Shown here: positions 1 to 64,000 of the stretch, in pieces
Position numbering within the stretch: the stretch's first letter is position 1
Layout: each line of letters begins with the position of its first letter
NCBI GenBank assembly: GCA_010015805.1
Contig: ML978122.1
Span: forward strand, 3,010,453-3,074,452
From: Rhizodiscina lignyota
Taxonomy: Eukaryota
Length of the DNA stretch: 64,000 bases
Direction: 5' to 3'
Position numbers and translations under genes: made by a program
The notes under the pieces: generated by a model
What the model was told of the DNA's origin: nothing
The model's database searches: none
Seen by the model: the letters and a program-made list of their open reading frames with translations, nothing else

Positions 1-1050
1 TGAATGTTGGGATGGAATAGTGAGACTCCGCGTTAGGTCTTGCAAGTAGAGAGACAGAGAGAGGTATGGGGATGGGAAGTTTGAAGAAGTTCTAGTTGTA
101 ACTAGAACTAAGTGAGAAAGCCCATTGAAGGTAGGGTTAATGGTTGAAAGTAAAGAAGGAGAGGGAAGAAGAGAGTCGAGAAATTTGAAAGATATAAATA
201 GAAGGCTAAGGCATAAACGCTAAGAGAGATGCCGAATGACTTGGACTCGCTGCTCAGCTTTCGAGTGGCTTCAGGGGAGGCTCGGAGAAGCATTTATAGA
301 AGGTAATGTGAAGTAGAGAAGCCCCACTAAGTTCCGCGTGAATTAGAGTTTAGCACAACTTAGACTAAAGGCGTAGACGAATGAGGAAAGCATGAGAAGC
401 AGCAAGCCACAACTTGAAGGTTGAAGAGTGAATGTAGAGGTAGAGGCGCGTGTAGTTGCCAACGCTTATCCAAACGGCTTCCAATTGTTGGATCACCATG
501 CACTTCCGAGACATTGCTATGCATATTGAGGAAATTCGAAGGGTAGAGTATCAATATGTACCATTAAGTGAAGCGGATTGCATGGAACGAGATCTAACTA
601 TTGAACATGACTGGAACCTAGTATTGCTTACGTAACTACGATATCAGAATTTTGCATCTTACCCCCTAAATGAAGCTCAAAATCAACAGGAAAAAATGAA
701 GTTAAAGCCTATTTATTATTCCTTCACTATAAAGCTTGAGTGAATGAAAACTGACCTTGTAGTCTGTTTTAGACCTTCGTTAGATTCATCTTCATTCTTG
801 CATATTTCAACTCGGTTTCTATTTCTTACCCAATCTTGCAGCCTTTCATCCACTAATTAGGGACTCTATAAAGGATCAGCCGCCTCTCTTGCTTTAACAT
901 CTCTCTTACTAACCAACAACCTTTACTTTTATATCATTCTCTCCCATCTTCTTCTAAGCTTCTACTTTGTTCTTACAACTCTCTGAGTCTCTCTAATCCT
1001 CTCACGCAATGAGCGATAACGATCAAGAGCTTAAAGGCTGCTTGTAACGA
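1..1050. promoter_or_regulatory. AT/TpA-rich bidirectional promoter-like region with RIP-like signature
   Basis: TATAAA on + at 867-872 followed by a pyrimidine-rich leader into ORF 1054. TATAAA on - at 293-298 followed by a pyrimidine-rich leader running off the left edge. Visibly rich in TAG/TAA/CTA compared with neighbouring genes. Confidence 0.5.
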
Positions 1051-1053
1051 ACA

Positions 1054-2813
1054 ATGCAACATCAAAAGAGACTTAGATCATCTACTCCATCCCAAAGAGA
1101 CATGACAACCCAAGAACTCAAACGGCCAAGGACAGATTTCGGACAACGTACACCTGAAAATCAACTTACACCTCAAGTGGCTACTGGCTCCCCAGCGCAA
1201 GAATCTTTCCTAGCTGCATCGTACAGGACCGTTGTAAATATGATTCCCGCTCGCCCTAACGTCAGCGTGAATAGAAAACGCTGGGGGGAGCTCAAGAGAC
1301 AAACTCGCTTGCTAGACGAGGAGCTGCGACGACAAGATTCAGAACTACAGGGGACAGCCCGTGAGTGTCAAAGATTGCAAGGAGTTGTTGAGCTTCGGAA
1401 TAGAGAGCTTCAGGCTCAGAAGGATCTTCTCCAGAGGAGCCAGCAAAAGCTCGACAATGCGGATCATTTCATGTCTCGACAAAATCAAGAGATTGACCGA
1501 CTTAAGAAGTTGGCCAAGGAGGAAGAGGCGTCGTCCAAGAAACTACGACAAGAGGTATCAGAGATGCACGCAAAACAAAACCAGCGAGAACAGAACCTTC
1601 GAAAGCTCCAAGAGAGTGCGGCTTCCCGGTTGGAGTCAGCAGCATGGACGCAGGACGACGACGAGGTCATCAGGCGGAAGTTCTCTATGCTTGACAAGAC
1701 GGTCCAGACTTGGGGAAAGAGATACAGTGAATGTTCCTTGGATTTCTTAAAATGTGCTTCTCCAGCTGAAATAGCGGGGTTCAAATCGACTTGGAGCACC
1801 TTCGCTCAGCTCGAAGGAGTGGACGACAACGTCATGCACCCCAACTTGTCAACGAGAGCTCCGGCAATGCTTCTCACGGGATGGCTGAATTACTATATCT
1901 ACAACAAGATCTTCGAACACCCATGGTTCTTCGTGGACTATCGGAACCGGCATTCGAACGATGCCAACTCTTCGCCACAGAACAAGAACGATCACAATCC
2001 ACCGTTGGCAGAGTTTCTGACAGATATATTCCACGAATTATTTGACTGTAAGGCCTGAGTGTTCGTCTAAATGTGAATATGTTGCTAAGTTTTAAAGGTG
2101 ACGAGAAGAAGGCCGTCTCATGGCGTGCTGAATTTCTAAGATTGCTAAAGCCGTCTGTATCCAATGAAGAGGCCCAACAGCGAAGCACCTCTCAGAGACG
2201 TTCGCAACTTTGGACAAGCACTGCCGCAGAGGCCGCGTGTACTGCTCTTGCGGACAAATTCTTGGGGGATGCATATCTACTCCTTCAAGCTGCGGGTGGG
2301 GCAGAGGCCAAAAAGGACTTGCTGGACATTTTTTGCACCGCAAGTGAATTGGCCTACAAGATTTTTACTCGAAAAAGCTACATCAAAATCTACGACTTTA
2401 ACATCTTCGCGTCTCACCGCTTCAACCCGAAATCAGAGCTTATGGCGCACCATGCACTGCACAACGCGCAGTTGCATGACGATGAAAACTGTCTGAACGG
2501 GAAGCCCATCGTTCTGGTCTCGTCTCCAGCTGTCGTGGTCTATGGCAAGAGCGATGGAACAAATTACGATGACCGTCGGGTTTGGAAGAAGGCTATCGTC
2601 TTCATGGGCCGCAATGCCCCACAGAAGCCAAAGTCTGGTCAGATGCAACAAGTGCAGCGACTGGGAGAAACACCGGTCAAGATCAAACAAGAACCTCGAA
2701 CAGAGTCACGTCTAACTAAGGTGAAAGAGGAGCAGAAGGACGTCACTATGTGGGAGGAGGAGAGAAGGGACGACCTGCATATAGTTCGGGAATCTCGAAG
2801 GGGGTCGTCATGA
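1054..2813 (+). CDS. Coiled-coil protein with C-terminal GrpE/MIEAP-like motif pattern (2 exons; intron 2048-2097)
   Basis: The GTAAGG...CTAAG...AAAG intron joins ORFs 1054..2058 and 2073..2813 in frame (FDC|DEKKAV). Long heptad-rich coiled coil at about aa 75-195. C-terminal RFNPKSELM...GKPIVLVSSPAVVVYG...RRVWKKAIVFM. An upstream in-frame ATG at 1009 is cut by TAA at 1045. Confidence 0.75.
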
Positions 2814-3798
2814 ACGACAAGCTGCTTCTTTGGGTGAGTGAGATCTGAACGGACAGGATTCTTTGAGCAAATTGATCCTCTCTTGATTCAAGAAGAGGCA
2901 TCGGTGTCGATGGATTGCGTTGGCACATTTATGCCGCAAATGGAGTTGGTAATGGAGTTGGAACTAAGGGAACAGGGAAACATCTGTATATTAATCTGCT
3001 TCTAACCGGGCGCTGACGGTGACAAGCCGAGCCCTTCTAATGAATCTTACTCTAGCTCTTTTCCTAACAGAGGTCGAGAAGAGATATCAAAACTCAGAAA
3101 CACCCGAGAGCGGAGGCGTCTGCTAGTGAGAGAAGCCCTTCATTTGTGACCCGTGCATCCTCCTAGCTCTTTAAAACTCTTGCGTCGGGAGCGCAAATTT
3201 GATGCTATTTGGTATTAGCTACCACCACTGCTGTCGCAGCAGATTGTAGCAATTTGTCCCGACTTCGCCTGGACTAAAGAGCAAACTTTGGCAGACTCGG
3301 CTTCTTCACGCATGTATGCACCGGCTACGGGCACAGCGCAGTGTGAGTCTCAGCTCAAAGAGCATGGGAAGTTAACTGGGAATGGAATCTCGTCTGCTAG
3401 GCAGCTCCATTCGTCAAGCTTCCCCGCTGGTCCGTCATCCTGCTGTTTACAAGGCCACACCGCTCAGCTCTTTGCCCGACCATGCAGCATCGACATCGTT
3501 CCTTACGTACTCCATCGCTGGTGCCATGATTGACGATGAAGACATTTCCAATGAAGACTGGAGCGTCTTGGCTCAACTTGCGTATCGCAGTTGGAAATAG
3601 ATGATCGAAACTGGGTCCCAGTAGCAGCGATGACGCAGCAAAGAGACTCTAGCGGAAACTCTAAGTTCTTCGCGGCGACTCTGACTTGCGTACAATGGTG
3701 GATCCCACATCCCGCGACCCATGAAAGCGTCGCGGGCCGCTTAGGAGGAGCGAATTGTTGTTTGTAGAACTTGATCTGCTCGTGCAGTGAGGATCAAG

Positions 3799-5108
3799 CT
3801 ATTCGCCCCTGCTGAGTAAATGCCCAAATTTTTCAATCTGTAAAGCCGTCAGTCCAGTGATACAATAATCAGTCTCATTCCCGGACTTACCTTTGTGCTC
3901 AGGTATTTCTCGACTTCCTCGCTGCGAACCCCTTGTTTTCCGCCAGTTTTCCATGCCAAAGGAATCATTGGCACGCGCTCTGTCACCACAACCTCTCTAT
4001 TCGGTCCTTCGACAGCTCTCAACTTATCTGGGTTGTTCGTTAGGAGTCTGCAAGAGTCGACACCTAAATCTAGCAGCATCGCCGTCGCGAGTCCGTACGA
4101 TCTGGCATCTGCAGGATGTCGAAGTAGGAGATTCGCTTCATATGTGTCGTTGCCCAGGTCCTGTAAGTTGTACGCTTTTAGCTTCTCGCCGAGTCCGATG
4201 CCCCGACCTTCCTGGCGAAGGTAGATGATTACTCCGCCGGTCCTGGCATTCGACGGAACCGACATTAAGCGTGCTGCCTCATCAAGCTGTGATCCGCAGT
4301 CACAGCGAGAGCTCCATACCGTTTCTCCCGTGTAGCATTCGGAATGTATCCTCACAAGTGGTGCTTTGTGGTCGTTCACGGGGTCTTGTACCATGTCTCC
4401 TGGTTGGCCCACAGCGTCGACGCCCTCTTCCATGATCTGAGATAGCGAACCTGCCTGTGCAGATTGAACGCCTGCGTCTTGCTTGATTTCCTCGATCCTC
4501 GAGTTTGTACGTCCCGGATGCAGACGTCCGACATAAGCGCCCCTGATCTGTGAGGTTATCAGTATTTACTCACGTACGTGCGTTGTGGGACGCCTTACCA
4601 TCCGGTCCATCTCCGTCTCTCCAGGTCTCGGAGCATCAAGCGATTTACTCCTAATGGCTGAGCCAAAGACGATAGCCAAATGTTCTTTATTATCCACATT
4701 ATTTTGATATAAATGTAAAAACATCTCAGAACCGGTAACCGTCGGAATCCGGGCTCTGACCGCGCAGAAAACCTCAGGAAGTGTCTCGACCAACTGCGGT
4801 CCCTGCTCTGTCGATTTCGAAGTGTCTACAGGAATACCCCTTGGCTCTCGATTGGGATTAGGCGTGGCATTCCCCGGCGTCGCAGGAGGTGTGAAAGCAG
4901 GACTGATCAGAGACGCGGGCGGCTGTCTTCTCGGCTCGGGTTCATGGAGGTTGAAGTCAGACTCTGGATCCGCGTTGTCGGACTGTGGCGCGAGCGCCGG
5001 TGAGATGTGAGACGGCAGCGACGTGAAAACGGATTTCAGGGCGCGTTCAGGTCGCTCGGACGACGGCGGCGACTGCATTATTGTGGCGGTAGAAGTTACA
5101 GAAGGCAT
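3799..5108 (-). CDS. RIB1: GTP cyclohydrolase II (riboflavin biosynthesis), 3 exons
   Basis: Motifs [39 protein letters not shown]. The last exon IEKFGHLL ends at TAG 3799. Introns near 3838-3890 and 4548-4597. Start ATG uncertain. Confidence 0.93.
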
Positions 5109-6144
5109 GGAAGCAGTGCTGGATAGCGATTGAAGGTGATGGTGGAATTGCGGGACCGGCGGAGCACTTCCGACGAACAAGCCGAATGTCTATAGAGAAA
5201 TTGAAGACGCTCTTAAACGACTATAAGAGATGTGTATATGCCATAAGAAAGAAATGACGTAGCAATTCCAGTGTAGCGTCAGCTACCACCAAACAGCGCA
5301 GAGGTGGAGTTGAATTGGGAATTTGTAGAAGGGCCTCGAAATTCGGGGTGATGACTATGAGGCGCGGAACCGAGGCCGATGACGGGGCAATTGTCAGCCA
5401 TGGTGCAACATCGAGAGCACGTTTGCCGACGTCTCCGCAGCGGCTCACCTCGTGCCCGACGCGGGACCCTGATTGACATCGTGATCGGCAATGTTTGCAG
5501 GTGCAGGTTTGTACTGTACCTCATGCTACCGGCGACTCGTGGGCCCAGGGAACGCTCACAAAGACTGAAATCTGGGCAGGAAGTAGTTAAGCGACGCCTG
5601 CGAATTACGGAGCTGTCCAGTGGAATAGTCACCGCAGCAAAGAGAACTTAAATTCGACAAAGTCGTACAAGCGTGAGAAATACAGTCTGAAGCATATTCA
5701 ATCAAACTTTCAGATACGCTCTCGATTACGTTGAAGAGCAGCAAAGTTTATGCGGTGCCTACTCGACTTCATCGAGAATCGCTCAGATTTCACGCTCGGA
5801 GATGGCATTGAAGTTCGCTCATAGCATAGAAGATTTTCAATCTCGAAAATGAATGGACTTGACGATTGTCAGTTCATTTGTGCACAGGCACAGTGCAGAC
5901 TTCACCAGACTACATGAATCATCTAAGGACTGCTCCACCGATCTGCGCGCCGCTAGGCGCCGTGAGTTCCCTGTCTCTCAATCACGTTCCCTAACAGGCC
6001 TCGACTTCGCGTTTCTCTTCATCCCTCATTTGCCGCCTGGCATTAGCTCCTCAAAAGTCGAAACACATAAGTTGACTTAAGATACGTGTTCTCGCCCGGT
6101 ATACCGTCCAAGAAAAACAAAAGAATTACCCTATTATCCTCCTA

Positions 6145-8066
6145 TCACCGCGTCCGAGTATGCAGTATGCCAGCGACCGCCTCATCAATTTCCTGTCTCG
6201 CAGATCCAATGCTTGGATGAGCTCTAGTTACATATTGAGCCTCAGCAATACCCAGCTGTCCAGCCGCGTCTCCAGAGACAATGTGACCGAATTGGACTTT
6301 CTGGTCGCCTCTCTTCTTGATGACTTCCTCCACCGTGCCACCTCCAGTGACCATTGGGGACCTGAACGCAGCCGCAATCTCGAACGGTCCAAGCGTAACC
6401 GGGCGACCGAGCTGCCAGAAACCCCAATAGACAGGGAGAACGCAAAGGATGCAGACCATTGTCGAAACAAAACCGCCCCACATGTACGCGTAATTCGTAG
6501 CATAGTGAACGTTGTCGATGTATGCGGTTCCATTGAACGCATCAGGCATATTGTTTTTTTTATCCTGATCATCGGGGTCCTCGAGTGACCCGTCAGTTGC
6601 AATCAGGAACATGATCTGGTTGATCTGGTTGACCAAGTCGGGGATGGAGTCGGGAGAATCGGTGAACATCGGATCGAGATACCAATAGCCACAGTCCCGT
6701 TCGTCTGCCATAGCCTCTGTGAGGTACAATTGAGCCATTCCGGTTTGCTGAATCTCATATTTCGTGCTATTGTGTTTATCCAGAATACGCGTCATGTTTG
6801 CGTCGCCAGCTAGAAACTGGTTCATAGCTTGCACAATGCCCCCGAGACGAGAGTCTTCGACAGCGTTTGTGTTGTTCGTCTCATGAACGTCTTGGTAGCC
6901 GAGCACTGTGTAGCCGTCCTGCTGTTTGATGCTTCTGTTGTAAGAGGTGAATATAGGCTCGTCATAGAAGATGTAGGCATGCTCGTCGATACCAAGCATT
7001 ATTTGGTTCGCACCACCATCAATGGTAACAGGGTAGCCGATGGTAGCCGGCCGCAATTTGCATGTCTGCTGGAGAAGAGTGCCAGGACAGCTCGCAGTGT
7101 TGTCAGCTCGAGTGAATGACACGTCCATGTTGATGTAGGAGTAACTCTGGTTGGCGTTGGCATACACTTCCTCGAATCCAATATGAAACAAGTTCGCGGT
7201 AGAGCCAGACTTTAAGGTCTTGCCGTAGTCGATTTTGTTGGACACTGCTTCCGAACAGTCAAATTCAAAACCAGCACCAGGGACGTTCAAGATGCATGTG
7301 TAGTCGGAGCCATCGTCCTTTGTGGAATTGCAGCCAGAAAACCAGTCCCCGTTGTAATAGAATCCTCCGCGTTGATACCACATTTGAAGATCCAAGATCA
7401 GAGAAGTCGACAGTGTTCCTGAACCACCTCCTGTTCTTGGGAATGTTGCGTTTGCGAATCCTTTTAGCGCGATTGGGACAGGAGGATCGGTATCCAAGTA
7501 AGTCGACGTTGCCTTCTGCATTAGAACAGCATCGATGATGAGGAGTTTGGTTGTTAGAGCGGCAAGGGCAATGACGTTGAAATATTTCCCAGCGAAGGCT
7601 ATTTGTTTCAGGCTCGTACTGAAGGCCCAGGACCGCTGGAGTTGCTCGATTGTGGTGGGTTTGAGAGTCTGTCTCCACCACGCAATCGCGACGCCATTGC
7701 CTGTAAATCCCTTTAGCTGCCCGTGCTAGTGCCTGCGTAATACTATATAATGAAGGACTCACCAATAGCGATGCTGAAGCAGATGTTTGCGACTGAGTTA
7801 GAGATGCTCAGAAGGACGTTGGGAGCCACTCTGTGTGGCCACTTTGATTGCGACTTGCCATCAGAAGTGACGAGAATAATCACCTCTCCCACACAAGCGA
7901 TGAGTGCCACAAGTAGCGCGCCTAGTCCAATCTTTGGGAATTGTGCCCAAAACCCAGGAGTCCACTCGATATTAACATCTTGTTTGGCGTCATTTGGGTC
8001 TATCTCGCTCGATAATGAATGAAGTTCATAAACTGTCGCTTCCGGGTCTTTCAAGTCGGACCCCAT
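6145..8066 (-). CDS. Fungal membrane glycoprotein of unknown function (DUF3176-like N-terminal TM region, C-terminal TM helix)
   Basis: Exon 1 MGSDLKDP...APNVLLSISNSVANICFSIAIG. Intron about 7701-7762, then a long exon with N-glycosylation sequons, Cys residues and a C-terminal TM followed by YWGFWQLGRPVTLGPFEIAAAF, a pattern common in this fungal family. Confidence 0.75.
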
Positions 8067-9653
8067 CTCGGTCTTATCAGAGGGATAGAAGGGCGCGAGG
8101 TAGAAGAACGAGAGGAAGAAGATCGAAAGCCAAAAGAGCGAAGGATAGAGCGAAGGACAGAGTAGCGAAGGGCGATAGAGAAAGGTGGGATGACGAGAGG
8201 CAGAAAGACGAAACACAGAGCAATAAATGTAGAAATCAAAGCGCCACACCTGGAAAGTCCGAATGGATTTCTTGTTTTCGAGCTTGATGTATCTCCTCCC
8301 CTGAGGCATCGCAGGGGAAGTCGGTCCAGGCCATGATTTCAGCGCCTATATCGAACTCTCCTCGCACGCGACTGCAATGAAGTGGCGTCCTGTACCTGAA
8401 AACAATGTTTAGGCGAGTGTTATGGCGTCAAACGGCAAAGACTAGTGTCGCGTGGTCTGATTGTTCCTGCATGGCTCCTGTGAGGTGAACCATGTTTAGA
8501 TCTGTCGATACACGCCCAGCTCTTTTATGAACGCGAGACAAATAAAGCTCTTCACAAGATCGAGAAGAAGCCACCACGGAAGCTTAACTGGCTCGGCGTG
8601 CGGGAAGGAAAAGCTTGGTAGACGTGGTGAAGAAGAGCAGATCATCGTGAGTTGGATAGGTCTAGATTGACCCCTCGATAGGACTGTGGCGTATGGCTTC
8701 CGCCCTTTTTGGACGATATGCTCCACTCTGGCTTGCTCAAGACAAGCGAGGTTCAGCCCACGCGGCAGTTCCGTCCCGGATCACACTGCCGTAGTCAGAA
8801 CTGAACTCAGAAGAGCACTGTGACTTCTGTGCTTCGTCGTTAACTGTTGCACACGAAGAGAGCCGTGGCTCCGGGCTGGCAGGTTTGGCTGTCGTCTCCT
8901 ATCGATGCACTGGCCCATGACCGAAAATAGGGGATGGCCCACTTTTTGCCGTAAATGATTAGCGACCGTCTTTAGCGTGCAACGACATAGCGCAGAAGGT
9001 ACGGTAAACCGTCCTCTCCTCTCTATTATGTACCTTATATCTAGAGCTATTTCTATATAGAAGGACGAGATAATCACAATTTATATTATCCGAGTCATTC
9101 GCCATTTGGTAGCAGAAAACAGCGTCAGAAACATCCAATTTCAGTCGCAAATTCGCCTGCAACGTGCAACTCTTTCTGCATGACTCTCAATCGGACTACT
9201 TTTTAGACGGGCACTGGACACTCAAGAGCGATCGGGGGATTAAATCATCTAGATATCTCGCTCGATAAGAACCGTTGTATGGTGAATTGTTTCAATTTTC
9301 ACATAACTATCTGGAAGCCCTATTCATTTGTAAGTTCGCTAGAGAAATAGTTATGCATCTATACCAAGTGCTCCGAGCATGAATTATTCCGTTCAACGCC
9401 GCAGGATCCAGCTAATCGCGCTGGAAAGCTCGTTGAGGTGAGATGCATCTAGGTTGTGCAGATCTATAAAGAACCCGCACTCCTCTTGCGCACTCTCATT
9501 CAACAGAGCTGGATCCAGTCGCAAGGACCGCTGCTACCCTGGATGATTACGACTGTGGCGCCCAAAGATCGACGACTCTTCAGCGCTATTTCCCGTGGCC
9601 TTCTTTGGGCTCGCAAATCCACAAGCCGAGCAAAAGAGGGCCCTCGACGCCGA

Positions 9654-11245
9654 CTAATTGAGGCGGACGTAATTCCCAGGGAACTGTCCCTCTTTGTGAC
9701 CAACCCTGCCATTCCACCATTCCTCTTGATTGTCTGTCCGATTGATAATCTCGATGACATCACCAGCGCTAAAACTGAGATCGCCTTCTGCTTGTGCCTC
9801 GTAATCGTACAGCGCCGTTACAGTCTCCGCTGGAGGCACACCAGATAATCTTCCAGGCTTGGGCTTTGGAGGAGGTGGAGCGGCGCCCTTTGACTTCGCC
9901 GCAGCTCCCCACGATGATCCAGTGCTGTTCGCTCGACCAACACCACCGATTCCAGTCCCTGATAAAGCGCTGGGAGACTTTTCTGGAAAAGTTGTCGTGC
10001 CAGCGTTCGCACTGTATGGCGGAGGCGGTTGATCTGAGGAGTCCATCGTGGAACGGCGAGTCGAGATGGATGAAGGAGTCTTTCGGTCTGAGAGTGCTGA
10101 GCGCGCCTTGTCTCCGTATTTGCTGAGGCCGCCCTTAGGTCGCCCACCTGTAGCCTTGAAGTGGACGATGGTAAGCTTCTCCGCCTCTTCTTGGATATTG
10201 CCGCGCTTCTTCTCAAAAGCCGCCTCGATATCGAGGGTAAGGTCAAAGTAGCCAATATCGATGCTCTGCATCCTCTCGTGCAGGGTGTAGAAGACATTGA
10301 GCTGCATGTAGTAGAAGCTCTGGAACAGCGGTTGGATGAACTCCCTCTCCAGTGCAAAGAGCTGCGGTAATTCTTCCTTGAGCAATTCGTTAAAGTGGTT
10401 GTAGTCTTGCGTGGCCATCTCGACGTCACTCTCGGCCTTGTACAGCGCCTTCTCATCTTTCAGCGACTTGTCTTTCTTGTCTTGTAGCTTCTTCAGCGCA
10501 GTCCTGTGTCTGTCATAATCTAATTGCTTGTGGTCGCGCTTCACTGTTAATTTGCGCACGACTTTCAAGACCTCCAGGAGTTCATCGGCGGGTTTGATGA
10601 CGCGAGCTTCGATCATCTCAAGTTCAGGCTTAAGAGTTTCCTGAAGTTCGTGGACGATTGCTTCATACTCCTCGCATGCTTGTATGCCCTCAGGATTGCC
10701 TTCAGGCATGTAGGAGTCTGGGTCGGAAGCGCGGCCGGATATTGGCTTGTAGATTTCGGCGCAGGCTTTGGAGAATTCGATTTGGGAGGTGAGCATGCCT
10801 AGCAGTAAGGTGAGTGTCTGTTTCTCCTCATTGAGCAAGGATGATTAAGACCATTTATGGAATTGAAGTATCTGTACGGTAGTTAGTATCAGCCCTACGC
10901 ACAGTCGATGTTAGAGGATCCCTCACTTCTTCGACTCATCATGTAGCTTCTTTGTCTCTTCCTCCAATTCCTTAAACCTCCTCTCTGCATCCACGAAGAC
11001 CGCATCTTTGGTGATTTCGCCCTGCCGGTGAAGCCGGATTAGCCGCTGCCTGCCATTGCATCGCCATTCTTTGTGCGTGCAAACGAGCCGAGTTCGGTTT
11101 CGTTGGAAGAAAGTCTTACGATATTAAACTTCTGCCTTATTGTTTGAGGGGTCTGGAAGTCATTAGCTATACATTCTCGTGGTAGAAGCGATTAGGCATC
11201 AGTGCGCACCCTGGTGACGCTCTTCGTGAAGCCCTTCCAACTCAT
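9654..11245 (-). CDS. RVS167: Amphiphysin-like BAR + SH3 protein (5 exons, small 5' exons)
   Basis: Spliced N-terminus [42 protein letters not shown] domain ([13 protein letters not shown]) and C-terminal SH3 ([15 protein letters not shown]...WWNG...GQFPGNYV). Confidence 0.92.
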
Positions 11246-12102
11246 TGTCTATGACGTCGGGGCCCGCAAGCCGCAAATAAAGGTTGGAATGCAAATTGTT
11301 TGGGAGAGTAGGAGTTGGAAATGGAAGGTGATGTAGAGGAAGTGTCGAGCGAAGTCGCAAGTTTGAGAAGTGGAGCACAGGATGAACGCGAAATACGGTG
11401 CGGATGTTGGAAGTGGGAGGGCGTCAGGGATGTGCTTGGAGATGCAGTGACGTTGATCTGTGGCTTGGGCTCTCTCCCCCGTTAGGTGCAGATTGCGATC
11501 CTCGCGGTTAGTGTGTGGGTTCGTCAAGGCAGACTGCAGCTGAGTACGAAAAATCCTCAGAACTGGAAGAGATCAGAAAATCAATTGAATGTGTCCTGAG
11601 CTCTCCGGCTTGCTCGGATAGATGCATACTATGTGGAATCTCAGCAGTGATACGCTGACTGTGGTGAAAGCGACCTCGCGCCCATAGCCGCTTTCGGTAA
11701 GGTACGGCGCTCGGATGACGGGCGAGCATCGGTCCGAGAGGCCTTGGCGCGTTTGCCCTGCGAGAACGTAGATACTCCGTACAGATGCAGATACAGAACT
11801 ATCAGCGCCTCTAATTGTATTTCTGACGCGGAGTCCATAAAGTAGATAGCAAGTTAGAATTATCACTATAGCTATGATCACATTATGTGTATTTAGTGGA
11901 GTTACGGGGAATCAATTCCTGACTATTTCTGACCACTTTTGCGGCAAGATGAATGAAGCTTGGCGCCAAGCCTTGAAATATTTGACTAAGATAGTTTAGC
12001 GTGTGATATCCTAAGTTGCGGTACAGGAGTAATCAATCTTATCAATCTGCATCACGACTTATCAGAGCTTTCACCAGTACAACACTCTCTACATCCGCAA
12101 TC

Positions 12103-13863
12103 ATGTCGAATATCACTCCTTCAGCAGCGAGGCTGGCCCTCCGGACTTGCTCACGACGGCCTTCAGCATGCTCGGCTCTGCGAGCGAGACCACAGATATT
12201 CGCCACCGCCGGCCAATGCGCGAGCGGAAGGCGAACATATGTCTCCAAGACAGAGTCGCATCAGGCCACTGTCAACGTAGAGACTGCGATCAAGGCTGAT
12301 CAAAAAGCTTTCCTGAATCAGACAGGACTGCAGCCTGGAAACGCGCAGATGCCCACGACGGGAATGAGCGGCGACGCCATGATGAGTCCAACTGCCGGGA
12401 TACTGAAGCAAGCTACGATAATGGACGAGGGAGCAAGGCCAATCTATCTGGATATGCAGGCGACTACTCCTATGGACCCAAGAGTACTGGATGCGATGTT
12501 GCCGTTCATGACAGGCTTATACGGCAATCCTCACTCACGGACACACGCGTACGGTTGGGAGACAGATAAGGCTGTAGAACAGGCGCGGAAGCATGTGGCG
12601 GATTTGATCGGAGCAGATCCGAAAGAGATAATCTTCACGAGCGGTGCGACGGAGAGCAACAACATGAGCATCAAGGGTGTGGCAAGGTTTTTCAAGAGGT
12701 CGGGGAAGAAGAACCACGTAATAACCTGCCAGACGGAACACAAGTGCGTGTTGGACAGCTGTCGACATCTCCAGGATGAAGGTTTCGAGGTCACATATCT
12801 GCCAGTGAAGAGCGACGGCTTGATTGACATGAAGGAATTGGAAGAGGCCATCAGGCCAGAGACTATCCTTGTCAGCATCATGGCCGTCAACAATGAAATT
12901 GGTGTTGTACAGCCAATTGAAGAGATTGGCCAGCTGTGTCGCAAGAAGAAGGTCTTCTATCACACAGATGGAGCCCAGGCCGCCGGGAAGATACCGATGG
13001 ACGTTAATAAGATGAACATTGACCTCATGTCCCTCACCGCACACAAGATATACGGGCCCATGGGCATCGGCGCATGCTACGTTCGACGGAGACCGCGTGT
13101 AAGACTCGACCCCATCATCAGTGGAGGTGGACAGGAGCGCGGACTGAGAAGTGGTACCTTGGCACCGCCTCTAGTGATAGGCTTTGGTGAAGCTGCGAGA
13201 ATAGCCATGGAAGAGATGCCGGTGAGCAAAATCCTTTCCTACCTTGTCTCCTTCTCTTGGATTTCGGATGATTATACGCTTTAAACATGCATGGCTTTCT
13301 GAAGCGCTAGACGGTGTCTACGGATCCTTGATTCGTACGTTGATGCACGGTGTTGTTATGTAGCAGGGGTTATGACCATTTCCACTGGCAAAATGTTTTG
13401 TATGCGGCCCATTCAGACAACTTACTAACTCCCTCGATAGTACGACACGAAGCGCATCAAAATGCTTTCGGATCGCCTCCTTAACGGCTTACTCGCGCTC
13501 GATCATACAAGTCAGAACGGCGCAGCCGACCGACACTACCCCGGCTGTGTCAATGTATCGTTTGCCTACGTGGAGGGAGAGTCACTACTGATGGCTCTCA
13601 AAGACATCGCCCTGTCATCTGGCAGCGCATGCACATCTGCATCTCTCGAGCCAAGCTACGTCCTCCGCGCACTTGGCAACAGCGACGAGAGCGCGCATAG
13701 CAGTATCCGCTTTGGTATTGGTAGATTCACGACGGAAGAAGAGATTGATTACGTGCTCAAGGCAGTCAGTGAACGCGTGACCTTCTTGAGGGAGCTGAGT
13801 CCGTTGTGGGAAATGGTGCAGGAGGGCATTGATCTGAAGTCAATTGAATGGGCCCAGCACTAA
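12103..13863 (+). CDS. NFS1: Mitochondrial cysteine desulfurase (intron 13222-13440)
   Basis: [20 protein letters not shown]-lysine motif [10 protein letters not shown], catalytic SSGSACTS. Arg/Ser-rich mitochondrial presequence. Confidence 0.97.
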
Positions 13864-14192
13864 ATTGTTGAACGACGGAATTGTCCATGTACATTATTTG
13901 GATAGTAAATGACTATCTTGTGTGATAAATTCCGGATCCTCTGATCCACTGATTACTGTGCCACGCATATCGAGATCTCGGGATCTCCTAGATTTCCCGT
14001 GCAATGGCGGAGCACAAGGTCTCTCTTTCGTTTGAACCGACGCGTAGCCATGAGTACAAAAGCGGAAGAAATCACCGCAATTCGAGCTCTTTAGTTGAAG
14101 GACTTGGCTAAAATAAGGTTGCCTTGACTTGGTGGCCTGGGCATATAAAATTCCCGACCCCACTTAATGCTTTCCTGCGCACCAACTCCAGC

Positions 14193-16096
14193 ATGTCCAC
14201 AGTCCCAGAAAGAACGCTGAATTGGCTCTACAGCGTTCTCACCAGCGTGAGTCTCATGATGGGAAACTCGAGATTATCCAGCTAATAACACTCGCTATAG
14301 GAATATCATGATGTGAACCGCACGTACGCCGACGTTGCCGCAACCCTCTCTCATTATAGCTCTCTGAAGCCACGAACAGAAGTCTACAGCAGGTCCCCCT
14401 CTCTTTTCTGTGTGTTGATCAATTCTACTCATAAAAGCAGCAAATTCCTCTTGTCCGTTGTTTCTTGAAATCCAGTATTCTTTGCTTCTGACGTCGATCA
14501 GCATACGAAAGCGGCTCCTCTGCCCTTCTTCTACGGCTCTCTGGCACCCTCCCAGTCACCTTTCGCGGCGCTACCTACCGATTTCCGATCACAATATGGA
14601 TCCCACACGCGTATCCTCGAGAGGCGCCTCTTCTCTACGTAACGCCGGTACAAGGCATGGTGTTGGTGCCGGGGAATTATGTCGGTAGTGAGGGACGAGT
14701 ATACCACAGATATCTAGCGCAGTGGGCGGAGTATTGGGATCGCTCGTCGATAATAGACTTTCTGGACATACTGAGAGGTATATTTGCGAAGGAGGCACCG
14801 GTCAGGACACAGCAGCAGGATGGATTCGGACAGCAGCTACAGCGTGGAGCAGAGCCTACTCCTCCGCCGCTGCCTCCGCCACCAGAGGAATTGAGAAGAG
14901 TTCATCAGCCGACTCCACCAGTTGCGTCGCCGCGACCAGGCTCTCAACCGCCTCCGCTACCTCCGAAACCGGGTGAGACGCCAAATGGGCATCCACCTTC
15001 GAACATACAGCCGCCACAGCGAAACCCGCAAGATGGACCACCACTTCCACCTTTGCCCCCAGAGGCCGTCCAGCAGACTTACGCCCTTCAGCCGCAATGG
15101 CAATCAAATGGCTCGGCGGTCCCTCCAGAACAATACCAGCAAGTGCCACCGCAGAGGCAGAGCAGCATCGGAAGAAGCCCTCAGTCAATTATGCCTCCAC
15201 ACATACGACCGCATATGACGCCACAGCATCCACAGCAGCAACAAAGCTATCGCACATCTCAGTATGAGATGGACAGAAGCCCTGTTAGCCCAATGGCGCC
15301 TGAGGTATCGCCTCAAGGTCCTCCACCGCACCAGCAGCAACCATCGCTGCTTCGGCCTCAAGCACAATACGCATCACCACCTCCTCCGCTACAACCGTCC
15401 TTCCAACAACAACAATATCCATACGGCACCCCTCATCCACAGCCGCCCTTCAACGCCTACACCCAACCGCCACCACAGCAAGCACCTCCTCCGAAATCCG
15501 CCCCTCTTGACCTCCTCACATCCCCCCTAGACGTCACTCTACCCTCCCAAGATCCCAGCAACCAGCCCGCTCTCCCCGCACCCCCAATACCCCCCAATCC
15601 TGAGAAAGATGCCCTCCTCACCGCGCTCTCGCAATCTCTCCACGCACAAATAACATCCACCCTCTCCTCCAACGCCTCTGCCTCCTCCTCGCTCCACGCA
15701 CAAAACGCCGCTCTCTCATCCGCCATGTACCGGCTACAATCCGAGCTCCAACAGCTCGAGCAGCTCGCTGCAGCCGTCGACGCGAACGAGCGGATTCTCC
15801 GCGACACAATGCGTGACGCGGACCGGGTTATGGAGGATGCGAAGGGCAGGAAGAGGCCAGAGGTCGATGATGTGCTGGTTGCGCCGACAGTGGTGGGGAA
15901 TCAATTATACAGGGAGTGTGGGGAAATTGAGGGGCTGCGGGAGGCGAGGGGGGTGGTGGGCAGAGCGCTGGATGGTGGGGTGCTAGGGGTGGGGGAGTTT
16001 GTGAGGCAAACGAGGGGTTTGGCGAGGGAGGAGTTTTTGAAGAAGGTTGTTGTGGGGAAGATTGCTAGGGGGCTGGGGTTGGAGGATGTTAAGTGA
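14193..16096 (+). CDS. VPS23: ESCRT-I subunit Vps23/TSG101 (UEV domain, Pro-rich linker, coiled coil, steadiness box)
   Basis: Spliced UEV domain (LSGTLPVTFRGATYRFPITIWIPHAYPREAP), Pro/Gln-rich linker, C-terminal EVDDVLVAPTVVGNQLY...FVRQTRGLAREEF. Second intron predicted as GC-AG. Confidence 0.9.
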
Positions 16097-16297
16097 TATG
16101 GAATGGCAGTTAGGGGCGGATAGGAGGATGAAAAATCAATGTTGCATTGCGACTGGATCATGATGAAAATCCACCTGAAATAGAACATGAGAAGGCGTAT
16201 GATTCAAAGCGCGAGCTCGAGATTCATTCATTGAATAGTCTACGTACGAAAATCCCTCATCTCATGTGCGCCTGTCCAAATGCCTTACAGAACGGCC

Positions 16298-17149
16298 TCA
16301 GAGATTAACCTGAATCTTTGATGCAACCTGCGTCGCCGGCTTGAACGGATGGGTCACCTCTCCCGTCTTCTCGTCCTTGTCTTCCCACTCATCCAGCTTG
16401 AATTTGCATATAAGCTCTGCCTTGAACGGCTCTGGTGGATGACTCCACGTGTGCGCCACCGCATCGTGCAAGCACTCGATGTTAATCGCCTTGAACCCCT
16501 CCAGCTTCGCTTCCCGCATAAGGAAGTTGGCCAACTTTCGCATGAGCCCGAAGCCCTCGTAGTCCTGCCTCGTGCTCGTCGCGTTACGCATGAGAAACTG
16601 CTTCGGTCCCGTCGGCGTGTGTGATTCCTCCGGCCGCGTATCCAGCACGTGCAGAATACCATACAGCATCCCGAACAGCGGCAGAACGGCGATCAACGGC
16701 ATCAGCTTCTCCATATCCAACGCATTGATACCATCATACGCAAGCGCGACGGTTGCGAGAGGGTTGTCCATCGCGTCCAACATCTCCTGCTGCGTCGCGT
16801 CGGGGCTGATATCGTCCCAGTACACTGCTCCCTCGGTGGCTTCTGATTCGGGCCGCTTGAACTTATACTCGGTGTCGAAGACGCCGAACGACATGCCGCT
16901 CTCAACTTGGTGGCGCACGAGGTAGTCAGCAGCCTTGAAACCGTCGAGGGCGCGCTGGGTCTGCTTTTCTGGGTAACAGACAGGCCAGACGGGCGAGCAG
17001 TACATGTTGGAATGGATAACGACGGCAGAGGCCCAGGGAATATGCTTTTCTTCTAGGCGACGGATCTCAAAGCGTGGAGGAAGGTAGGATGGGTTCTTCT
17101 CTGAGGCAGCAGAGCGCGAATGCGCGCCGTTCACACCGTTGGTGGCCAT
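16298..17149 (-). CDS. Intronless GNAT-fold acetyltransferase-like protein
   Basis: 283 aa ORF with strong coding codon bias. Acetyl-CoA motif A-like ATSTRQDYEGFGLMRKL followed by AKLEGFKAINIEC. Confidence 0.7.
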   Translation of the reverse strand: MATNGVNGAHSRSAASEKNPSYLPPRFEIRRLEEKHIPWASAVVIHSNMYCSPVWPVCYPEKQTQRALDGFKAADYLVRHQVESGMSFGVFDTEYKFKRPESEATEGAVYWDDISPDATQQEMLDAMDNPLATVALAYDGINALDMEKLMPLIAVLPLFGMLYGILHVLDTRPEESHTPTGPKQFLMRNATSTRQDYEGFGLMRKLANFLMREAKLEGFKAINIECLHDAVAHTWSHPPEPFKAELICKFKLDEWEDKDEKTGEVTHPFKPATQVASKIQVNL

Positions 17150-18325
17150 GTTGTGGACTGTTGGATGGGATGAACTGGACTTGGAGATGTGATAGAGGAG
17201 ACGAGAAGCAGAAGTGGAGAAGCAGAAGGAATTCAGGACAAGTCAGGCCAGGAACTGGGTTGTGGCTGTTTGTTTTATATGTACTCGCATCATCACGCTG
17301 GCCTTAATGCACGAGAACGTCGCACAAAACGCGTCTAGCGCTTACGAAAGCGGACAGCTTGAACGTATGGAAATGTAGAGATGAACCAGAAAAGCAGGCT
17401 CTTATCTTTTACCCCGGATGAGACCACTGTAACGGTGCAATGCGGCGACATTTGGGTGGAGTGCAGAGGTCCTCAGGCCATCAACATCGCGTCAACCTGA
17501 AAGCTGAGACACGGTTTATACGACGCTCCGGCAGCCGCGTCAAGGATCTAGAAGAGGTGGATCCAGGGTCCCACGGCGTTAGGCGCTTTGCACGGTGCTG
17601 CTAGTGGCTAGTATGAGGTGTATAAAAGCCGTCGGTCGCTGTGAAAAGAAGGTGGGAAATGCTCGTGCTTACGCTGCTGTGGCCCGAGAGCCCAAAGTCA
17701 GCTTAGCTAATTGCAGGGTAGCCAAAACGGGTAAACCATGCTGTGTTGGGGAAAGGCGGGAAATACTATGCGAGGCAAATCGGACGTCTCGTCTACAAAG
17801 ATATACATAACTCGTTCAGGAGAATGTTGTGAGATCAAGACGTAGCAAGTGGCACAGGAGGCAACGTTCGGAAGAAGCTCGGAGGCCTGATTCCCAATAT
17901 CTATGTATCACTCGACCACTACCACCGGTTTACAGCAATGCGGCCGCTGGGCCCGCCGCTGCATGGAGCATTTCGAGATTTATGCAACCGTGACAGTCGT
18001 ACCTCTCCACTTCAGAACCTGTCAGGCCATCGTTGAAAGCCAATCAAATTTCGCGTTCCAGTTCATGCGAGGTTTTCAGTACTAAGACATCAAATCTCCA
18101 GGTCAAAAGAAAGTTTCGCCTCCTCGCCGAGTCTTAATTCAATTATATATGGAATCCATTCATTCTGTTCGCAAACACTTAGAAAAATTCGGGCAATTAT
18201 AAAGATATCTGTCTTCAAAGGAAACATCCGGCCTGAAGATTCCTAATCCCTAAAGCAATACAGAGTTTTACAACGCTCTTCACCTATATCAGAATGCGCT
18301 GCCTAATCACACACTGCAGTAACGC

Positions 18326-21300
18326 TCACAGAGCTTCAATGGCAAGACGAAGCACCTCCAATCCCCTTTCAGCGAATATTTCACCCTCCTCTTTCACTAT
18401 TGAATCATCTTTCTCATTTTCAGCAATCTTACCAACGTCCTTCAACATCCACGCCACATCACTCTGCATGCCCAATGGGACATACACACCAACACGATCT
18501 TTCTCCATCCTCTCCTTCAGTCTGCTCGTGTGCTCCCACTCTCTTGCGGCAACTTCAGCCCTGTCAATGACTTTGTTGGGAATGCCACACATGGCTGCGC
18601 AGTGCATGCCAAAGCTACCCTCTGCAACTCCATCTTCGAGCTTGTACAGGAATGTAACTCGCTTGTTCTTGTCATCAACGTCAATGGCCATCCTCTTCGG
18701 CTTAATCTCAGGATGCTTCTCAAATTCCACGGCCAGCGAGTGGTAATGGGTGGCAAAGACACCGATGCAGCCCTGCCAGGTGGCGAGATGATGGAGGACG
18801 GCTTCCGCAACGGCAACTCCATCATAGGAAGACGTACCGCGTCCAAGCTCGTCCAGAATTACAAGGCTACGAGGTGTGGCTTCGCTGAGAATCTTTTTGG
18901 TCTCAGCAAGTTCGACAAAGAAGGTCGACTGCGCAGCGAAGATTGCGTCATGCGCACCAAGGCGAGACATGATACGATCGACTGGAGTGAGACGAGCTCG
19001 ACTGCATGGTAGGTAGACGCCAAGCTGGGCTAGAATAACGGCAATGCAAGTCTGCGTTAGATGGTTAGCCTATTGATATGAATACGACCAAGTAGATGCT
19101 GACTCACCATCCTCAGGACTGTCGATTTTCCCGCAGCATTGGCTCCCGTCAAGAGATCAATGTTCGGAGCATCACCACCAAGCTTGATATCGTTGGGAAT
19201 GAAATCCGCAACGGTGCTTGTCATGCAAGGATGCCTCAGCTCCTCAAATTCGATGACTGTCCTGGCTCTCGCATCATCCACAAATTCTGGCCTGCAGCTT
19301 GGCTCGCCCATGCTCGCTGATGCCTTAGCAAGACTGATCAAGCAATCCAGTTGTGCAATTATCTTCACCGCGGCCAGCCAAGTAGAATAGTCCTCGTCGA
19401 ATCGGGCATAGAAGCGACCTGCAACCTCTTTGACAATTTGACCATGCGTCTCCTGAGCCTCCTGTAGCGCGCGAACGAGCTTGCGAAGTTCCGGGGTGTA
19501 GTAACGTTTGACCGACTTTGTTGCAGACATTTGATCCCACGACTTTGGCACCTTTGTAATCTTGGCGGGAACTTCAAGCTGGTAAATCTCCTTGCCGTTG
19601 TCGCGGTACACGATACTGGTGCTCCCAAGCTCGCGCCTTTGTTTCTTCAGGAACGCATTCATCTCTTCCATGACCTGGTCAATCGCATCCTGGCTCTCAT
19701 CAAAGTCAGTCTCCACACCTGTCTGCGGAACGAGAATTTCATTCTCTCTCGCTTTCTCGCGGTCGAAGGCATCTTTCCAGTACTTTAGCGAGCTGGCTAG
19801 ATCAGGCATGCCGGTGATGAGTTGGCCGATGACCCCCTCTCCTTCACCAAATTCACTTAGGAGGCTCATCGTGTACTCGATTTGCTCGAAGCCCTCAATG
19901 ACCTTGACAAAATCGCCCACTTTGCACCTTCCTGCGTGAACGCGTGACAACAGTCTCTCGAGATCGGGTAGCTTGCTGAGAGATGAAGTAAAGCGATCCT
20001 CAACCGTTGAGTCTGCATTCAACGCTTCAACAGCATCAAGCCGTGCGTTGATCTTGCGAGCATCTGCCAAGGGATGACACACCCATTGTCGTAACATGCG
20101 CTTTCCGAATGGAGTGACGCAACGGTTCAACATGGAGAAGAGCGTCCCTTCCGCACTTCCATCAAAGGTGTTTGCAAATACCTCGAGGTTAATCAAGCTC
20201 TGGCCGTCCAAGACGAGACTGGTGGCTTTGCGAATTGGATCGTACCACGAGAAGTTACCCAAAGTGACGAGTTCTCTTTCGATCTTCAGAGTCCGCAGAT
20301 ACTGAACGAGAGCACCAAAGGCAGACATGAGGAGCTCTTTATCTTTAGCCTCTCGAAGGACTGTGGGCCAGGCCTCAATGTTGTCCTGATCTGGATGCAC
20401 GAAATATTCGCTGGCATCGATTTCGCGACAGGTAATATCGGCAGACCAGAATTCCTTCTCCGGCTTGAGGTAGTTCCAGATTGTCATTGGCCCAGTGTTG
20501 TTCTTAAGTATTCGCAAGGCTTTGGCCGATATACATGACTATTAAAGTAAGCATCCGGCTCCCAGGAGAGGTGAAGGAGGAACAACCTTCTCTATCAGCA
20601 ATTCGCCGGGACGAGTTTGAGCAACGAATGTCTCAAACTTAGTCATATCCGGATCATCAATGAACTCTGCGAGGTGGAATTGTCCCGTAGCAGCATCGAC
20701 AAAGGCTATGCCAAATGCTGGACAGCTGTCGATGTCTCTCTCCTGCAAGATGTTAGAGAGAGTATATATGAATTGATGCAGAAAAATTGACCTTGATTGC
20801 AGCACAGAATGTCGACATGTCATCCTGCAACATGCTACCATCCACCAGCGTGCCCGGGGTCAGAACGGTCGCAAGCTCTCTCCGAATGACCTTGTCTTCC
20901 TTCTTCGCCTTGCTGGGCTTGCCGTCATCACGCTCACGCATCTCTTTTGCAAGCGCAGATTCCATCTGATCAACTCGAGCAATTTTGAAGCCCTTCGCGA
21001 CGAATTGATTTGCCCAGTGATCCAGAGAAGCTTCAGGGACACCAACCATGCGCATATTGACACGGTCAGTGAGCTTGAGGTCGAACAGCTGGTGGCCAAC
21101 CGTCGCATCGTTCTCGTATAGCTCGTAGAATTTGCCCTTTTTAAAGAAGACGATGGTGTTCCAGAACTTCTGCTTGATCTCCCAATATTGTTTCTCAAAG
21201 GGAGAGAAGCCCACCCACGCTCCAGGGGGTATGTAGATTGTTCTTGGGTCGTAGTCTGGGTGGTCTGGAGGGTTCCGATCCGCGTCTTGAAGATTGGCCA

Positions 21301-22257
21301 GCCACGTATAACGCTTTTCTGGATCGATGCCGGCTACCTTCTGCTTGCCCTTGCTAGCCGCGGTCGATTTCTTTGGGGGAGGTGCAGGCCGGGCTGTTCC
21401 AGGTTCAATATTATCTGGGTCAAATGTCCATTGTTGTGCGGTGGACACTGTGGGCATCTCAATGTCCTCGACATCCGCTGGCGGCGAGGAGCGAATTTTT
21501 GGAGTAGCTGACTTGCTCGTGCTCGTTGCTTGCTGGCGTTTACGCTTTTGAGGGAGGACAATGTCTTCGTCAGAGTCGTCGGGGACAATGAAGTCGTCCA
21601 TGTCTGCTTGCATCTCGTCAGTTACCAGGGCCCATAGAAGTGGTAGCATTTAGTGGAAGCAATACCGTCGGCCATGGCAGCTTCAGTAGCAGCATCTACG
21701 CCAAACTCATCGTCCGAGTCGTCCGTCACAACCTTTCGTCTCTTCGCTGCCCGTGCATTAGGGGCATTGCCGGACAGTGGGCGAAAGACGTCTTCATCTT
21801 CATCCTCGCTGGACTCGGCGTAGTTGACGGCCTTCTTGACCTACGACGCGTGATCAACTTCAATGGTAACAAACAGAAGGGGCAAGCGTACCTTTCTCGA
21901 TGGGCTGCTCAAGTCTGAACCCGCAACTTCTTTACCAAAATGCCCATCAGCTTCAGCCTCTGCGGGAGTGATCGGCGAAGGCAGACCATTCTCCTTGTTC
22001 TTACCAACTGTCACGCCTACAGCTTCTTGAGAGCTCTCCGCAGGGCTGGAGGGAGCGAGATTGTCGCTGCTTGGAGCTGGAGTTAGACTGATAGTTGAAC
22101 GCTGAGAGACGGCATCCAACTTCTTGGTATCAGGCTTCTTCTGGAAGAAGCCCAGAATGGACCTTTGCCCTTTGCTGGATTGAGACGAAGCAGTTGTCTT
22201 CTTTTGGGCATTGGCTTTCGGTGTGGAAACCTCGTTTCCTTCAACTCCTCGAGCCAT
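18326..22257 (-). CDS. MSH6: DNA mismatch repair protein MutS-alpha subunit (6 exons)
   Basis: N-terminal PIP box QRSILGFF, mismatch-binding FFKKGKFYELY, P-loop TGANAAGKST, SLVILDELGRGT, FATHYH. Confidence 0.97.
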
Positions 22258-22292
22258 GTTGCCAATTGGGGTTGAGAGAGTTTGTGGAAGGG

Positions 22293-22352
22293 AAGTTCGC
22301 GTCCAAGCGGAGAAGACGCGAACTTAAAGCGCGTTCGCGTCACGGTGGCGCG
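22293..22352. promoter_or_regulatory. Cluster of MCB-like (ACGCG/CGCG) elements including an 11-bp perfect inverted repeat in the MSH6/BUD32 divergent promoter
   Basis: AAGTTCGCGTC (22293-22303) ... GACGCGAACTT (22315-22325), plus AGCGCGTTCGCGTC and GGCGCGC within 100 bp of the MSH6 ATG. Confidence 0.6.
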
Positions 22353-22719
22353 CACGTGTCGTCCGGCAGTAGCTAAAATGTCATCGTCAAGCTTGGGACG
22401 ACAGACGACCACGACGAGACGACTTCCCAGCACCCCGGATCCAGGGGACTGCTCATGAACAGGCGTGAATTTCCCAGTCAAATTTGTCCTCATGAATAGG
22501 CAAAGCCAAGGCGGACTTTTCTTCTGAGCGAACCGTTCTGGATCTACACATTTGAACATGATAGAAGCCTCCCGATTGGGGCTTTGTACCATCCCTACAA
22601 TTGTCTGCAACTGTCACAATGTGTGGTACACCCACCGTATCCCGTCGACATTATAAGCCTTGCCATGCGATAGCCGTTAACTCAATATTCCCGATCCCAA
22701 CTTTACAGGAACGATAATC

Positions 22720-23556
22720 ATGACCTCTCACTCCCTCCCAGCTCCTTTCTCCAATGCATCCTCAGCCGCACCAGCGCTTCTTACGCAAGGTGCCGAGGCG
22801 CTTGTCTACAAGACCGTCTTCCTCTCCGCAGACACGCCTTGCGCACTAAAATATCGACCACCGAAAACATGGCGACATCCCATCCTCGACCGACGCTTGA
22901 CCAAGCAACGACTCCTCTCAGAAGCCAGGACATTGACAAAATGCCGAAGAGAGGGCGTGAAATGTCCTGGAGTACTTGGTGCTGATTGGGACGCTGGATG
23001 GATTGCGCTGGAATGGATAGAGGGGTACACAATTCGGAAGTGTTTGGACAAGTTTCTACATGGGCTCGAAGCCGAAGATATTGCTAGTACAAATAAGGAA
23101 GCAGAGAATAAGGACAGCGAAGAGGCGCAGAAGCGTTCTGAGCTTTGGGATCTTATGGCCAGAGTCGGTCGTGCGGTTGGACGGCTCCATGAGATCGGTG
23201 TGGTTCATGGTGACCTTACAACGAGCAATCTGATGCTGCGGCCACCACAATCATTACGAGAAGGTGCATTTGATGCAGAGCCTGGTGCTGCACCAAGCAA
23301 CGATGGCCCCGAAGACCTCAGCGGCGACGTTGTGCTCATCGACTTCGGACTCGCAATACAGCTGGTTCAAGATGAGGACCGCGCAGTAGATCTGTATGTC
23401 TTGGAGCGCGCATTCAGCAGTACACATCCAACGGCCGAACCGCTGTTCAAGGAAGTACTGCGTGTCTACGGCGAAAGCTACAAAGGTGCAAAAGTTGTAC
23501 TGCGGAGACTTGAGGAAGTGCGCATGCGTGGTCGAAAGAAGAGTATGATTGGTTAA
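22720..23556 (+). CDS. BUD32: KEOPS/EKC complex atypical kinase Bud32/PRPK
   Basis: QGAEA, KYRPPKTWRHPILD, HGDLTTSN, IDFGL, EDRAVDLYVLERAF, and C-terminal VRMRGRKKSMIG. Confidence 0.96.
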   Translation: MTSHSLPAPFSNASSAAPALLTQGAEALVYKTVFLSADTPCALKYRPPKTWRHPILDRRLTKQRLLSEARTLTKCRREGVKCPGVLGADWDAGWIALEWIEGYTIRKCLDKFLHGLEAEDIASTNKEAENKDSEEAQKRSELWDLMARVGRAVGRLHEIGVVHGDLTTSNLMLRPPQSLREGAFDAEPGAAPSNDGPEDLSGDVVLIDFGLAIQLVQDEDRAVDLYVLERAFSSTHPTAEPLFKEVLRVYGESYKGAKVVLRRLEEVRMRGRKKSMIG

Positions 23557-23776
23557 TGGTTCATATGAAAAGCTACTTCTGAGCTATCTGCCTTCGATTG
23601 CCGGTACCGTATCACAAAAGTTGCGTCTACAGGACGCAGAAAGTCATGTGCCTTGGAATTCCTATTGGTCGATCATCTATCGTCCCAATGTGCCCAAGCC
23701 ATTTCACGCTCGACTATACACGCTCGACTTTACTACGCCAGGAATTGATCTTCCCCCAGTGTCCTGCGCTTGCAGC

Positions 23777-24881
23777 TTACACGAGAGACTTGCAATCCGA
23801 ATCCTTTTCTGAGCCATGCGATTTCTTCGTTGGCGAGATGACTGGGCTCCTCATTTCGACTGCAGTGGATCCAGTCATTGGGGTGGGAGGGAGGTGCGTC
23901 GGATTCGCAAATCTGTTATGCTTTGCAGCAGGTCTTGTAGTCGACGCCTGCTCTAATGTAGCGGATGCCCACATAGACGAGAGTGGCAGGAAGAGCGTGC
24001 AAGTCGTGAGGGTCTGTGATGCGAGTTCGACATCAGAACCGACGTATTCGAAGATCGAGAACAAGGCTGTGATTGTGCTGTAATCTCGTGTATACATTCC
24101 TTTCAAGAAGTAATTGCATTCTCTTACCTGGAATGAGAAGAGTCTGGCAACCCATGATGAAGATGGCCTGCATTGGCCCGAACTTGTGGATGCCAAGGCT
24201 ACGGCGCTGAAGAATGGCAAAGCCCAGCTTGAAGAGAAAGATTGCGCAGAAGAAGCAGATGCTGATGGTCGTGGTAATGTTAGTTGCGTTCGGGAGCCAG
24301 TTTATGTCGTCGGTATTCTGCAGCGCCAGTGTTGCGCGAGCGCTCACAACTGTGAGGGCGAATCGGAATCCGATGGCTACCATTGCAACACAAATCGAGA
24401 CCAGCATGATCCAGAAGCGGTTGACCTTGCGGGTGGTCACGCTGGCAACGCGGATTTGGAAGATGAGGCTCGATTCGACAAGGACCAACACAATGAGAGT
24501 GAAGATGTTCGCTGAGATGGAAACGCCAAAAGCCGATGTGGGAATGTCAGAGTAGTCGCCTGAGAAGTACGGATACGGGTGGTAGAAAGGTCCAGTGTAG
24601 TAGCAGACGCCGAGGATTGAGCGGACGACGTTCAGAAGCAGTGCCACAGCATTCAGGATGAAGACCGTGGAGCGGCGCTTTCCCGCACTGCTGAGCAAGA
24701 GGAGAATGAAGAGAAGAAGTGCGGATGCGCCGATCTGGGTACCAATGTTGATGCAGATGCGAATACCGTAGTACACGTAGTACACCAGGTCGTCCATCGG
24801 GAACCGCACTGGACCGTCAGGGCTCTGAATGGTGATTGTCTGGTGCAAGTAGTCGACGGGGGAAGCCGTTGTGGGTGCCAT
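23777..24881 (-). CDS. STE2: Alpha-factor-type pheromone receptor (class D GPCR), 2 exons
   Basis: Seven hydrophobic segments, INIGTQIGAS, VESSLIFQIRV, RRSLGIHKFGPMQAIFIMGCQTLLIP|ALFS, LPLSSMWAS. Intron about 24067-24127. 3' end tentative. Confidence 0.93.
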
Positions 24882-25083
24882 CTCTTTTGCTTGGGTAGTG
24901 CGAAGAAGGTGGTTAGAGTTGCAAAGGAAGTTGGAAGTTGGAGGTTAGAAGGTTCGAGAGGTGAAGCTGTTACTCCAAGTACGGCAAGAGTGAAGCTGTT
25001 ACTCCGAGAATGGCAGGAACGGCTTCAGAGATGTTTGAAGCTTGGAAATGAAGAGCTCGAGGAAGAAATATATCCGCAACGAC

Positions 25084-25390
25084 ACAATACGATATCGAAC
25101 AATCCTAAAACATACCTTTTCAACAATCATTATGATGCGTTGAAGCGTTAGGCGGTTGGTCGCTTCACTCGCTTGGCGGTGGTTGTCTGTCTCAAAGAAC
25201 AATACTAAGGTTAGAGACAATGATACCCACGAGAACCCGCAAAAGTGCCAACACGGACGCGGAACCGTGGGTCTATTGCCTAAGACTCCTTTTTGGACCC
25301 GTTAATCCTTGTTTCTAATTTACGCACAATATTTGTGCGGGTCCTGCGGAGTTGCGAGGGTCAGGGGCGACATCTGAGCTTGGTATTGTT
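25084..25390. promoter_or_regulatory. Cluster of HMG-box-type (A)ACAAT sites upstream of STE2
   Basis: ACAAT/ATTGT at 25084, 25099, 25123, 25199, 25217, 25326 and 25385. Confidence 0.5.
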
Positions 25391-25617
25391 CTTCAACCTC
25401 AAACCACGAGCCACGAACACAACACAAGCAATTGGTTTCACAAATCAGCTAAGGAGAAGACAGCCGTAGCGCTAAAGAAAAGCGAGAGCTTTGCTTAATT
25501 GAATATGCTTTGAAAGGCATACAGCAACAACGCCCATAGCCATGATCCTGATGTTCAGCGTATCCGAAGAGTGCATTTCACCTAACAGTTGAGGTGTTTC
25601 TAGCCTGGGCCAACCTT

Positions 25618-28164
25618 TTATTGCCCTGTTTGCGACTGTTTTGCGAAGAACGACAGTAAACTACCTTGAGATGCGAGCGGTGGCCTTTTCGCAGGTTTCA
25701 TGGATTGCTTCTTTAAACCACCCACTGGTTTATCATTTCCATCTATTGGCTTCACCACAGGCTTTACCACAGGCTTTACCACAGTGACCTCTTGTATATT
25801 CATTTCTTTCAAAACAGTCTTCGCCGAGACGAAACCGGTGTTCATTGTCGTCGCTGAGATTGAGAAAGAGTTCTCCTTTTGCATGGTGGTGTGAACAGTG
25901 CTCGTCGTCGACCGCCAGAGGTTGACACTGTTGCCATCCCCGCCTATTTTCCGCCGTTTAGAGGGAACAGTGAAAGCCAAATTGACATCATCTTTACGCA
26001 GAGCCCATTCACTTATCTCTGGTTCGGCTTCCCGGCCATCGTAAGGCCAGTAGTTGTCTTCTGGTTTCTCCACCGTCGCGTAACACTCCAGCAATGTCTT
26101 CTCCTCTGGACATGGCTTTCTTAAAATCCTAGCCAGATCCTGGACCACAGAAAATGTGAACGTCGTACCTTTCAAGTCGAAGAGTCGCGCAAGCGTAGGC
26201 TGACTCAAGAACGGCGACAGTGACAGTGTATTTGCGCTGTTCCCAGGTGCACCCTTCGTCGGACAACTCAGGTAAAGAAGGCCCTGAGCTCGAGTCATCG
26301 CCACGTACAATAGTCGTCGTTCCTCATCGTGGTCGTCAGCTCGAGAATGAGGGATTGATCCGTCGTAGACGGACGCTATGAAGACAACGGGCCATTCGAG
26401 ACCCTTGGCCGCGTGCATGGTCGATATCGTGACTTGAGCAGCGTTCTCGCCTTCCTCTGCTCCTCGCATGTCCGTTGCTAAAGCTACATTCGCAAGGAAT
26501 CGAGTCAATGTAGCCTCAGCACCCGATGCTTGGGTTTGCTCGACTCCATCCACAGCAGGTAGCGCTTCTTCAAGGTCAAGATCTTCATCATTAGAGATAG
26601 CATCCAGCTGCTCTGCTTGTGCAATGAGCTCCTCGACATTCTCCCATCTTGTATCGAAATCTTCCGGGTGTTGCTTGCGCAAATATGTCTCAAAGGTGAG
26701 GCGAGACATGATAAAATCCAGCAAATCTGCCACGCTCGGAGGATTGTCTTTAGACAACAGCTTCTTCCTTGCGCTCAAGATGATGCCAACAAACGCCTCT
26801 ACTCCTTTCTGTGCTTGCGACTTCAACTTAGTGTCGACTCTGCCTCTTCCTTGCGCAGCATTCTGTATTAAGTGCCAAAGAGAAATCTTTCTTTTCTCAG
26901 CTTCTTCTGTGAGCTCTTTGAGAGTCTTCTCGCCGATACCCCGGGCGGGAAGATTCATGATATTAATGACGGCGTCATTATGCTCGGGTAGACCGATTAC
27001 GCGAAGATAATTGAGGAGGATCTTGATCTCAATTCGGTCGAAAAACTTATGCCCGCCAACCATGCGATATGGAATGCCGGCTTTGCCAAGAGCAAGTTCA
27101 ATGGCGTGTGATTGAGAGCCAGAACGAATTAGTATGGCATAGTCCGAGAATGAAAGGACGCCTCCCGTCAACGCTTTCGTTCTTTCAATTTCTTCGACAA
27201 TCCATGTGCCTTCAGACTTCGGCGAAGGCAATCGCCGCAGAACCGGCCGTTCGCCTGTCGAATGAGTCGCTAATAGTTTCTTTGCTGGTCGGCTTTCATC
27301 TTGCTCGATTAGCTCTAGAGCAGATATCAGGATGGATCCTGACGATCGGTAGTTTTCTTCCAGTAATACAACGTGAGCTTGGGGATACTGCTTTTGCATC
27401 TTCCGAACGTTCTTGACTTCTGCCGAGCGGAATGCGTAAATGCTCTGATCTGGGTCTCCGACAATGGTGATCCGGCTGCGACGCTGAGAGAAGAGACGCA
27501 TGAGCTCGTATTGCACATAATTTGTGTCTTGGAACTCATCAATCAATATCGCCTCGATGTTTGACACGCAATCTGGATGTTCTCGAAGCAAGTCGGCGCA
27601 GCGGAGGAGGAGATCGTCATAATCGAGTAGGTTCGAGGCTTTCAACGTGTCTTCGTATTCCTCATAGATTGCATCGAATTCTTGTTTCTCAATGCTGTTC
27701 TGAGCTTTGACCTCTGCATTTCCTGCTTTGATCTTCGATATGCGAGATTTCGCGACTGAGGCCTCAATTGTGTAATCGTGTCGTTTCTTAATCCGCCTGA
27801 GAATTGCCAATGTATCTGACGAATCAGCAATGCCAAAATCCTTCTTGATGCCAATGTAGTGTCCATATGAGGCGAGGTATCTCCGAGCTACAGAGTGGAA
27901 GGTGCCCAGGATGAGTTTCTTCTCCAAGCTCTCTCCCACAAACCCACGGATCCTTTCTTTCATCTCCCGCGCCGCTTTGATTGTGAAAGTGCAAACAATG
28001 ATGTTCCATGGCTTATATCCTTCGTGGCTGATCAGGTAGGCGACTCGAGACGTGAGTGTTTTGGTTTTACCCGATCCGGGCGGCGCAAGGACTTGGACGA
28101 CTGGAGAAGGACTGGAGACAGCACATCGTTGGGCATCATTCAGGCCGGACAAGATGTGCTCCAT
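25618..28164 (-). CDS. SRS2: UvrD/PcrA-family ATP-dependent DNA helicase (Srs2-like)
   Basis: LNDAQ, APPGSGKT, DEFQDTN, VGDPDQSIY, LEENYRS, STMHAAKGLEW, EERRLLYVAMTRA. C-terminal PIP-like QGSLLSFF. Start placed at MEHILSGLN. Confidence 0.88.
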   Translation of the reverse strand: MEHILSGLNDAQRCAVSSPSPVVQVLAPPGSGKTKTLTSRVAYLISHEGYKPWNIIVCTFTIKAAREMKERIRGFVGESLEKKLILGTFHSVARRYLASYGHYIGIKKDFGIADSSDTLAILRRIKKRHDYTIEASVAKSRISKIKAGNAEVKAQNSIEKQEFDAIYEEYEDTLKASNLLDYDDLLLRCADLLREHPDCVSNIEAILIDEFQDTNYVQYELMRLFSQRRSRITIVGDPDQSIYAFRSAEVKNVRKMQKQYPQAHVVLLEENYRSSGSILISALELIEQDESRPAKKLLATHSTGERPVLRRLPSPKSEGTWIVEEIERTKALTGGVLSFSDYAILIRSGSQSHAIELALGKAGIPYRMVGGHKFFDRIEIKILLNYLRVIGLPEHNDAVINIMNLPARGIGEKTLKELTEEAEKRKISLWHLIQNAAQGRGRVDTKLKSQAQKGVEAFVGIILSARKKLLSKDNPPSVADLLDFIMSRLTFETYLRKQHPEDFDTRWENVEELIAQAEQLDAISNDEDLDLEEALPAVDGVEQTQASGAEATLTRFLANVALATDMRGAEEGENAAQVTISTMHAAKGLEWPVVFIASVYDGSIPHSRADDHDEERRLLYVAMTRAQGLLYLSCPTKGAPGNSANTLSLSPFLSQPTLARLFDLKGTTFTFSVVQDLARILRKPCPEEKTLLECYATVEKPEDNYWPYDGREAEPEISEWALRKDDVNLAFTVPSKRRKIGGDGNSVNLWRSTTSTVHTTMQKENSFSISATTMNTGFVSAKTVLKEMNIQEVTVVKPVVKPVVKPIDGNDKPVGGLKKQSMKPAKRPPLASQGSLLSFFAKQSQTGQ

Positions 28165-29296
28165 GCCGCGAATAACAGTCGCACTGTACCCTCGTCTTGC
28201 GTTGTTAGTATCATGAGTCTGGCGATTGTGACGCCGCGGCATCGCGTCGCTCGGAATCGCGAAATAACGCGCTAGCACGTGCCCAGTTCGGGACCCCGGG
28301 CAGTTCCATTCGCCGTGGACAACACTTGCACTAAGGACTTCATCGACCTGTATTTGACTTATCTGAAAGGCTCTAATCGCATGTGTCTTTAACGTTCTCT
28401 TAGTAGAATTAATTGAACCGCAAACCCTCATTAAAGGTAGACGAGGAAAATTCTATGGAAAGTTCGGCATTTCTTCGGCATTCCCAGTTGGTTCTGTTCA
28501 ACATCAGACGAACTCTGCCAACAGACAAATGTCTAGTGACAAGCAAGTATCGCACAAACAATAGATAAGATCAAACTAGACATCTTTGGACAACTTATTT
28601 TGTGCTGCCAATCGTGTTATCCAATTCCTTTGTGTCGTTGATGCCATTCTCGTCCAGGGAGCAATCCCCGTCCCATAAAACCCCTTTCCGGTTCTTCAAC
28701 CAGCATGTGGCGCAGACCTCTTTTTCCTTGCTTCTCCCATAACTATATCAGTGAGGAAACATATTCAAGTCAGTATAGTGGGCGTATACAACGATCTTTA
28801 CTCAGCTCATGCTCTCTTGAAACCAATATGGTGTCTCCCCTGATGGCTTCAAACTCAGATTATTCGCCCATTCAGGAATTTGCAAGTTGTTTGAATGGAA
28901 CATACTGTCTCCATTGATTATATTATTGTACTTCAGTTTGATATTTCAGCATAATGGCAGTACGATTGAGGGCTCTATTGTGTTTATTCATTGTTCAAAT
29001 AGCTCAAGGCGAAGAGTTGCCTCAATTGAACTGACACTAGACGGCCGGCCGGCTCGCCCAGCCCCGATGAACACCAGAACACAGCTAACACATGAACGTC
29101 ATGAACACCAGCCACCACAATATATAATATCTTTCTCGTTCTGAAACTTCGCTTTCTTCTTTCTTCAGACACCTTCCTTCAAACCTCTTCCCACCACGTC
29201 TTCCCACCACATCTACCCGCAACACCTTCCCACCACATCAGACCTCGTTTACTCTCCGTCTCCAAACGTTCTCATCCTTTCACAAAGGGATTCGTC

Positions 29297-31237
29297 ATGT
29301 CTCGCTCCCAATCATCCAAGCAGTACTCGGAAGGCCATCGCAGGTCGACGACCAAGAGTACCGACAACGCTTCCCGCCGCGCAAACACAAATGCGCAGCA
29401 CAGGAAGCGAGGCCCCCAGCACCTCAAGGGAAGATCCGCTGGTACCAGGCCGGCACGAAAGGGTCGAGGACGAGGCGACAGGAACCTGGCCATAGCCCAG
29501 GGTGTGGTTGAGGCCGCGGATGAGAGCGAAGAGACGACGCCCACCAAATCAACAAGTGCGCCTAAGAGAAAGAGGCGCGTGATCTATGATGAGGAGGATG
29601 AGGAGCCCGAAATAAATGCTGCGCCAGCCCAGAAGAAGCGCAAAGGAACCCCATCGTTGAAGCGCAAGCGCGATGAAGAGGAGGGGGCTTCGGAGTCGGA
29701 AGAGTCTGGAGAGGACGAGGATCGTACCCCGAAGAGGGTGAAGGAGAGCCCGGAGAAGGATACTGCTGGCACCTCTAGTGCTTCTGCAAAGCCGGTGCGT
29801 GCCAATGAGCACAGTGGCCCAGAGGGCAATGACGAGGTGTCGACACAGGCGACAGCGAAAGGGCAAAGTCCCTCGAACACCGAATCAAAGGTCGACCTCC
29901 AAGGCACGGTGTTGATGGAGGCCCCGCCCTCTCCCAAATCGACATATCCACCTGCGTGCACGCCGTTGCCGCCTTCAAACAACCTTCTCGACCACAGCAG
30001 CAATGCTCCGATTGCTGGACCCTCCGACTCCCCTTCTGGTGCATCCCACCATTCTCCAGACAACTCTTCGACGCCCGCAGGTCCCCCACCCAGTAGCCTC
30101 AGCAGTCCGCCGGAAAGCACGCTTCCAACCAGCACAGTGGTTGGCATTGAGAGGAAGACCGGGGTACCAGCAGAGCAGTGCTGTTACTCAAGCGCTGCTC
30201 TGCAGGCCCTTTCGACGCTCATTGACGTAGAGCAGTTGGGCGCCGCCGTGCCTTCGTTTCCTGTGCACGATCTCGACATCAGCGAGGCCGATACAGCAGG
30301 CATGACTGAAAATGCATTGCGCAACTGGCTTGGGCTGATAAAGGAAATCCGCGCATCCAACGAGTATTTTGACGTGGCTGCCGAGTTCCTCCACTTCATG
30401 AGGACCCTGGATTCCGCTGCGTCCAGCATCTCCTCCCTTCGTCTGCGAGAAGTCATCCGCAAGAACCGTGATCTATTCGCTGAAACCCCGAGTTTCGATG
30501 GACGTACGCAGGAAGACGCTTGTGAATTCCTGCAGTACTTACTGCTCACTCTCCATAATGCCGCAAGCGAACTGTTGCAACCGGTCGAAGCCGCCCCTGG
30601 TGCGGAGGCGACCGAGTCTTGTATAGACGCAGCATTTACGTCTACGGTACATTGGAACATGAGGTGTGAGGGCTGTGGGCACACTCGGGAAGGGTACGAG
30701 TCCAACCTGTTTCGGTCGGTACCAGTACCAAAGAACAGTCAGGAGCCCTTCACGCTGGACTCAGCAGTCGATGCGATTCTAGAGGAGGAGCGCATCGACG
30801 ATTACAAGTGCGCGGAGTGTTTCGTCAAGTGCCGACCGGAGTGTACCGACAGCAACTGCAAGGCATGTGCAGCAAACAAGCACTCTCAGGTGAAGGAGCA
30901 CACGTTTTCTCGCCTTCCTGACAACCTGGTCATCAGCTTCAATCGGACCGACTTCACCTCGGACTTGAAGATCGCCACCGAGGTTGAGCTGCCTTTCGAC
31001 GGGTACGAGTTAGAGGGTGAAGGCACTACGGTCAAGTACGAGATGACTGCAGTCGTTAAGCACACTGGTAACTATTCAGATTGTGGTCACTACGTGTGCT
31101 ACAAGAAGGTAGCGGGCAAGTGGTGGAGGTGCGATGATGAGAACGTGAAAGATCTCAGCTTCAGGTTGGATGTGCAAGAGTATATCCAGGGCAAGGATGG
31201 GACCACCGCGATGGTCTTTTTGAAGAAGCGAGGGTGA
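29297..31237 (+). CDS. Divergent ubiquitin-specific protease (peptidase C19) with long disordered basic/acidic N-terminus, intronless
   Basis: Cys box GIERKTGVPAEQCCYSSAALQAL, QEDACEFL, Zn-knuckle CEGC/CAEC, RLPDNLVISFNR, His box VVKHTGNYSDCGHYVCY...WWRCDDE. Confidence 0.85.
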   Translation: MSRSQSSKQYSEGHRRSTTKSTDNASRRANTNAQHRKRGPQHLKGRSAGTRPARKGRGRGDRNLAIAQGVVEAADESEETTPTKSTSAPKRKRRVIYDEEDEEPEINAAPAQKKRKGTPSLKRKRDEEEGASESEESGEDEDRTPKRVKESPEKDTAGTSSASAKPVRANEHSGPEGNDEVSTQATAKGQSPSNTESKVDLQGTVLMEAPPSPKSTYPPACTPLPPSNNLLDHSSNAPIAGPSDSPSGASHHSPDNSSTPAGPPPSSLSSPPESTLPTSTVVGIERKTGVPAEQCCYSSAALQALSTLIDVEQLGAAVPSFPVHDLDISEADTAGMTENALRNWLGLIKEIRASNEYFDVAAEFLHFMRTLDSAASSISSLRLREVIRKNRDLFAETPSFDGRTQEDACEFLQYLLLTLHNAASELLQPVEAAPGAEATESCIDAAFTSTVHWNMRCEGCGHTREGYESNLFRSVPVPKNSQEPFTLDSAVDAILEEERIDDYKCAECFVKCRPECTDSNCKACAANKHSQVKEHTFSRLPDNLVISFNRTDFTSDLKIATEVELPFDGYELEGEGTTVKYEMTAVVKHTGNYSDCGHYVCYKKVAGKWWRCDDENVKDLSFRLDVQEYIQGKDGTTAMVFLKKRG

Positions 31238-31538
31238 ACGAGACTGTTAGGCGGGGATTGGGAAGGAGGTGTGGAGGGATGTGTTCACGCGTATCGGAAA
31301 GGTTTTATGCTTTCGCTTACAAGTTTGTCATTGCGCGCCTTTGAGAGCGCTATTATTCGATGGATTACCTTGTTCCGTTCGGCTTTACACTGGCTTATAC
31401 AAATACCGTGATATCTCTCAACCCTCGTCTCATTCACTGAAGGGGTTCCCATTAAAACTCGAACACCAGCTACACTTGCACATGAGCACGCGCCTCCATC
31501 TGTATTGGGCTTGAGACTTAGATCTGCCTTGATATCAG

Positions 31539-32429
31539 CTAAGCCTTGCCCACCTTAGCGCAATCCTCCACGAATTGCAGAAATACCGGAGTGAACTTCT
31601 CCGGAGCTTCAAAGAATGGAGCATGCTCTGTCCCTTCGATCTCAATGGTATGACCCTGCCAGAGTTTCTTAGCCCCTTTACCGACCTCCGCACAGTAGTC
31701 CAATCGGACGTACGGTTCCTCCTTCCCGTTCACAATGGCCACCCATCCCTCATCCCACTCCCTCACCACCTGACCTTGATCGCTTCCCTGTCCTTCGTGA
31801 AACGCCCTAAACATAATCTCTCTCGTCCGACCATCCGTGCGCTTCACCGTCTCATGAAGCCACGCAGGTGCGGGCTTCACTTTCGTCATCGCTTCTGCGA
31901 AGGCGAAACTCAATTCTTCGGGAAGGACATTCATGGCTGCGGGGCCTGTGCTGATATCGTTGTGAAAGCCGTCAAGTAGTTGCTGTGCTCCTTTTGCGGG
32001 CGGCGTACCGACAATCATGAAGCCGAGACATTTGATTCCGGTGCTGTTGGTGGTGGGACTGGAGAGCAGAGGGATCATCTCGATGGCATTGTGGCCGCCG
32101 AGGGACCAACCGAGAGCAATGAATTCCTTTACGCCATAGTGCCGCAGGACATGCAACGCAGCATCGGCGTAGCCTGGCTGGTGGTACGATTGCTCCGGGT
32201 TCGGCGCATCTTTGGAGAAACCATGGCCGGGGAGGTCAAAGATGAGCAGTGGGTACTTCGACTTGAGGGTGGAATTGGACAGTAGCGGCTCGAAGATTTG
32301 AGAACTGGAAGAATTGCCATGGAGGAAGAGTATTGTCGGATTGGATGTAGAACCGGAGGTAGGTTTGCTATACGCTGTGTGTAATGCGCCGTGAGGCGTT
32401 TCGAGCATGAACGATTCCATGGCATCCAT
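31539..32429 (-). CDS. Alpha/beta hydrolase
   Basis: FLHGNSSS, FDLPGHGFS, nucleophile elbow GWSLGG, catalytic His in EHAPFFEAP. Confidence 0.9.
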   Translation of the reverse strand: MDAMESFMLETPHGALHTAYSKPTSGSTSNPTILFLHGNSSSSQIFEPLLSNSTLKSKYPLLIFDLPGHGFSKDAPNPEQSYHQPGYADAALHVLRHYGVKEFIALGWSLGGHNAIEMIPLLSSPTTNSTGIKCLGFMIVGTPPAKGAQQLLDGFHNDISTGPAAMNVLPEELSFAFAEAMTKVKPAPAWLHETVKRTDGRTREIMFRAFHEGQGSDQGQVVREWDEGWVAIVNGKEEPYVRLDYCAEVGKGAKKLWQGHTIEIEGTEHAPFFEAPEKFTPVFLQFVEDCAKVGKA

Positions 32430-32890
32430 CTTGAAGAAATGGAAACTAAGGGAAATGAGAGACTCTTTATCTACAATACAATTGACTCAAAACGGCTATT
32501 CCTTCGGGATAAGAGATCCGAACTGAATCGCAATGCAGAAGGAAGTGCGATAGGAACCACGAGACGCTGCTGGAAGACGAAATTGCAAGGACAATTAGGA
32601 GAACGGCGTACTCTTAGCCTATAAGCGTATATCCATAGATTTGGAAACTTAATATCTTATCACCACCGGCGTGCCCCGCTAATTGGCAAAGGCGAGGTTG
32701 TCTCAAGGTTTCGCGACCCTGCCGTTTTTGGCAAGGGGCGGCTGCGGAAGCGGCCGGTCTAAAAAGTTGCAGGTCGATCGAGGCAACAGACCAAACCTTC
32801 ACTTCAATTCAGCAATCGCCCAGAATGTTACAATCCGACAGATGACAAGCGATGCTTCAAATCCTCGATTTCGGCTGACCACGTACAAAG

Positions 32891-33594
32891 ATGGTGCGAA
32901 TCAAACACCGTTATCTTCTCATCAACATCCTCTACCCCAACGCGCCTGACGCGACTTCAAAGTTTGATGGAGACTTGCCGCCTGTCGTCCAATTTCAACA
33001 GCCGAGTCCAGATAATCTCGAGTCACAAATTCTTCTCCGTGCAATACGGGAAAGCGTTGTCCATCTTTTCGGCGACTATGGCGCTGGCTTGATCTCGAGC
33101 AGTCTGAAAGGTACGAGAGATTTTCGATACTCATCACGTGTTCGTCATGCTTTGAACAGTCATATTGCCTTTATAATCAAAGATTTGACGAGTGCTCATG
33201 ATCGACAGTCAATTATCTCTCCCAAGCTACATCAACAGCAATCATCCGCGTTGCGCGTTCACAATTGCGCATCGTCTGGGCGGCACTGACGTTCATCACA
33301 CGACTTCCCAAGCCGGTGAACACAGCTTGCGTTATTCATGTTGTCAGAGTCTCCGGCACCATCAGGAAGGCTGAGGAAGCAGCCATTCAAAGGGCGAGGG
33401 AGAGTGTGTTGAAGGCAAGGAGGGAAGCGGAAGGGAAGGAAGTGAGTCTAGCTGTTGGACGGACTCTACGCCCCGGAGAAGACGGCGGGAGGGACGATGC
33501 CGGTGCTGGTGATGCGATGGAAGAAGATGACATGGGCGTCGTGATGCCGAGGGGAATCGAGACGGACGATTCGGGTGACGATGGGGATGAATGA
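32891..33594 (+). CDS. POP5: RNase P/MRP subunit Pop5 (intron 33111-33208)
   Basis: MVRIKHRYLL, LFGDYGAG, spliced SLK|VNYLSQATSTAIIRV, VVRVSGTIRKAEE. Confidence 0.93.
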
Positions 33595-34329
33595 AGTAGT
33601 ACTGCAATCTTGGGGAAAGCCTGGCGACTGCTGGTATGCATCGCCTACCGAGGACAACGGTCTAGCTCAACTCGCCCAACTCGCCGAGGTACGACCGTAC
33701 CGCATATATCAAAAAAGCCTCGTTATCGAACGCGTGGCCAAGCTTGGCGCGCTTGATATCAAGGCTGCCCCACACACCCCTGATATCGAATGGCGGGAGG
33801 ATGAATGAGTCTTGCTCTCCAAGACAAGCGAGAGCGTCTCCGAAAGCTTGATTTAATGTGTCCTGGACAGTGCTCAAGACTAATGCACGACGTGAACAAA
33901 ATTAATCTCTAATGCATTTCACATTTTGTATTCTAATAAAACCTCTAAACCCTAGAGCAAATGCTTCGTTGCCTAATTCTACAGAAAAAAGAGCCTTGAT
34001 CGTACAATGACGATAGCATTGCCATGTAATGCTCCATTCAATCCCGATTCCGGAAAGCGCAGTTTCGCCGAACTACAGCTTTGCGTTTTTGTGATACCCA
34101 AAAATCCAAACTCCATTACACGTGCAGGTAGCCTTGCTCATGCTTCCCCAACAAGAAAAAACAAGCTTGGAAGTGCAGTTTCAGAGTGGGTTCAAGGGTC
34201 GTTGATGAGATGGTGCCACTCATAGCGGATAATTCGCCATACGCTCTGGATTCTGAGCCTCAGTTTTCTGAAGACCACCAGAGAGATTAGCACAGATATG
34301 ATTGGTAAGATGACCAGGATGCGCGCTAG

Positions 34330-35788
34330 TCAGTGTTGCTCTTGTTGCCAACCTTTGGGTAGCTCCATGTCATTGACTTCGAAGAAACGTTTCGTGCCTA
34401 CGTGTCGGCGTTAGCTATGTTTCCTTCCCTTCGGCAGGATCATTATCAACATACAGCTATAACCATTCCAATCAAAGTTCTCGCTAGGATTGCAATGGCA
34501 CTTGTGATCCATCCTGAAGTCGTCGCCTGTCGGGCAGTGGGTAAAGGGAACGTGGTAGTAGCTGATGTCGTTGAAGAAGTGAATTTCCTCTTTCTTGAGC
34601 ATCAATGCTGCAGCAACTGAGTGCACGGGTGCATCGCCCCAGCGCTCGTAGAAGAAGCCACCGTCTTTGTCCAGTTGGTCGAAATAGTCCATGTAGGCTT
34701 GGCCACGAAGCCAGTTGAGATTGCCGATTTCGAAGTTGGACCACTGTCCTCAAGTTAGCGCTGATATTATTGCGAGCTGCACCAAAGGGAAAGACTTACG
34801 AAATGGCAGTGGTTGTATGTCTTGCCACCGTCGTCCGACACGAACTTCATCGAGTTACCCTCCGCTACCTGATCTGGATGTTTCTCCATCCACCTCTTTG
34901 TGCTGTCCCACAGCGTAGGAATGGTCTCCACATACTCGTACAAGCTAATGACAAAGCTGTACTTCTTCTTGTTTTCTGCCATGAACTTGAACGTGTCGTA
35001 GTTGATGTCGCAGAATAGCTTGATGCTGGGCTCCACGCGCCAATACCACTCGTAATCCAGCATGAGCGGATGACGGAAGAAGAAGCCACTCTCGTAGCGA
35101 CACATATGCCTGTACGACACGGAGTCGCCATAGATGACCTTCTTTTCGCGCATCTCATCTCGCACCTTGGCTGCCTTGTCCTGGTCTATCCACTCTGGGT
35201 AACTCCAGTGATCCTTGGGGATTGTGCCATACTTAGTCTTTCCGGAGACGAGTGCGGTTGTGACCCTCTTAAATTGCTCATCAAACTCATTGTCATTAAG
35301 AAAAACCCAATCGTAGTTGTATTTGCGGTTGAAGCGGTCTTCCACTTGACGAATTGACTCTGCAATTTCCCAAACGTCTGAGTTCCGTGCGAGTGTCACG
35401 AACGTAGCATTCATACGTTCACCGGAAGCTACGGCGGGAGGGAGCTCATTGGGTTTGTTTGGAGTAGTGTCTGTGTCTTCGAGGGCCGATGGAAGGGTCC
35501 TTGCGCCAGTCTCCAGAGGTATAGGTGGCCTTTCGTCATCGAGGCCCGGTAGGGGTGCTTCGTCTTCGTCGTCCCGGTGCGCCGTGAGGCTTCCGGAATG
35601 TGATTTTATGTAGTCGGTTGCGCTCTGAAGTTGGTCGCGTGGATCGGAGGTGGAGGAGATGAAGTAGACGATTATTAGGCACTGTGAAAGAGACGTTAGA
35701 GGCCGCGTGAGTTTGAAAGCATGTTGTGGTCTTGACTGACGAGGAATGCTATCAGTATGTAGCGGATGTATCGCTGAGTGCCTGCCAT
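34330..35788 (-). CDS. Golgi alpha-1,2-mannosyltransferase, GT15 (Kre2/Mnt1/Ktr1 family), 4 exons
   Basis: N-terminal TM anchor, [58 protein letters not shown]. Confidence 0.93.
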
Positions 35789-36567
35789 TCTGTTCTGTTG
35801 GTAAGAGGGACGTATCCCACTTGGGTTGTCTTTAATTCCCTCCACGGTGGGCAAACTCCCCACAGTGAGTATCGTTGTAGAAGTGTAGTGTTCTGCTCGA
35901 TATGCTGGGGTGCTTAAGAGAAGTTTACAGGGGGTGGATGCTGTGTCGGAGGATTGTTGCGACCAAAATTAGCATTGAAAGGATTCCGACGAGATCAACA
36001 AGGCTGGCGATGAAGCACTGGCAAGGGCGACCAGCAACGATTGCCAGGAGACGAAGAGAAAAGCTGTCAGAAGGAAGAGGAAGGGGCAGCGCAGCGAATT
36101 GTGGGTATCGGAGCGATTGGAACTTGAAGGAGACGAGGGCTGCGCGGAGGCGCACGCGTCCCCTTTGGCACGCAACTCGCACAGGGACGAGTCCCCTTGT
36201 CTCTGGCTTGCGATGCAACGACGGCTCGCGCCACAGCCAAAGCTTAGCAGTGACGCAAGTCCACGGTCTGACCTTATTCCGCCGCCCGGCCAGCCTAACC
36301 ACTCCATCACGACTTCACCGTGCAAACGTTACTTTTGTTTTCATTGTTCGATGCTTTACTTTCATTTCCGCCTAATATTATCTCTATAACTCAATTCGCT
36401 CTCAAGGGAACAAGAGTCTTTTGAGCGGTCCACACAATTGACACGCAGCGATCTCCTACACTTCACCAAATTCAAGACTGGGACTTGGGCGCCACGCTCA
36501 TCTGCAGCTTCAAGCTTCAAACCAGTGCGACTAATGAGACGCGACGGCCAGCCACGGATAAGTGAAC

Positions 36568-39299
36568 ATGTCGTTCTTTGGCTTTGACGCCACCCTCCCT
36601 AGGGATCGTGGCCATCAGAACAACGCGCCTGGTTTTTCGCAGCCGCATGATGCTTTTGCTGGGCTGTCGGGTAGAGGTGCCGGTGCTGAGGATGATGCGT
36701 GAGTGGGAGCGAAAGAGGAGACCGCAAGATGAACCATACTAAGTCGCTACTTCTTTCAGCTTAGATTTCGAAGATACCTATGACGGCCTTGCCGACCAGC
36801 TCGACGAAGGCGACGATGTACTCAATGACGATACTTTTGGCGGCGAACCTGCCACGCAGCAGAATGTGGGAAGGGACTTTGACTTTTCTGGCCAGACTGC
36901 AAGGATTGCTGGGACAATGCAGGAGGAGCAGATGCTGTACAATGCACGACAACCACCTCCACGCGCAAGCCCTCCTAAGAAGGCGTCTAAGCCAGCTGCT
37001 ACGGGCTACGAGAAATATAAGCAGCCAGAGTATATTCCACAGCTGGAAGCGAATGCTAGCATTTGGGGACTCGGTCCGAAGAAGACAGCACCGGCCGCAC
37101 CTGCCGCACCTGCCGCACCCACATATGCTCCCCAAGCATATGCTGCTCCACAGCCGGCGCCAGCGGCACCGAATAGGAGGATGATGAGCTTGGAAGAGGT
37201 GGAGGCTATGATACGAACGCAGAGCAAACCACAGCCTCCAACTCAACAAGCACCGCCGATGGAGATACCAAACGTTGCATCCTTTCTGGGCGCCCCAGCA
37301 CCTGCTGTCCAGCCGCAAGCCCCTCCGCAACCTCAGCAACCGCAATACCCTGGGTTTGCCGGTCCCCCTCAGATATTGCAGAGGCCTCATCATGCAGAGC
37401 AGCGTCCACCTCAGCCACAGCCTCAGGTAGAATTACCTGCCCCGTCCATGCCTCAGCATCCACAAATTCTGCAACGCAACAGGACTCCGCAGGAACCGGA
37501 GCCTGCCTCACAAAGGCAAATGCCCAGACCTGCCCAGGCCCAGCGAGAGCAGCGAGAGTCTCCCCAACCGCGTCAGATCTTGCAAAATCCCAATAGATTG
37601 TCTGGCCAAGGCCAACCAATGTCGCCCCAGGCTCATCGGTCTCAGGACATGGGTCGTGGAGTTCCCAAGGGACCAAGCCACGGTAGAGGACCTTCTTTTC
37701 AAGGACAGGTTATCACTGATCCACAGCAAATTCTGCAATTGACCGAGGAGGAGCGTGCGCAATTCCTTGCAGAGGAAGCGAAACGTGCAAAGCGCAATCA
37801 CAAGATTCATCTGTTGTCCAAGGACAATGGTCTTATGACTCCACAAGACAAGAACTTCATCACACGTATTCAGCTGCAACAGCTCGTCACTGCCACTGGA
37901 AACATTGACGCTGTAGATGCAGGGCCGGAAGCTGCTCTAGTAGAAGACTTCTACTATCAAGTCTTCTCTTCAATCCGGGGAGCACCAAGAGCAAGCCCAA
38001 ATCAGCCCGCAAACCAGTTCGCACAGACTTACTTATTTGCGACCCATGGTCGCTATGGACGATTCGGAGCTCGTGGACCCCACGGGCGTGGCGACAATCA
38101 TATGCAGCGAATGGAACAGCAGGTCCAGCGTGCAGTAGAAGCGGCCAAAGCGAAACCGAAGAACAAGCAGTTGGTCATCGAAGGTAGTCTAGGAAAGATC
38201 TCTTTCAGCAATGCGAAGACGCCAAAGCCATTGCTGAATATCAAGCGGCCCGATTCTGCTGATGCGCGTCCAGCAAGCGCCGGAAATAGGAGGACTAGCC
38301 ATGGAATGCCAGTCCTAGACAGGAAGCGTGCACTTCGGGACATTGAGAATGTCTACTCGACATTGTTGGAGCTTGAAGGACATGAGCGACACATACCTCC
38401 GCCTCTGACAGAGGACAGCACAGCAGATGAGATCCAGGCACATATGGAGTGGAGGAGCAAGCTCCAAGGATACAACGAGAGGCTCTGGCGCGAGTTGAAG
38501 GTCATGGAACCAATCGTTCCAAAGTGAGTATCCTCTTTGCCCGTGCTGCTTCAATGCTAATTTTTCATGCAGCTCTCCTACTCCCCATTCCTTCATCGCC
38601 ATCCTCTCCCACGCGAAAGGCAAAAAGGCAATCCCGCGCATCTTCCGCCACCTTGACGAACAGCAGCGCATTACGATTCTCACAATAATAGTGGTGCATC
38701 TCGATTCCCTCGATGTCATCGCCCACGCTCTCCCCTCGTCAGCTGCATCCCCGCCACCAGCACAGCTTCCACCTGCAGTGCGCGAGGAGATTGAGCTCTT
38801 CTCGCAAGCGATCATGCCTCCACTCTTCAGCTACGTAAACGATGCTCCGCTCAACATCGTCGCCGGCTTGCTCGGCCTCGTACTTGAGCGCACGCATGTC
38901 TCACTTGTTCTGCGCACGAAGATCGGGCTTGCGATCCTTACAATGCTTGTCTCTCGTGCTGAGCTGGCCAAGCAATCTGCTCCATCGGACTCTACAGATG
39001 CGGATAGCTGGAACGCACAGTTCTCCCGTCTGTTTGATGTCGCAGAGCCTGTGCTGCCATACCTATTCCCCGGCAGTGTCGTGGGCGCAGACGATGTTCA
39101 TGTGTGGCAGTTCCTGGCAGCAATGGGTGCGGCTGCAAGCCCGGAGCAGCAGCAGAGGCTGGTGCTGGGAGTGAAGGAGAGAGTAATGGAGACGGTGGCA
39201 GTGGCAAGAACACTGCCGGGTGAGCTGAAGGAAAGGAGATTGGGCGAAGTAAATCTGTTCATGAGAGCGATTGGGTTGGATGTGGAGTTGCTTGGCTGA
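36568..39299 (+). CDS. PAT1: mRNA decapping activator Pat1 (3 exons)
   Basis: MSFFGFDATLPRD, LNDDTFG, MSLEEVEA, GLMTPQDKNFITRIQLQQL, GSLGKISFSNAKTPKPLL, and C-terminal VNLFMRAIGLDVELL. Confidence 0.95.
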
Positions 39300-41133
39300 G
39301 CCACGCCGAGGTGTCAATCTATGGTAAGGAACGATCAAGGCCGTTCATGAGAGCGAATGCTTGATGAGAGCGTCATTACGAAATACGAATCTGGTACTTC
39401 CACTTTGGGCATCTGAAAGTAGAGCAATTTCAATTCTTGTTGCACGAATCACAGGAGGGATCTGGATAGGTAGTAGGCATCCATCCGTATGCAGGGATGC
39501 AACATCAGCCTCGCAAGCATACCTGCTTCTACAAAGAAGGATATTGAAAAAGCAGGTTGGATTCACTCGGTCTTCTAGCTCCATTTGAGCCAATTCTTCT
39601 AACCTTAATCATTGAGTGTGTACGTAAGTCCCGGCGATCGCGCCGGTTCGCAAATATGCAAGGTCCTTCAATATGGAACAGCAAACAACGTTTGGTCGTT
39701 CGGGACACATTTCCAGATCAAGGTATATTAGTCTGTAAAACTTGTCCTCAGTAGACGCCGCCTACGTATCTATCTGGTGACGTTTTATGTCCATATTGAG
39801 CAGCTTGTCTGAGATTGATATTCCAAATCTGGTTCAAGAATACACGATGGTCGAGAGTAGATGAGTGGCTAGCCCTCCATATGTTCGTCGAGCAATCACA
39901 ATTAAGCAATGACGATGCATTTCACGGGGAGATTGTATTACTCCGTTCGCAAGGTTGGCATACGAACTTTGCGAGAAGTCATGGACGCTTCCTCGTCGTG
40001 TGCAAAAGCACGAGAGGTTGTGACATACGACGCAACAGGACTTCACTATACGAGGTGTGGGGAAAGCACAGCCTTATGCTCCTGACACGGCGAGCACATT
40101 ATTAGTCACAACTGCGGCTCTGCAGTGCCATTCGAGGTGTGGTGGAGCGGTGCGCTGAATCTGCGACTGCGAGAACGCCAGACGATGCCCAGCGGGTTTC
40201 AGATGCGCCCAAAGTGGCTTAGCGAGGCCCGCCCCTGGCGTGGCGCTTGTCGCAGAGACGCGAAACAGCGCGTAGCGCAGGCCGAACCTCTCCACCTCTC
40301 CACCTATTGTCCCTAAATTCGTGTGCACTATGCGGCGAAACCTCTCCGTCAACACCCTGTCGTGCGAGACTCAATCTGCCGCAGCCATCCCGGTCCTCTT
40401 GCAAACCGCCACAAAGCTTGGTGAAAAACATCTGTGGAGCTTTCCGCCGCGCAAGAGATTCCTAACCCTCCTGGCCAACCAATCATCCCCGGCACCCCGA
40501 GCCAGTCCTTCATGCTTGCGTTTGCCTATGTAGCGCCTCACGTTTTGCCCTACGTTTGAAGAGTTTCTTCATTGCCCATCGCGAGCCTCTCTGCTCTCTG
40601 GCTGCATCCGCTCGGAGCGGCCTTTGGTTTCCTTCAGTGCCGTACTCCGCCGCTCGTTTCAATGGCCCTGATGCTTCGTCAGTGCCGTGTCGCAGTACAC
40701 CCGGCTGGGCGCTCTTGCTCGAAGCTCATGGACTCATTGTTTCTAACTGTGTGTTGAGAACAATGGGGGATTGTCTCTGCTTGACAGCATTGACATTCTG
40801 GCTTGGCCCAGGCTCCAGATCTCCTTACTATTATGGCGCAGCTCACAATTGACATTGTTCCCATTTAGTATACTTCAAGTCACGCCCCCAGGGCTCTTCT
40901 TCTTCTCTTCTCTCTATCTCTTCTGTCACTTGTATTCCTGTGGCATAGCTCTCTTTCGCTATTCCCTTCTTCCCTTTCCTATCCTTCCCTTCTCTCTTTC
41001 TTTTCACGGGCCGCGCCCTGCTGCATAGAAGGCGGCTTTTGAGTTTCTGCTTTGGGTATTAATTCTTATCGTGATACCCTTTCTACCCACACCTGTGGAA
41101 TACCGCTTGCTGCCGGACAGCCATATACCCAAC

Positions 41134-42521
41134 ATGCATTCACTTCGAGCACTCGCCTTCGTCGTCACTCTTTTGGTATGCCTTGCTGCTGCCACTCCTG
41201 TGCAGAAGAGATCATTCAAGATACGCACTCGACGCTCTCCAATGCCGAACCATCCCGATGCTGGCGCCGCTGCTATGCTGAAGGTCTTCCGCAAATTCGG
41301 TTTCAACACGGATCTCCTCAAGAGACAGAATACCACGACAGGAGGTACTCAGACCGGCACCACTGCAGCTGTATCGGAATCCAATGATTCCGAGTTCTTA
41401 GAGCCTGTCACTGTTGGTGGACAGAAATTCAACTTGGACTTTGACACCGGCTCTTCTGATCTGTACGCACTACTCATTTTCTGGAAGAAGGAATTGCGGA
41501 AGTTCATAAACTAATCCGAATTGCAGTTGGGTTTTCAGCACTTCGCTCTCGCAACAGACCATTGGCCAGCACTCCGCGTACGATCCAACGAAGAGCAACA
41601 CCGTTCAGCCAATGCAAGGAGCCACATGGCAAATCTCCTACGGTGATGGGTCTGGCGCAGCTGGTACTGTCGTTACCGACCAGGTCAACATTGGCGGTGC
41701 TACGGTGACAACGCAAGCCGTCGAGATGGCAACTGCTCTATCTCAATCATTCGTTCAGGACACTGATAACGACGGTCTTGTCGGTCTTGCATTCAGCAAA
41801 CTCAACACTGGTAAGCACTTCTAATCAATTCTATCCTCAAATTAGTGCGGCATGATCTGATTTCCAAACTAGTCCAACCCACGCAGCAGAAGACATTCTT
41901 CGATAACATCATGCCATCCCTGCAAATGCCAGTATTCTCCGTTGACCTCCGTGGCAACAGCTCCGCTGGTTCTTATACGTTTGGCGCCATCGACCAGACC
42001 AAGTTCCAAGGCAGCCTCACGAACGTGCCGGTCGACAACTCGCAAGGTTTCTGGATGGTCACGTCGAATTCATTCGCCGTCGGCAACCAGGTCCAGCAGA
42101 ACCCCCAAGGCAGCCCTGCTATTGCTGGTATGTTTTCCCTGCTTACAACCATGTGAACTGCCAAGGACATGTACTAATCCTTAATCCAGACACCGGTACT
42201 TCCCTCGTCCTCGTCGACGACAACGTCGCCCAAGCCTACTACTCCCAAGTCCCCGGCGCCACAAACAACGCTCAAGTCGGCGGTTTCACCTACTCCTGCA
42301 ACGCGCAGTTGCCCAACTTCTCCGTCGCGCTAGGTAACTACATGGCCACCATCCCAGGCAACATGGTCACCTTCGCGCAGGTCGACGCGAACACGTGCTT
42401 CGGCGGCGTGCAGAGCAACCAGGGCTCCGGCATGCAGATCTACGGCGACGTCATGTTCAAGACGCAGTACGTCGTCTTCGACGGCTCCACGCCACAGCTC
42501 ATGCTCGCGCCTAAGGCATAG
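41134..42521 (+). CDS. Secreted pepsin-like aspartic protease (aspergillopepsin family), 4 exons
   Basis: Signal peptide, KR processing sites, catalytic DFDTGSSDLW and IA|DTGTS, SYGDGS, IYGDVMFK. Confidence 0.93.
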
Positions 42522-43991
42522 GAAGAAAGCGCCCCCGAGCCGGAAGGCAAGGTCAACCCTAACCAGGGTGACCAAAACCAAGCGCAAAAAGATGCGTGCA
42601 AGGGTGTTAAGAGTATCAATCTGGGGTGTATTCAGAAGACTACGGACGGGAAGTCGGGAATGACGCGGAGGAGGAAAATTCGGCGATGGCTGGGCCTCCC
42701 CTGATGCGTATTCTGGCGTTCGCTGGGTTGGGACTGACCCGGCAGATTCAGTGAATCTTTGTATAGAGATTAGGCTATCGCACGTTCTGTCTTGAGGCGA
42801 TATGCTGCATTGCAGTCCTCGTAATGAACTCTTGGACTACACGTCATTTCCAAACCTGAAATTCCTTCAAGTGACAATATTAAGACCTCAATTGATAGCA
42901 TATCCAAGCACAGGTGAAACATCACCTCCCTGTCAAAGATTTGACAAATAGGTGCCTCGCTGTGTAGTGTGGAGTCTCCCGAGGAAAGTGGCATCGTAAC
43001 GATTTTGAATTTGCTCAAGTCCGCGCAGGCGTATTGAGTGGACTCCCGTCACGATCAAATACACATTTAGCAACACCACGATGCCCGACATTCATTTTCA
43101 ACTTGGAAAAAAAAAATTTACAGTTCGTTTTCCCTAGGGACAAAAGATATGCAAAAAAGAAAAAAACATACAACAGGAGGGATTCCCACGTGGTCACCCA
43201 CCGTAGTACTAACTTCCCGCTTCGTGGCTTGAGTAAGGTCGATCGGACGAGAGGCCCTATTTTCCACGAGCTATGGTCGTATGTGCTAGAAGTGGCTCTA
43301 CAGTTTGTTTATGAAACTTCAATGAAAATTCGTCCTTGACATTACCGCGACCGATTTTCCCAATTCCGCGCGCGGTGTATGAGCGGACTCCGATCACTCT
43401 TCTACACGATCTCCATTCATACGCGTAGTCTGCGCTCCGACTTGCACATTTCACCGCTATCGCTCCTTCGTACTATATCTACTCTACATGGAGTACGTAG
43501 ATGATGGCAAATACATGAATTCTTGCAAGTTCACGCACACGCGACGAGCGTACTCCGCGTATGATTGAATTGAAGCTCCGCGAACGGTTGGGCGAGGCCA
43601 ACCTTAACACTCCAACTTAGAAATTTCAACTGCACCTGCACCTGCACTTCTACCATCCTGCTTTAGAATTTGTGAATCTTACTAATTTTCGAGGGCAAGC
43701 TGTTTGAAGAGGTAGATGGAACCTCCGAGTACTTGGATATTGTTGGCCTTGCTAGATCGACAACATGGCCATGACATGCAGTGAAGGATAGCGCCTTCTC
43801 CTGCTCATTTAGCTATCTATCCTCTCCCCAGGCCGGATATGCCCTCCATGGCCGTTTTAGTACCCGGGACGTAAGTGCGACACCAGCGAGGAATTCAGAC
43901 GCACTTCAGGCACCATAACAGAACTAGCAAGAGAGGACGTGTCACCGACGCCTCAGGCGAGATACCAACGCCCTCCTCGGCAATCATCTCA

Positions 43992-44627
43992 TCAATCAAT
44001 AGGAATGAACCCTGGCAAGCTACGAACCCTTGAAATCCAGCTCTTCACAGCCGGGTAAGGATCCAGCGAGATATTCCCCATAGGAGCGAGAGCCACATAG
44101 GCAAAAACTGCAACATCCGCAATCGTCGGTCTTCCCAGTGCAAGCCACTCGTTCGCGCGAAGCTTCGTCTGCAAAATCTCAAGGGATTTGATTCCTTTGG
44201 TGGTAGCTTTCGCCAAAGCCGGTTCGCTGAGCGTCGAAACTCCTTTGAAGATGACGATGAAGCGAGCAAGAGCAACGCCAGTTTGAATCCAGCTGCTGGC
44301 GAATGCAAGCCAATCGACAATCGCGGCTTGCTCGGCGACATCGTTGGACCAGAATGACGAAGGCGTCTCGGTTGTACCAGGATCTGAGCGCGAGCCCGCA
44401 AGATAAACCAGTATTGCAGCCGAGTCTGTGAAAGTTTTTTCGCCGTGTACCAGGACAGGAATTTGACCACGGGGATTGATCGCCAGGAAGTCTGGTGAAT
44501 GTTGCTGATCGTTGAGGAGGCGGTCTAATTCAATGAATTCCAGCTCGATGCCCAGGAGAGCTGCAAGGAGGCGGACTTTGTAGCAGTTGCCGGAATCCTT
44601 CCGTGTGTATAACTTTGGAGGTGCCAT
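43992..44627 (-). CDS. Glutathione S-transferase (intronless)
   Basis: SGNCYKVRL, NPRGQIPVL, DSAAILVYLA, PTIADVA, YPAVKSWISRV. Confidence 0.92.
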   Translation of the reverse strand: MAPPKLYTRKDSGNCYKVRLLAALLGIELEFIELDRLLNDQQHSPDFLAINPRGQIPVLVHGEKTFTDSAAILVYLAGSRSDPGTTETPSSFWSNDVAEQAAIVDWLAFASSWIQTGVALARFIVIFKGVSTLSEPALAKATTKGIKSLEILQTKLRANEWLALGRPTIADVAVFAYVALAPMGNISLDPYPAVKSWISRVRSLPGFIPID

Positions 44628-45674
44628 CTCGACAAGCTTCTCGAGAGATGGATTGGATTATAACGAGCGACACCACGGCCCCATATAAATCCTCAAAAGT
44701 GCAGAACGAGCACAAGGCTACACAAAGAATAAAGCCAGTCGATACTGATCCTTCAGATTGAGTTTTAATCCGCACCGAAAACGCTTTCAATTGGCTCCGA
44801 CTCCGGCGCCGGTTCCGGATCCAGGTCTCAATACCGCTTCAATCACTTTTCGTCGGTAGAAAGGTAACAGCAATGTAACTTTTTCTTGCTCTGTAGTGTC
44901 TACTTCAGCGTTGCAAGCGTTGCTCTACGAAGGAGCTGGTTTCCGGTGAGCGAACGAGACTGGTGGCGTCCCTTTTCCGTGACAATGAGAAGCAAAACTT
45001 CTGAGGTTCGTAGGGCAAGCTACTCCCTAACAGCCTTAAATGTAACTTCACCGATGTAAGGAAACTTCTTAGAAGTGCCGAGGGCAACTTTGATAGAGTG
45101 GCTCCGCGGAAACTAGCTCCTTCTGTTAGGGTCGTATATATACGCCTTCTAACGTCTGAATATTAGATGTTCAGACATTGTTACCTTTTTGGTGGTCTAT
45201 GCAGCTAGCGCATGAGATCTAACACCTTCGTAGCTCCTAATCTTCTTGTTCGTACGGGGGAGCGTGCTTACTTCCTTACTTCCTTCCTTTAAGGACTCCT
45301 CAAAGTCTATTATCATAGAATGCTGACTATTTGCTATCAAATCGATAAGATCTATGAATCTAAGTTGCTCAAAGAGGACGGGAAACGCCCACTGCATGTC
45401 AAGTGATACAGATTACTTCCTAAAACGCCGCTCACATTAAAATGTAGATAAATGCTATCCAGTGTATATTTAATTAAGCTTTCAGAGATACCATTACTCA
45501 TGCTAAAGAACAAAACTTATTCTTACCGCGACCGTTCAGTTAATCCAGCTCGACTATTTTGACAAACACAGATATGGTCCAGTCCACATGCAGTAAGCTC
45601 AAAAGCTGAATAAAAAATGACTAATCAAGATGCGCCTAAACCGACATCCCCGTTTCCATCTTCGGTCCTTAACA

Positions 45675-47752
45675 ATGGCTACTCCTCAAGAACCTGCTAG
45701 CGGCTCTAAAAAGACAGCATGTATAGGGTGCAGGCAACAAAAGGTTGGTGGCTTGGACTATTGCGTTCATAAATTGAGACCTCATTGACCATTGCCGTAT
45801 TAGATGCGATGCGTAGGGGGTTCCGAGGAGCCGGCGACTCCCTGCTCTCGCTGTCGGCGGCTTAATTTATCTTGTGTCTATTCAGCTCCATTTCAGCGAG
45901 TGCATAAGCGAAAGTGCGCATCATCTTATCCTCTTGTCTGTTCTATCTCATAAATATCAAGGCGCATGCAAGAGCTTGAAGAGGAGACCTCTGCCTTACG
46001 ACGAGAATTGCAAGTGGTTATTCCGCCCGCTCCGCGTGAGTGCTCTCCATTTTAAACGTGCTCTCCATCGGTAACTAATAGGCTAAGCGCAGCACACGTT
46101 CAGATCACAAGAATAAGCGAACCGACAGAGAGCAGATCGATTGATGGAATCGACCTTGGGCCTGCCATCATAGACCACGCTTTCAAGTTGTTCTTTCGCG
46201 ACTTTCATCCTCTGCTCCCAGTTCTCGATCCAACAGTCACACCAAATGTCCTCTATGGAAAATCCCCGGTCCTCTTCTGGGTGGTCGTCTCCATCGGCTC
46301 TCGCAAACATCTAGTCTTTCCGAGACTGATCGATGCTCTATCTCCTCGGGTTTCCTCGCTTGTCTTGTCTTCGCTCAGTTCTCGAACCAACCCACTTGAA
46401 TCAATCAAAGCTATACTACTGCTCCTTGAATGGCCATTCCCATCTACCTCCTATCGGAAAGACCCCTCGTTTGTGCTGAGCGGTGCGCTCATTCACATGG
46501 CCATGCAAAACGGGCTGCATACCCCATCTATTCTCTGCATAGAGATACAGAAGTTGGGTGCCGAATCTAGCTTCTTCGACCCTTCCGACATTGAGAGAGC
46601 CAAACTGTGGGCTTACGTTGTCGTTCTCTACCAACGGTATGATTTGCTGTTCCACCGCGAATATTTGCTCACATAACGCAGGACTTGCACCGGGGGCGGC
46701 CATCCTGCTTTGTGGTCTGTCGATACTTACACCGAGCAAGACCAGTTCAAGCGCATCTTACCGCAGCTTCCAGCCGAGTTACAGTTGCAATTACAGCTAG
46801 CCACTATAATGTCTCGCGCCCAGAGAACGTTTGTCCAATTCGGCTTGCCAAAACTGTCTTCACAGCAGGAACGAACTTTGGATTCCGTTTTGCAAATGGT
46901 AACAACTCAACTCGATACTGTGGAATCCAGAGCATCATCAGGTACGTCTCAAGCATTTCGGGAATCGACTGTAGAACTAACATGCTTCTGGAATGGGAGC
47001 GGTTTTATGTGGGAGCTTGCCGTCTGGAGGTCGCCGCCATGCACTTCTTCAAGTCATCAGAGGCACTCGATGTACAGGCCTGTCAATTCATCTTTGACAC
47101 GATAGTCAAAGTCTACGAGTTCATCCGAGACCAAGAGAAAGCTCACAAGCTCAGCAGCTTTTGTCCAAATTCTGTCATTTCCGCAGTTATGATGGGACAA
47201 GCTCTGATGCTTCGAATACACAAAGGCCCGATGGCCGCCTACGTCGATCAAGAGCGGGGATCCGCGCTCTTCCATGCAATTGTCAGCTTCATAAAGGCTG
47301 TTGCGCTTGAGCACGGTGACAAGCCTACTAAGGTAGTATCATTTTCCGAGCAAATGTGGGGCAGCAGCAAGGCATTCAAAAATGCTGATGGGAGTCTGGA
47401 CCTCGCTTTACGAGTCAGAAACAGGCTCTCTATCAGCCTTGTCCATGATGCTATCATTCGCTGGAGAGAAGAATTCCTCACTCCCGATAGACCAGTTGAT
47501 CTCCAGCAGCACACCGGTATGTTTCACATTTGTATGCAAATGTAAAAATGAGCTAGACACTAATGTTCTGTACAAGCCTCCATACTGCCCGCAAATGCCG
47601 CCGCTCACTCAGATCCAATCGCTCCGAACATTGGACAGGATGATTTTGCTGCCACCTTGGGTACGGAGGCAGCTATGATGCCCATGAACGGGTTGTTTGG
47701 GGATTTTTGCTTCGACCTGGATGACCTCTGGCGCACTCCTGACTGGCAGTGA
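45675..47752 (+). CDS. Zn(II)2Cys6 fungal transcription factor (multi-exon)
   Basis: Spliced zinc cluster ACIGCRQQK|MRC...PCSRCRRLNLSC. Middle homology region FFRDFHPLLPVLD...LIHMAMQNGLH...ERAKLWAY. Acidic C-terminal tail ending TGA 47752. Confidence 0.88.
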
Positions 47753-47922
47753 CACCGTCGTCAAAACGACCTCTTCCTGGTTAGCCGGAATCGGTAAGCG
47801 AAGTGAGGCATGCTGAGTTTCACTTCGCTTATATGCGGACGCTTAACTTGCAGCTTACGCACGTAGATTGAGCATCACTCTCATCGGACTCAACTACAGC
47901 TGAGATCAACTTTAATCATTGC

Positions 47923-48935
47923 CTACAAGAATAGAGCAGCTATGATTCCCACACAACTCAGAACGACCGGTGTGTTGTCCCACATCCGCGCTGCAGTGCC
48001 TTCGAATTGCGAGGTAGCGGGACTTGAAGCTGGCGTAACAGTGCTACTTCCACTGCCACTGCTGCTCGAAGGCGATATGGTACCATTACTGCCGCCTTTC
48101 ACCATTTCAAAATTTGCGCAAGTCAATCTGGTTGTGTTCATGCTATGAATGACGATGCTCTTGTCGCCGAAAAAGTACGGACTGCTGGGGTCGGTAGAGA
48201 GGAACATATCGGTGTACGTGGTCATGAAAGATGACGATGTGATATTGCCATGCTTTCCTGCGAGATCACCTGCCTGGCAGGTTTGGGGCGCGTTTTGCTC
48301 GCAGGGGTGAAGCTCTCCACGGTTTGTTGGGTCGAGGTGACCGAGAGTTGCTGTGCAGTTGCCGTCGGCGGGAACAGGCATGGCGTGGACGTGATAGACT
48401 GTGATTGTAAGCTATGAATTGACAGCTAAGCTTGGGAGGCTGATTCCAGAAACCGATTCTGATTTTGAGTTGCAAGAATGAGAACGACATACCGAAGGGG
48501 CCATATTGAGCTTCGTTTGGGAATCCGGTGAAGTCAATAGTAAACGTGACACCAGTACCATTAGCCACTGAAGTTCCTGTGATAGAGCCCGTAATGGTAG
48601 AGCCAGTCAGGTTATCGAAGTTAGTGCTGGGAAGCACAGCTCGGTATGATGCGGCTGGCAGGTTGCTTTGAACAGAGGCATTCCCTCCAGGGCCTAGACG
48701 ACATTGAGTCAATAATACCTGCGGCAAGCTAGATAAAATGTAGGAGAGGAAACGAACCCGTAAATCCTGGAATTGGCGGTCCATCGTACGTGATAGCGCC
48801 CTCGATGGTCTCAACGCCGCTGAACGGGGTCGGAACAATGGGATCGACGCCGCTCTGGGTGCTGGTAAGAAGAACCGGTGGAGGCGGAGCTTGAGCGGCA
48901 GTGATGGCGACAAACGCCGCAAGGGAGAGCTTCAT
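47923..48935 (-). CDS. Secreted/GPI-anchored Cu-only superoxide dismutase (Sod5-like), 3 exons
   Basis: Signal peptide MKLSLAAFVAITAA, GPF|VYHVHAMPVPADGNCTATLGHLDP, TCQAGDLAGKHG, SIVIH...RLTCANF. Ser-rich stalk and hydrophobic GPI-like C-terminus. Confidence 0.9.
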
Positions 48936-49856
48936 GTGCATCGCTAAAAAGCTGTAGACACTTGTCCAAATGAGGGAGCAAGTAGTCGTTGCGTTGGGCA
49001 GAGGAGAAGTCAAATGAGCAGCGTTCGTGTCGTTCAGGCAGCTTTCACGGGAAGATTATGAGGATGCCTCGTTCGTGAACGAATGCAACCGCCAAGGGAA
49101 AAATCTTATGTAGATGAAAAGTCAGACTGAGAAATAAACAAGTATATAGGAGGAACCGCTCGCTCGAGCTCGTCCCTGTCTACGACTGAACCTTCCAACA
49201 TTCTGCCGCGGAATCGAGTACGTCAAGGGCACAATGACATCAAGACTTTTGGGTTTACCCAAGAAGAGACTGGAGAAATGCTGCCCGCAGAGGATGGCGA
49301 AGGACACGACGAAGCAAGCAGTCAGGGAACAGGTGGATAGCGGAAAGAGAACGCGGGAGAACAGATGTGGGGAATGTGAATCATCTCATTCCCCTTTGGC
49401 CCGGAAAGCTTCTCCCCCACCAATAGCATAGTTTCGGAGGAAAATGCGATGTGGAGGTTTGGATTGAGTGAAATTGAAGAGCAGTGGGTGCGTGCGGACC
49501 AGTTCCCGATTCGTCGTGTATCAATAAAGTGACATCAAGACTTGGCAGGGGATTTGATGTTTGGCTGGGATAGTGCTGCTCTATCGTAGCGGGGAAACGC
49601 AGTTGCTAGTGCTTGGGAACAACCAGTTGTAAATTGCAGCAAGTATCTTACTTATAACAAAGCATCCTCAAATAGCATTAACGGCGCAGAGTACTCAGAT
49701 ACAAATGCCCAAGTGCGACTCCGAACGTATATTATACTGATGCGATTGAACCTTTAACACCGAGATTGTAAGTTAGGTAGTTTTAGGCGTTCAGCTTAGC
49801 GTTGAAGAAATTCGCGTCTTGATGCCGAGCCTCTTCATCACCCCGACAACTGTAAT

Positions 49857-51854
49857 TCATTCCTCGAGCAACACAACAGCATTTGAGATCTTCTCAAAGT
49901 CTCCTGAACTATCGTCAACCACTCTCATTTTGAGACGAACCATGCCGTCAACATCTGTTGGCGCTTCTTCCTGTGCTTTCGCATTCGGCGTGGCGTAGCA
50001 CAGCCCTGGGAATAGAGACATCTTTACTCTCCCCGAGCGATGATGAGACCGATTTACGGGACTCCATCCGTCTTCCACTGGATCCATAATATGCGGATCA
50101 AACGGTGCTCCAACCTTCACCGTTCTAAGATGCATTTCAGGTTTGACGGTGAGCATTCTACATTTGACTTCGAGCGCTTCGTGAAAGATCTCGCGAACGA
50201 GCTCTCTATCCTCATCTGCAATCTGGACACTGGTGCCCAGGAGAGCAGATAGTGCAATGAGAAGTCGATTTGCAAGCTCGTTCGCCTTATTGGGTCGAGT
50301 GTACCCCGTAAAAGCAGGCTCACTCATCAGTCGGTCATGTGCAGCGCGGTCAAGAGTTTGAAGAGCTTTCTTGCCTTCTTCTTGCAACTTGAGACATTTT
50401 CTATATCCCTCGAGGAGCTGCGATTGTCCTCTGTCGAAGTTTGGCCAGTCACTGTTGAAAACCCACTCACAGAGCGCTGCCGCGATGGCAGCCCCTATGA
50501 TATGTTGCGCCGATGCTCCGTTTAAAATTTCGCTAATATGTGTAACAGACGCATCCGCATCAGTTGTGTTACCGATGGAGCGTTTGAAGAGCGCGTCCAA
50601 TTCACTGTTTTGTTCTATTCGATTGGCAGCGTCTTGGATAGGATCCGTATGTTGATCGAACGCCTTCCTGATGGTATTGTACGCGATATCCCCGAGGCCT
50701 TGAGTAATCCGGTTCGTGACTGATTGTCCAGTGGAAATTTCGAAGGGCTTTACAAATCTGGCAAGATTCCTCGTCTCAGAAATCTCCCGTTCAAGGGATA
50801 AGACTTTCAGTTTTCGATCGGAAAGGTCCTTTTTGAGATCGCGGTCCCTTTGCACGCTGTCCCAACAGTCCTTGCGATTTCTCTGCTCTTCCTCGTTAAA
50901 TGCAAGTTGGTTACGGAGCTTCGCACACTCTGATTGGAGACTGTAATTCTCATCGTTCAGCGTTCTGATGGTAGCCTCCGCCGCCAACAACTTCTCCTGT
51001 AGCTCCTCGACTAGAGTACGTCGAGTCGGGCCAGGTTGTTCAGTTCGGACCGTATATTGCCAAGACTGCCTCTGAATTGTTGAATAACGGCGCTGAGTTC
51101 TGAGTTCTTCTGCAGACTCTTCGCTGTCGATTACCATTTCGCTTTGCCCAACCGAAACCTGCCTGGTCTCAGCCGTGGGTCTAGAATGGTGCTCAGACAA
51201 GATGCTCTTGGCGCTCGTAGGACTCTTCAACGGAAGGTTAGATGTCTCTGCGCTGGACGAGCATTATGGGATACTCACTGAGGAAGACCTGCTAACTGAT
51301 CTCTCAGTTCGCTCTCGCCCTCGATACTTCGCTTCCCCTCCTGACTGCTCCCGAGGGTTGCTAATAATATCAACAGCGACATTCTTGCTTCGCGACCTCG
51401 TAGCGCGAGTTTCTAGTGGTGCTGCTGCAGATATGCTCCTGGATCTAGTTTTCCGGTCGAAAGTTTGCTGGAAATGCGGGTCGCCAATCAGCATGTCCTT
51501 CCGAGCAAATGCGTCCAAGTAGGGTTCGTCTTCTTTAAATTCGGATTCGAACCATTTCCGGTCCAGGCATTCCGTGCCCACCTCGAGCATCATTCCTCGA
51601 TGTCTAAACTTCGCTTTATCGTTTCTGTAACATTTATCATGGATTTTCTTGATTAAGTTGTCTACTTTCTCCCAAGTAAAGTCGCGAGGCCATCTCCCCT
51701 TCAAATAACTGACGATGCTTTCTCGAAAGATTTCTCGGCCAATACGGTACTTTGCTTTGAGATCATACCAAGCGAGGACATGTGCCATTTCCTCCGGACT
51801 CCATAGGAAAGGTTCCTTTGCAGGCCGACGTGAGCCACGCTTTCTCTTTGGCAT
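49857..51854 (-). CDS. Myb/trihelix-like N-terminus + coiled coil + C-terminal GrpE-like motif protein (about 647 aa; intron 51225-51278)
   Basis: The GTGAGT...CTAAC...GAAG intron joins ORFs 51264..51932 and 49857..51230 in phase 0. N-terminal MPKRKR NLS and WSPEEMAHVL...FTWEKVDNLIKKI. Coiled coil. C-terminal VKVGAPFDPHIM...GRVKMSLFPGL...KISNAVVLL. Confidence 0.75.
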
Positions 51855-52354
51855 TCTTGTTTTTGTGCTGGATGAAAAGACCCCAAGCGGCGATGGGATG
51901 AAGCAACGTTGGAGATCCGGAGGGCTGCCCACCGAGAAATTTCGCGATGAAGACTTCTGCCTAGAACCTCCAGTGACTCAAAGCTTCATTTCTTGCAGGT
52001 TTGAGTCATACGATCGGTGGTTCGCAATCAGGAGTTAAGGCAATCGTTTCAGCAGCGCAGCAGGGAGGGAGAGCGACCTTTATTTGACTGGAGATGGTCA
52101 GGATCCTGAGCCATTTCGCCTTCCGCAAAGGGGTACGCCTCTTGCTATGAATGCAGGTCCAATACACTGGGATCTGGTGCCTTTGTTGTTTATTGGGCGC
52201 CATATGCAGCCGTACGGCACAGCGTGTGGGGTCGTTGCCTTCTCCAGCCACAACAAGGTCGGCGGCCTCAGACGCAAATTCGGATATAAAAAGTCTGTAC
52301 AGGGTATTACAAAATGAACTGTAGACTCTACGACGTAGATGTAGAAAGACGAGA

Positions 52355-55133
52355 ATGGCTTCAGTCCTGCGCGAGGCATCCATGGCTTCCTCCGTTACCC
52401 TTGGGCGGCTGCCCCATTCCGCAAGTGCAACTCCTGGTCCAAGTAACTACTCTGGTAGGGCAACAGCAGGATCTGAAGATGTGCACATGCAGGATGTCGA
52501 CGGCGAGTTCCACAATATTTGGACGCGCTTCGTTGTCGCCATAGACTATGGCACAACGTTCTCCTGTGTCGCGTACGTAGCTGTTCCCGGCGACTACAAC
52601 GGTGAATACGAGTCCGCTAGACGGCGGCGTGATAGGATCAGCATTATAGACGACTGGCCAGGCGATCCGGAAAAGCAATCGTTTACAAGCGCGCGCACTC
52701 TGAACAAGGAAACCCCCACAGACATCTGGTATTTCGACCCCACTATCAACGACATGGGCTCCGACTACGGGTCACAATCCTCTGACGATGTCGCAAATGA
52801 TCAGGACATGGAAGGAGCAGATGATCGTAGCCAGCAGGAACGGAGTGATGAAGAAGACATTGGCAATGGAAACGATGGAAGCGATAGAGCGGATGACCGG
52901 AATGAAAATGAACAGAGCGTGGAAGCAGACGACCTGAACGAACGTCGACACGAACAGGAACAACCCCGTGAAAGTTCTCAAGACAAGACAGCCAAGCCGC
53001 TTGAAGACGAGAAGTCCTTTGGTCGTCGCCTTCCGAACAATGTCTGCTTCGGCTACAAGGTGCAAGACGCGTTGAGGTTCCCAGGCAGTCTTAGCTCGGG
53101 GAGAAGAGCAAACGAGCCGATCAGTCGAATGAAGCTGATGCTCCATAATGATATCACCACACGAGAAGTCCGCCGGGAACTGCGACCCATCCTGAACGAT
53201 CTGAAGCGACAAAAACCACGTATCATCGAACGGCACGAAGATGTTATAGCAGACTCTTTGACTTGTCTTCTCGGGCACACGAAATGCCAATTAAGGAAAC
53301 GCGACGACTTTCGGGATGGTTCTCAGGTCGAGTTTGTCCTCTGCATCCCTCCTGCATGGCAACCGAAAGCCCGTCGGCAAATGCAGGAAGCTATGGCCGT
53401 CGCTATACGGAGAAGCGGCTTGGGCGATACTCGTGACAAAACGGTGGACAACTTGTTTTATGTCCCCGAACCTGAGGCAGCTGCAGAATTTGTTCTTGCG
53501 GAACATGGAGAAATCATGGTAATGTTGTCCTCCCAGCGCCTGAGTACCATTAGTTTGACGTGCGACAGGCAGATGACGTGTTCCTGGTACTAGATGCTGG
53601 CTGCGGAACCGTTGACCAAGGAATCTATAGAGTGAGTGGGACGGAGCCGCTTAGACTAGCTGTGGAAGAAGGTCAACCTACTGGTATGTGAACAGAACTC
53701 GTGGGAATATGTAACTCACACATTTAGGCCGCTTGTGTGGATCTAGCTACCTGAACGAGAATATGCGCAAGCTGGCGATGACAAGACTTGAAGGCGAGCG
53801 AGGGTCGCTCCAAGAGAAAAACTCTACTACGTTACGAGGCCTTATCGAGAGCCATGTTATACGTGACTTTGAGACTCGGACGAAGAGGCAGTTTGACCCT
53901 GATAATGAGTCATTCAAAGAAACATACTACATACCTGGCCTCGCACCAGATCGCAGAAGGCGCTTTGGGCCCTCAAAACTCTTCATCCGTCGGTACGTTA
54001 CAGGTATTGACTACGTAGACGAAGCTAATCCCGCGCAGTGACGAAATTATGAGTGTCTTTGAACCAGTGCTCAATGATGTAACTTCTTTGCTGGAAGAGC
54101 AGATACGACTTTGCGCAGATAAGAATAAGCACATCGATGTAAGTATTGCTAATTTCCCCCTTAATTTTGGGAACATCTGTTGACCTCCAAAAGAAAGTGG
54201 TATTGATTGGAGGGTTTGCGGAATCTAGAGCGCTCCGGAAGGCGGTCAGATCGAAACTCCAAGAACTGGAAAATCCTTATGGCCACATTCAGCTCATAAT
54301 TCGTGAGGAGTGCGTCCCTGGCGTGGTGCTCTATTATCCTAGCGCACCCGTTCGCTAATTGGTTTGCAGCGGAATATCGAGCACAGCGGTTGCCACTGGA
54401 GCTGTCATGCGGGCGCTGAACAAGACAGACGGTCCAAAACGACAATCGATGTCAAGCTACGGAATCAAACGGGATGAGGCCTGGCGACGCAATTGGGTCG
54501 CACACCAGAAACAAAAGAAATTTGCAACACGAGACAGACTGGACGGAATTGTCTATATCAAAAATACGATCGATTGGGTAATAAAGAAGGTGAGTCTCAC
54601 CGAGACAAACGAAACATTGGCAAAGTGATGATTGCAATGCAGGGCACTAAAGTAGATGGTATCTATCGCAAATCCTTTCCAACCACGCACACGATCGACG
54701 CCAAGACTGCACATGAGAGAAAGAGCTGGGTTTGTGTCGAGGTACTATACGTGTCTGATAGCAGCACAGAATCTAATTATCAGGTCACGCACAAGAAGAA
54801 CAAAGGTAGTTGCTTCCTGAAAGCATGGATGCAGATGTGAATCTAACCATGTGCGCATACATAGGTTGCGAACGCGCCGGACGAATCGAGGTCGATATGT
54901 ATTTTCTCAAAGAGCAAGGAATGGTTGAGCTTATCCAGCCTCCCAAAGGACGAGGTCACGATCATTACCAGGTGGATTTCGACATCATCATTGAAGTGAA
55001 TGGTCGCAATCTTTCCTTCACGGCCCAGTATCCGTGTGCGAAGGATGATAAACCGACTCAAGCCCTTGACCTGATGGAGGGTTCCCGAGCGTACACGTGT
55101 ATTGCTGCAGGCTTTGTGCCTGGGACAATGTAA
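52355..55133 (+). CDS. Atypical Hsp70-family (HSPA12-like) actin-fold ATPase, 8 exons
   Basis: Introns 53519-53568, 53684-53727, 53993-54038, 54139-54193, 54310-54369, 54590-54642 and 54806-54864 give one open frame. Motifs VAIDYGTTFSCVAY, LCIPPAW, PEPEAAA, LVLDAGCGTVD, LCGSSYLNE, VFEPVLNDV, VLIGGFAES, AVATGAV, SYGI. No EEVD tail. TATAAA at 52285. Confidence 0.9.
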
Positions 55134-55222
55134 CATATTGCTGTATTTTATTGATTGTGAATGATTCGAGTCTCTGCGCGGCTGTTCGGAGAAGTTGCTG
55201 ACGTTTCTGTCCTATACATCTA

Positions 55223-56408
55223 TCACTTCGTAGGTTTGAGGATTATATTGTCGATCAGTCGCACCGTACCAGTGCCACCGCCCAACCCGCAATCTTCGCC
55301 ATCTTGTGGTTCCTCTAATGGCATCATCTTGATCGCACCGCTGAGGATCGCGCCTCTTGTCTCGTCAACGTCTTCCAACTCTTCCAAACTATCAGGATCA
55401 GCAAGGGAGATATAATCGACCTCGAACCTTGCCCTTTTCGAAGGAGGAAGCTCATCCTGCTCCAACATTTTGCTATTCGCTATGTCGTTAGCCGCCCATA
55501 ATATGTCTCCTCTTGACCGCTTCCCGTTGTGATACTGCTCCTCTGCGCGCATGAGAGCCTGTGATAATACAGTCGCCACAGCTCGTCTCCTTGCACCAAG
55601 ATACACATTTCGTGAACTCATCGCCAGCCCACCCAGCTCACGCCTCGTCACGCCAATCCGGATGTCCATTGGAAGATGAAAGTCCTGCACCATCCGCCTT
55701 ATCACCACCGTCTGCTGCACGTCCTTTTGCCCAAAGTACGCACGCTCCGGTTGTACGATATTGAACAGCTTCATGCACACAGTCGCTACGCCTCTGAAGA
55801 AGACCGGCCGAGACGCGCCCTCCAGCACGCTGCCAACGGGTGTGATCAGAACGAACGATCCCTGTCCGTCAACCTCAGATGACGGTGGCAAGGTGGGATA
55901 CATTGTCTTCGTAGTAGGTGCGAATATCGCGCTTATACGACCTGAGTCGGAAGCTGCAAGTTCGCGGTCTAGCTCTGCAAGCATTGCAACGTCGGTGTCC
56001 CATGTGCGCGGGTAGGACGATAGGTCTTCGTTTACACCGAATTGTGTGGGGTTGACATATATGGAGACGAACACATCGGAGTTCTCCTGTGCAGCTTGTC
56101 GCATGAGGGAGAGGTGTCCGTCGTGCAATGCGCCCATGGTTGGTACGAGACCGACGGAGCGGCCTGAGAGGAGTAATGAACGGCGATAGGAGCGGAGGGG
56201 AGCGACATCGCGGAAGACCTGCGTGAAGGTATTGTCGTTTGATCGCAGTATGGAGCTACTGGAGAAGAATCTGAGTGCTGTAGTGTCAAGATTTAGCAAT
56301 TGGGCATTCAATCATGAATGCGGTTCAGCAACTACCTCTATGTCTGCAAATATGTGGTGGCACAGCTGCTGCTCCTCTTGTTCTCACCGAGGATAGAAAA
56401 AGAGACAT
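55223..56408 (-). CDS. PAN6: Pantoate-beta-alanine ligase (pantothenate synthetase)
   Basis: VPTMGALHDGH, SIYVNPTQF, FGQKDVQQ, LAMSSRN, RLIDN. Predicted first exon MSLFLSSVRTRG... spliced across about 56279-56335. Confidence 0.93.
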
Positions 56409-56844
56409 GTTGGAGCAAGCTTGCTGCAGAATTCTGACAGCACAGCGGCAATTGATGCTTCCATTATCCCGAGTGGATCGGGATAGTGATGGAAAGCAGA
56501 ATGCTTGGAGCTTCGCTGAAGCTTGAATCCTGGTCGTAGGGCTGAAGCGTGGGGGTGTAACCTATGATACCGATCTTAAGAGTATCTGCTGCATGTGAGA
56601 TGTTAGTAGTCTCACGTCGATATTTTAGATTCTTCTGGCGTAATTCCGTAACACCTTTAATTGTCACTAGAAAAGGGCGAATTCCCAGGCACATGTACGG
56701 AGTATTCGTATTTGATGTTGAACAAAGCTGACTAAGCATTGAATTTCTTCAACACCTGCCAAGCCTGTGACGTCCACTGTGGTATTGAATTCAAAGAGAG
56801 CTTCTTTTCTGGCCATTCGCCATGCGTATACGCTTGTGGCCAAT

Positions 56845-57873
56845 ATGACAGACCGGCGCCGCATCAATGGGCCTCCAGGCGGAACATCAGCGCCCATATT
56901 TGCCTCCGCGCTCTCCAGCGACCAGACGATTGAGAAGCTTCGTCCAACGCGCACGCGACAAGCCGATGAGCTGAGAAAAATATGTACGCGGTATATCATT
57001 ACTCTTCCACTCTACCGCCGACTTATGCCATCTATAGTTCTCAAAACAGGCTTAACGCCTTCAGCATCTGGCTCTGCATATTTGGAATTGCAGGTCCCCA
57101 ACTCGCCCTCACAATCCCTCATTCCGCAGCGCTCGACGCTCAAACTCTCTTGCACAGTTCATGGTCCACGCCCTCTCCCCCGCTCCGCGCAGTTCTCGTC
57201 AAATCTCGTGCTCACTACGACCGTCAAGTTCGCCCCGTTTGCAACGCGCCAGCGCCGAGGCTACGTACGTGATTCTACAGAGCGCGACCTTGCGGTGCAT
57301 CTGGAGACCGCGCTGAAGGGCATTTTGATTGGAGAGCGATGGCCGAAGAGCGGGGTCGATGTGGTGGTGACGGTGCTCGAGGGAGAAGAGGACGGATGGT
57401 GGGGAGATGAGCTTAGTGGAGGCGCTTCAGGAGCTGGCAAGGGTGGAGGATGGGGATTAATGAATGTGCTCGCAGGATGCATTACTGTGAGCTGTGCAGC
57501 GATTGTGGAGGCGGGCATTGATTGTGTGGACATGGTTACTGGTGGAGTGGCTGCAGCCGTCCTGGACGATACGACTGCTCAGAAGGCGAGAAGAAAAGGC
57601 ACGGCGGGAGACGACGATGGGAATTCAGGAAGCGTACTAGCTGTGCTGGATCCATCCCCGCCGGAGCACCGAGAGGTCATCGCAGCTTGCGTTGTGGGAT
57701 ATCTGTCGCAAAGAGACGAGATCACGGAGCTCTGGATGAAAGGCAATGCTGGCGCAGACGCTGAAGCGTTGGTCGATCGTGCGGTTCAAGCGGCAGTGGC
57801 AACGAGGGCGGTTCTTGTGCAAGCGGTCATAGAGTCGGGACAAGCGAGGGATTATGCGACAGAGACAACATGA
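56845..57873 (+). CDS. MTR3: RNA exosome core subunit Mtr3 (RNase PH fold), one intron about 56984-57038
   Basis: MTDRRRINGP, LKTGLTPSASGSAYLE, CTVHGPRPL, KFAPFA, WPKSGVDVVVTVLE. Confidence 0.88.
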   Translation: MTDRRRINGPPGGTSAPIFASALSSDQTIEKLRPTRTRQADELRKICTRYIITLPLYRRLMPSIVLKTGLTPSASGSAYLELQVPNSPSQSLIPQRSTLKLSCTVHGPRPLPRSAQFSSNLVLTTTVKFAPFATRQRRGYVRDSTERDLAVHLETALKGILIGERWPKSGVDVVVTVLEGEEDGWWGDELSGGASGAGKGGGWGLMNVLAGCITVSCAAIVEAGIDCVDMVTGGVAAAVLDDTTAQKARRKGTAGDDDGNSGSVLAVLDPSPPEHREVIAACVVGYLSQRDEITELWMKGNAGADAEALVDRAVQAAVATRAVLVQAVIESGQARDYATETT

Positions 57874-58129
57874 TATGTGATGGCCCTCGCAAGATGCCTT
57901 TTGATTTCCCTTTTATGATACCTTAGAGAAGCTCGTCAGAACGACAGAGCTGATTCCGCCATTGCTCCCGTTGAGTAAAAGAAACCTGGGTATCAGGGCA
58001 GCTGAATGAGCCAAATACCGACCATGCCCCGACGCAGATATGGCCTCCAATGAGTGTTCAGTTCCTATCCCACGAATATTTCATGCAGACTTCGTGCACG
58101 CTCGACTTCGCCTCAGTCTTGCCATGAGC

Positions 58130-58795
58130 TTAGAAAGCGATATCACCATCGCCGGTTCCGAACAAGCTTCCTCCTTTAGCAGCCTTGGTCTTGACCATGT
58201 CGAGCATCTCATCCTCCTCGTCCTCCTCGATAGGTTCCATCTTCACTGCTTGCTCCTTGGCGTCTTTCTTCGTCGTCGTTGTTGCCTTGCGAGCTTTAGT
58301 CTTCTTCTTCGGAGCCTCGTCGTTGTCTTCCTCGTCATCGTCTCCAGTAGGCTTCTTGGTAGCACGCTTGCGCTTCGGAGCTGGCATCTTCTTCGGAGCC
58401 TCCTCCTCCTCCCCCTCGTCTTCGACCTCGCCGTCGTCTCCAGCAGTCTTCTTGGTAGCACGCTTGCGCTTCGGAACTGGCGCTGCAGACGGGGATTTGG
58501 TGCCAACGCCGGTCTCGACCTCCTCCCTTTTTTCCTTCTTCATTTTGTTCTCCAGGAGGTTCCAGCGGCAGTAAGCGGTGTGCGGCTTCATGTTCAACGC
58601 CTCGCCGACTTTGTTCCAGTCGAACTCAATCTGCAGTGCTCAGTGAGATAGCTTACGGTTTGCCAAACGCAACCGCAGTGTTCCATTGAAAGAAAGTGAA
58701 AACCAGTACTGCTTTACCTTCTCGTTCTTGGCATACTTGATGCAGTTATACAGGAAGTCGCTCTGCGAAGCGTCGTTCTTGTAGCCGGTAGGCAT
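58130..58795 (-). CDS. Small Myb-like-domain, Lys/Glu-rich nuclear protein (2 exons)
   Basis: Exon 1 MPTGYKNDASQSDFLYNCIKYAKNEK spliced to IEFDWNKVGEALNMKPHTAYCRWNLL. Charged tail with duplicated PKRKRATKK. Confidence 0.75.
58335..58481. repeat. Internal tandem duplication in the Myb-like gene
   Basis: Two near-identical copies of TCGTCTCCAG.AG.CTTCTTGGTAGCACGCTTGCGCTTCGGA.CTGGC, about 96 bp apart, each encoding PKRKRATKK..GDD. Confidence 0.8.
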
Positions 58796-59181
58796 CGCGA
58801 TCAGATGTAGTTGGCAGTCAAGTTTTGAAAATGGTTAAGTGGACCTGATTGTGGTCGGAGTTTGAGTTGAAAGAACAGTGAAAGGGAGAACCAGAAGCAG
58901 AGGTATTTATAAGGAGGCTGGAGCTAGGCAGAAGCTTAAAAGGTGTTGAACTGATTTAGCGTGATTAAGTTGGCGCTCTTCACTGTAGTTAAGCGAGAAC
59001 CTTTCTGCACATTTTCAGGCTGACTCAATTTACTCTAGAGGGTGTTCAATGCAGAAATGAAAGCTTTAGTGAACACAAGATTGTGTTAATTGTAGAGGGT
59101 CCAGGTCAAGGCCAGCTACCATCGTGAGCTACCATCCCCAGACGCGTCTGCGGTCTACGCATTCACTCCTTTGTCCGATCC

Positions 59182-61317
59182 TTAACCTTCTGCAGCCTCC
59201 TCCTCCTCCTCTTCTTCTTCCCCAGTCGGAACCTCAATCAAGTACTTAAAGTCCAAGCCAACATCAGCTAGCATCGCCGCATGCTGCTGCGCACAGCCCA
59301 CACAATCCTTCCAGGTCTCAGTGCTGCTGTGGATGGTGCTCAGCTGCCTCGTCAAGAGGACGTTGAAGTCGTCAACATGCTTCTTCGCCCAGCTCACACA
59401 TGCGGACATCATGACCGGCGGGAAGCAGTTCTGGTAGATGAGCACTGTGTTGCGGATAATGGTGAAGTATATGAAGGAGATCTGGAAGATGTATTGGACG
59501 AGGTCGCCGTCGAACAAGCATTGCCTACACAACCTTTAGCCGATCGACTCTGAAGCGCATAGTGGTTAGAACAATTAGACATACCGAGTGCGCGTCTTGA
59601 TGACAGAACTACGTGCTTCAAGATAGGCCTCTCGCGCCCGGTCTTCATATCCAAGACGTGACAGCCAATCTACGTTCTGTCTTGTAGCAGTGTTCCAGGC
59701 GTGGGTTTGTACCAGTTCCTTCGTGACGTGTCCAGCTAGTTTCGCTGCGCGCTCATCAATCTTGAGGCTAATGATGTCTTGCGCGACCTGATTGCCCTTG
59801 ATACCTTTTGCTAACCGGCGAAGGCGTTCAACTTTAGCCACCGCGTCTTCGAATCGTTGTAATGCAATATCAATGTCGAGTTCATCGATCTGGCTCTCGA
59901 CCCAGCGAATGCTCTGCTGTTTACCATCCACGTCAATCATGAAGCTAGAACGACCATGGGAGCCAGACAGACTCCCGAGCAGGCCGGGACGCTTTAGCAA
60001 GCTTCCGTCTCTGATTGCGAGGTAGTTCACAGAGTCGCGCGCTTTTGCTCGTTCCTCTGTCTCGGCTTCGAGCGTTTTACGCAGCTCCTCTACCGCTTTA
60101 CGGAAGGCCGTGAGAAGTGTAGCCTTCTCGTTTGCTTCTGTGCTGCCAGTCGCAAAGGTGAATGACTCTGACCCAACGCGAACGTTGACCGCATTTGATG
60201 AACCTTTTCCGTCTGCGCCAGTCGATTTCGTAGAAATATCCGCCATTTGCACATCTTGCAAAGGCCAGCATCGTTGTGCGACAAGTTGGACTTGGTTCTG
60301 GCTTTGCTTCTCCTTGGGGTCTCGCGACTGCTGGGGTGCATCAGCGCGCTTCTTCTCTGAAGCAACCAGAAGGTGGTCATTCAGGAGAATGAGATGGACA
60401 CGGCGTCTTGCTTTCCATGTCGCCGCATTCAATTCTACCCATCGTCCAGACTCATACACGATGTGTCGCCCTGGAATTGCCGGGAGGTATTTCTGTGATC
60501 CTTCAACACGTTTCCAGAGCGTCTGTAAATGTGTGTTCCACAGGGCCTCCAGGTTAGCCACTGAACTTCGATTTGAAGCCTTGCGAGAGAGGACTGCATC
60601 GCCGTTGGTGCTGTTGGAAGAGGTAGTCTGGTTTAGGGTGGTTGTGAGCTCCGTCATAAGGTTGCGGAGAGTCCGCATCTCTCCTTTGAGCTTTTCCGCC
60701 TCTTTGCTGATCTTGATAAACTGCGTCCTGTTCTGGTATACATTGTGCTGCAAGTCGGTCGAGGTACGATTTTTGATCTTCTGTAGTTCTTGCTGGTAGT
60801 TGACTATGTCTTCCTCCGAGGCATCTGCGAGCACTGCGGCAACGTCTGCGCTAGTCAGTTCATACACTCCTTCACCGGGTTGCCAGTTGCACTTACATTC
60901 ATCTGGTCGCAACTTCGGGTCACGTAGGGCTTTGATGTCTACTTTGATTCCACTGCCATCGCCGCCTCGTCTCTCTCCTGTATCTCGTAGTGGACTTGGC
61001 TGGTTCCGGTACTGAGCCGGGATGGTTGGAAGTCCAGGCACAGCAGGTGCACCAGCAGAGAAATCCTGCGGCGGCTGGATGAACCTTGTCGAGTATCTTC
61101 GCTTTACCAGGTCTGCTGTCTTGTCATTCTGAGGAGTGCGCTCACGCGGCGCGGCCGGAGGTCTCGCAGTTCCAACGCCAGCTCCAGGTCTTCCTACACG
61201 CGCCTCGGAACCACTATTGGTGCCTTGTGGGATTGGGGCTGATATTTGCTTCGGAGCGCTGATTTTGGGCTTGACCGTTCTCTTTTTGCGGAGGGAAATC
61301 CCGCGCTTCTCGTCCAT
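59182..61317 (-). CDS. EXO84: Exocyst subunit Exo84 (3 exons)
   Basis: GISLRKK, KISAP, ADLVKRRYSTRF, DLQHNVYQNRTQFIKISKEAEKL, PH domain (RWVELNAATWK...LLNDHLLVA), EDRAREAYLEARS. Confidence 0.95.
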
Positions 61318-61669
61318 CGTGAAGGATGTTGTCTGGAGCTGGGTTTGTCTCAGGCCTTGAAGCTTTGATATCCATAGGAAGTGTCTTGGCAAGAACAAGG
61401 GCCCTGAAACCCTAACCCTATATAACCTCATTTCATGGCATTATATCTCAACCTCGCTCCATCTCCAATTCCACACACGCAAACAAAGGTCGAGGTCTCC
61501 GCAAAGTGCATTGGAATTATCAATGAACATATAGCGGAAACCACCTCAACCACAACACCACCTTAAATAAGTCACCTAACATCGTGGTGTACTTCACGCT
61601 CGACATTGTTACGACTACACAAGTGCTCGCTGTTGGATCCATTGCAATTGAAACAATTTACAGCGCATC

Positions 61670-62266
61670 ATGATACTTAGGAAAGCATCAAGAACACTGC
61701 TATCCCTGAGGGCTGGACCAATTGCCTTTCGGATCCGCCAGTTTTCGTCAACACCGAACGCGAGAACCAGCTCTCAGAATCGCATATACACCTCGTCTGT
61801 ACCCCAATTGACTTCTAATTCTACATAGCTAACAAATCCAAGCAAGAGAGCACCGGATGAGCTTCATACGCTCCTTCTCCTATCATCTTCCAGCAACAAG
61901 CCCCTCATCACCCTCTGGACCGCTTCATGGTGCCGCAGTTGCGCTATCGTCTCCCCACTTCTGAAAGAACTCATCGAAGACAAAGGAGTTGGCGAAGCTG
62001 AAGGTGGACTGGGGTTCGCAGAGATTGAGCTCGCGGCAAGCACTATTGGCGATCTGGGCGTAACGTATGCGATCACGAGCATCCCGACGTTGCTAGCGTT
62101 CAGTAGAGGAGAGCCACAAACCGAGACACGCGTGAACAGATTGGAAGATTTGAAGAGTAGGGACTTTCTTGAGAGATGGTTGAGGGTGGAAGCAGCAAGG
62201 GGAGGTGCTGGTGGCGCCGGGGGAACTGGAGCAAGTTTGCTTGGGAAATGGTTTGGGAATGGTTGA
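61670..62266 (+). CDS. Thioredoxin-like protein with mitochondrial-type presequence (2 exons; absent from the ORF track)
   Basis: Exon 1 MILRKASRTLL...RQFSSTP...NRIYT. Intron about 61795-61842. Exon 2 PLITLWTASWCRSCAIV...YAITSIPTLLAFSRGEP, stop TGA 62266. Confidence 0.85.
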
Positions 62267-63014
62267 TTGGGTGTCAGCGAAATCCTCCGAGACCCGCTTG
62301 CCTGAGACTGGTGCAATGATCGTATTCCTTACTGAGCTTGGCCTCCAGCGGTGGACCTAGGCTTGGAGCTTCGATTTGATTACACACAGAGCTTCTTCTC
62401 TATCGGGACCCTGACATTTGGGCTTTGACTTGATCCGTTGGAGACCCTCTTCTTCCACCGTAAGCCTGGGAACGGAGCTTCGGCTAACTTTGTTGGAGAT
62501 GATATTCTTCCACCCCGGGCCTAGGATCGATCATCGATTGTATTCCTTGGAAAACTTCTTCCTCAACTGCGGCAATGAGATTGGAGCTTTGGCTAGACTT
62601 CTCGGAGAGATTCTTCTCCACTCGAGAGCCTGGCGTTAGATCTTTGATTAGCTTCCTTGTGAAGCTTCTTCTTCATCCGCAAGTCTGGGATTAAAATATC
62701 GACTGGTGCCCTCAGAGACTATCTACTAGAAGCGGTGGACCGATTGTGTGCGACGACTGTGTGACTAGGAGGCCTTTTCGCAATGCAGATCGAAGCACCC
62801 TGAGTTTCTACGTGTCCAAGACGAAGATAGTCTTCTATAGCTGCACCACTGCACGGGGAACCACGTTGGAGAGCCTCAAAGTCATACAACACCGGCAAGC
62901 CACCTGATCGTCGAGCACGTATTCAATTATGCATAGGATTTGCCTATTGCGTTTACGATTGACTCGGGAAAATGCATAATACTTTTGATTAAACCATCGC
63001 TATCTCTAGATCTC

Positions 63015-64000
63015 TCACATCGTAAACGAACGCTGAATGTCCTCCGCCATCAGCGCGTCCTCGTATCTCTGCTGCAGAGTCTCCTCGCCATCCATCTTCA
63101 CGGATCTCGCGAGCCTGCGAGACTCCGGCACAGCGCCTGCTGTTGCTACCACGTAGCCTGTCCCAGCAAGGAAGCTGTAGACGATCTCCCAGTTTACCCG
63201 GCCAGCCAAGGCGCCATTCACGACCTCCTGCGCGCCTTGGTAGAATGTCTTGTCTGGCTCGAACTCTGGATGTAGCTCGAGGTCGAGGGCGTGCGACCAT
63301 GCATTCAAGATGACGTGCATGCCGCACTCGACGCCGCCAGCCTGGGTGCAGCAGGCCTTGTCGATCGTCGGGAGGAACGGCGCGTCGCCAGGGCGGTATG
63401 TGCTGTGGCCCCCGTGCCACTGCAAGGCTATTGTCACCTCCACTGCTTGCCGTTCGATGGCCTTACGATGTCCCGCGAGGAAGCCTGGCATGCTGTCATA
63501 CCAACAGATCTGGGGAAGCTCCAACAAGTTCGGCGCCCCGTCGACGGCTTTAGCGATCTCTACGACGCAGAGGAGCCAATGTCCAGTTCTGTCGGCCTTT
63601 TCCATGCTCTTCTGGAAATCCTCTCCGGAGATCTTCTCCGCTGCCTTCGCGTCCTCATGATATGAATGCCACAGCCACGGCAGGTACAGCGTTCTACGTG
63701 GCCGAGCAGCGCGGTTATTGAGAACACCCAGACTGGGCTTCCAGGACTCCTTGCCGAAGTCCGGCTCCTGGCGGGTGACGCGGGCGACATATAGGGCACT
63801 CTCAGAGATGAGGCTGATGATGCTTTTGTTGGCCGATTTCTGCTGCAGCTCCTCGATTGCCTCAGTAACGCAAGCAATGCTCAGGAAAGTGTCAGTGGGA
63901 TTCATATATCTGTCCCACTCGACTTTATGAGGAGAACCTTCGTCGTCATCTATGGGAAAGAGCTCATCCACATCGTTGAGGAGCCGTTTGAGGTGCTCGA
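63015..64000 (-). CDS. Ulp1-like (clan CE/C48) cysteine protease-domain protein, 5'-truncated by window edge
   Basis: Catalytic order His-Asp-Gln-Cys: GHWLLCVV, WYDSM, TQAGGVECGMHVILNA. The frame stays open to the right edge. Confidence 0.75.
   Translation of the reverse strand, partial: EHLKRLLNDVDELFPIDDDEGSPHKVEWDRYMNPTDTFLSIACVTEAIEELQQKSANKSIISLISESALYVARVTRQEPDFGKESWKPSLGVLNNRAARPRRTLYLPWLWHSYHEDAKAAEKISGEDFQKSMEKADRTGHWLLCVVEIAKAVDGAPNLLELPQICWYDSMPGFLAGHRKAIERQAVEVTIALQWHGGHSTYRPGDAPFLPTIDKACCTQAGGVECGMHVILNAWSHALDLELHPEFEPDKTFYQGAQEVVNGALAGRVNWEIVYSFLAGTGYVVATAGAVPESRRLARSVKMDGEETLQQRYEDALMAEDIQRSFTM

What the first reader, a model, noticed from the sequence alone, without database searches (positions are those of the whole stretch)
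49857..55133. Head-to-head atypical Hsp70 + GrpE-like coiled-coil gene pair: candidate dedicated fungal two-gene chaperone/defence module
Seen: two genes diverge from a roughly 500-bp intergenic spacer (ATGs at 51854 and 52355). One has every Hsp70 ATPase motif but an HSPA12-type short C-terminus with no EEVD. The other has a long coiled coil, a helical bundle and a terminal GAPFDPHIM...GRVKMSLFPGL...ISNAVVLL. Known: GrpE proteins are coiled coil + helical bundle + a beta domain with the pattern G.pFDP..h....G.V..v...Gy......r.A.V.V, and grpE is operonic with dnaK in bacteria. Fungal cytosolic Hsp70s normally use unrelated exchange factors (Sse1, Fes1, Snl1). Inference: the partner is a private GrpE-like cofactor of the adjacent Hsp70, co-expressed from a bidirectional promoter. 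The pair looks accessory and fast-evolving, sitting between an SOD gene and PAN6, which resembles fungal allorecognition/immunity gene pairs.
Basis: partly seen in the sequence, partly recalled or inferred. Interest (0 to 1): 0.9.

Follow-up and report, generated by a model that had tools for sequence, protein, structure and literature searches.

The report
Fungal Hsp70-like gene with GrpE-like partner
Two back-to-back genes in the fungus Rhizodiscina lignyota, an unusual Hsp70-type ATPase and a coiled-coil protein whose tail weakly resembles the Hsp70 helper GrpE, stay side by side in many filamentous fungi, so the second is probably a dedicated helper of the first.

Summary
Two genes diverge from a 500-bp spacer. 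One is a 647-aa partner (2 exons, identical to a deposited R. lignyota hypothetical protein). The other is an 803-aa, 8-exon Hsp70-superfamily ATPase with no EEVD tail.

The main result is linkage. The partner belongs to an unnamed family, Pezizomycotina wherever named (85 clusters). In all 8 metagenome contigs with upstream DNA, an Hsp70-like gene sits head-to-head 0.4-0.6 kb away. Five pairs in four named species have consecutive locus tags, and five more share a contig.

Nothing supports a defence or allorecognition role. This scan has already noted HSPA12-type ATPases with GrpE-like partners in Naegleria and bacteria; this locus would be the fungal form. My paper searches found no description of it.

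The parts
51279..51854 (-). Partner gene, exon 1 (residues 1-192). Basic N-terminus (MPKRKRGSRRPAK), a conserved N-terminal domain of about 120 residues that looks Myb/SANT-like, and the start of a low-complexity linker.
   Evidence: model identical to P0001; the N-terminal W..EE...LLAWLD block is conserved across the family; nearest Atlas clusters are DUF6818 and Myb_DNA-bind_3/4 (feature scores 0.76-0.85, TM 0.47-0.50). These are leads only.
51225..51278 (-). Partner gene intron, 54 nt (GTGAGT...AAG, CTAAC branch-like site).
   Evidence: Splicing it out reproduces the deposited protein P0001 exactly.
49857..51224 (-). Partner gene, exon 2 (residues 193-647 plus stop).
   Evidence: 100% identity and coverage to P0001.
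50766..51023 (-). Probable coiled coil of the partner (about residues 260-345).
   Evidence: only weak matches to coiled-coil families (SlyX E 0.0012, Cnn_1N, HMMR_C, GIT_CC); heptad-rich, poorly conserved block in all family members. Inferred; no predictor was run.
50151..50729 (-). Helical domain of the partner (residues 358-550, nine helices) carrying the family motifs AAxCxWVF, LLxxYR, LDxAAHxSL and FxxALxLK.
   Evidence: AlphaFold model m7c1b6da47c9f, pLDDT 89.6, pTM 0.90. (conservation).
49860..50318 (-). GrpE-like module of the partner (residues 495-647): the last two helices as a hairpin, then a small beta domain (residues 556-645, 49866-50135) with the motifs PGxxFDxxxM, VxLCLFPAL and SKAVV.
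   Evidence: model m73cfe1f06844, pLDDT 85.3. GrpE entries are the only rows covering hairpin plus beta domain, and GrpE is Foldseek's top family; hhalign motif match, P 0.006, reached by 0 of 150 shuffles.
51855..52354 (.). 500-bp divergent intergenic spacer, a presumed bidirectional promoter.
   Evidence: The same head-to-head spacing (about 0.4-0.6 kb) is seen in 8 metagenome loci. No heat-shock element or k-mer is shared between spacers.
52355..53518 (+). Hsp70-like ATPase, exon 1 (residues 1-388). Holds the phosphate-1 motif DYGTT (52544-52558) and an acidic insert (32 Asp/Glu in residues 126-225).
53569..53683 (+). Hsp70-like ATPase, exon 2. Holds the phosphate-2 loop DAGCGTVD (53593-53616), with Cys400 in place of a family-invariant Gly.
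53728..53992 (+). Hsp70-like ATPase, exon 3.
   Evidence: Collinear with P0002-P0007.
54039..54138 (+). Hsp70-like ATPase, exon 4.
54194..54309 (+). Hsp70-like ATPase, exon 5. Holds the adenosine motif LIGGF (54203-54217).
54370..54589 (+). Hsp70-like ATPase, exon 6.
54643..54805 (+). Hsp70-like ATPase, exon 7.
54865..55133 (+). Hsp70-like ATPase, exon 8 with stop. The family-typical ending is ...AAGFVPGTM, with no EEVD.

Best explanation
The locus encodes a conserved two-protein machine of filamentous ascomycetes. One protein is an atypical Hsp70-superfamily ATPase: a recognisable nucleotide-binding domain followed by a non-canonical C-terminal domain, with no EEVD. The other is its dedicated partner. 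The two are made together from a shared divergent promoter region. Reading from the N-terminus, the partner has a small Myb/SANT-like domain behind a basic, NLS-like start, then a disordered linker, a probable dimerising coiled coil, a nine-helix domain, and a small beta domain. I propose that the last two helices plus the beta domain work like the C-terminal half of GrpE. They would dock on the ATPase's nucleotide-binding domain and control nucleotide exchange, while the N-terminal domain targets the complex, possibly to DNA or chromatin. Shown here: the gene models, the family, the fold model and the recurrent head-to-head linkage. Inferred: binding, exchange activity, dimerisation and targeting.
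For: Linkage.
- A metagenome scan with a partner sub-alignment returned 19 loci. The 8 that include DNA upstream of the partner all carry an Hsp70-like gene on the opposite strand 0.4-0.6 kb away. These 8 represent 4 distinct lineages by nucleotide identity.
- Of 30 partner-family clusters looked up by name, 10 share organism and contig length with an Hsp70-like protein from the best 120 of 372 hits.
- Aspergillus nanangensis has two pairs. Their members are each other's nearest relatives in both families (40% and 53% identity). Distances in the two families correlate (Mantel r 0.60; 5 of 5000 permutations reach it).

Fold.
- The model of residues 347-647 has pLDDT 89.6 and pTM 0.90. The model of residues 495-647 has pLDDT 85.3.
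- Foldseek on 350,542 chains ranks GrpE entries 1, 2, 4, 5 and 7 (E 0.061-1.6).
- In the VIA second look, all 6 rows reaching the beta domain are GrpE entries.

Sequence.
- hhalign of the family against a 32-sequence GrpE profile picks 'y..v..PGt.FDp..M' against GrpE 'GV..I..GqpFDPn.HqA', at the same place just after the hairpin.
- The score is 22.0, P 0.006. The reversed profile scores 13.7. Of 150 column shuffles (mean 11.1, sd 2.2, max 19.1), none reaches 22.0.

The ATPase.
- The family profile matches solved DnaK/Hsc70 nucleotide-binding domains (E 3.5e-10 and weaker, 96 sequences).
- Relatives pass the Pfam HSP70 cut-off (25.3-28.8 bits against 20.6).
- The window protein keeps 105 of 117 columns that are at least 90% conserved.
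Against: - Pfam GrpE (PF01025) does not match the window protein. It was also not among the 25 most frequent families for 85 family members scanned at E up to 10, nor found in 10 C-terminal fragments.
- hhalign probability is only 6%. With a single E. coli GrpE sequence it found nothing relevant.
- The helical domain has nine helices within one chain. That differs from GrpE's two-helix contribution to a dimeric four-helix bundle.
- The nearest named clusters in the ESM Atlas are plant GIL1_IRKI_C and animal/fungal MIEAP, not GrpE.
- In the window ATPase, an invariant Gly of the phosphate-2 loop is Cys, which might impair ATP handling.
- Fourteen of 85 family hits carry C2H2 zinc fingers. One of these, from Phialocephala subalpina, lies on a different contig from that species' listed Hsp70-like protein.
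- Contig-sharing on large contigs (334-3046 kb) could be chance where locus tags are not sequential.
- The Mantel correlation is confounded by species relatedness.
Confidence: 0.5

Rival explanations
1. The two genes form a real functional pair, but the partner is not a GrpE-type exchange factor. Its C-terminal domain would belong to the eukaryotic MIEAP / GIL1-IRKI C-terminal fold, found on coiled-coil scaffold proteins. It would act as an adaptor, targeting factor or client of the ATPase. The GrpE resemblance would be a common 'hairpin plus small sheet' arrangement.
For: -: the nearest named Atlas clusters are PF24994 GIL1_IRKI_C (feature scores 0.81-0.83; TM by query 0.55-0.57 over 115 residues) and PF16026 MIEAP (0.80; TM 0.52). 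These are all coiled-coil proteins with a C-terminal domain.
- A Basidiomycota cluster that carries a GTPase domain shares the fold (TM 0.64).
- All GrpE scores are in the noise band, and Pfam GrpE does not match.
- The evidence for strong linkage is the same as for the best explanation.
Against: - Atlas scores under 0.9 are leads only by the tool's own statement.
- Pfam MIEAP and GIL1_IRKI_C also fail to match.
- Among solved structures, GrpE is the one family that aligns across the beta domain in four searches by two programs.
- hhalign picks the positionally equivalent GrpE motif.
- The two readings are not exclusive. MIEAP-type domains could themselves be GrpE-like.
Confidence: 0.28
2. The pair is an accessory defence or allorecognition module. 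The ATPase and partner would act in non-self recognition or cell death rather than housekeeping proteostasis.
For: - The partner evolves fast: 17-28% identity between most pairs, against 33-45% for the ATPase.
- It is multi-copy: three partner paralogues in R. lignyota and two pairs in A. nanangensis.
- One relative of the ATPase (P0004) has a roughly 400-residue N-terminal extension with a DCCHS string. That this string is caspase-like is my recollection; nothing was tested.
- No heat-shock element is conserved in the spacers.
Against: - No PADLOC family matches either protein. That library covers prokaryotic systems only.
- Pfam found no HET, NACHT, HeLo or similar domain in the proteins scanned.
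- The pair is kept head-to-head across distant classes rather than being strain-specific.
- No polymorphism or presence/absence data were examined.
Confidence: 0.1
3. The linkage reflects only a shared bidirectional promoter or conserved synteny. The two proteins do not interact.
For: Divergent gene pairs are common in compact fungal genomes (general knowledge). Binding was not tested here, because one search was unavailable.
Against: - Head-to-head adjacency is kept in 8 of 8 informative metagenome loci and in five consecutive-tag pairs in orders that I recall as spanning four classes, although flanking genes differ.
- The pair was duplicated as a unit in A. nanangensis.
- The distance matrices of the two families correlate.
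Confidence: 0.08
4. The pair is cargo or a remnant of a mobile element. The Myb/SANT-like domain would derive from a transposon accessory protein.
For: -: N-terminal structure look-alikes include Myb/SANT-like domains and the N-terminal parts of several transposases (TM 0.44-0.50).
- The family is multi-copy and patchy.
Against: - No terminal inverted or long direct repeats flank 49000-56000.
- The ATPase stop lies 90 bp from the PAN6 gene end, which leaves no room for element ends.
- Composition is even across the region.
- No transposase was found in the loci examined (looked only for Hsp70-like genes, so this point is weak).
Confidence: 0.03

Closest known systems
GrpE (Pfam PF01025; E. coli GrpE, Thermus and Geobacillus GrpE, human GRPEL1), the nucleotide-exchange factor of DnaK and mitochondrial Hsp70
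   Same: - The order of elements is the same: long helix or coiled coil, helical hairpin, small C-terminal beta domain.
- The motifs are collinear: G.pFDP..H against PG..FD...M at the start of the beta domain.
- It is the only solved family aligning across hairpin and beta domain, and it is Foldseek's top family.
- Its gene neighbours an Hsp70-type ATPase gene, as grpE neighbours dnaK in many bacteria (general knowledge).
   Different: - There is no Pfam match.
- The protein is 647 aa against about 200.
- It has an extra Myb/SANT-like N-terminal domain and a nine-helix domain in place of GrpE's simple four-helix bundle.
- The beta domain carries two inserts, one of low confidence.
- The client is a non-canonical Hsp70-like ATPase, and the genes are divergent rather than operonic.
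- Exchange activity is untested.
HSPA12A/HSPA12B-type atypical Hsp70s. A 2026 review states that HspA12's function is 'presently unknown' (PMC13580251; I read passages only).
   Same: - A diverged Hsp70 nucleotide-binding domain with phosphate-1, phosphate-2 and adenosine motifs.
- A non-canonical C-terminal region, with no lid and no EEVD.
- UniRef's automatic name for one relative (P0103) is 'Heat shock 70 kDa protein 12A'.
   Different: - I had no HSPA12 reference sequence, so subfamily membership was not tested.
- The fungal proteins carry an acidic insert in the nucleotide-binding domain.
- They come with a conserved neighbouring partner. My paper searches did not find such a partner described for animal HSPA12.
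MIEAP (PF16026) and plant GIL1/IRKI C-terminal domain (PF24994)
   Same: Coiled-coil proteins ending in an alpha+beta domain. They are the nearest named clusters to partner residues 495-647, by language-model features (0.80-0.83) and by predicted structure (TM 0.52-0.57).
   Different: - There is no Pfam match to either family.
- The scores are below the tool's trust level.
- My searches found no link between these families and Hsp70-type ATPases.
HSPA12-type ATPase plus GrpE-like partner modules noted earlier by this scan in Naegleria gruberi and bacteria (e1-672721, e1-671666, e1-1911981, e1-636974, e1-3130657)
   Same: The logic is the same: an orphan HSPA12-type Hsp70 gene kept next to a coiled-coil gene whose protein ends in a GrpE-like part. 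These are AI notes. One is marked as checked later and standing.
   Different: - The host group differs (Pezizomycotina).
- The genes are head-to-head rather than operonic or tandem.
- The partner is larger, with a Myb/SANT-like N-terminus.
- I could not show homology between the fungal partner and those partners. Searches of 301 bacterial genomes with the fungal profiles gave nothing relevant.

Membership tests
GrpE (PF01025) | Sequence match to the Pfam GrpE model at or above its gathering score | tested here: not met
   No PF01025 hit for the window protein at E up to 0.1 or for the 301-aa and 153-aa C-terminal pieces at E up to 10. It is not among the 25 most frequent families over 85 members. 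It is absent from 9 further C-terminal fragments.
GrpE (PF01025) | Profile-profile similarity to GrpE over the hairpin and beta domain | tested here: inconclusive
   hhalign of A4 against a 32-sequence GrpE profile: score 22.0, P 0.006, probability 6%, 25 columns at the equivalent FDP motif. None of 150 column shuffles reaches it, and the reversed profile scores 13.7. With a single E. coli sequence there was nothing relevant.
GrpE (PF01025) | Fold: a helical hairpin followed by a small C-terminal beta domain | tested here: inconclusive
GrpE (PF01025) | Homodimer through a long N-terminal helix and a four-helix bundle | not tested
   The coiled coil is inferred from weak Pfam coiled-coil matches only. 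The helical domain is modelled as nine helices in one chain. No dimer model was made.
GrpE (PF01025) | Binds the Hsp70 nucleotide-binding domain and speeds ADP release | not testable with these tools
A biochemical assay is needed.
GrpE (PF01025) | Gene linked to the gene of its Hsp70-type client | tested here: met
   Head-to-head in this window, in 8 of 8 informative metagenome loci and in five consecutive-locus-tag pairs.
Hsp70 superfamily (PF00012), atypical / HSPA12-like | Match to the Hsp70 nucleotide-binding domain | tested here: met
   The family profile A5 hits 96 solved Hsp70/DnaK sequences (best E 3.5e-10, profile 269-525 against NBD 139-398). Relatives P0003, P0095 and P0105 score 25.3-28.8 bits against the 20.6 cut-off. 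The window's single exons gave no hit. The spliced protein could not be handed to that tool.
Hsp70 superfamily (PF00012), atypical / HSPA12-like | Phosphate-1, phosphate-2 and adenosine-binding motifs intact | tested here: inconclusive
   DYGTT and LIGGF are present. The phosphate-2 loop reads DAGCGTVD, with Cys400 where 72 of 72 relatives have Gly. Overall, 105 of 117 conserved columns are kept.
Hsp70 superfamily (PF00012), atypical / HSPA12-like | Canonical substrate-binding domain, lid and EEVD tail (canonical Hsp70 only) | tested here: not met
   Pfam and PDB matches stop at the nucleotide-binding domain. The C-terminus is ...AAGFVPGTM. It is therefore atypical.
Hsp70 superfamily (PF00012), atypical / HSPA12-like | Closer to animal HSPA12A/B than to other Hsp70 branches | not tested
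The only pointer is UniRef's automatic name for P0103.
MIEAP (PF16026) / GIL1_IRKI_C (PF24994) | Match to the Pfam model | tested here: not met
   Neither is among the hits at E up to 10 for the window pieces or the 9 further fragments, nor among the 25 most frequent families over 85 members.
MIEAP (PF16026) / GIL1_IRKI_C (PF24994) | Shared C-terminal alpha+beta fold | tested here: inconclusive
   ESM Atlas feature scores are 0.80-0.83 and TM by query is 0.52-0.57. These are below the tool's level of trust.
Myb/SANT-like DNA-binding domain (PF13837 / PF12776) for the partner's N-terminus | Three-helix Myb/SANT-like fold or a Pfam match | tested here: inconclusive
   No Pfam match. Atlas feature scores are 0.76-0.85 (DUF6818, Myb_DNA-bind_3/4) and TM is 0.47-0.50.

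The most novel reading that the evidence does not exclude
HSPA12-type Hsp70 ATPases, whose function is unknown, would have their own GrpE-derived exchange factor across life. This would hold in bacteria and amoebae (earlier notes of this scan) and, as shown here for linkage, throughout filamentous ascomycetes. In fungi, the factor would be fused to a Myb/SANT-like domain (in some members also C2H2 fingers) and a coiled coil, tethering an Hsp70-like motor to DNA or chromatin. The MIEAP and plant GIL1/IRKI C-terminal domains would be the same GrpE-like fold. That would predict that these poorly understood proteins are also cofactors of Hsp70-type ATPases.
Probability: 0.2. Interest if true: 0.88.

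Novelty: new variant of a known kind. Interest (0 to 1): 0.72.

Why it matters
Hsp70 chaperones are defined by their cofactors, yet the HSPA12-type branch has no known cofactor or function (PMC13580251, passages read). A partner gene held head-to-head with such an ATPase across distant classes of fungi offers a concrete, testable cofactor candidate. The test is simple: do the two proteins bind, and does the partner change nucleotide turnover? If the GrpE-like reading holds, GrpE-type exchange factors would extend beyond bacteria and organelles to a nuclear or cytosolic fungal system. It would also give a first handle on HSPA12 biology, and possibly on MIEAP and GIL1/IRKI proteins. If it fails, the conserved pair still defines an unnamed Pezizomycotina protein family with a confident fold model and an obligate genomic partner.

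Tried and rejected
- No whole genome is held for the window. I could not check the neighbours of the two R. lignyota paralogues P0008 and P0051.
- The word-index search found only the partner itself. The family appeared only with the exhaustive HMMER search.
- The window's own ATPase was not among the listed hits. As a spliced product, it could not be passed to the Pfam, fold or complex tools; relatives and exon 1 were used instead.
- Foldseek with the 301-residue model found nothing (best E 0.056, haemoglobins).
- phmmer of P0001 against PDB sequences found nothing.
- hhalign against a single E. coli GrpE sequence found nothing relevant.
- No PADLOC matches.
- The metagenome scan with the full family alignment failed because no conserved stretch was available. 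A sub-alignment of 8 closer members worked.
- The genome-contig scan with E. coli GrpE returned only Enterobacteriaceae. A broader GrpE set came from the genome search.
- Searches of 301 Pseudomonadota genomes gave nothing useful. The fungal ATPase profile found no match at E 1e-20. The partner profile hit only the coiled-coil columns (model positions roughly 60-300) in large, unrelated-looking reading frames, which I take as coiled-coil noise.
- No RNA holder was listed for the region. Read laying was not used, so expression and splice sites lack read support.
- No heat-shock element or shared 7- or 8-mer occurs in five distinct spacers. The window alone has one site with one mismatch.
- No flanking terminal repeats.
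- Paper searches found no description of this pair or of a GrpE-like partner of HSPA12. I read passages of PMC3879978 and PMC13580251; for all other papers I saw listings only.
- Supplement Data S1 of PMC13580251 (GrpE and Hsp70-like genes in prokaryotes) was not opened and may bear on the bacterial modules.

Full report
**What is there**

The window comes from the ascomycete Rhizodiscina lignyota, going by the name attached to the partner protein in public databases.

On the minus strand, a two-exon gene (51854-51279 and 51224-49857, with a 54-nt intron) encodes 647 residues. My model is letter-identical to the deposited hypothetical protein P0001.

On the plus strand, starting 500 bp away at 52355, I built an eight-exon model ending at 55133. 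Its seven introns are 44-60 nt long and all GT..AG. It encodes 803 residues. The model is collinear from about residue 58 to the last residues with fungal proteins of 717-764 aa, including the family-typical ending ...FVPGT.

PAN6 on the right flank is confirmed. The SOD-like gene on the left matches Pfam only below the cut-off.

**The ATPase**

- Single exons give no Pfam hit, and the spliced protein could not be handed to the library tools.
- Its relatives pass the Pfam HSP70 threshold over the nucleotide-binding part only (25.3-28.8 bits against 20.6).
- A 72-sequence family profile hits 96 solved DnaK/Hsc70 nucleotide-binding domains (best E 3.5e-10).
- The window protein keeps 105 of 117 strongly conserved family columns.
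- One Gly that is invariant in all 72 relatives, in the phosphate-2 loop, is Cys400 here.
- There is a 100-residue stretch with 32 acidic residues inside the domain. There is no EEVD tail.
- 'HSPA12-type' rests on a UniRef automatic name for one relative and on my recollection. I did not test it.

**The partner**

The word-index search found only the protein itself. The exhaustive HMMER search with residues 347-647 found 85 clusters at E up to 0.001. Every one of the 29 that carry a name is from Pezizomycotina.

The family has no Pfam domain, apart from C2H2 fingers appended in 14 of 85 hits. The alignment shows these parts in order:
- a conserved N-terminal block of about 120 residues (W..EE...LLAWLD...KL..W), Myb/SANT-like by weak Atlas look-alikes;
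- a variable linker;
- a heptad-rich stretch;
- a conserved C-terminal region with the motifs AAxCxWVF, LLxxYR, LDxAAHxSL, FxxALxLK, PGxxFDxxxM, VxLCLFPAL and SKAVV.

AlphaFold models this region confidently (pLDDT 89.6, pTM 0.90) as nine helices followed by a small beta domain.

**Recurrent linkage (the firmest result)**

- A metagenome scan with a sub-alignment of the partner returned 19 loci.
- Eleven of them end before the partner's start or within 138 bp of it, so they cannot show an upstream neighbour.
- All eight remaining loci carry an Hsp70-like gene on the opposite strand, with 0.4-0.6 kb between the two starts. By nucleotide identity these eight represent four lineages.
- Independently, I looked up 30 partner clusters by name. 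Ten share organism and contig length with an Hsp70-like protein in the best 120 of 372 hits.
- Five of these have consecutive locus tags, in a Mollisiaceae species, Aspergillus nanangensis (two separate pairs), Capronia epimyces and Rhinocladiella mackenziei.
- The remaining 20 are uninformative, because only 120 of the 372 ATPase hits were listed.
- One zinc-finger-bearing member, from Phialocephala subalpina, lies on a different contig from that species' listed ATPase.
- The two A. nanangensis pairs are mutual nearest relatives in both families. The two distance matrices correlate over 11 pairs (r 0.60; 5 of 5000 permutations reach it). Species relatedness contributes to that figure.

**Is the tail GrpE-like?**

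The evidence is consistent but weak.

For:
- Foldseek, a different method, ranks GrpE entries 1, 2, 4, 5 and 7 of 350,542 chains, at E 0.061-1.6 and TM about 0.26.
- In the second look, all six rows extending beyond the hairpin are GrpE entries.
- A profile of 32 GrpE sequences was gathered from bacterial genomes. It aligns best with the family at the positionally equivalent motif, where the beta domain begins (score 22.0, P 0.006). The reversed profile scores 13.7, and none of 150 column shuffles exceeds 19.1.

Against:
- No score is significant by the tools' own standards.
- Pfam GrpE never matches.
- The helical domain is far larger than GrpE's.
- The ESM Atlas places the tail nearest to plant GIL1_IRKI_C and MIEAP clusters. 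These are also only leads and also lack any Pfam match.

**Mechanism proposed**

Shown here: two co-located, co-inherited genes; an Hsp70-type nucleotide-binding domain; and a partner with a confident alpha-plus-beta C-terminal fold.

Inferred: the partner dimerises through its coiled coil. It docks its hairpin and beta module on the ATPase to control nucleotide exchange, as GrpE does on DnaK. It brings the ATPase to a target through its N-terminal domain.

I put this at about 0.5. The main rival (about 0.28) keeps the functional pairing but drops the GrpE mechanism. The complex predictor was unavailable, so binding is untested.

**Defence or allorecognition**

I found nothing for it beyond fast partner divergence and multiple copies:
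- no PADLOC match;
- no cell-death or NLR-type domains in the Pfam scans;
- no mobile-element ends;
- conservation of the pair across distant classes.

**Relation to what is known**

- My seven paper searches found no description of this pair or of any GrpE-like cofactor for HSPA12-type proteins.
- A 2026 review calls HspA12's function unknown (PMC13580251, passages read).
- This scan itself has earlier notes, on other genomes, of HSPA12-type ATPases paired with GrpE-like partners in Naegleria and many bacteria. One of them is marked as checked and standing.
- These notes agree with my reading, but they are not independent proof. I could not connect the fungal partner to those families by sequence.
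- I therefore file the locus as a new, fungal variant of the Hsp70-plus-exchange-factor kind. Linkage is well established; mechanism is open.

Noticed in passing
window 53593-53616 (codon 53602-53604): The phosphate-2 loop of the window's ATPase reads DAGCGTVD. A Gly that is invariant in 72 of 72 relatives is Cys400 here. This copy may have altered or lost ATPase activity.
   Followed up: partly
P0004 (Hyaloscypha variabilis relative of the ATPase, 1028 aa): It carries a roughly 400-residue N-terminal extension containing an LLLYDCCHSAAT string. I recall that string as resembling a caspase or metacaspase catalytic motif. Pfam found nothing at E up to 0.01.
   Followed up: no
Partner-family hits P0024, P0027, P0034, P0040, P0043, P0045, P0054, P0071, P0074, P0080 and others: Fourteen of 85 family hits are long forms (about 860-1400 aa) with C2H2 zinc fingers appended after the conserved region. 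This fits a DNA-linked role. The one long form I could check (P. subalpina) is not on the same contig as that species' listed ATPase.
   Followed up: partly
P0023 (Mollisiaceae sp.) and P0028 (Xylaria curta): P0023 has a Cys-rich insert (CICG...CCECKVWQHTKC...CDEC) before the coiled coil that looks PHD-like to me. P0028 ends in a fragment matching FGE-sulfatase (PF03781, E 7e-9), possibly a gene-model fusion.
   Followed up: no
R. lignyota proteins P0008 and P0051 (outside the window): There are two further partner paralogues in the same species. P0008 is on a scaffold of the same length (3,322,451 bp) as the window's gene but is not in the window. Whether each has its own Hsp70-like neighbour is unknown.
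   Followed up: partly
ESM Atlas cluster, Basidiomycota (structure row 4): A 628-aa Basidiomycota cluster has a tail resembling the partner's C-terminal module (TM by query 0.64). In it, 57% of members carry an MMR_HSR1 GTPase domain. This hints that the module may accompany other NTPases.
   Followed up: no
window 43992-44657 (-), 47923-48411 (-), 55223-56137 (-): Neighbouring genes are ordinary: a glutathione S-transferase (PF13417, E 4.6e-14), a Cu/Zn-SOD-like exon below the Pfam cut-off (23.1 against 28.9 bits), and pantoate-beta-alanine ligase (E 1.9e-81). The ATPase stop lies only 90 bp from the PAN6 reading-frame end.
   Followed up: yes
window 51855-52354: The spacer has one heat-shock-element-like site with one mismatch (GAAATTTCGCGAT, at spacer position 82). 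No such site occurs in the five other spacers checked (four lineages), and no shared 7- or 8-mers were found.
   Followed up: yes
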